Part shown: one piece after another, positions 1 through 64,000 of the stretch
Layout of the letters: every line of letters begins with the position of its first letter
Position numbering within the stretch: position 1 is the first letter of the stretch
NCBI GenBank assembly: GCA_904063045.1
Contig: CAJFCJ010000002.1
Coordinates: 2,847,891-2,911,890, forward strand
Direction: 5' to 3'
DNA length: 64,000 nt
Source: Dimorphilus gyrociliatus
Taxonomy: Eukaryota; Animalia; Annelida
The notes under the pieces: generated by a model
Told to the model about the DNA's origin: nothing
What the model saw: only the letters and a program-made list of their open reading frames with translations
Databases searched by the model: none
Position numbers and translations under genes: made by a program

Positions 1-965
1 TATACATTTACTATATAAATAAGGTTTATGAAATGATGGAAAGAAGCAAAACAGTTTCATATTCTTAGTGTTGATCACTTCTCGGAGCGCTTGCTAATTA
101 TATTAAAATCATAATCTACTTTCTTGTAAACTTATATAAAATATGTTTTAGAATAATTATTGTTTAGGTATTCTTTTTAATAACCCTTGTTTATTATAAT
201 ATTATAGATCGGTTGAAGATATAAACTCCTTATTTCCTATTAAATTTATTTGTTCATACTTATATCAATTATTTAAATGGATCAGCGTCTAAGGCAATAT
301 TGGTCTTCCAGCAGACATATTGTTCTAGCCGATGGCAAAGATAAATATTATAATCTTGATCAATACATCGTTAAGTACCAAGATCGAAGCTAAGAACCGA
401 TCAAAATATAATCTGTCCTATAAGATTCCCTAATTTTTTTAACCGCACAGCTACATAGACAACGCTCTTTACGAATATTATGCTCCAAATTGAAAACGAA
501 TCCATGTTTACATAGTTGGAGAACTATCATGGAGAAAATTCTACTGGAGGCCACTAATTCGATAATACTTTATGCAAAATACGATCTATGGGTGATTTAC
601 CTTTTGAAATGCTTTCAAAGTTAACAGGCTTTAGCATAAAAACTAATTAACAAATTACCTCAGATGCTACCAGATTTTTACTCAGACTTTAGTCGAATAT
701 AAGACGTTCTTGTAATTAAATAACTTAAATTTAACATCGGAAATTTTACACTAGTTGAAGTGAAAGTGGAAAAAGATACATCGACTTTATTGCAAGATAA
801 ATTTTTGATTTAAGAGGAGTAAGAGTCACTAGAAAGAAATCTTCTAATACGAGACAATACGTTTGGAGAGGACAAAATGAAAGACACACTATCTTGTCTC
901 TGTTCCCGATAGAAAAGTGTAGGTACTTCAAGTTTGGCTTCTTGCGTGATAGTAAGAAGTATCAG

Positions 966-973
966 TGACGTCA
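966..973. promoter_or_regulatory. Perfect CRE palindrome (TGACGTCA) about 220 bp upstream of the GPCR start codon
   Basis: Exact 8-mer CREB/ATF site read from the sequence; function inferred from position only. Confidence 0.3.
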
Positions 974-1196
974 TAAAGACCACAAACAAAAGTACGGATT
1001 TTATTGTTGTTCGTTGACCTACCCTAATGAGCTGTCATGGAAAAGGCTATTTTTTCTTAGTCGGCTTAGAAACAACATAATTATTTCATATGTTGCATAG
1101 AAAAAAATCACAAATAAGTTACAGGTGGCGCTTCTGTAACAAAAAGTGCTAGAGAGCAAAAGGAGGCAAAGGAAATCGCTTTCTCTCATTCCAACC

Positions 1197-2024
1197 ATGA
1201 ACAACGTTTCGAACGAATCAAACTCAGAAGTTCCGGTATGGAAAGCAATGACGGCTTTAAAAATATCTGGAATTTGTGCCTACATAACAGTGTTTACAGT
1301 GGCCGTGGTCAACAATTTAATTGTTCTAACGGTGATAGTTACCCAGAAGAATATGAGGAATAGTACTAATTTATTCATTGGAAATTTAGCTGTGGCTGAT
1401 TTAACTGTTGCTTTTCTGGTTCAACCGTTCACTTTATTTCACGAGCTTTTGATGGGTATTAATCTTTCACTATAAACAAATTCTTTTCTTTTATCAGGCT
1501 TTAAATGCGAAGTGTGAATTAACGTAAGACTACAATGTCTCATGTATACTTTTAAGACTACTATATTTTCTTAGCTGTCATTTTACTTTATGTAATACCT
1601 ACTATAGATTAAAAGGAAAATACATCCAACATTAGGCTTAATTTTATATTGTCTTTATTGTATTCTTTCTTAAATTTGAAACGTAGTTAAACTTGTTTTA
1701 GCTGTGCAAGTTGTCAATATCGTTCTTACCTTTTCCTTATTTACGATCTAACGATTTCTCATTGAAAGTTAAAATTTTTTTTCCTGTTTTTTTTTTTCCA
1801 ACAGAGAATTTATATTATAGACCTTACTCTTTTCCTCTAAAACAATTAAATAATATTAAATGAATAAGAGACAGAAAATATCTAATATTTAATATTAAAG
1901 ATGTGTAAAGTGATAATGAAGTATGAAAATGAACAGTGATAGAGAAATGCATTTATGACTGGATCTATTTATTGTACATACATTTTCTCTTACGTACGCT
2001 GTTTTTATAAATATAGCAACTGTA

Positions 2025-2056
<32 letters not shown>

Positions 2057-3815
2057 ATGCACAATTGTCCATGGTAAAGTAGCTAATTTCCTAAGTTAGT
2101 TAAATAATTAACAACTAAACAAAATTTTATTCAAATTTCCAAAATAACCCGCTTATGTAAATAATCCTAATGAAATTGCTATTTAAGTAATAGCAGTATA
2201 GGAATAGAAAAACTCCTAGTACATGTTGATTGAAGCTGAGAGAAAGAGAGAAGGAAAAAGATCTTTTTCAAGTCAAGCGACAAATTGTCAATTTCATAAA
2301 TAAGTTACTGTTTTTGAGATATCAAATAGACTAGTTAGCTGTAAGTGATGTATATAATTAAATACAAGAAAATACTTCGATAATTAGTAAGCGTTAGGAG
2401 AGTTAGAATTCATATTGGCTGAGCTATTTATATTGTAGATCGTTTATCGTTAGACAGGATCATTGCTAATATACTATTAAGCTAGTATTTCTATCATCTT
2501 TCAACTATTATGAACAGGAGCCTTTCGGATTTCGTTACGATAAAATAACTGTTAACTCTATATTTAAAAAAATTTCTTTCTTTTCATGTTTTAGAAAGGA
2601 AAATCACGATTAAGATTCGTCTTGTATCATGTATGCTATATATATATTAAAGTTCCTGATAATAATTTACTTTTATAGAGAATAGATAGAAAGTAGTATA
2701 TAAATGGAGAAAACAAGGAACACATACGGAAAAAGACTCCATCAAACAGACAGATGTGAATGAAATAAAGAGAAAAATAAAATAAGATAAAATGAGGGAG
2801 TGACAGAGTTCAAGTTGAAATCTAAGAGGAAAATAGCTTGTAAACAAGCTTTGTTTTCAGCATAAAAGCGTCATTTTTCTTTTTATATTATTATAGTTTT
2901 ACTATTATTTAAGAGATGTTAGGTATGGTCTGTTTCTTATAAGAATTTCAATCACTACTTGATAAAAAATGTTTTGATTGAAATATATAAGTCTAATTGA
3001 TGTAAAGTAAACCTTAATATCTTAAACGACTTCTTCTCCCTTAACCAAATTATTTTGCTAATGCAAAATTTTTCGTTACAGAGTGGCCTTTTGGTGGCTT
3101 TACTTGCAAGTTGGTAGCCTATCTGCAAGGTCTAGCAGTTTCCGCTTCCGTTTCAACTTTGGCTGCGGTAGCGGTCGAAAGGTATTTTGCAGTAGTCCTC
3201 TCTAAGGGTGGTAATCAACTTCAGGGCTTCTGGGCTGCATTCGTTTTGTTCCTCTTGTGGACAATACCTGCTGTCTTAAACATACCATGGATCTTATTTT
3301 TCGATACGAAAACAATTCAAGGACCCAAGATTACCCTGACCATCTGCCGGCCTCAGACTAACTTTTATTTCCGATCTTACTTTATCGGTGTTGTTCTCTT
3401 GGCCTTTTACGTACTGCCACTACTTTTCATGTGCGTCTGCTACGCTCTAATCGGATTGAAAGTCTGGGGAAGAGCTCGAGGTTTAAAGATCTCCTCTTCC
3501 GCCGCCGCTAGAAACATACACAGATCAAAGATAAGGATAGTTAGAATGCTTTGTACTGTAACAGTAGTATTTGCTATATCCTGGCTACCTGTTCATATAG
3601 TGACACTTTATGTTACAATTAATAAGCCTCTCACCTTAGATGAAAACCGATTAATTAGGGAAGGAGTAAGGCCCATAGTACGATTTGTCAGCTCAGTCAA
3701 CACAGCTGTTAATCCGTTCATCTATTGCTACTTTTCAAAGCAGTTTCGTCGTGGCTTCTCAAAAATAATCGGAAGAAGGTTTGTTTGTTCAGACAGAGGC
3801 AGTAACGATATTTAG
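1197..3815 (+). CDS. Rhodopsin-class neuropeptide GPCR, SIFamide/NPFF(GnIH)-receptor-like; 2 core exons, about 330 aa
   Basis: Exon 1 1197-1455 (MNNVSNES...NLAVADL...LMG, donor gtatt) joins in phase 1 to exon 2 3082-3815 (EWPFGGFTCKLVAYLQGLAVSASVSTLAAVAVERY...SWLP...NPFIY...FRRGF). Seven TM segments; the YLQG.SV.ASV.TL motif is typical of SIFaR/NPFFR. Further 3' exons are possible (see findings). Confidence 0.9.
2029..2056. repeat. (TA)14 microsatellite in the GPCR intron
   Basis: Read directly. Confidence 0.95.
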
Positions 3816-6800
3816 GCAAAGAAATACGTCTTAATAACCTATTGACTTTTTGATTATTTAAATAGACAGAAATAAGAAAAAAACTAGTCAAAATAACAAA
3901 CAAACTTAGGAAGAAAAAACATAATAACGAAGAATATACTGTCTAAAACTCATACTAACATCGATTTTCGTACATAAAAATATATTCTTAATATTTTAAT
4001 ATTTTTTTTATTATTTTCTTTTTTTCTATCTCTCTTTCTCCCTTATATCATTGTTAGTAATCGGAAAAATACACAAAATCTCAAGAAAGACGGGAAAAAT
4101 CAACATCGTAACTACTATTTCGTTCCCTTTTATATAGGCCTATACTCAGGTGCTCGGTCGGACTAATGATATATCCTAATCGGTTTTAAAATATTATGAT
4201 TATCTTTTCCGCGAAAGATATAAAAGAAATGTTAAAGTATCCGCGCTATGGATGATAGAGAGAAAAGCGAATATAATTTTTTCTTATCCCTCATTTCTTC
4301 ATCAAGAGGTCTATCACTTATTCCGCTGCAAGCTTCCTGCCGTGTCCTACACGCTTCATTATGTAAATGGCTGAAAAGGCCAGTTCAAGGAGGTTAGAAA
4401 TGGCATACTTGCAGAGTCGATGGAAGAAAAAAGTTATCAAGAATATGTGACACGCTTACTGCATAGTCTAAACAGTATGGAGAAGCATAAAGCTTCATAC
4501 GGGTTTTTTATACATACAATAAATATCGAGACCTAATTATCTATTAATTAAACAGGAAAGAAAATTAACATATAACACCAAATGTCTTATTTAATTCTTT
4601 ATTTATACAGTACAGTATAGACATAGACAGATTGGAAACTATCTTTTTCTTTATCATCTATTTTTCCCAACTTAAATTATAGTGCCTACTCTAATCAGTA
4701 ACAAGTTAAACTCTTTTGAAGTTCAACCGCACCGAGAAACAATTATGGCCAAGCAACAAAGGCGGAATAAACCTTCGTATACTCGAGTTTAATCCTAGAG
4801 GCAACTATTCGAGTCTCGATAACGAGATTGCTAATAAATCTACAGCACTTGAGTATAGCGAGGAATAACTACCTGAAAGAATTGCAAAAAAATTTTCCCA
4901 TTTCAAATTAAGCCAAATGTATTAGTGATCTTTGAGAAACGGATAAACTCTTTCCATATTTTTAGACTAAAAAAACCAGATCTGTGCTTTCTCTATTTCC
5001 GGAACTAATTAAAAATTTTTTACATATTTGTTAAAGATAGATATTCAAAGCGTAGGTTGATCAGTAATTATTCACACGATGTCAAAATTGTATGGAAGAA
5101 AAGTTACTCAATCTTACTAAGAGTTAACACGAAATATACGAGAAGAGGAAAAAAGGAATAGCTGTCTACAATTTCTCTCCAGGCACGATCTAAGTAATTA
5201 AAAGCTTTCCAAGTTTGGGGTCTAGCCTCTAATTTCCTCCATCAGTCCTATCAGTCCCAGGACTATTGTTCTTCCGTCTTCTTATAAACATAACTTAACC
5301 ACCTTTAAAACTACTTCTGATAAACTTTTCTCGTGACAACTGAAACGAATGTTGTTTTTGAGGAATATTTTAACGTCACGGAAATATCATGCAGCTTTCT
5401 ATATTATTGTTCGGCTATGATTTGCAACACAGACATGCAATCAGACATCTAAATGTATTTTTAGTGAAAATAGTTTATAATACTTTGTTGAGTGAATCCA
5501 ACAATAACGCCACTCTTTTTCTTACCGTGCAAAAGAGCACATGAGTTAAGATGTAAAGCTTCTCCTCTTACTTTCCATCTCTTTTCCTTTTAACTTTTGT
5601 TATATTTTCTCGCATCTTCACGGGTTTTTTAATACAAACTGTATATAAAGATGTTTATGCACGTTTTAATCTAGCAAGTATAAAAAAATAAAGGTTAAAT
5701 GCATTGTCTGTCAGTCAACAAAAATTTCTATATATTAGTATATTATAGATAAAAAAATATAGATTTCATGTAAAAATCATGACAAATTATATTTTTAATA
5801 ACTAAAATATAATTGCTTATCTCTACCTGACTGTATGATATTCTGATTCGGTAAAATCTTATTCCAAACATCAAACAAATACTATTTACAAAGCGGGATT
5901 CCAACACTTGCTTGATTACACTGTTTATATAGTATAACAATCTGATCCGTCCTACGATTTTTGCTAAATGAAATTAGGTTTTTTCCTGAAGAATTCCTCA
6001 ACTTATATACCAATTTATGACGTAATTTTCTCCTGTTTGCTAATTGATTTTCCAAGTGAGTCTTCTCTCCTAGAATTAAACTGATATTATAAGAAAATTT
6101 TACGCTAGTACCACTATACAGACTTGTTTTTTCGTGTGTGTTTGCCTCATCGAAAAAACACAAAAAAAAGGTAATTACACAGCAACTACACAGCAACTTA
6201 TTACGAAAATAATCATATTATATAAAATTTCATAAAAAATTAATTATAGCCTATTAATCTATTAATTTTCGTAATATTTCATTTTTCATAGGCAATCTAT
6301 AGTAGTATCTTTCTTGTTTAATTAAACAAGTTAAAATATTCCCTCTTTAAATTCATACCGGAGCATGCCCATAATTTATATACATTTCTTTATATATATA
6401 TATACTGTATATACATGTATATATATATAAATTTATATATATATACAGTATACTGTATATAAACTGTATATAAAGAAAAAAGATGGATAATTATTTACTT
6501 AGATAAGTACAGTGGTATTCCGCTACGTTACTTTTACGTTTTCTTTTAATATTATACAAAAAAAAGGAATTTTTTAGTGTCTGCTGTGAGAGAAATTGCA
6601 AAGATGAGATTTCTAAATCTGTCTTAAAAATTTATAAAGTTTTAATTAAAAAAGATATTATTATTGTGATTTAATAGACTTATATCTTAACCAAACAATA
6701 ACACGATTAATTATTTTCTTAAAATGGTCCTCCCTCCCTCTCTCTCCTTCTCTCTTTCTCTCCATCTTTTTTTTTTATTAGACATCAATTAGTTTTTAGG

Positions 6801-8719
6801 GACTATAAAATATAATTTTATAATCTTAAAAGAGATATAATAGGAGAGATTCTATGTCTAAACAAACCTTACCTATAATTATCTTAGAGTGATTGTATGC
6901 CAAGAGTTCACCCTATTATATATTACTTAAATCTCTTGGATAATACGAATCAAACAAGATTTGTATAAAGGCTAAATTTGAAAGCAGGTAATAAAACGTC
7001 TATCTATAATCATAAAAAAATATGTATAAAAAAGAGTTATTGTCTCTCTCATCAAATTAATTAAGTGTTCAGGCTAGTAATAGTTGATAAGGATCATGCT
7101 GAACATACATATATATTATGTATGCTTAAGTGTATATAGTAAAACGCATATAAACAACCTACATCGACACAAAAGAAGAACATATATGGCTCTTTTATAA
7201 AAAATATATTATATACCGATGAATGAAGTATAAACAATATACCATATATTAACAACATCTTATATTCAAACGACTAAAATGACTAAAAATGCTATCACAA
7301 TTATTCTTTGAATGTTTGATTCATTTAGCCAAAGTAGCTGTTTATCTTTATATATATATATAAAGTATATACGGTGTATATATACTAATATAAATCTAAA
7401 CCATATAGTAAATTATTTATATATAGAATAGCAAAATGATGTTAAAAATGTTCCCCAATACTATATACTTGTTTATCATTGATTTTTGCAATACTGCAAT
7501 ATTTAATAAAATCTATTTCAGTTTATTTTCTTATTGAAAATAGGAGAAAAAAAATTGTATATACAGTATATATATATATATAGAGTCTACTACATTATTT
7601 TCATCACAAAGTCTTTTTTTTTTCTTTTTATTTCTTTTTTTTCCCTGCCTTTTCTCTTCTGGCAAATCTCGTAGGGATAGATTGTATAATTCTAAATAAA
7701 ATTCTAGTTTCATTTTATTTTATATTTTAAGATGGTAATTTCTATTCCCTTTTTGGTTGTGAATTTTCTTATCCCAACAGATAGGTTTTACCATAACCTT
7801 TATAGACATGTTCAATTCCGATAAAATATTTACTAGGTACAGGTAATAGACCAATAGATTTTTCTTCTCTAAGGTGTTGCTCCTTGAACTAGGAGAAAGT
7901 TTTCACCACGAAGGATAAAAACAAGGTTAAAAATAGTCTGATAAAATAGCAACGTTGTCTTCAGTCTACTATGATAGTCTTTTCTGGCAAGGAAACTATT
8001 CCCTCCGTTCTCTCCATCCTTGCTACTCGCAGTACTGAGACTTTTAGAGTACCTATTTGATAAATACTTTTGCTTGTCTTATAGCTTGCAAATAATAGGC
8101 CATCAATCAGACTATTAAGATTAATTTAAAGCATATTTACTGTTCATCTTCGAAATTAATACTTTGACAATCTTTTTAATAATAGTAATAATAATAATAA
8201 TGCAGCGTTGCCATAATATTGTTGCCTTTCCATTCATATATACACTGCATATACTATATATATATACAGTATATATAAATATAGATTCTATGCCTAATTT
8301 AATAATTACATTCTGTACGCTGAAAATTCTATATCAGTATATATGTACACCATATTTTTGCTTCACATATTTAACGTTTATGGCGTAATCCTGCCATTAG
8401 CAGGATAGCTCTTCAACAAGAACAGAATACCAAAAAAATTACTATTTTGGAGTAAAGTCATAGTTGTGAATTAACATGCTTGCGCCATCTATCTGTTGAA
8501 AGATAATTATAGTTATCGGAAGTCTGAGTACATTAATTGCTTTTGGTTGCTTGCATTAAAACTACCTGTTCTATTTGGTTTTTCTTTTACATTGAGGAAA
8601 TGACGAAATAGGTTGAAATATTTTCACATTACGTATAATAAACAATTTCTCTTAATAAAATATAACGCCCCCTAGTACCAAATGTGAAAAAACGCTTCAT
8701 TAATCCCCTACAAGAAATC

Positions 8720-11700
8720 ATGAGACTAGGGGTGGCAGCTACTCTACTATACGTCCTAACAAAAATTTCAGGTAAAATCTAAATTGTTTTAGCATAACAA
8801 GAAAAAGAAAATTTCAAAGCTATCCTTAAATACTAGGTTCTACGAACTTTAGCGCGGAAAGAAGGCTATTTAACAATTTACTTCACCATTATGACTGCAA
8901 TTCAAGGCCAGTTTTAAATGGAAATGTTACCGTCTATGTTAACTTTAGCATAGCCTTAGCTCAAATTCTCGACTTAGTGAGTATCAAATTTATTAAATAC
9001 CTACGAGAAATGTGCTGGGGTACAATGTAAAAGAAACTGAGGTTAATAACGCGAAATTAAACTGCTAACGGCTCAGCAATTAGATACGCCTTTGCAAAAG
9101 GAAGGAGTGTATTTCTACACTATAATAATAATAATAATAATAATAATAATGTCAAAGCCAAGAATTTCTTCTGGAGGGCAAAAAGTGTTTCTTTCTCCTC
9201 AAAAAACTTAGAAATATTAGAAAAATATTATAAAAATAAAAAACTACTATCGCTTTTTTAATCATATACGAAAATTCTATTTGTACTGAATCTATAGTTT
9301 ATACATGAATTATATTGAATTATATGTATATAAAGTAGCATAAATAAGAGAGAAAACAAAATCAAAATTGCCTGAAATTGACCGGAAAATACTTAATGGC
9401 CTGAGAGAAGGGAGAGAGAAAGAGAGAGAGACAGAGACAGAGCGGAACGAAATAGTATTCTTCTTTTAGTAAAGAGTAATAAAAAATAAAAGAATTAGCA
9501 TTTCAACAATCTAGAGAGGATGCAAGAATACAATTTGATTTTTGTGATTTAAATAAAAAAAGACTTGGCTAATAAAACTATTTATAAATGGATAATTCTT
9601 AAACCTGCAAGAAATAACATAACATACAGCTTTTTTGACACATTCAATCGCTTTCGATAGACTCCTTGCTACTAGAAATAGAATAAATTACTAACGGCGT
9701 TATATTACTAGGCACCCTATTAGTCCCTGAGATATATAATACAAGGAACTCGCTATAGACTGCGAAAAACGTGAGATCGATAAAAAACCTGCTCTTCCTC
9801 TTTTTCTTTCTAGCCGAAAGCAGCTAATGCTAATCACGAACTGGAAACGGCGTGCGTCATTAACGTCGAATTCGACAGTCTTTCTTGTTCTCTTTTTTAG
9901 ACAGAGAAGAGATGTAAAGTAACTCTTCTGTAATATTTCTCCCTCAGGCTGAAAAGAACCAGACCTTGCTTAGCAGTACACTTATTACGGAAGAATGGAA
10001 AGATGAAATTCTCGTCTGGAATCCCGAAGATTATGACGGATTAACTGAAATTGTAGTTCCTTCAGTCCGCCTGTGGCTTCCCGATATATACGTCGTTAAT
10101 AACGCTGACAGCGGAGAAAAGGGGGCGGTTATCGCAGAGAGTTCTAGGGTGATAGCTAAATGGAATGGTAAGCTATATTTTGTCAAACACGTGAATGGTT
10201 TTTTGGAATTCCTATTGCAAACGTCTTTTTTAGATAAAATTTTTCCTACTAACGAGATATTCATACACATGTCCAGAATAGATTACATCATTTAGAATGT
10301 AATTTGAAAAATTAGGCCCATGCTAAACTTATTTACTAGTAATACGGCTTTATAGGATATAACCTGTACGACCCATCCATTTTCTGCAAAAACTATACAA
10401 TTTAATTAATAAAAACGAACAAACGGGTTAAAAGGAAATTACAAAATGAATAAATAAACAAATTATATTATGTTTAGATAGTAAAACTGTTTGGAATTAG
10501 CTAAATGGGAAGAAAAAGGAGGCAGGGGAAACAGATTTACAAGACACTTAATGATAGAAAAATGGCTAGACTAAGCTAAAACTGAATAAAACGTCCAACT
10601 CAGATGCTTAGGAGAGTCTCCTAAAGAAAAGTACCCTCTTTCTACATATCAAGTCTTGTGAAGTCAAAATTGCCCTTTCATCAAATGCGGCTTCGTAATA
10701 AGCTTATTGAGGAAATATAACATCATATTTTAGCGTGTTAAAATGTATTAAATACCCCATATCCTCTATAAATATTTCTAAAAAAAGCGTATACTTATAA
10801 TAGGTAAAATAACTTGGAGAATACCCTTGATTGTAAAATCTTCCTGTGCTGTTGATATTGCCTATTTTCCATACGATCGTCAGACATGTACTATACAATT
10901 CTCTTCGTGGATTTATGATGTTACCCAACTACAACTCTCTCAAAGAAGACCGAATATCGACCTCGGTAGCTATGTTACCAACACAGAATTTGAATTACTA
11001 TCCGTAAGCTTGGAATCTGATTATTTATATGCCAAGACAGCAAAGTATACAAGGTATGCTATCAAATGATTATCAAAACTAGATAAGTTATAAACGTAAA
11101 GAGTTATAAAGATTTCTTTTATAGTACGTAATACATAAAATTGAAAATAAAATCTACAGAATCACTGCACAATTAAGGATTCAGAGGAAGCCTTTGTATT
11201 ATGCATATACCATACTGGCCCCAACAATAGTACTTAGTATTTTAACTCTCTTTACATTTCTTCTTCCTTGCGAATCTGGTGAAAAAGTTGCGATTGGACT
11301 AACAGTATTTTTATCTCTCTATGTCCTACAATTAGCTATTGCTGAAAATATACCGGAATCGAATTCTCTCCCTCTTATTGGTCTATTTCTTACTTTAGTA
11401 ATGACGCTTAATGCCCTAGCTTTGGTCATGGCTACATTAGTAATGAATATAAAAAAGAAAGCAGACAGAAAGAGAGTAAATCAAGTACCAGAATGTATTC
11501 TTAAGATGTGTAAATTTATCGGTCCGTACTTGGGAGCTAAACACTTGAATTACTATGACTATTATGATTTTTGCGACGAGTTGGATGACGAGATGACAGA
11601 GGGATTAGAAATCTCCGATGACGAAGATGGAAATGAAGACGAAGGATTCCTTTCAGTATCTCCCAGGGATGAGAGAAGAAGCTCAACCATTAGTATGAAA

Positions 11701-12125
11701 TCCAGCAAGCTTTTTGTTGAACAGGTGTGTTATTTTTCTTTCTTAAGATATCAATTCTTTTCAATCCGAATACTATTCTCTTTTTCCCTTACAAATAATT
11801 CATTTTCTTTATGTTTCTTTAATGCTTGCAGATTGCTTTTCAATCAGGCAGGCGATTAACAGTTGACAATATTAGCCTTGGCTCAGAAAAAGCAAGGTTA
11901 TACGTAAAAGATGTATCAAATATGGGACCTAATTTAAAGATTATTCAACCCTCATCCATCAGACCACCTGTTCCTGTTTGGATCAAATTCGATTGGTTTC
12001 TAGTTGCTGAAGTATTTGACAAAGTTTTATGTTTAATATATTTAACTGGTTTAGTTCTGACAATCGGTATTTTAATAATAGTCATTCCCATGTCTCATAG
12101 AGAAGAAACACAAACTAATATCTAG
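8720..12125 (+). CDS. Nicotinic acetylcholine receptor-family (Cys-loop) subunit, non-alpha type; 6 exons
   Basis: Exons 8720-8771 (signal peptide MRLGVAATLLYVLTKIS), 8837-8976 (RLFNNLL..YD.NSRPV...LAQILDL), 9948-10167 (EKNQ..EW.D..L.WNP...WLPDI), 10804-11053 (Cys loop CAVDIAYFPYDRQTC, FSSWIYD), 11160-11724 (RKPLYY, TM1-3, GEKV cation-type pore entry), 11832-12125 (TM4). All junctions are GT-AG and phase-consistent. Loop C has no vicinal Cys-Cys. Confidence 0.92.
9122..9150. repeat. (AAT)n trinucleotide repeat in nAChR intron 2
   Basis: Read directly. Confidence 0.9.
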
Positions 12126-12148
12126 TTAAACTTCTTAGCGATAAGGAA

Positions 12149-12163
12149 TTTATTATTAATAAA
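12149..12163. terminator. Back-to-back poly(A) signals (TTTATT at 12149, AATAAA at 12158) between the convergent nAChR and SDR39U1 genes
   Basis: One AATAAA on each strand within the 105-bp gap between the two stop codons. Confidence 0.55.
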
Positions 12164-12230
12164 AATTTATGTACAATGAAGCAACAGAAATTTATAAAAC
12201 TATACTCGCAAACTGTCTAATTCTTTAAAA

Positions 12231-13701
12231 TTACTTTGAAACGTCTGTAAAGGTCATCCATCGACTTACTTCTTGACAAGCTGACTTTAAGTCAGGATAT
12301 TTGAAATTGTAGCCACTTTGTATAGCTTTTTCTGGCACAACGCATTGTCCTTCTAATACCACTTTGCTGAAATCGGGACCAAACACGGTTCTCATGACAA
12401 AATCAGGAATGGGAAAAAGAGCAGGTCGACACATGGCTTTAGAGAATTCTCTTGTGAAATCCTCATTAGTGTCGAAAGCAGGAGCAACCACATTTAAGGG
12501 CCCCTTTATTGTTTCATTATCAATTGCGTGCTCTAATATCCCAACAGCATCATCAATATGAATCCAGGGAAAGTACTGCTTGCCACTTCCTATTCTACCA
12601 CCCAAACCGAAAAAAAATGGGAGCCATGTTTTATAAACTATTCCACCATTCCTACCAAGAACGACACCTGTACGCGATATTACATGACGCGTCTTGCAGT
12701 TTTCGGATAATTTCGAAGCGTTCTCATTATCTTGGCACAGTTTAGAAATAACGCAATTTCCACTGGTTTCAGATGACTCTATAAAAGCGAAATTGTTAGA
12801 AATTGATTCATTGAAGAGGAAAATTTGCAATCCTTTTTCCTTTTAACTTTTCAAAGAATCTAGGTTACTTCTACAAGATTAAATTCTGTAAAAAGTAATA
12901 GAGCTATACTATTTATGTAAGTTTTTTTCCAAAATAGAGGAGGTTTTCATGCTTCGATGCGTTAAAAAAGATTTACAAATTACTTAATCGCGTTACGCTT
13001 TTAATGAGACCTAGATTATTTCTTAATTTTGTCATGAAAATGCTTCTAACCTGTATATCTATTATGGCGATGGGGCTCATAAATGCCAATTGCAGATGTA
13101 GATATCCAGACTTTCGGGGGATTTTCAGAATTTTCAATACATTTCGATAAAAATCCATTTGTTTCTATGCGACTGGAGTATACTTTGTCCAAAAATTCTC
13201 CGTCTATGCGATATCTTTATAAAAAACGTCCTATTAATTAATAATATAAGCTTTTTTCAAAGAAATCTACTTAAAAGGTTGTAGAATATTTTCACCGCTC
13301 AGATTAATTATGGCATCATAATACTCTGAAAGTCCATTTTTGTACAAAGAATCCTAGAATGGAAAAATGATTGCTATATAATTAAATGCAATTCAAAATT
13401 ATTAAGGTATTAAAGTTGAAAAAATTGAAAAATAATAATGTCTTGTTAGTTTATAGCGTACCCATGTAATATGATCAGGACCGGATCTTCTCGATATAAT
13501 TTTAACGTCATATCCCTTTTTGAAAACTAACTGTTTCACTAGATGCTGTCCTATGAACCCGGTTCCTCCACCTTTCAAAAAAGTAATAAACAAGGTTAGT
13601 ACTCCTTTTATCGCTCTCTTGTAACTACTTTTTTACAGTTTTAGTTCGTTCATTTCTCGATAAAATAGCATATTTAATTGAATACCTATTAGAATTTTCA
13701 T
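12231..13701 (-). CDS. SDR39U1: Epimerase family protein SDR39U1 (NAD-binding atypical SDR); 5 exons
   Basis: MKILI|GGGTGFIG Rossmann motif, INLSGENIL, SRIET, RTGVVLGRNGG, FFFGLGGRIGSGKQYFPWIHIDD, EGQCVVPEK..GYNFKYP; collinear with human SDR39U1 and spliceable in frame. Confidence 0.93.
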
Positions 13702-13968
13702 GACGATTCTATTTATGATGCTAAAAAAATATTTTGTGAGGTGTATTTTAGGTTAAAACTAGACTAGAATTACTAGACGAGAATTCGTATTGCAAAAGAC
13801 ACTCGGAAGTCACGTGGTATCTCCGCACTCGTGTAGGGCACGTTGTATCATGATAGAATTATCTCGCTGTAGTTCTACTAAAAAATTATCTATTAGCGAA
13901 TTTTCTTTTAAACATCGACGTCATATACGTAACAAAGATTTAGTCAATCCTTAAGAAAAACTATCAAA
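13702..13968. promoter_or_regulatory. Bidirectional promoter SDR39U1/IFRD with overlapping ETS (CGGAAGT 13804-13810) and E-box (GTCACGTG 13809-13816)
   Basis: Head-to-head start codons 267 bp apart; motifs read directly, factor binding inferred. Confidence 0.5.
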
Positions 13969-16046
13969 ATGCCGAAAGGACGAAAGAAAGGTAAGCATAT
14001 TTTCAATGTATCACTTATGACGCAGTATCTGGTAGTTGAATATACAAAGCTCAGCTGTTTCAACGCCAGCATATTTTGAAAACACAAGATTAATAGGGAA
14101 ATATATTCCTATTAATATATTTTATCTGAAATATTCGCCTACCTTAGCAGTTACAGATAGGAATGAGAATGTTTACATAGGCTAAAATACAGCAAAATAT
14201 TAACCAAGTTGGTTCTATTATTCTAACTCAATGTCACAATTTTTGCCCTCTCCAGGTGGAAAAAAGAATAATAGAAATGGAGTTGATTCTGATGACGAAA
14301 TTGAAGGAATTGATAACGGAAGTGTTTACAGCAATCAAAGTGATTCACGTAGTGCTGGAACAGCAGATGGTTTTACAGATGATATCGATGAAACTAGCGT
14401 ACAAGAAAGCTTTGAAGACCGTCTAACAGATTTTATTGAAATGGCTGGTCAAAAAAGGTAGATTTTCTTTATATATGTCTCTTGAAGTCTTGAAATAAAG
14501 GTTTATATTTTTAAATCAGCGCCAAAGGACGAACTGATTGTTTAAATGCAATATCTGATGCTATGCGAAAAAAAATTCTGCTAGACTTTCTCTATGATAG
14601 GAAATTAACCGTAAGTGATGTGATCGAAAAGTGTCTAAAAAAAGGTAAAAGTGCTGAACAGTGTGCAGCTGCACATTGCTCAGCCCTTTTAGCTGTTCAG
14701 TTGGGCCTTAATGTGGATACGGAGGAAATGTTCAAAACATACAAGCCAATATTGACAACATTAATGCTCGACTCTTCGGCCGATTTGAGAGCTCGCGCAG
14801 CTGTAAGTACAACCTAAATTTTAGATTTCCTAATTTTCTTTCAATGTTACAAATGGTTATTTTTTTTTATTACTACCCTTTTTTCACATTTATTAAATCA
14901 ATCCAATAAATCAATAATCTTTTCAGTGCTCCTCCGCCTTAGGATTATGGGCAATGATTGGCGCAAGCGAAAATGCTGAGGAAATTCTGTCTGTTACACA
15001 AAGTCTGGCCAAAGTATTTAAGTCAAGTTTTCTGAAAGGTATTGTCCTCTTCAATTGTTAATTTTGTTTCTAAATATATGAATTATTCAAATAGGAGACA
15101 AAACCGCTCCTACGCACTCTCCGGAGGTGACAAATTTACACAATTGTGCTCTTATGTCTTGGGGTTTATTGATATGCTTATTACCCCAACAAAATGTTCA
15201 GGACATTGTGCATAAGTAAGTTTAAGATAAATAGCTGTTCGTAAAAATAGCCTTTCTTTTGTTCGTTTTGCAGTAATTTGCCGAGAATTCAAGAATTATT
15301 ATTGAGCGGTGATTTGGATTTGCGAATGACTGCTGGGGAAATAATTGCTCTTGTATATGAATTGGCTTCAGAAATTAATCAGGTAATGATTTTACTTTCA
15401 ATGATTTTAGGGTTTTAGGTAATTTTTAAAATTTTTGTAGAATTATCAAATTCCCTCTCATCGTATCCTCTGTGAGGAATTACGAGAATTATCCACCGAT
15501 AGTACAAAAAGCAAAGGCAAAAAGGAGAGGAGAACACAACGTTCAACATTTAGGGATGTTTACAAATATGTTGCGGTACAGTTATGCAATATTTGATTAA
15601 TATTTCGAAATTACTTTGAAAATTTTACAGAATGGTGAAATACCCTCAATAAAAGTACATTTTGGTTCCGAAATGCTACTTATCGAGCGGTGGACTGAAA
15701 AAAGGCAATATGATTTCCTTTGTACACTTTTGAAAAGTGGAATGAATTTACATCTTGCAGTAAATAATTTAGACATTGTTATATAACCATTATTAAACTA
15801 CTTGATTGCAGGAAAACGAATTTTTGAGAGATGTATTCAACTTAGGCCCTGTTATACCTACCGGATTGCCAAAAGAAAGTCGCGAGAGCAGAATTCAAAG
15901 GGTAAAATTTTAAATTATATGAAATTGCTGTATGAAACTTTCCTTTTTTTGAATAGACACTTCAAAATCAAGCGATTTCAAAATTAAGAACTCAAACAAG
16001 AGGAAAAAACCGTGATAAGCGCTCAGCGATTGTTCATGGAGAGTGA
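13969..16046 (+). CDS. IFRD1: Interferon-related developmental regulator (IFRD1/2 family); 10 exons
   Basis: MPKGRKK|G start, SAKGRTDCL, IEKCLKKGKSAEQCAAA, LDLRMTAGEIIALVYE, LRELSTDSTK, ENEFLRDVFNLGP, RTQTRGKNRDKR*; all junctions GT-AG and in phase. Confidence 0.92.
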
Positions 16047-16168
16047 TTTAACTGTTTATGTATTTATGTCATATCTTAGAGTTTATGACTACTATTCATG
16101 TGTGAATGCCTAAAATTAAATGCTTGAAAGTTTCTTTTAAATATAAAATATATGGTACATCAAAATAT

Positions 16169-16840
16169 CTAATCTACTTGTTCGTCATTCATTGCATCTA
16201 AACTTTCTTTTTCGTGTTCTTGCAAAGCATGAATTGCTCTGGCTGTTAAAACTTTAAAATGCCGAACAGTTTCGAGAGCACTCTCAACTTGCTTGTGAAC
16301 GCTTTTCATTTGCTCGAAATCATTCTTCTTGAAGGTTTCATGATCATAATGATGTTTATATTCACCACACGTTACTCTCTTCTTTTCCATTAAAAGCTTG
16401 TGAAAAAGAGGATACGGCTCTTGAAAAATAACCTCATCGTAGTGTTCGATTATCAATGGCTTTTTACCCAAAGTAATGTCAGGATCAGTGTGGAACAATT
16501 TCAATAAATGTGTCAACGTTACCGGTTTCTCATTCACATCAACAAAAAATATCTTAATTAAAACTTCAAATTCTCCCCATCCTGTTTCAGTAACTTCATA
16601 GGGAGGTTCAGTAACAGTTCTATTGTGATCATTGTAATCAGCATGCAATCTGAACACAACTTTTTTAACAAAAGGAGACATGCAGCAGTTATCGAAAGGT
16701 TTCACGAAGACTGTCCACTGGTGAGTATGACCATTTTCTGACTTTTTCCCGAAATATCGAGACACATTCCCATAAACGACAGGCTTCACAACCGTTGTTC
16801 CCTTCATTCGAGTGACAGTTTTTTCTTCTAAATCGTTCAT
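16169..16840 (-). CDS. YEATS4: YEATS domain protein 4 (GAS41/Yaf9); single exon, 223 aa
   Basis: [35 protein letters not shown]...KKVVFRLH...[14 protein letters not shown]; first ATG at 16840 (the ORF track start at 16864 is a TTG). Confidence 0.93.
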
Positions 16841-17228
16841 TATAGTATTTTTGATTGCCGACAAAATATAAACTGAAGTCGCTCAAATTAAACTGGTATA
16901 TTATTGGCGCATGCGCATTTTCCCATTTACAATTTTAAAACCGTTAGTAAACTTTAATTAGGAAATAAGTTATTTATTTTATTCGAAAACTTTATAAAAA
17001 CAATTTTTTAAAGCATTCAGTATAAATGTAATTATATACATTTGAAAAATACGGACTTCAGAACGAGAGCGGAAGTGGATGTTCTTTGATTCCTCGGCGG
17101 GAAGTGAAGAAACTGTTAGATCGTTTCAATATATTATTCTGAAGCATATTGTTTGATTGTATCTAAGTGATCCAAGCTATATTTCATTAATACTAGTACA
17201 CAAACATACTATAATTCAAGAATAAATT
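16841..17228. promoter_or_regulatory. Bidirectional promoter YEATS4/FANCD2 with NRF1 (GCGCATGCGC 16907-16916), CHR-like (TTTGAA 17041), ETS (CGGAAGT 17070) and E2F-like (GGCGGGAA 17096) motifs
   Basis: Motifs read directly in the 388-bp head-to-head gap. Confidence 0.5.
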
Positions 17229-20200
17229 ATGGATAGCTCAAGAAAACGAATTCTTATTCCATCTTCCATAAGGGGTAAACAAATTCCAACTAAAAATACA
17301 TTAATATTCAATATATCAAAATAACAAGCTAAACGAAGGAAGAGATCAGAATCTGAGGAAGACGACTCAACATTTACAAAATTTTTGAAATCTTGCGAAT
17401 TTTTTGTTAAATCTGGAGACGAACCTCATCAAATTTGTAAGTTTCCGCGGAACTTTTAAAAGTTTTACACTGAATATGTTCACTCAGGGATTGAACAAGA
17501 ATTATTTAAGAAGCGTCTTAGATCCAGATTTAAAAGTGAATTTGGTACCGAGGTCTGCTTGATTACGATGAATGAGCGTATATTTTAGTAAACTTGTTAT
17601 AGGCTGTACAAGCGTTTATGAAAGGCTTGGAAGAAAAATGTCGGCAATTAGTGACTTTTAGACGATGTCTGGTTCCCTCTATAACTCCTTCCGAAGCAGA
17701 TACAGCGTATGTAAATTTTTGACAGAACTAGATTAATTATAGACTTCCTACTTCAGTTCAAAAGGCAGGGCTCAAGATAGTCTTATTAAGCTGCTTTTAG
17801 GTGTTGACACTCTTCATATTCCCGTAATGAAATTTCTTCTTCATAAATTAGACGACTTCTGCGCTAACGAGTATTTTATTGCATACCGTTATACATTCAT
17901 AACGCTAATTTTACTGCATTAATTTATTTACTAGTTCTATTGATGATGGCCATGAAAACGTAAACTTTTCCAGTTTAATTTTAAATCATATGCGGTACTT
18001 GGAAAAAATTGAAAATACAGATGTAAACTTTGATTTTTTTAAAATTCAATACTTTTGAGTATTAGTTTTGCAGGAAGTTTTGGATAAACTCTTATCTATC
18101 ATACCAAAATCTTGTTTATCGGTAAAACGGGATATTGTTACCTCTCTTCCAGAAATGCTAGGGGATGACCTCCATGACAAAGCTGCAGATAAGTTAAGAG
18201 TAGTCTCTGAGGGAGATTTAGATTTAATATCTTCTGTCTTGGACGCTTTGTCGAATATGAACGTATGCGAAAATACCATCACCGAGGTAGTTTCTTGATA
18301 CACAATGTTAATCATTTTTAAGCATTTACTAAACATCTTGGTCAGGTGGGAGACCATGTTTTAGAGATAATTCAGCAATTACAATCCGACGATGTAGCTA
18401 TTGCTGTTCGATTTCTAATGCAGAACACGCCTTCAAAGCAATTACCTGAGGTCTGTTCTTCAATAAGGCGATTATTGAATTTCAATCAATTGAAGTCACC
18501 AAAGAACACTCCTCGTCCAAAATCTCAAAAGTTTGTCATACTTTGTTTGTTAAGTATATAATGGAATATTGGTTTGCAGAATTAAGAATCGAAAAATTGA
18601 TTCCGCGAGTCTCTTATTAAACACAGTGAAATCTGCAGTAAAATTTGAAAGAAAGCAAGCGGAAGCTTGGCTTAAGGTCTCGTTTATTTTCCTTTAATCT
18701 ACATAAAATAAAAACTCTTAAAATAAATTTAGGCAATTGAAAATGCTAACGAGCTATGTCCCTTCGATATGTGTCTTCTCTTTGTGCTGGATTCTTCCAA
18801 CTTGAGCAAACAAGCTATATCAACATTTAGAAATAAAATTAGGAATAGGCAAATTAATAATAATGTTATAGAGAGGACGTTTAACGGATACTCTAAAGTA
18901 AATCATAGAATAAGCCATTATCTTCATATTATTTTTTTAAATTACTAGGTTATCCAAAGCTACTTCACTTCAATTTTATTACTTGCGGATAACCTATTTA
19001 AAAGTAATGAAGATGTTCTAAACTCTTTCGGTTGCGACATGCTAAAACTTGCATTTCCTCATTTTGATTATTTTGAAAAACAGGTAAAAAATTAATATTT
19101 ACACAACCATATGAAAGAAAAATTATACATTTCAGGAAATAGTAAGAAATCTGTTTTCATATTTAGAGAGTACATCTCCTAATCAAGTAAATGCTGGATT
19201 AGATATTTTGTCCTACTTTGTTAACAATTACATTTCCGATATGGAGCCATTTACTATTTTTGTTCAAGTAAAAATTTAAACTATAATATCCGTATTATAA
19301 ATTAAGGATTTGGGTAAACAGGATGTTTTCAAGAACCAATTGAAAATTCTCCAGGCGATGACTATTACACAGCTGCAGAAGCTATTTTATATTCTATGCC
19401 TTCTAGCATTCGATGCGGAACAAAACGCATCACTGACAGTAAGTGCTCTAAAGCATAGATAACCTAACAGTCTTGTAAATTATTTATATAGGAAGACCTA
19501 AAAATAAGAATAATGAAGTTACTTGCCACGGACTCTGTTAAGTAAGCAATTTGCAAGCAATTAAAGATTATCTTCATTACAACACAAGAAAATGGATGAT
19601 ATAAAAAATTAATTTATATATATATATTTTTATATAATGTTTAGGAAAAAGAGTATTGGTATTATCGGTGCAATCCATGTGTTCCAATACCTTGGGAGAA
19701 GTAAAACTGATATCATTGATAGTGAGTCTAGTGATTATTTTGATAGCGAGAATTTGGAAGAGGTAACAAATTATACTTAACTTTAAGGAAATGTTGTTAT
19801 TTACTTCTTCGTTTTACTTAATAATAGGTAGAGAGATACTTTAACGTAATTAAGAATTGTTTGAAGTGCTGTCCTGAGGCTGAAATATTACTTTATGACG
19901 AATTAACTGAACTCATAAATAATGGTGGGCTCCATAAAGATGTTGAGGTAATTCTTCAAAGTGAAATGAAATATATTTATTGAACAAGATTCTTACAGAA
20001 ATTTATTCACGACCAAATATTATATAGTTTGAATAATACTTTTATTATCAAAGAAAATGATTTCGAGGAGTCACAGTAAGACTTAATTTTTGTATTTTGT
20101 TTTGCAAATGTAATAGTAAATATATCTATGATTGTCAGAGTTAAAGGTATAACTGCCGTAAAAGGTCTACAAATCGACTCAAAAAATTCAACAGTTTTAA

Positions 20201-23200
20201 ATATGTTTCCTGTTCTAGCCACCCTTAAAGATAACAACATAAAGTAAATATTAATTTGTTGTAGCATTTTCACATTTTTTTTCATCAGAACACAGGGATT
20301 ACTTTGCTTACCGGCTTATTGTCGCTTATTACAAACCATTGTTTTAAAAAGCAATAATACACTTCAAGATATCTCCCATATCTTAGGTTGGTTCGTACCA
20401 GTTCAACTATTTTTCCAAAAAAAATAAGCAAGAATTTTCAGGATGCTGTATAATTATTCCGGACTTGGAATTTGCAAAACAGTTCAAAACACTAACCTTT
20501 CAGCAGAAGGAAATATTTCTTGATTGCTGTTTTTACTTGGTGAACTGGTTTATCGAAGTATTCATTTTCAGGATGTAATTCTATTAATTATATTGATATC
20601 ATTTTATCCTTCTACAGTTGATTAATGCCTTTTGTCAAGAATTGAAAAGTCCAAAAGTAGCGACCAAGATAATTCGTAGATTACAGAATGTTATTGATAT
20701 TCGAAAAGTCATTGACAGCTGCCTATCAGGTTTGTCAAAAACAATACCGCTTGCAATATAATTTATAAAAATTCAATGATGAAAAATCAATATCATGATA
20801 TCAAATGATAATTATCAGATTACTTCACTTTCTATCTCATTAGTTTAAGTCTGAAATATTACATAATATTTTTCAAAAATATTCTTACTCTACAAATTCA
20901 TGAAAAAGATTTCATTTTATTTTTAGGAATAAAGGATTATAGTCCACCTTTAGCTTATGCCAATTTAGGAGAAAAAGTTACTCTTTCACTTACCTCAACT
21001 GTTACTAAAAAAAAAGCTACAAAAAAGTAATTTCTTTTAATTTTTTATTAAGTTCCAATTAAAATATCAATTTTTCAGAAAAGTTGACAAAAGTAACGAT
21101 ACTACCACTGACAACGAATCTATTTTTTCGATTGATAAATCTGTATGTATATGAAATAACAATTTATTCTCATCAAATGATTTTAATATTTTCAGGAAAA
21201 TTTTGATGATGATACTACGAGTACCGCTATTACTTCGTCAACCCAGTCTAAACAATTCCGTGAATTCTTTCGTGAAATGGATCTGCATAATTTGCGATTA
21301 ATAGAATTTGGAATATCTGATGATTCTTTGAAAATTAACATTTCAAGCTCTAATGTTGCAGAGGTTTTGAAAACGTATTTCATTTTTTCTTTATTTTAGT
21401 GAATTGTATTTTTCTCGAAACAGACAAACGATTCACTGACACTAAATCAGTTAGGTTATCTACTGGACGACTTCAAACAAAAACTAGATATTATTTTACC
21501 GTCTTCGTCAAGCTCACGACATTTTGGTTTTAAAACATCAAAAATTGGTGGATTAAAAAATTTTCTTCGAATTACGGACAGACAATTAGTTGAATTTTTC
21601 AACCAATTGCTTCCAACTTTACTTGAAATCCTGGAAAGGTCTACAGGAAAACTACAGGTTTATTTTTTCTATTGAAAAACATTTAGTTTATTCCCCTTTA
21701 CTTTATAGGAGAAGATAGATGAAAATGATGGTGTTCTTGATGGACCAGCCGTTAATTCTGTCGAAGGGCAACAACTAAATCTTTGTTATGAGAAACTTAT
21801 TAACATTTTATGCAGCTTTTTTTCTTGGTTTGTTTTTTTTGGATAAAGCATATGTACTACTTAAAAATTGTGATATTTAATATAGGAGTGGATTTAAACT
21901 ATCTAATAATAAAGCCCTCCTACAAAAAGCGGTTGAAATGATATCAGGAAGGATCAGCAGTAATACAGGAAATACAGAGTAAAGATATGTGTTTACCCTA
22001 ATAAATTGGATTCAGCCGTTCTTTTTTTTTGTACAGAAATGCTTTTATTTATTTTGCAAACTTGACAAAGTTCACAAATAGGCTATCAATCGCTGTGACT
22101 ATTTGTCGCATTCTCTTGAATTTGTTGGAAACATGTCGGTGTGATCCAGAAACTGAAAAAAATCGAATAGGTTCGTTAATATCGATGTCGCTGCTCATTG
22201 CTTTGTTCTTCTAATGTTTTTCATTTTAGCAAATCTTGCTGAAGAGTTTTTAAAAAGAGAATGGTGGGATGGGAAAGTTAAAGACAAAGGAGCTAAATAT
22301 CATGAAAATATTGACTTCTTTGTTGGGTAATATAGCAAAAATAATCAGGTTGAGATAATGTTTAATTAGTTTGCTTTCCTAAAGGATCTATTTGTCAAAT
22401 AAATCTCCAACTATGGATGTGCTATCCGATGTTCTTGAGGTAGGAATAAAAGAGTTGACAGATGACGGTCAGATCTCGGAAACATATCAAACTCTGAATA
22501 AGTTTGTAAATGATCTAATAATGGTAAATTCTAATTAAGCTTGTTTTTACTTTCAGATCAACGTTACCCATTTATTACAAGCATATGATGTCAACCCTTT
22601 TAGAGTCAATGCAAACAATAGGAAAGGCACGAGCCGCGGATGACTCTCAAACAAAATTGGAAATACTTAGACTTTGGATAAAGCATGCAAATTTTTTAAA
22701 CGTTCTGCTTGGATTAGTGAAAATGTTTGACTCACGTCAGATTTTACTAACGGTTTTCAAGGTATCCATTCTGGAGAATTATTATTATTTTGCTTAATCA
22801 AGTGTCTACTTTTTAGGTTGGAACAAAGATTTTAGACCTATTTAAGAAATTTGCTGTCAGTACATTAGACTGCCTTCTTAAATCCCACAAAGATAAATGT
22901 CTGAGTTTCATTACTGCTTTTAAAAAGTGTAATAGTCTGTTACAGCATTGCACGACTTATGTGAAGGTAATTATCATGTATTAGTTTATCAAGAAAATTT
23001 CAAGCTTCTCAATCGAAATAGGGAAGAGAGGACCCTGCGTTAGCTAATCATGTGCCTGTTCTGAAAAGTACAATGGAAGCCGTAATTTATAGTATCGAAA
23101 GCATGGTTTATCGGAATCAATGTGGAGATGCTTTTCTTATCGGTAATATGAAAAATAGAACACTTCAAGGAAGTGAAATTTATGATATGAATACGCAAGA

Positions 23201-23351
23201 AAGTGAAAGTGACGTTTTAGAGAAGTCCCCTGAAAATAATGCTGATGAAATGGCTTCTGATATAGAAGACGTAAGTAGCATTCTTTAAAAATCAAATTTT
23301 TACTCTTATTTGAATCTTTTATAGGATCAAGACATGTCTGCATCGCTGTAA
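17229..23351 (+). CDS. FANCD2: Fanconi anemia group D2 protein; about 35 short exons
   Basis: Exon chain traced in frame: QELFKKRL, QDSLIKLLLGVD, RDIVTSLPEMLGD, AEAWLK|AIE, EDLKIRIMKLL (Lys at 19516-19518 aligns with the human K561 monoubiquitination site), IGIIGA, ILLYDEL, NWFIE|LINAF, NMKNRTLQGSEI. The start codon is a best guess. Confidence 0.9.
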
Positions 23352-23706
23352 ACTTTTGACATTCTATTCAGAGGCGAAGTTTTACTTTAAGAATTCTTAG
23401 AAAATACAAAGTTTCATAAATTGTTTTACTTAATAAAACTTTTTCAAAGCTGAAAAATATTTCGTCTAATAAAAACACTTTCGGTGAATTTAAGCCATTT
23501 AAAATCACGACTATCAGATATCCCATCATGCGTGTATACTCTTACCGGTTTATATTTAGAAAAAGCAAAACACTAACCATTAATACACCAGTCCGGTTCA
23601 GCCTACATTATCGGACTACGTTTGCGAGTAAAAAATAGTGTGTCTTACAAATTTTATGAATTAAAAGAAATCCCGAAGCGGTTCATGAGTTTTTAAATCC
23701 GACAAT

Positions 23707-26700
23707 ATGTCTAAAAGTTTTGGAGATGACCTCTTTGAGGTATTTGATGAGGAACCAACGTCCGTTCTAAAGAACGATAATAGCACGTATGTAATATTTA
23801 AAAAACCACATGTTTTTACCTTTTGTAAAAGTCGTTGATCGGCTCCTCATTAAAATTTTTATAGGTCCACGATCAAACGGAAATCTTCTCAGTCTGATAA
23901 CGGTGAAAATGATGAACAAGAACCAAAAAAGCCCAAATCCATTTTTGATAAAATTAATGAAGTTAAAGATGAATACGTGACTATTGCGGAGGACGCTCCA
24001 AAGGAGTATGTGAATTAGTAATTATACATCTAAACAATAAATCAATTTTCTCATCTCAGGTCGACGGAAGAGGTGAAGCAGAGCTTTAGAGTTGACCAAA
24101 TTTATCAAACGGAGGATTGTACCCACGAAGTAGTTTTACCTGGCGAAGCCGAATTAGATTCTCTGAAAGCTGGAGAAAAACCGGCTAAGGAATACAAGTT
24201 TAATTTAGACACTTTTCAAAAGCAAGCTACAATGTGTCTGGAAAATTCTCAATCAGTCTTAGTGTCAGCTCACACTTCAGCAGGAAAAACAGTTGTAGCT
24301 GAATACGCAATAGCAATGTCTTTTCGCAATAAGCAGAAGGTTATTTATACAACACCTATCAAGGCTCTCTCGAATCAGAAGTTCCGGGAATTTCAAGAAG
24401 AATTTCAAGATGTTGGCCTTATGACTGGAGATACAACAATTAATCCTAATGCATCTTGTTTGATTATGACAACAGAAATTTTGCGTAGTATGTTATACAG
24501 AGGATCGGAATTAACGAGAGAAGTGGCCTGGGTTATTTTTGATGAAATTCATTATATGAGAGATAAGATGCGAGGAGTTGTTTGGGAAGAAACAATTATT
24601 CTACTCCCTGATAATGTACGATATGTCTTCCTCTCTGCCACTATTCCAAATGCTCGCCAATTCGCAGAATGGATAGTCTTTCTGCATAAGCAACCCGTTC
24701 ATGTTGTATATACAGAAAAACGTCCTGTACCCCTTCAGCATTATGTGTATCCATCAGGTGGAGATGGAGTTCATCTTGTGCTCAATGAAAAAGGACAATT
24801 TAAAGAGGACAATTTGTCAGTTGCAATGGACACTTTAGCGAAAGCAGGAGAAGCGGGAATGGGTGATCAAAGGGGAAGGAGGGGTGGAAACAGAGGACAG
24901 AATGAGAGCAACGTGCTGAAAGTCGTCCGAATGATAACTGAAAAGAGTTTCACTCCAGTAATTATTTTTTCATTTTCAAGAAAAGAATGCGAAGAGCATG
25001 CTGTTCAATTATCAAAGTTGGACTTGAACTCTGATACAGAAAAAGAGCACGTTGAAAAAGTTTTTAAAAATGCGATGATGTATTTAAGTGACGAAGATAG
25101 AAAATTACCCCAAGTTGACAATGTGCTACCTTTACTAAAAAAGGGCATTGGTAAGTTTGATAAGTTAAATATAATAATCAAATACGAATGAATTGTGTTT
25201 CTAAACAGGAATACATCATTCTGGTTTGTTACCTTTATTGAAAGAGACGATTGAAATTCTCTTTGGTGAAGGCTTAATCAAAGCTTTATTTGCCACGGAA
25301 ACTTTTGCTATGGGATTAAATATGCCTGCAAAAACTGTTGTCTTTACACAAACAGAAAAGTTTGATGGTGTTGATGTTCGCCCATTAACATCAGGAGAGT
25401 ATATACAGATGAGTGGACGAGCTGGTCGAAGAGGATTAGATGAAAAAGGTATAGTCATCATGATGATGAAACAGAGAGTTACACCAGCCGAAGTGAAAAA
25501 TATGCTTGGGGGAGCTGCTGATCCTCTGAATTCAGCTTTTCATCTCACATACAATATGGTTTTAAATCTAATGAGAGTAGAAGAAGTAAATCCAGAATAT
25601 ATGTTAGAAAGGTCATTTTATCAATTTCAAAACTATAGCTCTTTACCTGCTCTAGAAAGACAATTAAAAGATCTAGAAATGAAGTATGTTTCATTTAAAA
25701 TTCCAAGAGAAAGTGAAATAGAAAGCTATCATAAGTTGAGAAGACAATTAAAACACCGCGAAAAAGAATTACTGTCCTACACTCAAAAAGCTAAATATAT
25801 AGTTCCTTGGTTAAAAGTTGGTCGTTTAATCGAAGTGAAACATGATGATACATATTTTGGTTGGGGAGCAGTTGTCAATGTCTATCAGAAAACATTAAAG
25901 GAAGATGTAACGGAAAGACGTTACTTTGTTGATGTTATGTTAGATTTAGATCCTTCTTGTTTGAGAAATTTTAAACAAGGAGGTAATCCAAAACCTTCTG
26001 ACGGAAAAAATGGTGAAATGTGTGTTATTCCAATTACGTTAAAAACAATACAAGCCGTTAGCCAGATTCGTATTCTACTTCCTGATGATCTGAAATCTAA
26101 AGATAAGAGACAACGCGTAAAAAAAGATATAGATGAAGTTAGACGACGTCAAAAAGATGGTATACCTCTCCTCGATCCCCAGGAAGACTTTGGCATTAAA
26201 GAGGAAGGCTTTAAAGAAGTGCTGAAAAAGATAGAAGCTCTTGAGAAACGGTTGTACTCTCATGTCTTAACAAATGATTCTCAATTAGAAGATTTGTACA
26301 ACTTATTTGAATCCAAAATGTCCATTGGTGATGAAGTAAGAAAAATTAAAAGTCAGTTAAAAGCAAAGAAAAGTCTACTGCAGATGGAAGAATTAAAATG
26401 CCGTAAAAGAGTTCTCCGACGATTAGGCTATGCCACGGCACAAGATGTAATTGAGATCAAAGGAAGAGTTGCTTGTGAGATTGACTCTGTTGATGAATTA
26501 TTGGTTACTGAACTTCTTTTTGAAAATATGTTTGATGATCTCTCTCCATCAGAAGTTGCAGCCGTTATGAGTTGTTTTGTATTTGACGAGAAGTGCTCAG
26601 AAATGCCTAAGCTAACAGATACTTTATCAGGTTAAAAGTTTTAGAAAGATACTTTTTGTTTAATATTAACTAGTCTTTTTATAGGGACACTCAGGAAAAT

Positions 26701-27090
26701 CCAAGAAGCAGCAAGAAAGATAGCTAAAGTTTGCATTGATGCGAAAATCGAGTTAGATGAAGAGGAATATGTTGAGAGATTGAAACCATACTTAATGGAT
26801 ATTGTTTATGCTTGGTGCGAGGGAGCTCAGTTTTCAAAGATATGCGAAATGACAGATATTTTTGAGGGTAAGTGATAAAATGCAATTCAAATTTCAAACT
26901 TCTGCGAATTCTTACTTTAATTATATTGACAGGGTCAATCGTTCGATCTATGCGTCGACTCGCAGAAGTTATGCGTCAGTTAGTTTGTGCGGCAAAAGCA
27001 ATTGGCAACACGAATCTTGAAAATAAATTTTCAGAATCTATTCGTTTGTTGAAGAGAGATATTGTCTTTGCTGCTAGCCTATATTTGTAA
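23707..27090 (+). CDS. MTREX: Exosome RNA helicase MTR4 (SKIV2L2/MTREX); 6 exons
   Basis: [13 protein letters not shown], Walker [14 protein letters not shown] box, [36 protein letters not shown]/arch region, C-terminal [13 protein letters not shown]-like end ([13 protein letters not shown]). Confidence 0.97.
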
Positions 27091-27127
27091 ATTTTTGTTT
27101 CACATGAAAAATTTGTTAAAATGAAGA

Positions 27128-30100
27128 TTATGAGTCACTATCACTCATATTTTCAACATTTTCATTGGTGTCAACAAAGATATCCAATAAAGTTTTTATT
27201 TGGCTATCCTCGTCCATGTCCATGTTTATGAAAAAGTCTCGAAACGCTTCATTTCTGCAAATTTACATAATTGTTAATAAGATTAATCTGTTTATAACTA
27301 AACATATATATATATATATATATATAGTATACAAACCGTGATATGCAATCCTCTTCCGTTTCTAAACATTTGTAATAAAGTTCTAAGCTACTATTTTTCT
27401 TTATGCTATTCAATATTTCTGCTGTCCTCTGTATCACATCATCTGAAGATCCAGTCTGTTGAGCTACATCGGAGGCATGTGAATTTAACTCTATTCCAGG
27501 TTTGATCTGAAATAAGCTAATGAACTCCTCCTCGTTAACCAGAATTTCCGTTTTCTGAGTTGATAAAGTACTAAGTTAGAGTATGCTTGCAAAAAAAGAC
27601 AATCACACAAACCCATTTGCGAATCTTTGAAGAGTTAGGTAGAACACGAAAAAGATCATGTAAATGGGTAACAACTAGCACATGAGGAGGATTTTCTTGT
27701 TGGACAAAATTATGAATACAAGCCCCAAGAATTGCCGTCCCTTTAAGAAAAATTGATCAAAATTTCATGAAATTTTTATATTTGAAACTTAAAATCTATT
27801 CATACCATCGGCGTTGAGTGTTCCTTTGCCAAATTCATCAATCACTATCAAAGATTTCTCAGTTGCAAAATTGAGCGCAACTGTCATTTGGTTAATATCG
27901 ATAAAGAACGTTGACAGATGAACTGAGACACTTTCCATTGTTCTTATTCTTGTGAAAATTCGATCTGTTAAGGATATTGTTGCGCACTTAGCAGGAACAA
28001 AGCTTCCTAAATGAGCCAGAAAAATGATAAGAGCCGTCTGCTTTATAAAAACACTTTTCCCGCTTGCATTTGGGCCAGTAATTATGTGGATATTTCCATA
28101 ATCAACACCTGAGTTAAAGTTGTTTGATATAAAAGAATCCACGATAAGCTCTTGAAGTGGATGCCGTCCTTCCTCAATGCAATACTTCCCATCGTTTTTC
28201 ATTGTAGGCCTTACATAGTTATGTTCTCTAGCAACTACTCCAAAACTGAAGAAAGTCATTCAGAACTTCAGTAATTTTCTCCAAAAATGTAAAATACTCG
28301 TTTATTTCATAAATATAGATATTTTCGGATTACAAATTAAGACTATATTTTGTTACAAAATCGAATTTAAAATTTTATGGTACACGTTCTGAGTGACTTT
28401 CCTTATGAGGCAATCAAGTTCAGCAGCAAATTCGCATATTTTCAAAAGTGTAGTGGAATTATTTGTTATAAGAGTTTGTAGTTCGTGCATTAGTTTTGTT
28501 TCCATATCGCTAATCTCAAACTTTGGATCTCCGAGTAAGTCATCCAATCCTAATATACATCCGCACTATTATAAACTTAAATTTATTTAGTAAACTAACA
28601 AACCACATGCGTCGCGATTCTTATAAAATGCTTGATCTGTTGACGTATACTGAGGAAGTAATTTGTATATAATATATACATTGATTTCATAATATAGAAA
28701 AGTAAAACAAACCAAAAATTTCATATCTGGAATATCACTTATTTCATCATCTTTAGTTTCAACTTCTTCTCTGTTCACTGCATACATGAATCCCATCTAA
28801 AAATTATTACACTTGCAATAGTATATGTTATATATAAAACTTCGTCTGATAAATATAAATTTGTTGACGTTGTTACACTTACATGAGGTATATAAACCAT
28901 TTTACCACTGGGATACTTTCTACCGGTTTCTTCATATGCTCTGTCAGTAAATTTCTCGAGAGTTTGCCCAATTTCTTCATATTTTTTCTTCTCTACAATC
29001 GTGAATATTTTAAGTATGAATAAAATTTATACATTTTAATTAGCTTACTTTCATCGAGTGTATCATTTACACCCGGTTTTACGACAAAGGCCTGCTCTAT
29101 CCGTGATTGTTCAAAGTCGATCTGCGAGTTACAAAAGTTATGTGTAATTTTTAGCCCTTCAGCCTATTACTTACAGTTGAGGAGATAATATTATGCAACA
29201 TGGTCAAATCATCATCAAAATTTTCTAGTATCTATTAAAAAAATGAATAATATACTCAAAAACCATTTATCAGAGATCCATACTTTGTGAAAAATTGATA
29301 CATTTTCAGGACAAGAGCTTCTAATTATATTGGCTATTGAAATCGAATTGAACAAAGTCTGAAAAAAATATACATTAGCATGTTGTCTAGAAATTCTCTC
29401 TAGATGCTTGTATCTGTTCTCAAATAATGAAATGATTCACCTGGACAAGACTTTGCCAACCATAAAAATCAAACCCACCCAACTTCATTCGATGTAAAAT
29501 AGGCTAAAAGACATAATTTTAAAAAAGAAATTAGATATGTTCAATCTAACCGTTAAATTTTTCATGTTTTTTAGGCAACGTTGTAAGCTATCAACAATAT
29601 CAGCACGAGTAGACACTGAAAAGAATTCAACAGCGTCTAAACGCTCCTTTATCTGACTCATATTACGAAGCGGCTTCTGAAACCATTGGTGTAGTAGTCT
29701 AGATCCTGGTAATGAGCTACATCTATTCATATGACGCAATAGACTTAGTCCTTCCTTTGTCGCATTCCAAAAACTTGACTTGAGAACCGACGGGTGAACA
29801 TCTCTCTTGAAAATTTGCAGAGCTCCATAGGAACTCTCATCCAGAGTCATGACATTTTCTCTATAAGCAAAAAAAAGTGATTAAAAGTCAAGGCTGCTTT
29901 TAGATTATTACATATCGAAAATTTTATATCCAGTAATAATAAGCGAGTCTTGAGAAGTCTTTAAGTTGTTAATATTCATTGCCTGTAAATATTTAATCAA
30001 GCCCCCAATCGCACAAATTACATTTGTACTGTCGTATGGTACAACCGAGGTGAGATAAAGCTTCTTTTCTGCATCAGTTAAGTAGGTTGGCATGGTTAAC

Positions 30101-31388
30101 AGTGGAATGTTTTCGATTCTTGATTTTGCAATATCATAATCTTTTTTGGAAAATAGAATAATATAATTCATATCCAATGTGATATAGAAAACTCACTGTA
30201 ATCTCTCGATGACTGAATTTCCACGCTGAAACTGCCTAAATCGGTGGCAACTGAAGATAAACAGATAGCTTCTTCATCTGTAGAAAAATGTGAACTTTTT
30301 CAATGATTATAGAATATTAACTTCAAATGAACCATAATCGCCATTGCGTCCACTATTAGGGTCAATAATTTTCAGAAGGTTGTTATCACATCTGGAACTG
30401 ACCACAATGGCTTGAGGTTGAATCGCTTGTATAACTGAAAAATATTAATATATAGCAGATACCATGCTTCATATAAAAAATAAATTATTAATCTGATACA
30501 GCTTTATTACAAACTGATTGAATATTGAACCTTTCTGAAATTCCAAGTATTCTCCACTGTCAATAAAATCCAACATCATGAATATTATGCCTGAGTCAAT
30601 CTCAAAGAAAGAAATTCCTAGTTTGTCCCTTGTTTGATGAACACTAACGACTATATTACTATCTTCTTTTATATTTTTGGATAGCTGGAAATTTTCTAAT
30701 GTGGTCTCGGACGAATTCGATTTATCAACCGGTAGTGATTCACTTTTATCAGTCAATTGAGCTGACGGTGTTGAATTGAAAACTTTTCCAAAAGATCTTG
30801 TAACTGTTTGATTCTCCAGTTGGGTATCGTTGCTTACATTACTCGATCGATCACAAGACAGTAATGCATTCTTTGAAGGAAAGCTAGGGTCTGATGCTAT
30901 ATTTGGAAAATTTGAAACTGAGCTATCTCGAGAATCAGACACTTTTCCCCCATAAAAATCATCAAGGCTCCTAAAAGCCTCTTTATGTTGGCGGGAAGTG
31001 TTCTGTATATTATCGTCGTTTTCAAATTCGGCATCTGCATTCACTCTAAATGAAAGAAAAGTTGAAAATTTTTCAGAAAAAAAAATGTTGTTTACCCTTC
31101 ATCCGACAATAGGTCTACATCAAAATCTTCTTCTTCTGGAATTTCTTCAAATTCTTCACCTGATGCTTCACTAAATCCTCCAAATTCTAATTCAAGCGAT
31201 GCTTCATCACAAATACTCTCATTGCTTTCTTCACTAAAAAAGTGTGTTGGATATTATATATTTCAAAAATATGAACTTGTTTTTATAGAATAAACTCTAC
31301 TCTACCGTCTAGTGGGACGTTCTGCCCCAGTGGATGAAGAACTAGGACTTGTAAAACGATTTTTAAATGTTTTCTTCGGAAAATTCAT
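27128..31388 (-). CDS. MSH5: MutS homolog 5 (meiotic MutS-gamma subunit); about 17 exons with an acidic N-terminal extension
   Basis: KEGLSLL..MNRCSSLPGSRLL, LDDLLGD, GRHPLQEL, ITGPNASGKSVFIKQ (Walker A), DRIFTRI, LSTFFID, SLIVIDEFGKGT; stop TAA at 27128-27130. One intron (28246-28401) appears non-canonical. Confidence 0.93.
28246..28401 (-). other. MSH5 intron with putative GA donor and a 16-bp terminal inverted repeat (Introner/MITE-like)
   Basis: Minus strand: ...CTC ATA AG|gaaagtcactcagaac...gttctgaatgactttcttcag|T TTT GGA. Arms at plus-strand 28386-28401 and 28251-28266 match 15/16. Confidence 0.6.
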
Positions 31389-31928
31389 TGTTTAAAAAAT
31401 GTCACATTTCACCATGCTAAGAGGAAGTACTGTATTCCACTAAATAAAGCAGCCGAAAAAGAACGTTCGAAAAAAGTAAACTAAAAAATGATACGTTTTT
31501 CGCAATTAAAGGTTTTATTTAAAAAAACCTTTGAACTATTTTATTTATTTGAGTTTTTTATTTTAAACAAATATGTTTGATAATAAAAAAAAAACAAGCC
31601 TAAAAGAAGAAAATTTATAAAGTTGATAAATTTACCGGCAACAGGGAGCATAAATTATACTGTATTAATCAAATTCATACTTATATTCATTATTGCCTAT
31701 TTTAATATTATATCTATTATATTATGTAAAACTAATAGACTTTTATAAACAATTTAATTATTTTGTGGTAAGAAAATAAAAAAAAATAAGTTTTTTCTTA
31801 TTTTACGAGAAAATAAATATTTGAATATGCATATGGGAATTCCCCTGGACTTTTATATAAAATATTCTGAGTATAAGAGGCTCCATCACTTCGATAAACT
31901 AATTTTGTGGATAAGTGTCGATAAGGAG

Positions 31929-32426
31929 ATGGAAAAGTTTCAAGAAAATACTGATTTGCTTGATATTATTGGGCTTGCTCATCAAGTTCTAAATCCGGTA
32001 GAAATAGCTCAACCAAGGTTTGTACTATCCGAAGATGAAACACTTCCGGATTTGGATTTCTCTGAGGTTATAGGAGATAGTATAGAAGAGAGTGAAATGA
32101 AGAATTTTTTTAATAGTGTTATTCAAACAAAGGAAACTTGTGACATTAGTTCCCGAAAGTCAGCAATAAAGAATCGAAGACAGTCATCGGCACTACCTGA
32201 ATCTGAAGAAAAACGTGAAAGGAAGAGAGAAAGGAATAGGATAGCTGCTCGAAGAAGTCGGTATAAAAAACATAAAATGATTGAGAATTTGGAAAGACAA
32301 ATTCAAGAATTAAAGACAAAAAACACATTATGTAACGATACGTACTTTCAATTAAAAGCTGAATTTCAAGGATTAACTGAAAAGATTAAATTTCATATAC
32401 AAAAAGGATGTGAACTTTATACCTAG
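31929..32426 (+). CDS. Intronless bZIP transcription factor, Fos/ATF3/BATF-like, about 165 aa
   Basis: Basic region KRERNRIAARRSRYKK with intact N-x-x-A-A-x-x-S-R core; heptads L-L-C-L-L-H followed by KGC. ATG 31929 is preferred over the ORF-track TTG start, with a TATA-like TATATAAA near 31854. Confidence 0.85.
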   Translation: MEKFQENTDLLDIIGLAHQVLNPVEIAQPRFVLSEDETLPDLDFSEVIGDSIEESEMKNFFNSVIQTKETCDISSRKSAIKNRRQSSALPESEEKRERKRERNRIAARRSRYKKHKMIENLERQIQELKTKNTLCNDTYFQLKAEFQGLTEKIKFHIQKGCELYT

Positions 32427-33296
32427 CTCCTTTTACTATTAATAACTAATATAGCCATATTTTTGACAATTGTACTTTTCATTCAGCCAAAATAGAATCT
32501 TTTTTTATGTAGTATAGCCATTACGTCTATATTACGGTAATTTATTTATAATATATAGTTAATCCATTTCAATTTACTACATTTTCTAACGTTGGACCTC
32601 AAATTTTATGAAATTATTTTTAATTACAGCTACAGTATTGAAAATTCTTTGTCAATACGTTGTGACATTTTTTTAAAGAGTAAACACTGTTAACAACATA
32701 TTATTATGATTATATAAATACCAAATTCTTTATAAATATACAAATGTATAAATATCAAGAAAACATTTCTTATCTATATAGCTTTTTGTCAATAGAACCT
32801 TATCTGCTTTGTATTTTAGGCTGACAGGGAGTTAAGTTTTTTTCCTAATCTGTCCTGATAAGAAAGCCATTATTTATCCGTGATTATTTACCTATATCAA
32901 ATTGCAATCTTACATCACCAATACCTATTGAACTAAATGTTTGATAAGTGGTCTTTTTTCTAGAGCATCTATTCTAAATAGCTAGATTTTTCCTTATAAT
33001 AAATTGTTATTTTATCAGCATTACCTTTGTCAGATACAATATTAGGCCTGAATCATGTTTGCGAAAAGTAAATATATCAATATGTAAATATACACAAACA
33101 TATAAATATATACAATATACAGTAAAAACTTTTAGCTTTTTTCGTTGAAAACAAAATATATAACAGAGTTTTAGACAGATTTGTGAAATTTTATTTTCTC
33201 GTAAACGAAACTAAACACTTCATGATGGTAACTGAAAAAAATAAAGAAATGAAACAGTTGCTCTGGTAGAATAGAAGTGAATGAGAATATTTTTTA

Positions 33297-36200
33297 TTAT
33301 TCATTTGGGTCCTGTTCTCTAGCTTGGTGGGAAATGAAAGACAGTCTTGTTTTTAACGGATTACGTAATCTATTGATTATTTTATCCACTTCATTCTTTA
33401 CTCCATCGCCGACGTACATATATTTGATATCGTAGAAAAAGTCACTTATTGTGTCCATATAAACTAAATTCTGACCGGCAAATCTATCAACTCTTTCTAG
33501 CATTTCGTACAATTCAACAGTAAGCTCAAGAACGCACCGCGTTCTCTCTGCTGCTAGACGATATAGGAAAGGACCTATCAATTTACAAACGAAGAGAAAT
33601 TGATGTTCATATTTGACAAGTGGTCTTATCTTTTCACGTATAAAGAATGGTATGGATGAAAGCTGACCGATAGAGCCGTGTTGCCAACACGAATGCACTA
33701 TGGCTAAAACTCTGGAACTCTTCGCATCTCCTCCAACTGGCATTGTCTCGTAAAAATCAAAGGCTGTAAGATCAACTTCAGGAGGTAAAGTCCTTAAGGT
33801 ATCGGCAACTAGATCATTAAGCACTGAAGAAAATGGTTCAGGTAGTGACATAAGAACCAAACCCACAGCGTTCATACGCTGCATAGCTTCCTCTCTTGAA
33901 TTATGTAAAGATTTGATTGCAATATCTATTAAGTGATTACCAATGTCCGCTGGTTGCTCTTGAAGAGTCATAAGCTCCACGCAAGTGACATATACACAAT
34001 GTGCCTTAACATTGACAATTTCATTGAATCTCCAATCGATCTCTGGAAATATAGGTTTACCTTCTAATGTATCTGATAAACGTTTAATTAATCCAGAATA
34101 ATACGAAGTATTTGGCTTCCATCCGTTACTTGTGTTGAAAATATTCCTCTCAAAATCACTGGTAAATGCCCAGCCTTGGGGCCTTGCGTCCCTAAGTGCT
34201 GAATTTATGGTTCCAACCAAAACCCTTTTCATATCCGACCTATGTCTCAATAGGCGTTCGTAATAGAAAAGAGTGTTATATAAAAATGTGATAGGGTGAT
34301 CATGAAGCTTGTAAATTTTACCAAAATGTTCAAGAATTTTGAAGAAGCACTGTGAAGCTTGTTCAACTTCAATACACCTTTGAATAAGAATATCACAATA
34401 CGGTATAAATCTCGAACAAACGGATGAATAATACGTAGGAAGATAACTGTTTTGATTATTAGCACTGCCGACAACCCACTTTTCTGGGAAATTTGCATGG
34501 AATTTTGTGTGAATTTCATGAGCGGTTTCCATGTGATCTAGCCAATGAGACGCTGGAGTTTCTTTCACCCATTCGTTGATACGGATACGTAATTCGGGAG
34601 GTTTAAATAAGAGATGATTTAAAACGTTAAAAGCCACCTGAGGATCGACACCATCGACATGACGAAGAGCTAAACATAATACAAGCTTTTCCAAAGGAAA
34701 AGCATAAATTTTCCAAATCATTTCATTAAGAACATCAATGACCTGTTGAACATGACCTGTACTTGAAAATTCCAATACTATATAATCTGCTAATTTTCGA
34801 ACGTGTTGTGATAAAAGTTTAGGACGTAAATGTTCAAGCATATCTCTAGCCTGTTGTGTTAAACCTCCAGTTTCCTATTAAAAAAAAACAATAGTTAAAT
34901 CATTTAATAAAAGTATTTTGCATCATTTTGTCATTCAGCAAACCTTCATTAATCTATATAAAACACATAAAAAGTAGGGTTGAGCCGTCTCATCAATCCA
35001 GTTTTTCATATCTCCTGGTCCTGATCTCCATCGATTCAATTCCACATCGACAAAATGCATAAGATTCTGAATATTATCGCTCGGTGCGGGCTTACTAGAG
35101 AGTAAAAAATCACTAATTGGATGTGGAAAACATTCTAAAGCTTGAGATGACCAGTAGAGAGGAGTTTTCTTTGATATTTGTTTTATAAAATCCTGATTGT
35201 TTGAAGATCCTTCAGCTCCGCTCATATGTACTGTTCTTGCTAAACTAGAAATAATAACCCTATTCATTTCCTCATTATCGGTGGGATCAATTTTATGAAA
35301 AAAGTTTTCATTGAGCTTCAGTATTAAACGCAGACACGCACTTTCTATTGACGTCTGTAGTTAATTAAAAATATTTTAAATTCTGTTTTCATTTAACTGA
35401 TTTAACGAACCTGTAATTGCGAGTGAAGAAGGCCAGAATTAAGCAAGTTTAAAAGACTAATTAATAAACTGGCCACGTAATGTCCTTGTATAAAATGAAG
35501 TCGATTAGATATTAGATCGACGAAGATATGAAGAGTTTCATAGGCTCCTTTATTGACAAAGTGGTGGAACACTTGCTGCACAAAAGATTTTATTCCAAAA
35601 GATTCAATGTCATTGTAACTGAGGAGTCGAGCGTAAGTTTCAACCAAAGCAGGTGATAACCGATTTCCTTTAAGTATTCTATTTTTAACAAGCATATGAA
35701 TAAAGCTCATTTTTGTGTGAACCGTCCAAGAATCCATCATTTCAATTGACAACGGTTTAATAGCTTTTGGTACTTCAACATCACCAGCTAATTTTACTTT
35801 CATTTCATGTGATCCTGATATTTCTTCTAGGAAGATGGTAAGAAGAGGGGTAAGATTTTCAGTTTGAGTACTATAAGCGTTGGCAATTAACACTAAACGA
35901 TAGCTGACTTTCAGGAATTTGTGTTGTTTGGCCAAGTCTTCTAAGAATATATACTGCCTCGACAAAACGGCCGGTATTTTACGATTAATATTCGTTTTGT
36001 CACTTGCAGCTTTTAACATAACATGTGTCCAAATGGAGACTGCTGCAAAATTTTTTATGCAAGTTGAATCATCGATGCTAGGTGTTTCTAATTCTTCGTC
36101 ATCTTTATAGCAAACGTCTATCACTTTCAAAACGGGTAAAAAGTCAGTTGCTGAATGTTTCGATATACTTCCAGATAAGAATTGTAGTAGGAGCCACATA

Positions 36201-37898
36201 AGATGATTTCTACCCCTTCTAATTGCAGTTCTCATTTCGTCTACGTTTATTTTTTGAAGTCGACTAAGCAGATTATTTATCTATTTAAAATTTATATGAA
36301 ACCATTGTTATATGATAAGTTCAATAAAAAATTTAATTATAATTGGCAATTACTGTTCGATTACACTTTTAGAAAAAGAAACAAATATGATATAATAAAC
36401 TCACCATATCAGGAAAGTTAACGAAATGGTACATCACTAGAAATACCAGGGTAGAGCTTATACGTTGCATCATTCTTTCGATATCTTTGACATTTGTATA
36501 TTTTAAAAGTGCTTCCATTGCCATATCGACTAATTCGTTCTCCAAATTTATACACCTCATTAATTTTGAACCTGTCTTACTCCCTGATAAATTGAGCATA
36601 TTCATTATATACACGTTACACCCTGCCTGCTCTAAGACATATCTGACTAAGCCATTTTGAGTCTGATTTAGTTCTTTATCCCATGGTAATGGGCCTGTCA
36701 ACACTAATTTTAGAGCCCCAGTTGCGTGTAATTTCCATCCATAGCATTGCTGATTGGTAATTCCGACAATGGGTTTCAAACAATTACGACCTGATATTGT
36801 TAATAATTTTGCAGCCGGTCGGAAACTTTGCATGTAATCGGCTAACAACTGACCAAGTCGCCAATGGGGCCAAGGTTTTTCTTCACTATGATATCTCGAG
36901 GATATTTCATTTACAGCCAAAAATCCAGGTAACAAACAGTTATTTCTGTTGATAATATATTCAATCAAACAAAAGACTGCATCGATACAAGGCGAATGTG
37001 ATAGACTAGACCCGGTCGGCAGCAGTCTAATACTTATTAAAGTAAATTTTAAAAGATCCCGAACTCCCTATGTAAAAAAGAAAAGTTAACAATATAAAGC
37101 CAGTAAACTACCTATTATTTAACCTTATAGTCAACAAAGGTGATTATACGGCGAATCAGACTAAAAGCGTCCACCCATATTTTTGGTCGGTCAACTGTCA
37201 ATAATTTTGAGTTCAAAATTGCTTCGCATACATGACGTGCTCCAAGTCGAGATAATGAACGATTGTCTCGCATTGCCGCTTCCAAACATCTGAATACCAC
37301 TGATGACCTGACACATCTTCTTCTCTCAAGGGCTGCTTTAACCAGTAAATTTATACAGGCGATGAAATTGTCTTGCTGTATGTTAAAAAAAATTCCATTA
37401 TGGTAAACTGAAACCACAAATCTATTAAAGGCAGTAGATATATCACTGAAAAATTGTGGTTATAGATAATTCTTCAAATCATTAAATCTCGGTATTATCT
37501 CTCTATGGCATATATACGTAGATTACATAATAAGTTTAACAGCTTTAGCTGATGCTAAATATTACGAGATTTGAAAGACTCTTGGTGAATCATTTTCTGT
37601 TATTTCAGTGAATGGTTAAATATTTTTATCCTTATTGATATTAAAATTTCTTACCTCGTTTACGACACTGAGAAGTAAGTTTTTTATCACCTCCTCCTTC
37701 CATACATCGTTTTGTGAATTAGATTCTTTGAGAGATGTTAAAACCGCATTATCGCGCGCCTAAGTGAAATATTGATATTATCGCTCAAAGTTGATCGAAA
37801 AGAGATAGATTGACAAATCTTACAAAAATTGAGAACAGGGCCTGGTCCACCTTCATTTCTATTTCTTTTTGGATATCGTCTTGTGACGATTGCGTCAT
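33297..37898 (-). CDS. MED23: Mediator of RNA polymerase II transcription subunit 23; 7 coding exons
   Basis: LFSIF, VCEAILNS, DYK|GVRDLLK, CLLPGFLAVNEI, GRNHLMWLLLQFLSGSI, LSPALVETYARLL, YLPTYYSSVCSRF, DWRFNE, KYMYVGD; collinear with human MED23. Confidence 0.95.
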
Positions 37899-38632
37899 CC
37901 TTCACTGAGATAAATGATTAAGTATGTCTTAATTACAGAGTAAAATACAAATCCGATATACCAGTTTTCAAATCTAAGTGGACACCGCAAAAAAAGCGAA
38001 CGCCTACACTTTTATAAATGTGAATGCAAATGCGTTGTTATGCGTTTATCTTTAATTTTCAATAAATCCTTATTACAATAATATCCTGCAAATCCAAATC
38101 TCTTTAACTTTTATTTACATAACTATGGTACAAAAACATACTAAAACTATAATATAAGAGGCACATAAGAAACGAAATGGTCTTTACACAAAGTCGGTTG
38201 AATCTTCATCGCCCCAATAAAAATAATGACATTTTGCGCTAGAATAATCACTTGCTATGAGTTTACATTATTAAAAAAACCACAAAAATCGTACAAAAAT
38301 TTGATACTATAGGCAACATTGATACAGACTTAACGTCAATCCCTCATTCAACCACTACCAAAAACTGCGCTAGCATTCTGTTTTTCGTTTTCCTCGAAAT
38401 GCATAAACGGAATGAAGCTGTTTGAAAAGAACTTACACACACTTCAATATTAACATATGTGGGTAGTTTCGCTAAAATAATAGTGTACAGCCCACCAAAG
38501 CGAGCCGAACACGAAAAATTTTTTTTTCTTAATGTTTTTTTTTTATTTCAATCATACCACCGACAAACTTTTGATCCCCAATAAATAACGAAGGAGGAAA
38601 TTTCATAAACCAAAAAGTTACAGGATGACCGT

Positions 38633-42105
<3,473 letters not shown>

Positions 42106-42607
42106 TTTTCGCCGTAGTTTTTACTTCAGGAGGAAATTGCAGCTGATCACACTGACGAAATAGCTGCGAAATTATAAACAAGCTATAAAATGTGACATAA
42201 AATGAATTATAAAATATATATTGTACCCTATTGAAACGTTTCTTGTCTTAAAGACCTCCGTGCATTATTTCTAGAACGCAGGCGCTCAATTAGCCTATTA
42301 TTTTTGATAGTTATTTAGTAGTAAAACATATTACTGATTCTTCTCAGAAACTGTCCAACACAAAACATGGCGGTTTTTTTATTTCCTGTTCCGTTGTTTA
42401 CTATGAAAACTGGTAACGCATTTCAAATATCAGCTTTCCATTGCAACAGAATAGTATGATTTAGGTTATTTTTTATGTAAATTATAAATGTTAACTACGT
42501 GGAAAGTATATTGAACTCTGTTGACGTACTAAATTATCCTACTTGTAATCTATATTTGGATTGAAAGGTTAAGTAAGAATAAGTCTTTAATCGGGTATAA
42601 TAAACAT

Positions 42608-43889
42608 TTATTTATAGTCAAAAGCAGCTTCATATAATTTGGATAACTTATCCGTATCCAATTTTAAAACAATCTTTGCGTTGTAGTTGAGAGAATCATC
42701 ATTTTTCAAATCAACTGACATTTGTCCTCTAGTTAAGCTTTCACTTGTATTAACATCACAATTTTTCAGGGTTGTTTCGCTGGCTACATCATTATCGATA
42801 GCTACAGCCATAGCTATAGGATCACAAGCATAATAGTTGGGCATATTCTGTTAAAATGAATATCCTAATTACTACAATAATACTTTGTGATTAAAAAAAA
42901 ACACATACTCTTTTTCCGACAAGAGCCGATTTATAAATTCTATTGTGAAATTGGCACTTTTTACTATTTCCAGTAGTAATACGATCATACCACTCCTTCG
43001 ATTAAATATTATAAGAAAAAACAAATAATTTAATAGAATATAATAAAATTATACATTATAACCCACCAACCCAAGATAATGGACACTCAGAGCATGGTTC
43101 CCAACAAATCATCGTAATAGGACACTTGTATTCTTTAAGAACAATTTTTGCAGATTCTGGATCGCTATAAAAATTGAATTCTGCTGCCCTAGATACGTTA
43201 CCAACTCCTAAGAGAAAGCGTATGATGTTTAAAGTTGATTTTAATTTTTTGTTGCAAAATACCTGTTAAATTACCACCCATAATGTACAACTCTTTGATT
43301 CGTTTCGCAAACTCATCATCTATTCTCAACGCTACAGCCAAGTTAGTTAAAGGAGCCAAAGCAACAACTACTAGTTCATCTTTTTTGATAAAAAAAAGAA
43401 TTGGTTAAATAATAAGGTTAATTTTAATCTTATATATAGTTTTACCTTGGTACATTTGTGACAATCTTATCAAAGCGTCAACAGCTGACTCTTTTTTTAT
43501 CAAGGAAAGATCAACATCACCTTCAGGATCAGGACTATTTCCTAAGCCATCCCTACCGTGAAAGTAAGTTCCATCTCTTGTTCCTTTTCGATAACCAATG
43601 AGGGGTTTGGAACATCCTTTATAAACTGGAATATCTAATCTATCGCAAGCCCTTAGAACTCTCAGAGTATTGATCAATACTTGGTTTACCTTTGTGAACA
43701 ATATACTAAATTTAGATTATTTCATATAAATTGATGTGGGCTATCTTAAACGTCAATTACCTGACAATTCCCTGATACACACGTAATACCAACAATCTCT
43801 ATTGCTGGAGAAGATATTGCCATACAAAGAGCATCTGCGTCATCGATTCCGCAATCGACATCAATAACAAACTTTTTCTTCTCTCCCAT
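42608..43889 (-). CDS. Inosine/uridine-preferring nucleoside hydrolase family protein; 5 exons
   Basis: N-terminal DVDCGIDDA (DxDxxxDD), [64 protein letters not shown]. Confidence 0.92.
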
Positions 43890-44390
43890 TTTAACTCTCC
43901 TAAGCTATTATTTTTATTAAACGTCTTGAAGAAATATAACGTTTTTATTCAAAGGAGAAATTGCTATAGAGGTTATCTACTCTATAAAGTTGTTATTATT
44001 ACATTTCGAATTTAGCGATCGTAGCGGTAAAATCGTTTTGTAAACTTTCTAATATATTTAAAAATAATCTTTAAAACAAGAATGCAACTAATGGAACAAT
44101 ACCAATTCAGAAATGAACAACTATCATAAATCATCCTATAAACTTATACAGTGTATATTTTAATTGAAATAATAAAAGAATAATAAGAGATTAGAGATAA
44201 TTTTTTGTTACGTAATAAAAAAATCTAATTTTTTCTAATACGAGTAGAATATTTCGCTAATTATTTATAATTATTAATAATTTTATATTAAATTAATTTT
44301 TTTAGTAAATATGGATTTTTCATTTTAAAATTAGTAAATTTGCGCCAAAGTTACATTTTAAGTCGTCTATTTCACTGCCTATCTTGAAGA

Positions 44391-44488
44391 GCAGTCATGG
44401 CCGAGTGGTTAAGGCGTTGGACTTGAATCTTTCTATGCTAGTAATCCAATGGGCTATGCCCGCGCAGGTTCGAATCCTGCTGGCTGCG
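44391..44488 (+). tRNA. tRNA-Ser-TGA: tRNA-Ser(TGA), divergent isodecoder, with 16-nt intron (44428-44443)
   Basis: 82-nt type II body after intron removal; A and B boxes intact; anticodon TGA at 44424-44426; compensatory pair changes relative to the other copies. Confidence 0.9.
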
Positions 44489-45069
44489 AAAAATTTTTTT
44501 CAAATTTACGAGACCGTTATACCTATACAAGTATTCTATAAAGGGTTGCTTCTAGTGTAGTAGTGACATCTTGTGGCAAAAAATTAAACCTATTTTCCTT
44601 TGAAGCACACATACAATTGCAGTACATCTGTGCTGAACCATATAATCAACAACGATCAAGATAGATTGCCTCGTGTTAGAAAGAATATAACTGATTTTTA
44701 CACGAAATGAAAGCATTTCTCCCTTGATAAAAAAAAATTCATAAAATAAACTAAATTAACGACTTCGGTAAAAAAAAAACACAAATTCAATAACGTTTGC
44801 TAGTTACAGCTTCTGCAAAAAAAAAATACCCTTTTATCATCTCTTATTTAGAGTGCAACAATTTAAGATTTGTCAAATAGTAAATAAATTAAAGGGACTT
44901 TCAGCATCTAAAGAGATAAGATAGAATATAATGTATTGTAGTTAATGTCTACAAAAATATAATTTGTGATTAGCAAAGTCCAACCTATCAGTACACTTCT
45001 CTTAGATGGACAACCATTTTATAAATATCAAAAGAATACTTTTTAGATATAAAAAATAAAAAAGCTAGC

Positions 45070-45141
45070 AGGTCCCACCGAGATTCGAACTCGGATCGCT
45101 GGATTCAGAGTCCAGAGTGCTGACCGTTACACCATGGGACC
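45070..45141 (-). tRNA. tRNA-Gln-CTG: tRNA-Gln(CTG)
   Basis: Reverse complement GGTCCCATGGTGTAACGGTCAGCACTCTGGACTCTGAATCCAGCGATCCGAGTTCGAATCTCGGTGGGACCT; 72 nt, standard cloverleaf. Confidence 0.97.
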
Positions 45142-45516
45142 TTCTTAAACACATTGCTTGAAATTACTGTATTTCTATTCTCATTTTGAGGTTTCTCTAT
45201 AAATAGGAAAACCCTTATATAATAAATTAAATTTCATTATAAAATCTTGCTCTTTAATCAAAGTACTAATTACAGAAATTTTATCTTACAAGGTTTGTAT
45301 TTTAGACATTACTATAATTGTTTTTTGATGATAAACCTTCGAGAAAAGCCAAATTTACTGCTTCGACCGTTTATTTATTAGCTCCATCAATTTGATTATG
45401 TAAATGAGGTTCTTTTTTTTCATAAATTAATTTGAAATACTGTGAATAATATATAGAGCTAATTTGGAACAAATTATACTATATATAGATGTGTTTTGCT
45501 TGTATATACTACCGAT

Positions 45517-45598
45517 GCAGTCGTGGCCGAGTGGTTAAGGCGATGGACTAGAAATCCATTGGGCTCTGCCCGCACAGGTTCGAATCCTGTCGACTGCG
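45517..45598 (+). tRNA. tRNA-Ser-AGA: tRNA-Ser(AGA), intronless
   Basis: 82 nt; anticodon arm ATGGA-CT-AGA-AA-TCCAT; followed by a T-run terminator. Confidence 0.97.
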
Positions 45599-45691
45599 TA
45601 TTTTTTTTCCTTTTTTTCTTTTGGAAATTTATCTTCTTCTATCAGTTCCTTATAGTACGTCTTAACAAACCAGTTTTATTACCATATCAAT

Positions 45692-45791
45692 GCAGTCGTG
45701 GCCGAGTGGTTAAGGCGATGGACTTGAATCTTTCAGTCTAAAGGTTATCCATTGGGCTCTGCCCGCACAGGTTCGAATCCTGTCGGCTGCG
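45692..45791 (+). tRNA. tRNA-Ser-TGA: tRNA-Ser(TGA) with 18-nt intron (45729-45746)
   Basis: Intron TCTTTCAGTCTAAAGGTT between positions 37 and 38; 82-nt body. Confidence 0.93.
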
Positions 45792-45870
45792 TAATTTTTT
45801 TACCCTTTTATGAGAGTTTTCTGAGGGAATCTTATTTATCCAATGATATAAACCTATATTGCGTATCAGT

Positions 45871-45952
45871 GCAGTCGTGGCCGAGTGGTTAAGGCGATGG
45901 ACTCGAAATCCATTGGGCTCTGCCCGCACAGGTTCGAATCCTGTCGACTGCG
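45871..45952 (+). tRNA. tRNA-Ser-CGA: tRNA-Ser(CGA), intronless
   Basis: Identical to the AGA copy except at the anticodon. Confidence 0.97.
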
Positions 45953-46071
45953 TTATTTTTAACTAGTCTTTTATTTTCATTTTTTTTCTGCCATTTTTTT
46001 GAGGAACGTTACCGAATGTAGTCAATAATTTAAAGTTATGGTTAAAGAAAATAATTGTCAATATTAACTAA

Positions 46072-46176
46072 GCAGTCGTGGCCGAGTGGTTAAGGCGATG
46101 GACTTGAATCTACCCCGATTTAATTAGAGTTATCCATTGGGCTCTGCCCGCACAGGTTCGAATCCTGTCGGCTGCG
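46072..46176 (+). tRNA. tRNA-Ser-TGA: tRNA-Ser(TGA) with 23-nt intron (46109-46131)
   Basis: Intron TCTACCCCGATTTAATTAGAGTT at 37/38; 82-nt body. Confidence 0.93.
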
Positions 46177-46244
46177 TATTTTTTTTATCTTGTCATTTAT
46201 GTAGTACATATAAAAAAAACTCCTGAAAACTATAGGGTGCAAAT

Positions 46245-46326
46245 GCAGTTGTGGCCGAGTGGTTAAGGCGATGGACTTGAAATCCATTGGGCTCTGCCCG
46301 CACAGGTTCGAATCCTGTCAGCTGCG
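46245..46326 (+). tRNA. tRNA-Ser-TGA: tRNA-Ser(TGA), intronless
   Basis: 82 nt; compensated T6:A67 acceptor-stem pair; A and B boxes intact. Confidence 0.95.
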
Positions 46327-46423
46327 TAAAATCATGTTTTTTTTGTTTATTATTCAAACTTATTAACCAGAGATTATTTCAATTGAAAAAATTATAAACA
46401 ATAGATTTGATAACGTTATTAAT

Positions 46424-46505
46424 GCAGTTATGACCGAGTATTTAAGGCTATGAACTAGATATCCATTGGGCTCTGGTAGCACAAGTTCAAATTCTGTCGG
46501 CTGCT
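46424..46505 (+). pseudogene. Degenerate tRNA-Ser(AGA) pseudogene
   Basis: Same length and alignable, but with A-box (TGACCGAGTAT) and B-box (AGTTCAAATT) changes, a broken anticodon stem and variable arm, and a T discriminator. Confidence 0.85.
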
Positions 46506-46587
46506 TGTAACTTGTAAAACATTTTTTTTTGATAATTAATGAATTACGACGACATTTATCGAAAATTGAACCCAACCTATCATATCA

Positions 46588-46687
46588 GCAGTCGTGGCCG
46601 AGTGGTTAAGGCGATGGACTTGAATCTTTCGATCTAAAAGTTATCCATTGGGCTCTGCCCGCACAGGTTCGAATCCTGTCGGCTGCG
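46588..46687 (+). tRNA. tRNA-Ser-TGA: tRNA-Ser(TGA) with 18-nt intron (46625-46642)
   Basis: Intron TCTTTCGATCTAAAAGTT at 37/38; 82-nt body. Confidence 0.93.
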
Positions 46688-48692
46688 TAATTTTTTTTTT
46701 ATTTTCATTTATTGATTTTACTAAATATATTTATTCCAAATTTACGTGTCCAAGTGACCTAATTAAGTTAATTATTAATAAAGAAAAAAGAAAGATTGTA
46801 AATTGACTGACAGAGTTTGGCTGGCTTAAAGAAAAGATAAAGTAAAAACTTGAATAAATATTTAAATAAATTATCTTTTATTTATCAAGATGAAGCACTA
46901 ACCTTAACAATTCGTATGGAAAATTATGTCATTTTAAAGGATTACGAGAAGTAGGGTGTTTAAAGAAATTTATAAATAAATTATAATGGAAAAAAAAGTA
47001 AATTTACAAATGGACTTGTAGATATTTGTATAAGCTTCGGAAGAGTGTGTATATTGCATATAAAAGAGTGCTCTCTCTCCCTCTCTTTCTCTCTGCTAAA
47101 GATAATGATTATACAAAGTCATTTATAACGAATAACATTCAAAAATTCTGTACGGAACTTTATTATATTTCAATATTCTATGTAAAACAATAGAGCGTTG
47201 GTGTATAAATGTATATATGTTATAATTGAATAATAATAACAAAACAGGCGGTTCGTTTTAAAACAAAAGCAATAAAACATGTTCACTTCAATAGTTTATA
47301 AAATAAATGATTGTTAAATATATATATCTATTTGTATGTATGCAACATTCTAGTTGGACCTATTATATACAAATTATATATTTCATACTCAATTTAGTGT
47401 TTTATTCAAAAAACATTTTGAGCCTATGCAAAAAAAAAACAAAAAAAGAAATAGAAAATCAAAGTAAAAAGTTCAACTTCTAGTTGATATATTTTATATA
47501 TAATGTATAGATTTAGTTTTCTATATCGGTTAATAAATTTTTTTTGAGTGTTTTATATATAAAAAAAGAAATATTCAATTTTAAGTGATCACCTTTCTGT
47601 TTTTTCTTCATTCTTTTCAAGATAAAATCTAACTTTAGATAAATTAATCATCATCATTGTGATTGTCATCATTACCATCATCATTATTATCATCATATAA
47701 ATAGGCTAACATGAAAATGGCACAAATAACAGTTCATCCTAACAGAAAAGTATTAAAAAGGTATTGCATGTGAATAAATCATAAAAAAATCTAAGTAGTG
47801 AATAGAAGTTTATCTATACAATTATAGTCAAATATATAACTGTATATCTAGGATAAAATAGAAGCACCTTCTTTAAATTAAATTAACATAGTAACGAAAG
47901 TATCCAAAATGAATTGATGGCAGGTGTCAACATTAAAAGAAAAACAAAAAAACAAAAACAGGAACAAAATACAAAAAAAAAAAAGTATTGAAGAAGGGTT
48001 TAAAAGATTGTAAACTATGCAACATAATGAAAATTATATAGATATCTTGTATATATACATATTTATATATACTGTATATATTAGGTTTTTGTAATATTTT
48101 ACTTCTTTTCCTGTCATAATTCTCAATATAATTTTAATCATACAGTGTTCTTTTTCTTCTTCTTCTTCTACTACTACTCCTTCTGCTCACTTTTCCATAA
48201 TTATAATAGTGAAGTATTTAAAAAATGATTTTTTTTAATTATAAACATAGAAACAATATTAAAAAAGAATGAAAATTAATAATAGTAATAATAATCAAAA
48301 TATAATAACTTTATCTTTTAATTTCTTTTCTTTTGTTCAAAATTTTTGTTTAGTTTTGTTTGTTTAAAAAGAAAAAAAATGTAATTATTTTTCTATTCTC
48401 TTTTTCTTCTTCTAAGGTTTTTTAGTATTTTGTTTTTTATAAAAAATAATGAAAATTCGTTTCTCTTAACTTTCATGCAAAAAAAAAAAAAAAGAATAAA
48501 GTATTTGCTGTAAATATTTGATAAACTATTTGACATATAAATAAGAGGGGAAAAAATAACTGTCATTTAAGTAAATTGATACATAGCAGACTACCATTGT
48601 TGAGAATCCTATGTTATTGCACTGCTGAAACGGAAAAGTTATTGGAAAAAAAATAAAATGTGCAGTTAATCAAATATTTTTCGGAGAAATTC

Positions 48693-51600
48693 CTACTGAT
48701 AACCTTCGGGTATCGATGGTTCAACAGCATCGCTAGCGTATTTTCCGCTTGAAACCCGATTCACCATCTTAGCCAACTTAAAATCTTCTCCTTGAATGTT
48801 TATACTACTTCCAGATACACTGGCTCCATCACAATGAAACTGTAGGGCAGTGCGACACTTACAAACTTCGTTATTCTCGTATAGATTATCTTCTACTTTT
48901 ATTTTTGCTTCAACAAAACACTTTTCGTTATACTCTAAATTCCAAACAACTTTTGCATTATCGGTTGTCATGTAGGCTGGCTTTGATTCGACTCCGACAA
49001 TTTGAGAGCCGCTTATACATAAAGCCAATCTGAGCTTTACGTCACCTGAACATTTTAACGCATTTGAAACGTTTGAAGTAACTTCGATTACTACATCAAC
49101 ATAACCGTCTGCTTTGTTGAATACCGATCTGATTAGAAAAGGAGCTCTCATACTTTCGACTTCGTATTTTAACACATCGATATTTATATAATTTACATTA
49201 TTTTCAACCAATTTGCCTTTTACATAATTACACAATGCAGACATTTTAAATGAATAGGTCTTCTCTTTGAATAAATCGATGCTGATCAAATTATTATCTA
49301 CATCGATCTTCTGAACACTAGTAGCATTCTGCAGGTTAAATATTAGAGGATGTGAATCCGATATTAATTTTTCGGCTACTGATCGAGGTAAGCAAACTGT
49401 TATTTGGCCATCTATTCGAATTTTTGAAGGTTGATAGCAATCTGCATCGAAAAGTGCGTTCACTGTTTCCGTAATTGCAAATGCTACTGGAATTTGTAAA
49501 TGAGGTGATGATGAAATAGAGGTCATTTTTCTATGACCCCATTCGTCCGATTGATTTTGCGAGTCAAATATATTAGGTGTTGGAGTCATTCTATCCGGTC
49601 GCCTGGAGGGTGGAGGAGCTAAATTTTTCAATTGAACGACACTTCTTTTCAGGTCTTCCATAGACGTCACACTCTCTGTTCCACCGGATCCATTAATATT
49701 TGCTGGTTTTATTTCAACTTTAAATGGCTTTTTAGAAGTTTTCGTTTCTTCTTCGTCCGATTCTTCACCAGAACTCCACCAAGAATTTAAATCTTCTTTC
49801 TTCTCCTCTCCCTCATCTGGGCGAACAGTGAAGCCTTCTTCATCAACCTATTTTCGAAATAGAGTACTCAAATTAAAAGCTATTTTCGTCGAAAGGTTAA
49901 TCAATACAAAACCTGAGTTTGCGCTAGGGAATTATTATCTTTCTCCTCAGCTTTCTTTTTCCTTCTACGTCCAAAAGCAGGAACTAAATCTAGGAATGTT
50001 GTACTCTTTGGTCTTTCTGGCCTATCGGATTCAGTCGAAGATTCCATAGCAGAGATGCCACTTAAATCGGGCTGTTCAAATGTCACGTCTGACGGACGAT
50101 CCGTACCGGTTTTTTTTGTAGTTACAAACATATCAAGCAAAGCTTCAATAGATAAGCTGGAGCATTTGTCATCGAATTCGTCGTGAGTCTATCCGAAATA
50201 AATATTAAAAAGTAAATCTAAATACGCTTTAAACAATAAATTAAAATAAACAACTAAAGAATAAACGATAAAAGAACAATCCCATCAAAGAGAGTATTTA
50301 ATAACACAATTCGATTTTGATAAAAAAAAAACCAAACAAAACAAATTAAAAATCCTTTTTTTTAGATAATTGCTAATTATTTAACTAATTGCAATACCCA
50401 CAAACCATGTATATTTCATTACAATGGTATATTAATGCTTATAAATAGATATTTCTCTTATTGCAAAACAAGGTTATACTAAAAATCAGAATGTTGAAAG
50501 AGAGAAATGAATATTCTAACCTTTTTAAGCTTATCGTAGTGCCTGCTCCAACCTTCGGAATATTTCTGTAGGAATTCACCCATACTTTTTAGATGAGTTT
50601 CTTCTAATTGTTGGAATCTATTTGCAGATTCTTCCATATTTCTTTCAAACTCTTTTTTAACCGTTGAAAATTTTTCAACTAAAATTGTATATTCGTCCAT
50701 ACACTTCTTGTGCTTGGCTTCTGCCTTCTCAAGGTCGTTTGGTTTTGTTTGTGAATTAACTTTTAATTTTTCTAATTCTAATGTTCTGGCATGATATTGT
50801 TCTTTAGCTTTTTGCAGTGAATTTGTTATTTGTTGCAATGCGTTCACGGAATCCGAAGTTTTTGACTCTTGATCCTTAACTTGTTTGTGCTTTTTGTGTA
50901 AATCATCTATAAAAAAAATGTAGCCTTAATAATTTATAAAATATTATAGATTTTAATATTTCATTACCAGCGTATTTGTGAACATCTTTGATTATTTCTT
51001 GCCAACCGGAAGCTAACTCTTGATGAAGCCGTGCTACACTCTCTATATAGTCTTTGATATGAACCCAATACGGTTGAAAAGTTCCAGTATTGAAATTAAC
51101 AGCAATTTTACAAACAAGCTGGTTTAGGCGTTTCTTGTAGGATTCTTCTGCTGTACAACTGAAAATAATAGTAATAATAATTCCATATAACGCAATAGAT
51201 AAGCAAAGTATTGTTCTTTAACGATATACATTAAAATTATCTTTAGAATAAATCATAAAAATGATAAAATGAAGGATAAAACATTTTCTCTAACTGTCTA
51301 TCCTTTTATTATACTAATATAATGTAAATTGTATAGTAAATGTTAGAAGAATATTGTTAACAAGTATAGTTTAATATTTGGCTACGATAGCTAAATACAA
51401 TAAGTATATTTAGTATTAATTCAAATAGCTGAAAGGCAATCAAAATATCTATAAGCCAGTGTTTTAACAACAAATATAATTTATAAAAATATGAATAGTT
51501 TACTATCAATCGTTTTAGTAGTGGGCGTTTATTCTAATGAAAGAATAGTAAAAAAAACATAAATAGCGATAGTTTCAAGTGAATTGAATGAATACACTTT

Positions 51601-52459
51601 CTACTAATCTATTTTTATAAGCAAAATCAATTAATTCACTTATGATAGGTAAGAGAGAGAGAAAAACAGAGAGAGGGGAAAGGAAGGCAGAAAGGGATGA
51701 CAGACGGACAGAGAAGGGAGGGGGAAGTTAATAAAGAGCCAACATAATTTAATAAGTTGAAAAAAAAATTTTCTATTCATCTTAACTTCCTCTTATCTAT
51801 ATCTAAATTCTCCAATAGTAATTTTAAACACTTTTCCTGTTTGTGTAGGCGAAAGGACTTTCATTGTATGAACAATTCATAAAATGTCCATATTGAATAC
51901 AAAAGATATTTAATTAAGTATCATTGGGCGAAATTGGCGAAAATGTAAATATTCTCCAATAAAAATGTTAAAGAAAAGGGAGAAATGATATAAAATGGAT
52001 AAAGATCCTATATACTGGATATTAAATATTGAAAAATAATGAATAATGGTTTTTCTCATTTTTCGATTCGACAATTATTAGACTTAATCATCATACATTC
52101 TTTAGATAGACATTTAAATTTATGGAATATTCTTAAAAAAACTAACAGTTTTATTCCATTCGAAATACCTGATTTTTCACAGTTTAGAATTTCACTTTTC
52201 ACAATACAACTATTTTAAAACGGTAAACTAAACTTACCTTTCCTTGAGAAAATCCTCAAATTCTTTGCACGCTGTGTGTCCATGTTTCATGTTTGAATAT
52301 AAAATATTAAATCCATTATGCTTTTGCCCCTGTTGGAATATCACAGATTTTGTTTAGTCTTATCAGTGAAAAAAAATTATAAACGTTTAAATGCACGTTA
52401 AATAATATTGTATTTCTATTAAACAGTCTAACCCAAAAATTTTCCTTAAATTGAACCAT
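48693..52459 (-). CDS. FCHO2: F-BAR domain-only protein (FCHO1/2 muniscin): F-BAR plus C-terminal mu-homology domain; 6 coding exons
   Basis: MVQFKENFW|GQKHNGFNILYSNMKHG..KEFEDFLKER; KKHKQVKDQES; VDEEGFTVRP; IPVAFAITETVNALF; C-terminal SSGKYASD. Invertebrate single-copy orthologue of FCHO1/2. Confidence 0.9.
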
Positions 52460-52838
52460 ATTTCGATTGATTTATCTGTTAACAATCATCAGAAAAACAA
52501 CAATAATCCAAAAATTAATGCCAAACAGCAGAAAATGGGCGACTAACGAGTTTGAGATAATCAATATGATAGCATCTGTATTAAAACTCATATACAATTT
52601 ACCATTGTGAGTCTCAAACGCGGAATATCCTCATCTAGGATTTACCTATGACGTAAAAAATTAGGCTGGGACCGAATTCCGAAGACGATGTGTAAACAAT
52701 TATTTGCCGCTAAAAATCGAGCGGACTATGTGTTCTGATAACAAGGACATATAGAAACATAAAATTTTATTTGAATTATTTTTTGATATGTAAAAGACAG
52801 GGCAGAGTATCAATTCACAAGGAGCTTAAAAGCCAGTT

Positions 52839-54756
52839 TTATCCTATTATGGTAGATTCGCTTTCCCTATCTTGATCTCGCTCATTATCGTAAAATTCTC
52901 CCCCGTGTTCTGCTCTTTTTTCATCATCTAAAAGATTTCTAGAATCAGGATCTTGTTCTCCTCTTTCGTCTATTTGATAAAAATCCGGTGGAACGTCTTG
53001 CATTTGAACACTTGGTGCATGTTGAAGCATTTTAAGATTTTCGAATACAGTCTGTTTTATGCTCTCTAAGTATTGTTTATTATTCATATTTTCTTGTTTT
53101 GAGGCAATATCAAGGTGGAGAATAAAATCTGGTGCAAAATATTCCGCATATTCTGAATAAAAATAATAGCAGTAATAATAAAGAAAAAATTCGTAAAACA
53201 ACAATCTGGTATATATATATATATATATATATATATACTGTATAGTATATATAAATCTAATGTTCTTCATACCATTATATGGAATATCATTTTCTAGTTC
53301 TTCATCTAACAATACCGATGTTTCATAAGCCCAACATCTGGCAACATTTCTTGGTGTATATCCACCACCTCCTAAAACCATAAGAGGGATATTTTTATCC
53401 CGAATAAATTTGACACATTCTCTATAAATAAAAAGAAATATTTCAGTTAGATGATTGTTTATATTCTGGTTTCTATGTATATAGAATATCTATATATATA
53501 TATATATACTGTATATACGTAATTAACATTAACTAACCCGTGACCTCTAACGCTTAGATTAAAACAACCTAATCGATCGCTGCCCAAACTGTCTGCTCCG
53601 CACTGAAAAAATATTGTTTTTTATTTTTATGAAATATTAAAATATTTTTATAATAATTGTTTTACCTGTAAGACAATGCAGGAAGGTTGAAAAAAGTCAA
53701 TAACATGATTCATGACAGGCTTGAATACACTCATGTATGTTTGATCGTCAATACCTTCCCTTAAGGGGACATTAATTGAATAATAACGACCAGTTTCTGC
53801 TCCAATCTCATACATATCCCCAGTACCGGGGAAGAAGTAATTGCCATATTTGTGGAAAGATACAGTCATAACTCTATCAGTTAGATAGAATGCTTCTTGG
53901 ACACCATCTCCGTGATGAATATCAATATCTATGTACAAAACTCTTTGGTGGTATCTGTTTTATAATAAAATAATACAATTACTTCATTCTGTTCGTAATA
54001 TTTAGTATTTAAAGGAATTCTTTACTTTAATAGTTCCAATATTCCAATAACTATATCATTAACATAACAAAAACCCGATGCTTCGGCTTTCTTTGCGTGA
54101 TGTAGACCTCCCGACCAATTTACTGCTATGTCGCATATCTTTGATGAAAAACATTCATTTATATTATTAAAATATATACATTGCTTATTCCTTTCATGCT
54201 ATTATTCTTACGTCGTGATTAAGTTTAATGGCGCTGTCTAGGGATGCTCCGGTATAGATGGAGCAAAAATCAAATAATCCTTCGAAAACTGGACAATCGT
54301 CTCCGACATTGTACAGACTAAATTGTTTACTAAAGGAGGCTGTGTTTCTTGGTGATATTCTTTGTAAAAAGTCTATGTAATCCTCTGAATGAAATCTACA
54401 CATATCTGTCGAAGCTGCATGGTAGGGCCTGTACATCTAATGAAACAATTATTTTTATGATGTTGTAAACTGCAATTGACAATTATCTACCTGCATGTGC
54501 TTATATAGATTGTAGTTCATCACTAGACTGTGTGTGATGGCAATTCTTTGAGGCTTCATAGGATGATGGGGACCTGAATTTAAAATCAAAGAGAATCATT
54601 AAATTAAAATCTTTGCAACTTTACACAACATAAGGATATGGTAACAATCAGTTTATTTATCCATAAAACAATGCGATTTACAACAATAAACGCACCATAG
54701 TGGTAATTTCCGACATCGGGATCATAAAAGTATACAATTCTTTTACCGGGCGCCAT
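52839..54756 (-). CDS. HDAC3: Histone deacetylase 3; 7 exons
   Basis: [12 protein letters not shown]|[92 protein letters not shown]; the FHSEDY and DMYE.GAE.GRYY motifs are HDAC3-specific. Confidence 0.96.
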
Positions 54757-55190
54757 CTTGTCAGGAATTGTAGAGTCGCACTGACTGTATTCTAGTTCAG
54801 AGAGATCTAGAAAATTTCTCGTCGTATAGTAAGTATTATTAAGATAATTCGGCTATATAACCAAAACTAAAATAAGCAAAAGCGTAATACTAAATATTAT
54901 TATCCTTGACCTTGCTTTTGAACCGACGTGTGGACTTTTGGGATAAAACTATTCACAATATAATTATTTTGCGATCAACATCTGTTGAGTAAGGATCTCT
55001 TTTTAATATTAATTTTTTCTGCCTAAAATTTTAGTTTCCCGGGAAAAATTATAAATAATTTTATATATTTTCTTTTCTTTTGTTTTTGTTTTCCTTCCTT
55101 ATGATAATAATAATAAAATGTAAAATGTAATATTGCTGTTCTAACCCTTTCAGCATCAACTCCAATTTCAAGTTATTAGAATATACTAAA

Positions 55191-56669
55191 ATGAATGGAT
55201 CGGAAAATGCAACAACTTCTGTTTATGTGGCCGATTTTTCCTACCATCCGATTGCAATTATATCTTGCATAATATTCCTCATTAATTACAAAATAATAGG
55301 GCCGAAAATTTCAAGTTTTTTGACCGATAAATACGCAGGATTGCCTAAAGCCAAAAAAGTTGATTGGAATACTAGGTAAGCTTTATTTAAATAATTTTCA
55401 TAAAGAACATTTTGAGTGTAAAACATTAGATAATGAAGAGTATTAAGAAGTAAATAAATTATTTGAGAAATAAAGGTATTATTTCCCAATCCCTCCATTG
55501 TTTTTTCATGTAATTGTATTACGTAGAAGAATTAAATAAAAGTACACAAATAAAGAAACAAATACAATATTATTTATATTATTATTATTATTATTACTAT
55601 TCTATTTTCAAAACTAAATGTTCAATTTTGAACTTGTGAACATAATATTGATTTTTGATGGAGATGTTAAATATTATCTAACATCTAATCATTAGTTGTC
55701 AACGGTCAGTGTTTTATTATTCATTTCAAGTCTTTTAAAAGAACACCGCATCGACTTTACGTAATATCTTTAATCTAAATACGGAACAAACATACGGTCG
55801 TATTTCGTTAAGTACAAGAGTTAAGACAAACTAAACGATATTCGTAGTACAAGTTTATTAACTAAACAAAAACATTCTCTTTAATAATTTATTCTTTATT
55901 AGGATTAAATAATATTTTTAATAATCAATGATTTTTTGATCCAAGTTTTTTGTTTTGTTTTTGTTTTTGATGTTTTTTTAATTTTAGAGTAAACTCAACT
56001 GTTCATGCAACCATTGTCAGCATTATTTGCGTCTACCTATTTATATATGATGAAAAAGTTAATGAAGACCCCGTGTGGTATGTTGTTTCAAAGTTATCTT
56101 CCTATTATTAACAGTCTTTCATAATTCTAATATAATTATTTATTTTCATCAGGGGTGAATCGCCTATGGTTCGAACGACTTGCGCAGTTGTTGTTGGTTA
56201 TATGGTGTCTGACATACTGATAGTATTATATCATTGGAAAGAACTTGGAGAGTTCTTTTTCATTTTTCATCATGCAGCCTCAATTTACGCTTACCTCTTC
56301 GTTATTACTTATGGTGTCCTACCATGGTTTGCTAACTTTCGATTAATAGCAGAATTTTCTACTCCTCTTGTTAACCAACGTTGGTTTCTGGATGCTATAG
56401 AACATGACAAATCATCAAAAGTGTTTGTTGTTAATGGTGTGAGCATGTCAATCATTTTCTTCCTTGTTAGAATAGCTGTACTACCCGTATATTGGGGTAG
56501 AGTCTATAGTTATTATGGAACAGCGTCAGCGTTGAGGGTTGGACGGATGTGGTTTGTTTTGGTCTCTTCCTGTGCAGTTTTGGATTCAATCAACATATTC
56601 TGGATGTATAGAATTTATAGAGGATTGAAGAAAGTTATAAAAGCGAAAAGAGAGGCCAAGAGTAATTAA
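55191..56669 (+). CDS. TLCD4: TLC domain-containing protein 4 (TMEM56-like); 3 exons
   Basis: Exons 55191-55375, 55988-56077, 56153-56669; DWNTR|VNSTVHA, FIFHHAA, AEFSTPLVNQRWFL, FFLVRI, LDSINIFW. Confidence 0.88.
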
Positions 56670-57339
56670 CATTAAGCCATTCATTCGTTTCAGACACATT
56701 TATTGACGTAGATAATTTCTCAACAAAAGAAAATAAGTCAAGGGACATTAGCCCTATCAAAAAAAGATATAGATATATTATTCAATTATGGACTTACCAA
56801 TAAATACAAATAATATAGTTCATTGTTTACTAGTAAAAAAATGTTATTCTCTTTATGCAAATGAAAAAAGGAATAAAATAATATTAATCGTTCAATGTAT
56901 TGTCCTAGTTTAAACGATTCTACCGAACGAATTTTAGCAACTGTTAGAATGTTTACTGAAAAATATTAGGAAAATATATAGGAGCGACATCTTTATAATA
57001 TAAAACTATAAATAATAAGTAATATTAAGCACGATTAAATAGAAAATAAATTGAAAGAAGACTCAACGTTTATTAGCGTAAAACTGAATCAACGATCTCT
57101 TTATCTTTTATCTAATTTTTTTGCACACTTAGGAAGCTTACAGCCCCTTAAAATGGTATATAACAAAGTTTTTCAATAGTTACACATTGATAATGAAAAT
57201 GTAAATAAGGATTTCGCTTCGCTCGTATCAAACCTTTACACATTTTTTTATACGGTTTTTTTTCAAGAATGGAGATAACACAAATAACACCGTTCGAATA
57301 TGACAAATCTATCGCTAGGGTTTTAATAACAAGAAAATC

Positions 57340-57346
<7 letters not shown>

Positions 57347-57388
<42 letters not shown>

Positions 57389-57540
57389 GTATATCAATTT
57401 TTTTAGAGTACTTAAATATGTCAATATAGAAAATAAATATATATAAGTATACATATAAATATATAATTATGCATACATGTATTTATACATATATATGTAT
57501 ATATATGGATACATATATATATATATATATAATATATAAA
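57347..57540. repeat. Compound (TA)n/(TACA)n low-complexity tract
   Basis: Read directly; intergenic or 3' UTR between TLCD4 and KPNB1. Confidence 0.9.
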
Positions 57541-57968
57541 ATATTGTTTTAGGAAAGTGTTAGAAGGCAATATATCCTAGTGTGTGCGTGCTTGTGTCTG
57601 CAGGATGGATGAATGTTTCGTGTCTCTTGGTAAGCTGAGTTTACATTAAGCAATTTCACTTCCCGTTTATTGGTTTACATATGTAAATTTATACCAATAA
57701 CATTTGAAATGTTTTAAATATATATAAGTATATTGTTGCTTTAAAAGAGTGAAAAGAAATTTTTCAGGGTAATTTTCTTTAAAAAATGTTATATTCACTG
57801 AGCATATCTTTAAAATATCCGAAAAGAAATTTGTGAATTTTCAACTCTAACGGTTTGAAAAAAGAGATAACCTTTTTTAAGCAGTTCGTTAGCGATAGAT
57901 AAAACTGAAACAGAAATTACGCCTGAAGGAAATTGCCTAATGTAAAAACGGCGTTACTCTCTCTTCAA

Positions 57969-58064
57969 TATACATGTATATATATAATACATACATACAT
58001 ATATATATATATACATATATATACATATATATATATATACATATATATATACATATATATATAG

Positions 58065-58096
<32 letters not shown>

Positions 58097-58153
58097 TATA
58101 TACATATATTGTGGACGTTTAATTATATATGTATATATGTGCATATATATATA
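57969..58153. repeat. Compound (TA)n/(CATA)n tract just 3' of the KPNB1 stop
   Basis: Read directly. Confidence 0.9.
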
Positions 58154-58168
58154 TCAGCCTTATGACGC

Positions 58169-61100
58169 CTAGCTACTAGCATTCACATTGTTTTTTAGTT
58201 TCCTCATTTCCCTTGTCGCCCAGTTTCCTAAGCTCTTTGTCTTTGCAGTTTTCGACCGCCTAGCTTTCTGTAACAAGGACAATACACCGGGAATATCCAA
58301 AGCTTGTAAGGCAGCCCCTTTAAAAGTTGTCAGTAAGTCACCGATTAAACCACAAGCGGCAGCAAGAACAGCATCACTACTATCAGGACTGGCATCAATC
58401 GCTTGCAGTAGATGTACCATATTCATAACAGAAGGTTCTAATAATTGTCTAGATTCCTCTTTCGTTCCCTGTACAATTCCTGTATAAGCCTCTAAACAGC
58501 CTTCGCGTAGTTCATTGATATAGTCCATAACATCGGCGTCTTCAGGTTGCTGAATGGCAGCTTCAGCAGCTTGTTGCAGCATACCATTAAGAACAATTGG
58601 GGCGTATTTTGTGAATTGAACACCCATGGCTAACGCCATATCGCCTATTACACCCAAAACTGGCGGCTTCAAACTTCTTGGTACATTTTCGGCTCCTATG
58701 AGATTAAGTAATCGATTCATTAGGAGGTCAGCAAAAGGTTGTATCTCAGAATTTAGAGCTCTACATATATCACCGACCAATCCGACGGCTGCGCTACATA
58801 CAGCTTCTTCATCATATCTTTGAAGTGCTGTTTCGACTATAGGTACTAAATGTATCATGTACTTTGAGAAACCAGTATCCATGACCTCTACAAGAGCAGC
58901 AATAGCAAGGAGGGCATCTTCGTGGACACCACCATGTGGTAGGCCACCGTTTGGCGGGGACAAAACTGACATAAGGGCCGACATGGCGGGATCAGCGATA
59001 ACTGGTAGGTCGTTCTTTTGAAGTTTCCTCAAAACCGTCTGCAAACATGCACAAAGCAAAGACTGAACGTCAACGTTTTCTGACGTAGTACCATGGACTG
59101 TTGCTTTCTGAAGACGCTCTAATATAACCTGGGCGCAATGTTGAACAGCTTCGTAGCAATCCTTTGGAGCATTTTTAATGAGTTCCATCAGTGCTTCGTA
59201 AGCTGCAGACTTAAGATTATGCGTGTTTGCGTCTGGGCGTTCAGTTGTATCAAGCAGACCAGCGACAATTGCTCCTAAATAAGGACTAAGAGCAAAAGTA
59301 TGCAGGGTATCATCTGTTTCATCAACATGAACTCCGTTTGTTTGTGCATGGGCTTGATCTGCAGCAGCATCTGCTAATGAAGATAGTGCCCAACAGACAT
59401 TCGTTGCTACTCTGGATTCTGCTCTGAGTGCATCACCTAAAGCATTCAATAATAGTTGAACTAGGGCGTCGTGGAGGACAACATCTCTTAGAATATCACA
59501 AACTCTACCGATAGTCCAAGCAGCAGTATCTCTGACGGCTAAGGAAGCGTCGCCCCTCACCATATCTATTAGAGCAGGCATTGCTTGTTGTACAACAGGC
59601 CTTAAAGTTTCGATATTCGGACCTTCCAATATTGAGCCGAAAGCTAAAACTGCCGCATCTCTGTGACGCCAATCAGCAGAAGCAATGTTGTCAGTAACGA
59701 AAGGAAGAACATGAGGTAAAACATCGTCCTCACAAGTCGTTGCCAAGAGCATTAGGCATACGCCAGCCGCTTTAGCTGGTGTCCAATCATCATCTTCATC
59801 ATCCTCATCAACAGCTCCCCTTGGAAGAGTTTGCAGGAGAAGGGGTGCTAGAAATTGCAGTGCTCCTTTAGCATAAAATCTCGAAACTTTCGCAGGAGGA
59901 CGACCTAGCTCCATGGCTTCAGCCGCTTCAATTGCTAAATCAAGTTCTTCATCACAAACCGTGCTCCAAAATTCAATGCCTAAATAAAATCATGTAATTA
60001 GTAATAAGAATTAATAGTTTCGTAATAATTATCAAGAAATGAAAAATATGAATAAATTGTTTCACTTTGAAAACTAGTCAAATGATTATATTGCTCAATC
60101 GCTTTTTTTAGATTTTCAAAAAGCTTACTCAATGGTTAAAAAAGTATTTACTGTTTTGAAACCAAGAATTGTTTACCTTGTAGAGCAATTGCATCAACAT
60201 CTGATCTCATAGCATCTAATGTAATTGCAAATAAAGCTGGACCCATGTAATGTTCCATATGATTGTAATATAATGACATTATCCTTACAAGACATTGCAA
60301 AGCTGCGACTCTTACGTTAGTAGATGAACTTTGCGTGGCTTCACAAACAACTTGCATTAAAAAGTGTCGTTCTGATTCTTTGTCGAAATTAGCACGCGTA
60401 AATTCAAGTGAGTTCAATAGAGCATTTGTTGCTGCCACTCTCACACTTTCCGACGGTTCGTCTTTCTTCATGCCATGAACAATTGCTGTTAGTATCTGAT
60501 TAGATTGTGACTGTAAAACCTCAGGTTCAATGTCTTGACAAATATAGCCAAGGGCTTCCAAAGTTGCCTGTCTAACAGGTTCAGTACTCTCAGTGGCTGT
60601 AACATTATCGGTTAAAATTTGAATGAGGTTTGGCCACAATTGGTGGGGAAGTTCCGCACAAGCTATATATGCCACGCATTGTGCGGCTGATGAAGGATGA
60701 AATGTTTCGGTTCCGAGAGTTTCGAGAACATTTTGCTTGATATACTGTCGTAGATTCTCTTCAAATGAGAGCCAACGCTGCATATGTTGAGCTCGAACAG
60801 AAGATTCCTTGGAATATAGAGCATTTTTAAGTTGTAAACCAGATTGCATACGAGCTACGGGACTATTGGATGTGAGTTTTAATATTTCCGATAGTTGTTT
60901 AAGAAGTTCAGGCTGAAATGAAGAGAAGAACCATAATTATGACTACCAAATAGACGTAGATTTTACACAGTAAAATATATAGCTTGTGATTTGAATATCA
61001 CTAGTCAAGTTCAAAATCACCAAAATTTATTATTAATGCGTTAGCGTACAACGGTAGAGATTAAAGTTTCCATTTTTTGTTCATTAAATGAAAGAAAATA

Positions 61101-61275
61101 AAACTAAAACAAACCAAATTTTGCTGTGCGGCATTTTCTAAAAACTGTTGAGCTGTTCTCAGTTCGTTTTGATCTGTGGGGCGAAGAACACAATATAAAA
61201 ATCGATTACTCTTGATACGAATTATAAATTTATACCTGGGGAAACAGTCTTCTCCAATATCGTAATTAAATCCAT
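58169..61275 (-). CDS. KPNB1: Importin subunit beta-1; 4 exons
   Basis: [13 protein letters not shown]|[114 protein letters not shown]. Confidence 0.97.
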
Positions 61276-61375
61276 TTTTATTCCCTGCCCATGTGCCGGA
61301 AAAGTTCAATATGGCCGAAGAACAGTCAGTTTGAATTTGAAGACGTATGTAATACGTATTTATTGACTATGTTTT

Positions 61376-61500
61376 CAAAATGGCCAGTATTAAACAATTA
61401 AAGTCCGCCATTTTTTTAGATCCCAAGCTCGCTAGAAAGACTATCTCTATAAATATTTTTTGTTAACTCAAATCTTATTGGCTTGATAGCACAGCCAATC
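61376..61500. promoter_or_regulatory. KPNB1/SLC22 divergent promoter: YY1-type CCGCCATTTT (61405-61414), TATA-like CTATAAAT (61448), inverted CCAAT pair (ATTGG 61477, AGCCAATC 61493-61500)
   Basis: Motifs read directly; factor identity inferred from consensus. Confidence 0.45.
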
Positions 61501-62065
61501 ATAAGATTTTTATCAAAAAATGGCTCTAACTTTTTGAAAATATTTATGTTTTAACAAAAATTAGCACCCGTAGTAATCACTTTGAACAATTTATTTTCTA
61601 AAAAAATTTCAATGTAAACCGAGTTTAAACTATAAAAGTCTTTTTTGTTTTAAAAATGACTAATATCTATTTAATTGCGTACAATATCACAGATATTTAA
61701 AATCTTGTCAGCTACGGATTACAAGTATTTTTCTTTTATTGTATAGAAGAAAAAGTTGACTATAAAGAATCAAGAGATTAGAAACAATATTTTGAAATAT
61801 TATGAAATATAAAATATTATAAGAATGAAAGCATATAAACGAATCACACACATAAAATCTATATTGAACAAGACATGAAAACAAGTATGGCTGACCTTAC
61901 TTAGTAACAAACATACAATTTAAGAAAAAGAATAAAAGCTTTTTGTAGATCTATAATTTAATCTTTGCTGAAAAATAATGATTTTTAGTTACGATAATAA
62001 AATAACAAATGTGGGTCAGTTATAAATACTTTACAATATACAGTACATATTTCAACTAAAAAACG

Positions 62066-62118
62066 TTTAGAAAAAGTACTGCAGTTGGATTTTATTGACC
62101 TGCAGTACTTTTTCTAAA
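62066..62118. repeat. Perfect 19-bp inverted repeat with 15-nt spacer
   Basis: TTTAGAAAAAGTACTGCAG (62066-62084) and CTGCAGTACTTTTTCTAAA (62100-62118). Confidence 0.95.
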
Positions 62119-62247
62119 TCCAACCAAAAATGTACTTTTTTATTGTTAGAGATAAATCTTTAAATTTATGCAAATTTGTGCATTTGATAAAGAATAGATG
62201 CTAACAATTCAGTCTTATCAAGCTTTGCACTCTAACGTATTGTGAAA

Positions 62248-63985
62248 ATGTCCTTAAATCCTAAACAAGAATATAATGATATTATCACTTTTTATCAATC
62301 TTTACTTTATACTATTCTTGGTGCTAGCCAATTTCTTGGTGTTGAGATTATATTAATTAACTACTTGATAACGAAACAAAACTTTTGGTGCCGTATTAAG
62401 GAGCTTGAAAAATTCTCTTTCCATAGGCAAAAACTAATTGCAATTCCGAATTATGACAATTCTTTGAGTCGGTGTTATAAGTTCCCTTTGAACTATTCTT
62501 CGTACTCTCTGACTGAGTTTCTCAACTGGGACGAAGATAAGAGGGACAAAATCGGCAGATTGTATAACTACAAAAACTCTTGGACTGAATGTCAAAACGG
62601 ATGGATTTTTGATAAAAGTATCTTTACGTCTACAATAAGCGAATTGTGGAGTCTGGTCTGTGGAAATAGTTGGATTATACCTCTGATATCATCTTTTTAC
62701 ATGTTGGGACGATGTTTGGGTTATTTTGGCGGCAAATTAATGTCCGATAAATTTGGTAGGAAAAAATCAATATTGATTTCCTTACTTGTAAGATTAGCAG
62801 GTGGTTTTCTGGAGGCTTTCTCTCAAAATTATATCATCTTTTCAATTGGACGCTTCATACACGCTTTCGGAACAATGAGTTGTAATTGTTCAGCTTTCGA
62901 ACTAGGTTGTTTTTTTTTTTTGTTTTTTTTTTATCTAAAGTATATTAATGATGTAAAACTATCTTCCTTTATGGACAGTTTGTGATTTCTCTAACGGAAC
63001 AAATAGATTTATACTGAGCTTATTTTGGAAATTCCTGTTTAGTTTGGGAATATCAAATCAAGCTATAATCTCTTATTTCATTCGAGATTCTTTTATTTTG
63101 CAACTAATCGCTATTATACCCATTTCTATCCTGCTCTCTTATTATTTGTAAGACTTCAACTATACAAATATCTTTATGATATTATGCAGTTTTTCTCAAA
63201 TGTAGCATTTTGGATGAATCTCCTCTATGGCTTATAAATACTAAGAATTTAAATGAAGCTACTTCTATTATCCAAAAAACTGATCAAATCAATGGAAAAA
63301 TACCGACAAATTTACATATAGATTTATTTTCAACAATTACAAGTTCAAAAGATATTCGTCTAATTGAAAATGTTAAAAAAAGGGCCATTTTATTTAGCTA
63401 TACTTCGTAGGCTTTGTATTTAAATATAAGATTATTTTGGTATATAGCTTAGAATTGATAATATTTTTCTTAGATTTGCTAGTAGCCTACTTTATTTTGG
63501 TCTATTATTAAATATTCCATCGATGAGTGGGAATATATACTTGAATGGCTTTTTAATGGGCATTGCAGATATACCTTTTCTTTTAATAGGTAAGCTATTT
63601 ATCTCAAATAATTGACTATTAGAGTATTTAATACTTTGTAGGTTTCTTTCTGAAGAGGAAAATAGGAGTAAGGCACCTGTTGGGAGGATCTTTCATTTTG
63701 GCGTCAATATTTGAATTTATACTAATTTGGTTAATAATAAAGAAACGTTTGTTCTGCAAAGAAAGTTTTTTTGGAATTTATATTTGTCCTATTTCGGCAG
63801 AATCAATTATTTGGACGACAATCATCGTACTTTGTGCCAAAGCGTCTATTTCCCTCTCGAACGCATTGAATATTTCAGATATTATAGGGATATTTTCTTT
63901 CAAAAAGAGAAATTTTGGGCTTATAATGATAATAATTTCAAGTAGTGCGGGAGAGATTATAGCACCTTTCATCGGAGATTCTATA
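62248..63985 (+). CDS. SLC22 (organic cation/anion transporter, MFS) family protein, divergent; 3' end runs off the window
   Basis: Large luminal loop with FWC...SRC...CQNGWIFDKSIFTSTISELWSLVCG; motif A SDKFGRKK; ILDESPLWL; five exons traced in frame up to a donor at 63986. Confidence 0.85.
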
Positions 63986-64000
63986 GTAAAACATTTCTTA

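What the first reader, a model, noticed from the sequence alone, without database searches (positions are those of the whole stretch)
28246..28401. MSH5 intron with a non-canonical GA donor and terminal inverted repeats: candidate transposon-generated (Introner-like) intron
Seen: the upstream exon encodes AAELDCLI and the downstream exon starts cag|T TTT GGA (FGVVAREHNYVRP), so a phase-2 donor is needed. The join that keeps the MutS alignment gap-free (LDCLI-S-FGVVA, compare human LDVLLALASAA) is AG|GAAAGT, the consensus AG|GTAAGT with only +2 changed. The first 16 nt of the intron (GAAAGTCACTCAGAAC) are the reverse complement, 15/16, of the 16 nt ending 5 nt before the acceptor (GTTCTGAATGACTTTC). 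The repeat extends to 17/20 with only transition mismatches. The intron is 156 nt against about 50-70 nt for most introns here, and it was the only non-GT donor I found while tracing the gene models. The alternative canonical donor, GT|gtacca at 28383, would insert RKVTQN into a conserved helix. Established: GA-AG introns exist (human FGFR genes, Oikopleura, copepods, dinoflagellates), and Introner elements are TIR-bearing non-autonomous DNA transposons that create introns, sometimes with non-canonical sites. Inference: either an Introner-type insertion (the flanks ATAAG and TTCAG could be a drifted target-site duplication) or a stem that brings the splice sites together or regulates splicing of a meiotic gene.
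Basis: partly seen in the sequence, partly recalled or inferred. Interest (0 to 1): 0.8.

Follow-up and report, generated by a model that had tools for sequence, protein, structure and literature searches.

The report
Helix-ended GA-AG intron in MSH5
This is a real intron of the meiotic repair gene MSH5 that starts with GA instead of GT, and a related worm species keeps both the GA and the pairing of the intron's two ends while the paired letters differ, so the pairing probably helps splicing and is not a transposon scar.

Summary
Confirmed: transcript-type contigs from three runs in two studies join 28402 to 28245, removing exactly 156 nt whose ends are GA..AG. The 14 other joints listed for MSH5 and the neighbouring gene are all GT..AG. 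The 16-nt terminal inverted repeat (15/16) is real and is the only one of its kind in the 64-kb window. No shuffle reproduces it.

There is no Introner family. The intron and its arms are single-copy in the 77.9-Mb genome.

New here: a related species (exon DNA 72-86% identical, introns at shuffled-level identity) has the orthologous intron. It also starts AG|GAAAGT and its ends also pair, but with different arm letters. Two other GA-AG introns of this genome, flagged earlier by this scan on other DNA (a P450 and a cofilin), show the same pattern in both species.

No U1 gene carries a compensating 5' end. In a butterfly and in one unidentified eukaryote the MSH5 intron lies 9 nt upstream, so the dinophilid position is derived.

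Best reading: a constitutive U2-type GA-AG intron whose terminal helix is kept by selection and probably assists splicing. A transposon origin is neither shown nor excluded. The class claim rests on three loci. The genome appears to be Dimorphilus gyrociliatus (inferred).

The parts
27337..31045 (-). MSH5 (MutS homologue 5) gene, as far as the transcript contigs cover it
   Evidence: Spliced contigs of X2, X3 and X4. Exon 27806-28245 matches the MutS ATPase domain. The nearest named relatives are MSH5.
28402..28549 (-). Upstream exon, ending ...AAELDCLI plus AG (phase 2)
   Evidence: Joints 28548>28603 (cut +1) and 28245>28402; translation.
28246..28401 (-). The 156-nt GA-AG intron (26% G+C)
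   Evidence: Skipped in contigs of three runs from two studies. The DNA contig of X1 is identical. Single copy in the genome.
28400..28401 (-). GA donor dinucleotide within AG|GAAAGT
   Evidence: The orthologous donor in the relative is also AG|GAAAGT.
28386..28401 (-). 5' arm of the terminal helix (intron positions +1 to +16)
28251..28266 (-). 3' arm of the terminal helix (intron positions -21 to -6)
28246..28250 (-). Unpaired tail TTCAG carrying the AG acceptor
   Evidence: The relative has CTCAG in the same register.
28267..28273 (-). Candidate branch site TACTGAA just upstream of the 3' arm (inferred only)
   Evidence: Resemblance to UACUAAC at -28 to -22. No branch-point data.
28382..28385 (-). 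GTGT: two cryptic GT donors (+17, +19) that no contig uses
27806..28245 (-). Downstream exon, starting T TTT GGA (FGVVAREHNYVRP... Walker A)

Best explanation
The segment is a genuine, constitutively removed U2-type intron of MSH5 with a GA-AG boundary. The rest of its donor (AG|GAAAGT) matches the U1/U6 consensus, and it has a pyrimidine-rich AG acceptor. Its two ends form a helix (+1..+16 with -21..-6) that leaves only YTCAG free. Selection appears to maintain this helix: the related species has the same GA donor at the same site, and its ends also pair, but with different arm letters. Inferred mechanism: once U1/U6 occupy +1..+6, the inner part of the helix stays formed. It loops out the interior of an intron that is unusually long for this genome and ties the 3' splice site close to the 5' splice site. 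This would help the splicing step that suffers when +2 is A, namely docking of the 3' AG for exon ligation. That GA-AG splicing occurs, and that the GA donor and the pairing are both conserved, is shown. That the helix is needed for splicing is inferred. The intron belongs to no repeated element family. How it arose is open: insertion of an element with inverted-repeat ends, or a shift from the ancestral position 9 nt upstream.
For: RNA-type contigs join 28402 to 28245 in three runs from two studies; they hold about 0.57 of the gene's words, that is, exons only. The join restores the conserved LDCLxS(F/L)... spacing. The helix is a strong outlier: -22.4 kcal/mol against -2.0 to -9.3 for 14 neighbouring introns, and 0 of 4000 shuffles reach it. 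In the relative (L023:3490-3573, 84 nt) the intron reads AG|GAAAGT...CCTCAG|C. Its 9 other orthologous introns are GT-AG with -1.9 to -9.0, while this one has -14.7; 5 of 4000 shuffles reach that. Intron identity between the two species equals the shuffled level, and the arms differ. The same pattern holds at two other loci. The P450 intron is 182 nt here and 184 nt in the relative, with -21.6 and -19.5 and 0 of 4000 shuffles each; in the relative only the GA-AG reading keeps the frame. The cofilin intron is 157 and 149 nt, is GA-AG in both species, has no GT before an in-frame stop, and its arms differ beyond +6. No sequence family exists. None of the 13 U1 loci carries the 5' end ATACTTTCCTG that would pair with +2 A.
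Against: Only two species could be compared. Only the MSH5 junction has RNA support; the P450 and cofilin junctions rest on reading frames. All RNA evidence is from assembled contigs, which drop rare isoforms. A helix that includes +1..+6 should hinder U1 binding, so it could be inhibitory or regulatory instead. In the P450 intron the arm sequence is conserved, not covarying, which fits any constraint on those letters. The relative's cofilin helix is weak (-9.2; 82 of 4000 shuffles reach it).
Confidence: 0.6

Rival explanations
1. It is a relic of an old transposon with inverted-repeat ends (Introner or MITE type) that created the intron. The inverted repeat is only the transposon's ends and has no present function.
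For: Terminal inverted repeats abut the donor. The intron is not at the ancestral position: a butterfly and one unidentified eukaryote have their intron 9 nt upstream, in the Cys codon. Comparable hairpin-ended non-canonical introns in other lineages are attributed to MITEs (PMC11282704, PMC7789003). The cofilin intron is flanked by AATAG...AATAG.
Against: No second copy of the intron or of its arms as a pair exists in 77.9 Mb. The three GA introns share no arm sequence beyond GAA. The intron predates the split of two species whose introns are otherwise at shuffled-level identity, yet both keep complementary arms with different letters; neutral decay would have destroyed the pairing. The flanks ATAAG/TTCAG match at only 3 of 5 positions.
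Confidence: 0.15
2. The helix serves another purpose than helping constitutive splicing. It could be a regulatory switch that masks the 5' splice site to time MSH5 expression in the germ line, or a precursor of a small RNA (mirtron-like).
For: The helix covers the donor itself. MSH5 is a meiotic gene. The relative's 84-nt intron folds as one long imperfect hairpin.
Against: The same architecture occurs in a P450 and a cofilin gene, which have no meiotic link. The arm sequences are not conserved between species, unlike mature miRNAs. The 156-nt intron folds as a multi-branch structure, not a pre-miRNA. No Rfam family matches. Spliced contigs occur in all three RNA-type runs.
Confidence: 0.1
3. 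The pairing is a coincidence or a neutral by-product, and GA is simply tolerated because the rest of the donor is optimal.
For: One inverted repeat of this strength per 64 kb is only about 5 times the shuffled rate. At 14/≤1 mismatch the sampled 264 kb has 17 repeats against about 15 expected. GA donors with otherwise perfect consensus work without known helices in human FGFR genes (own knowledge; cited in PMC7072748).
Against: The arms sit exactly at +1 and -6 of the only GA intron among the 15 joints listed (5 more were not shown). The coincidence recurs in the orthologue and at two more GA introns in both species.
Confidence: 0.08
4. It is an artefact: base 28400 is an assembly error, or the true junction uses the GT at 28383 or 28385.
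For: The assembly is from long reads, and X1 may be its own source.
Against: The short-read-type contig of X1 is identical over 27337-31500. An independent assembly of another species has A at the same +2. All three transcript contigs use the 28402>28245 joint. The GT alternative inserts six residues into a motif with fixed spacing.
Confidence: 0.02

Closest known systems
[quoted passage not shown]
   Same: GA at +1/+2 with an AG acceptor. The exon ends in AG and +3 is A, and the rest of the donor matches consensus, as described for E. affinis and O. dioica.
   Different: PMC7072748 describes no terminal helix for those introns. Here the helix is conserved across species. GA-AG looks rare here (1 of the 15 joints listed), not 3% of introns.
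Introner elements and MITE-derived non-canonical introns (Micromonas, Aureococcus, Amoebophrya, Fritillaria borealis; PMC11282704, PMC7789003)
   Same: 8-20-nt inverted repeats pair the 5' and 3' ends of the intron. Short direct repeats may occur at the borders. Splice sites are non-canonical.
   Different: Those occur as families of many similar copies with family-specific ends and at species-specific positions. This intron is single-copy, shares no arm sequence with the other GA introns, and is shared by two diverged species.
Euglenid nonconventional introns (PMC11282704, PMC12501133)
   Same: The ends pair to bring the intron borders together, and the 3' partner also ends at about -6.
   Different: Euglenid introns lack a polypyrimidine tract and an AG rule, are excised as circles, and are probably not spliceosomal. 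This one has a U1-like donor, a pyrimidine tract and an AG.
Yeast introns with 'zipper' stems between the 5' splice site region and the branch region, such as RP51B (own knowledge)
   Same: Intramolecular pairing shortens the effective distance within a long intron and improves splicing. This is the working model proposed here.
   Different: Those are canonical GT introns. Their stem lies between the donor region and the branch point, not at the extreme ends.
Mirtrons (own knowledge)
   Same: The intron ends pair to form the base of a hairpin.
   Different: There is no conserved mature arm. The 156-nt intron is multi-branched with a 5-nt 3' tail. No small-RNA evidence exists.

Membership tests
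U2-type GA-AG intron | The transcript junction removes a segment that begins GA and ends AG | tested here: met
   Joint 28245>28402 in X2, X3 and X4; the ends are GA..AG on the gene strand. A two-letter ambiguity allows GG..CA or AG..TC.
U2-type GA-AG intron | Apart from +2, the donor matches the U1/U6 consensus, and there is a pyrimidine tract plus AG at the 3' end | tested here: met
   AG|GAAAGT and CTTTCTTCAG. The same holds in the relative.
U2-type GA-AG intron | The A at +2 is in the DNA, not an assembly error | tested here: met
   The X1 contig is identical (possibly the source sample). The orthologue in another species also has GA.
U2-type GA-AG intron | Lariat formation at a branch adenosine | not testable with these tools
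   Only a candidate TACTGAA at -28..-22.
U12-type (minor) intron | Donor /RTATCCTT and branch site TCCTTAAC | tested here: not met
   The donor is GAAAGTCA and no TCCTTAAC occurs.
Introner / MITE-derived intron | Many copies of similar sequence in the same genome | tested here: not met
   Only a self hit at E<=10. Arm hits are near control level and unpaired. Arm-pair patterns are at control level.
Introner / MITE-derived intron | Terminal inverted repeats | tested here: met
   15/16 over 16 nt.
Introner / MITE-derived intron | Target-site duplication flanking the element | tested here: inconclusive
   ATAAG against TTCAG matches at 3 of 5 positions. The cofilin intron has AATAG...AATAG, but with 9 extra nt.
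Introner / MITE-derived intron | Lineage-specific position | tested here: inconclusive
   The intron is shared with the relative. It lies 9 nt from the position found in Pararge aegeria and in L054. No other annelid could be examined.
Mirtron | The whole intron is a pre-miRNA-like hairpin with a conserved arm | tested here: not met
   Multi-branch fold. The arms are not conserved. No Rfam match.
MSH5 orthologue (host gene) | MutS ATPase domain with closest named relatives MSH5 | tested here: met
   MutS and MSH3 structures at 1e-29 to 1e-30. Named hits are MSH5 or mutS homolog 5. The relative's locus keeps the same neighbouring genes and carries PF00488.

The most novel reading that the evidence does not exclude
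Dinophilid annelids carry a small class of 'helix-clamped' GA-AG introns. In these, an intramolecular helix between the two intron ends is part of the splicing signal. The helix is kept by compensatory evolution. It makes up for the contact lost when +2 is A by tethering the 3' splice site to the 5' splice site. This would be a structural splicing code in an animal whose splicing machinery is otherwise canonical.
Probability: 0.4. Interest if true: 0.8.

Novelty: new variant of a known kind. Interest (0 to 1): 0.66.

Why it matters
GA at a 5' splice site normally blocks splicing, and it is not known why some animals tolerate it. Here the same unusual donor comes with a terminal helix at three unrelated genes. 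Both features survive in a second species although the intron sequences have otherwise diverged to shuffled-level identity. That gives a testable link between RNA structure and use of a defective splice site, in an animal with a compact, well-assembled genome and canonical U1 genes. It also separates 'hairpin-ended non-canonical intron' from 'transposon family', two things that usually occur together in protists and tunicates.

Tried and rejected
- **Introner or MITE family:** whole-genome search with the 156 nt, the 16-nt arm with up to 2 mismatches, a partner check at 20 loci, the strict architecture pattern and 9-bp arm pairs at four spacing ranges. All were at control level.
- **Compensating U1 variant (ATACTTTCCTG):** 57 genomic hits, none at any of the 13 U1 loci. 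The one ATACTTTCCTGGC hit (C27) is not U1-like downstream.
- **Known RNA family in or around the intron:** none.
- **Phage collection search with the intron:** only chance AT-rich hits; this search was uninformative.
- **General excess of short-range inverted repeats:** none in 264 kb (17 found against about 15 expected). The relaxed window scan was mostly noise. One candidate (40637-40897) lies inside coding sequence.
- **Stwintron or two-step splicing that would rebuild a GT:** rejected from the sequence, because +2..+3 is AA.
- **Full-length MSH5 proteins P0004, P0006 and P0008:** these lie on intron-less contigs (transcripts, or intron-less genes) and say nothing about intron position. Pomacea MSH5 is not on record.
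- **L026 (62% relative):** this looks like a spliced contig, so the absence of the intron there is uninformative.
- **Upstream exon alone against solved structures:** no hit.

Full report
**What is there.** The gene on the minus strand between about 27337 and 31045 is a MutS homologue. Its exon 27806-28245 matches the MutS ATPase domain of solved MutS and MSH3 structures at 1e-29 to 1e-30. Its nearest named relatives are MSH5. At 28401..28246 the strand reads ...CTC ATA AG|GAAAGTCACTCAGAAC...GTTCTGAATGACTTTC TTCAG|T TTT GGA. The first 16 intron bases are complementary, 15 of 16, to the 16 bases that end 5 nt before the acceptor.

**Is the junction real?** Six public runs came back for the gene. 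X1 holds 0.99 of its words (genomic DNA, possibly the assembly's own sample). X2 (another study and label, 2017), X3 and X4 hold about 0.57, the share expected for exons only. Laid on 25600-31500, the contigs of X2, X3 and X4 are spliced at every intron. All three skip exactly 28246-28401, with ends GA..AG on the gene strand. Two letters fit both sides, so the cut could formally lie 1 or 2 nt away (GG..CA or AG..TC), but only GA..AG gives an AG acceptor. The other 12 listed MSH5 introns and 2 introns of the neighbouring helicase gene are GT-AG, 47-86 nt long. The X1 DNA contig is identical to the window over 27337-31500. The join spells the serine of LDCLI-S-FGVVA. Every homologue inspected has LDC-x-x-(S/A)-x-x-x-x-A-(R/K)-x-x-N-(Y/F)-x-(R/C)-P with the same spacing. 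The GT donors at 28385 and 28383 would insert RKVTQN. Contigs drop rare isoforms, so minor use of those donors is not excluded.

**Is the inverted repeat more than chance?**
- It is the only repeat of at least 15/16 (16-mer, gap 30-400 nt, not low-complexity) in the 64-kb window. Shuffled windows give 0.2, so its mere presence means little.
- Its placement is the signal: one arm starts at +1 and the other ends at -6 of the only GA intron in view.
- With the arm anchored at the intron start, 0 of 200,000 shuffles reach 15/16.
- The terminal duplex energy (pairing between the first 24 and last 30 nt) is -22.4 kcal/mol, against -2.0 to -9.3 for 14 neighbouring introns. 0 of 4000 shuffles reach it.

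**Is it an Introner?** No family exists.
- The 156 nt match only themselves in the 77.9-Mb genome at E<=10.
- The 16-nt arm with up to 2 mismatches has 47 hits against 28 controls, and none of the 20 loci inspected has an inverted partner.
- The strict architecture AGGAARGT...ACYTTCYTYAG finds only this intron.
- 9-bp arm pairs at spacings of 20-262 nt are at control level.
- The proposed duplication ATAAG/TTCAG matches at 3 of 5 positions.

**A related species.** The exon peptide found a 156-aa open frame that is 86% identical (P0001). It lies on Logan contigs with the same neighbouring genes, MTR4 and FancD2 (L023-L025). Exon DNA is 72-86% identical. The ten orthologous introns have identities at or near the shuffled level. 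The orthologous intron (L023:3490-3573, 84 nt) reads CTT ATT AG|GAAAGTTGTTAAAAGC...TTTGCTTTGAACAAC CTCAG|C TTT GGA. So it has the same GA donor, the same phase in the same serine codon, and a 3' arm that again ends at -6. The arms themselves differ: GTTGTTAAAAGCAAA pairs with TTTGCTTTGAACAAC. Its terminal duplex is -14.7 kcal/mol, against -1.9 to -9.0 for the nine other introns, all GT-AG; 5 of 4000 shuffles reach it. A GA donor and terminal pairing that persist while the letters change point to selection on structure. This also rules out an assembly error at +2.

**Is it one of a kind?** Earlier first-stage notes of this scan, on other DNA of the same genome, list further GA-AG introns, several with paired ends. 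I checked two of them.
- **P450 intron** (L022, minus strand). It lies between EVLR and LKTPVPFALPHY, is 182 nt long, and reads AAG|GAAGGTTTTTGC...GCAAAAACCTTC CTTAAAG|. In this genome a GT-AG alternative would differ by one residue. In the relative (L057, 184 nt) only GA-AG keeps the frame. The duplex energies are -21.6 and -19.5 kcal/mol, with 0 of 4000 shuffles each. Here the 5' 26 nt are nearly identical between the species.
- **Cofilin intron** (L050, minus strand, 157 nt). It reads AATAG|GAAATTTTC... and has no GT before an in-frame stop. The relative (L060, 149 nt) reads AATAG|GAAATTATTAATT...AATTAACAATTTC.... Both pair at their ends, with different letters beyond +6. The duplex energies are -12.6 and -9.2 kcal/mol; 13 and 82 of 4000 shuffles reach them.

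All three GA introns are longer (84-184 nt) than the 47-86 nt of their neighbours, and they share no arm sequence beyond GAA. In the 264 kb sampled there is no general excess of short-range inverted repeats.

**How is GA recognised?** The genome has 13 U1 matches. Ten loci carry the canonical ATACTTACCTGGC. None of the 57 genomic ATACTTTCCTG sites lies in a U1 locus, and the one ATACTTTCCTGGC site is not U1-like downstream. So no U1 variant compensates for +2 A. The donor relies on its otherwise full consensus match, as reported for GA donors in E. affinis and O. dioica (PMC7072748).

**Age and position.** In the butterfly Pararge aegeria the MSH5 intron lies at GAC TG|GTGAGT...CACAG|C CTA ATA AGC, phase 2 in the Cys codon. 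An unidentified eukaryote (L054) has it in the same place. The dinophilid intron is phase 2 in the Ser codon, exactly 9 nt downstream. It is therefore either a shifted ancestral intron or a new one acquired after loss. Roughly 16% of coding positions lie within 9 nt of some ancestral intron (my own rough estimate), so the proximity proves little. A transposon origin is neither shown nor excluded.

**Mechanism (inferred).** U1 and then U6 must bind -3..+6, so the outer six pairs have to open. The inner pairs (+7..+16 with -21..-12; +7..+19 in the relative) can stay formed. They would loop out the interior of an intron that is long for a splicing system tuned to about 66-nt introns (PMC7854359). 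They would also hold the 3' AG within about 11 nt of the 5' splice site. Established knowledge says that +2 U contacts the penultimate A of the intron during exon ligation, and that GA donors tend to stall before that step. Tethering would offset this defect. A candidate branch site, TACTGAA, lies just upstream of the 3' arm. None of this was tested.

**Identity of the genome.** 77,897,245 bases in 349 contigs match the roughly 78-Mb, roughly 350-scaffold assembly of Dimorphilus gyrociliatus. So do the short introns and the availability of a 2016-17 transcriptome plus 2020 stage RNA-seq (PMC7854359). This is an inference; run and organism names are coded.

**Verdict.** The Introner reading fails its family test. 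The helix reading is supported by cross-species conservation at three loci. This is a new variant of known kinds: GA-AG introns and hairpin-ended non-canonical introns.

Noticed in passing
window 41300-41441 (minus strand): A 142-nt segment reads GAAAAGTCAC...GCGACTTTTC TTTAG and sits directly before AAT ATG GAT GAA... of the poly(A)-polymerase-like gene. Its ends pair 9/10 and resemble the MSH5 intron ends (GAAA(A)GTCAC and GACTTT(T)CTTYAG). It could be a GA-AG helix-ended 5'-UTR intron, but the upstream flank ends in TTG, not AG.
   Followed up: partly
window 62068-62116: A perfect 17-bp hairpin (TAGAAAAAGTACTGCAG / CTGCAGTACTTTTTCTA, 15-nt loop) lies about 130 nt upstream of the ATG of a transporter-like open frame at 62242. 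Its function is unknown.
   Followed up: no
L059:14538-15442 and L054:2439-2490: The MSH5 intron of Pararge aegeria and of an unidentified eukaryote lies in the Cys codon of ELDC (phase 2). That is 9 nt upstream of the dinophilid intron and in the same phase.
   Followed up: yes
G000 C65:4551-4712, C133:19672-19833, C133:34023-34184, C72:27410-27578, C3:2401789-2401954: Five of the 13 U1 matches (82-120 bits) do not carry ATACTNNCCTGGC at their start, so their 5' ends differ from the canonical one.
   Followed up: partly
L026 (Logan SRR23434832): The MSH5 contig of a more distant relative (62% identity) looks spliced but changes frame twice, as if exons were skipped. It may be an aberrant or alternative transcript.
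   Followed up: no
G000 C46:87134, C81:32914, C97:64456, C103:69643: The 16-mer GAAAGACTCTCAGAAC occurs identically on four small contigs. This is probably a repeat family unrelated to the intron.
   Followed up: no
window 27292-27336: read laying skipped this stretch, between the 3' ends of MSH5 and the MTR4-like helicase gene, as a repeat. Contigs of all runs break there.
   Followed up: no
L050 (minus strand) 1385-1541 and L060:1288-1436: In both species the cofilin GA intron has CTATT right after the 3' arm. In this genome it also has an AATAG...AATAG direct repeat at its borders. This looks like a target-site duplication, but 9 extra nt intervene.
   Followed up: partly
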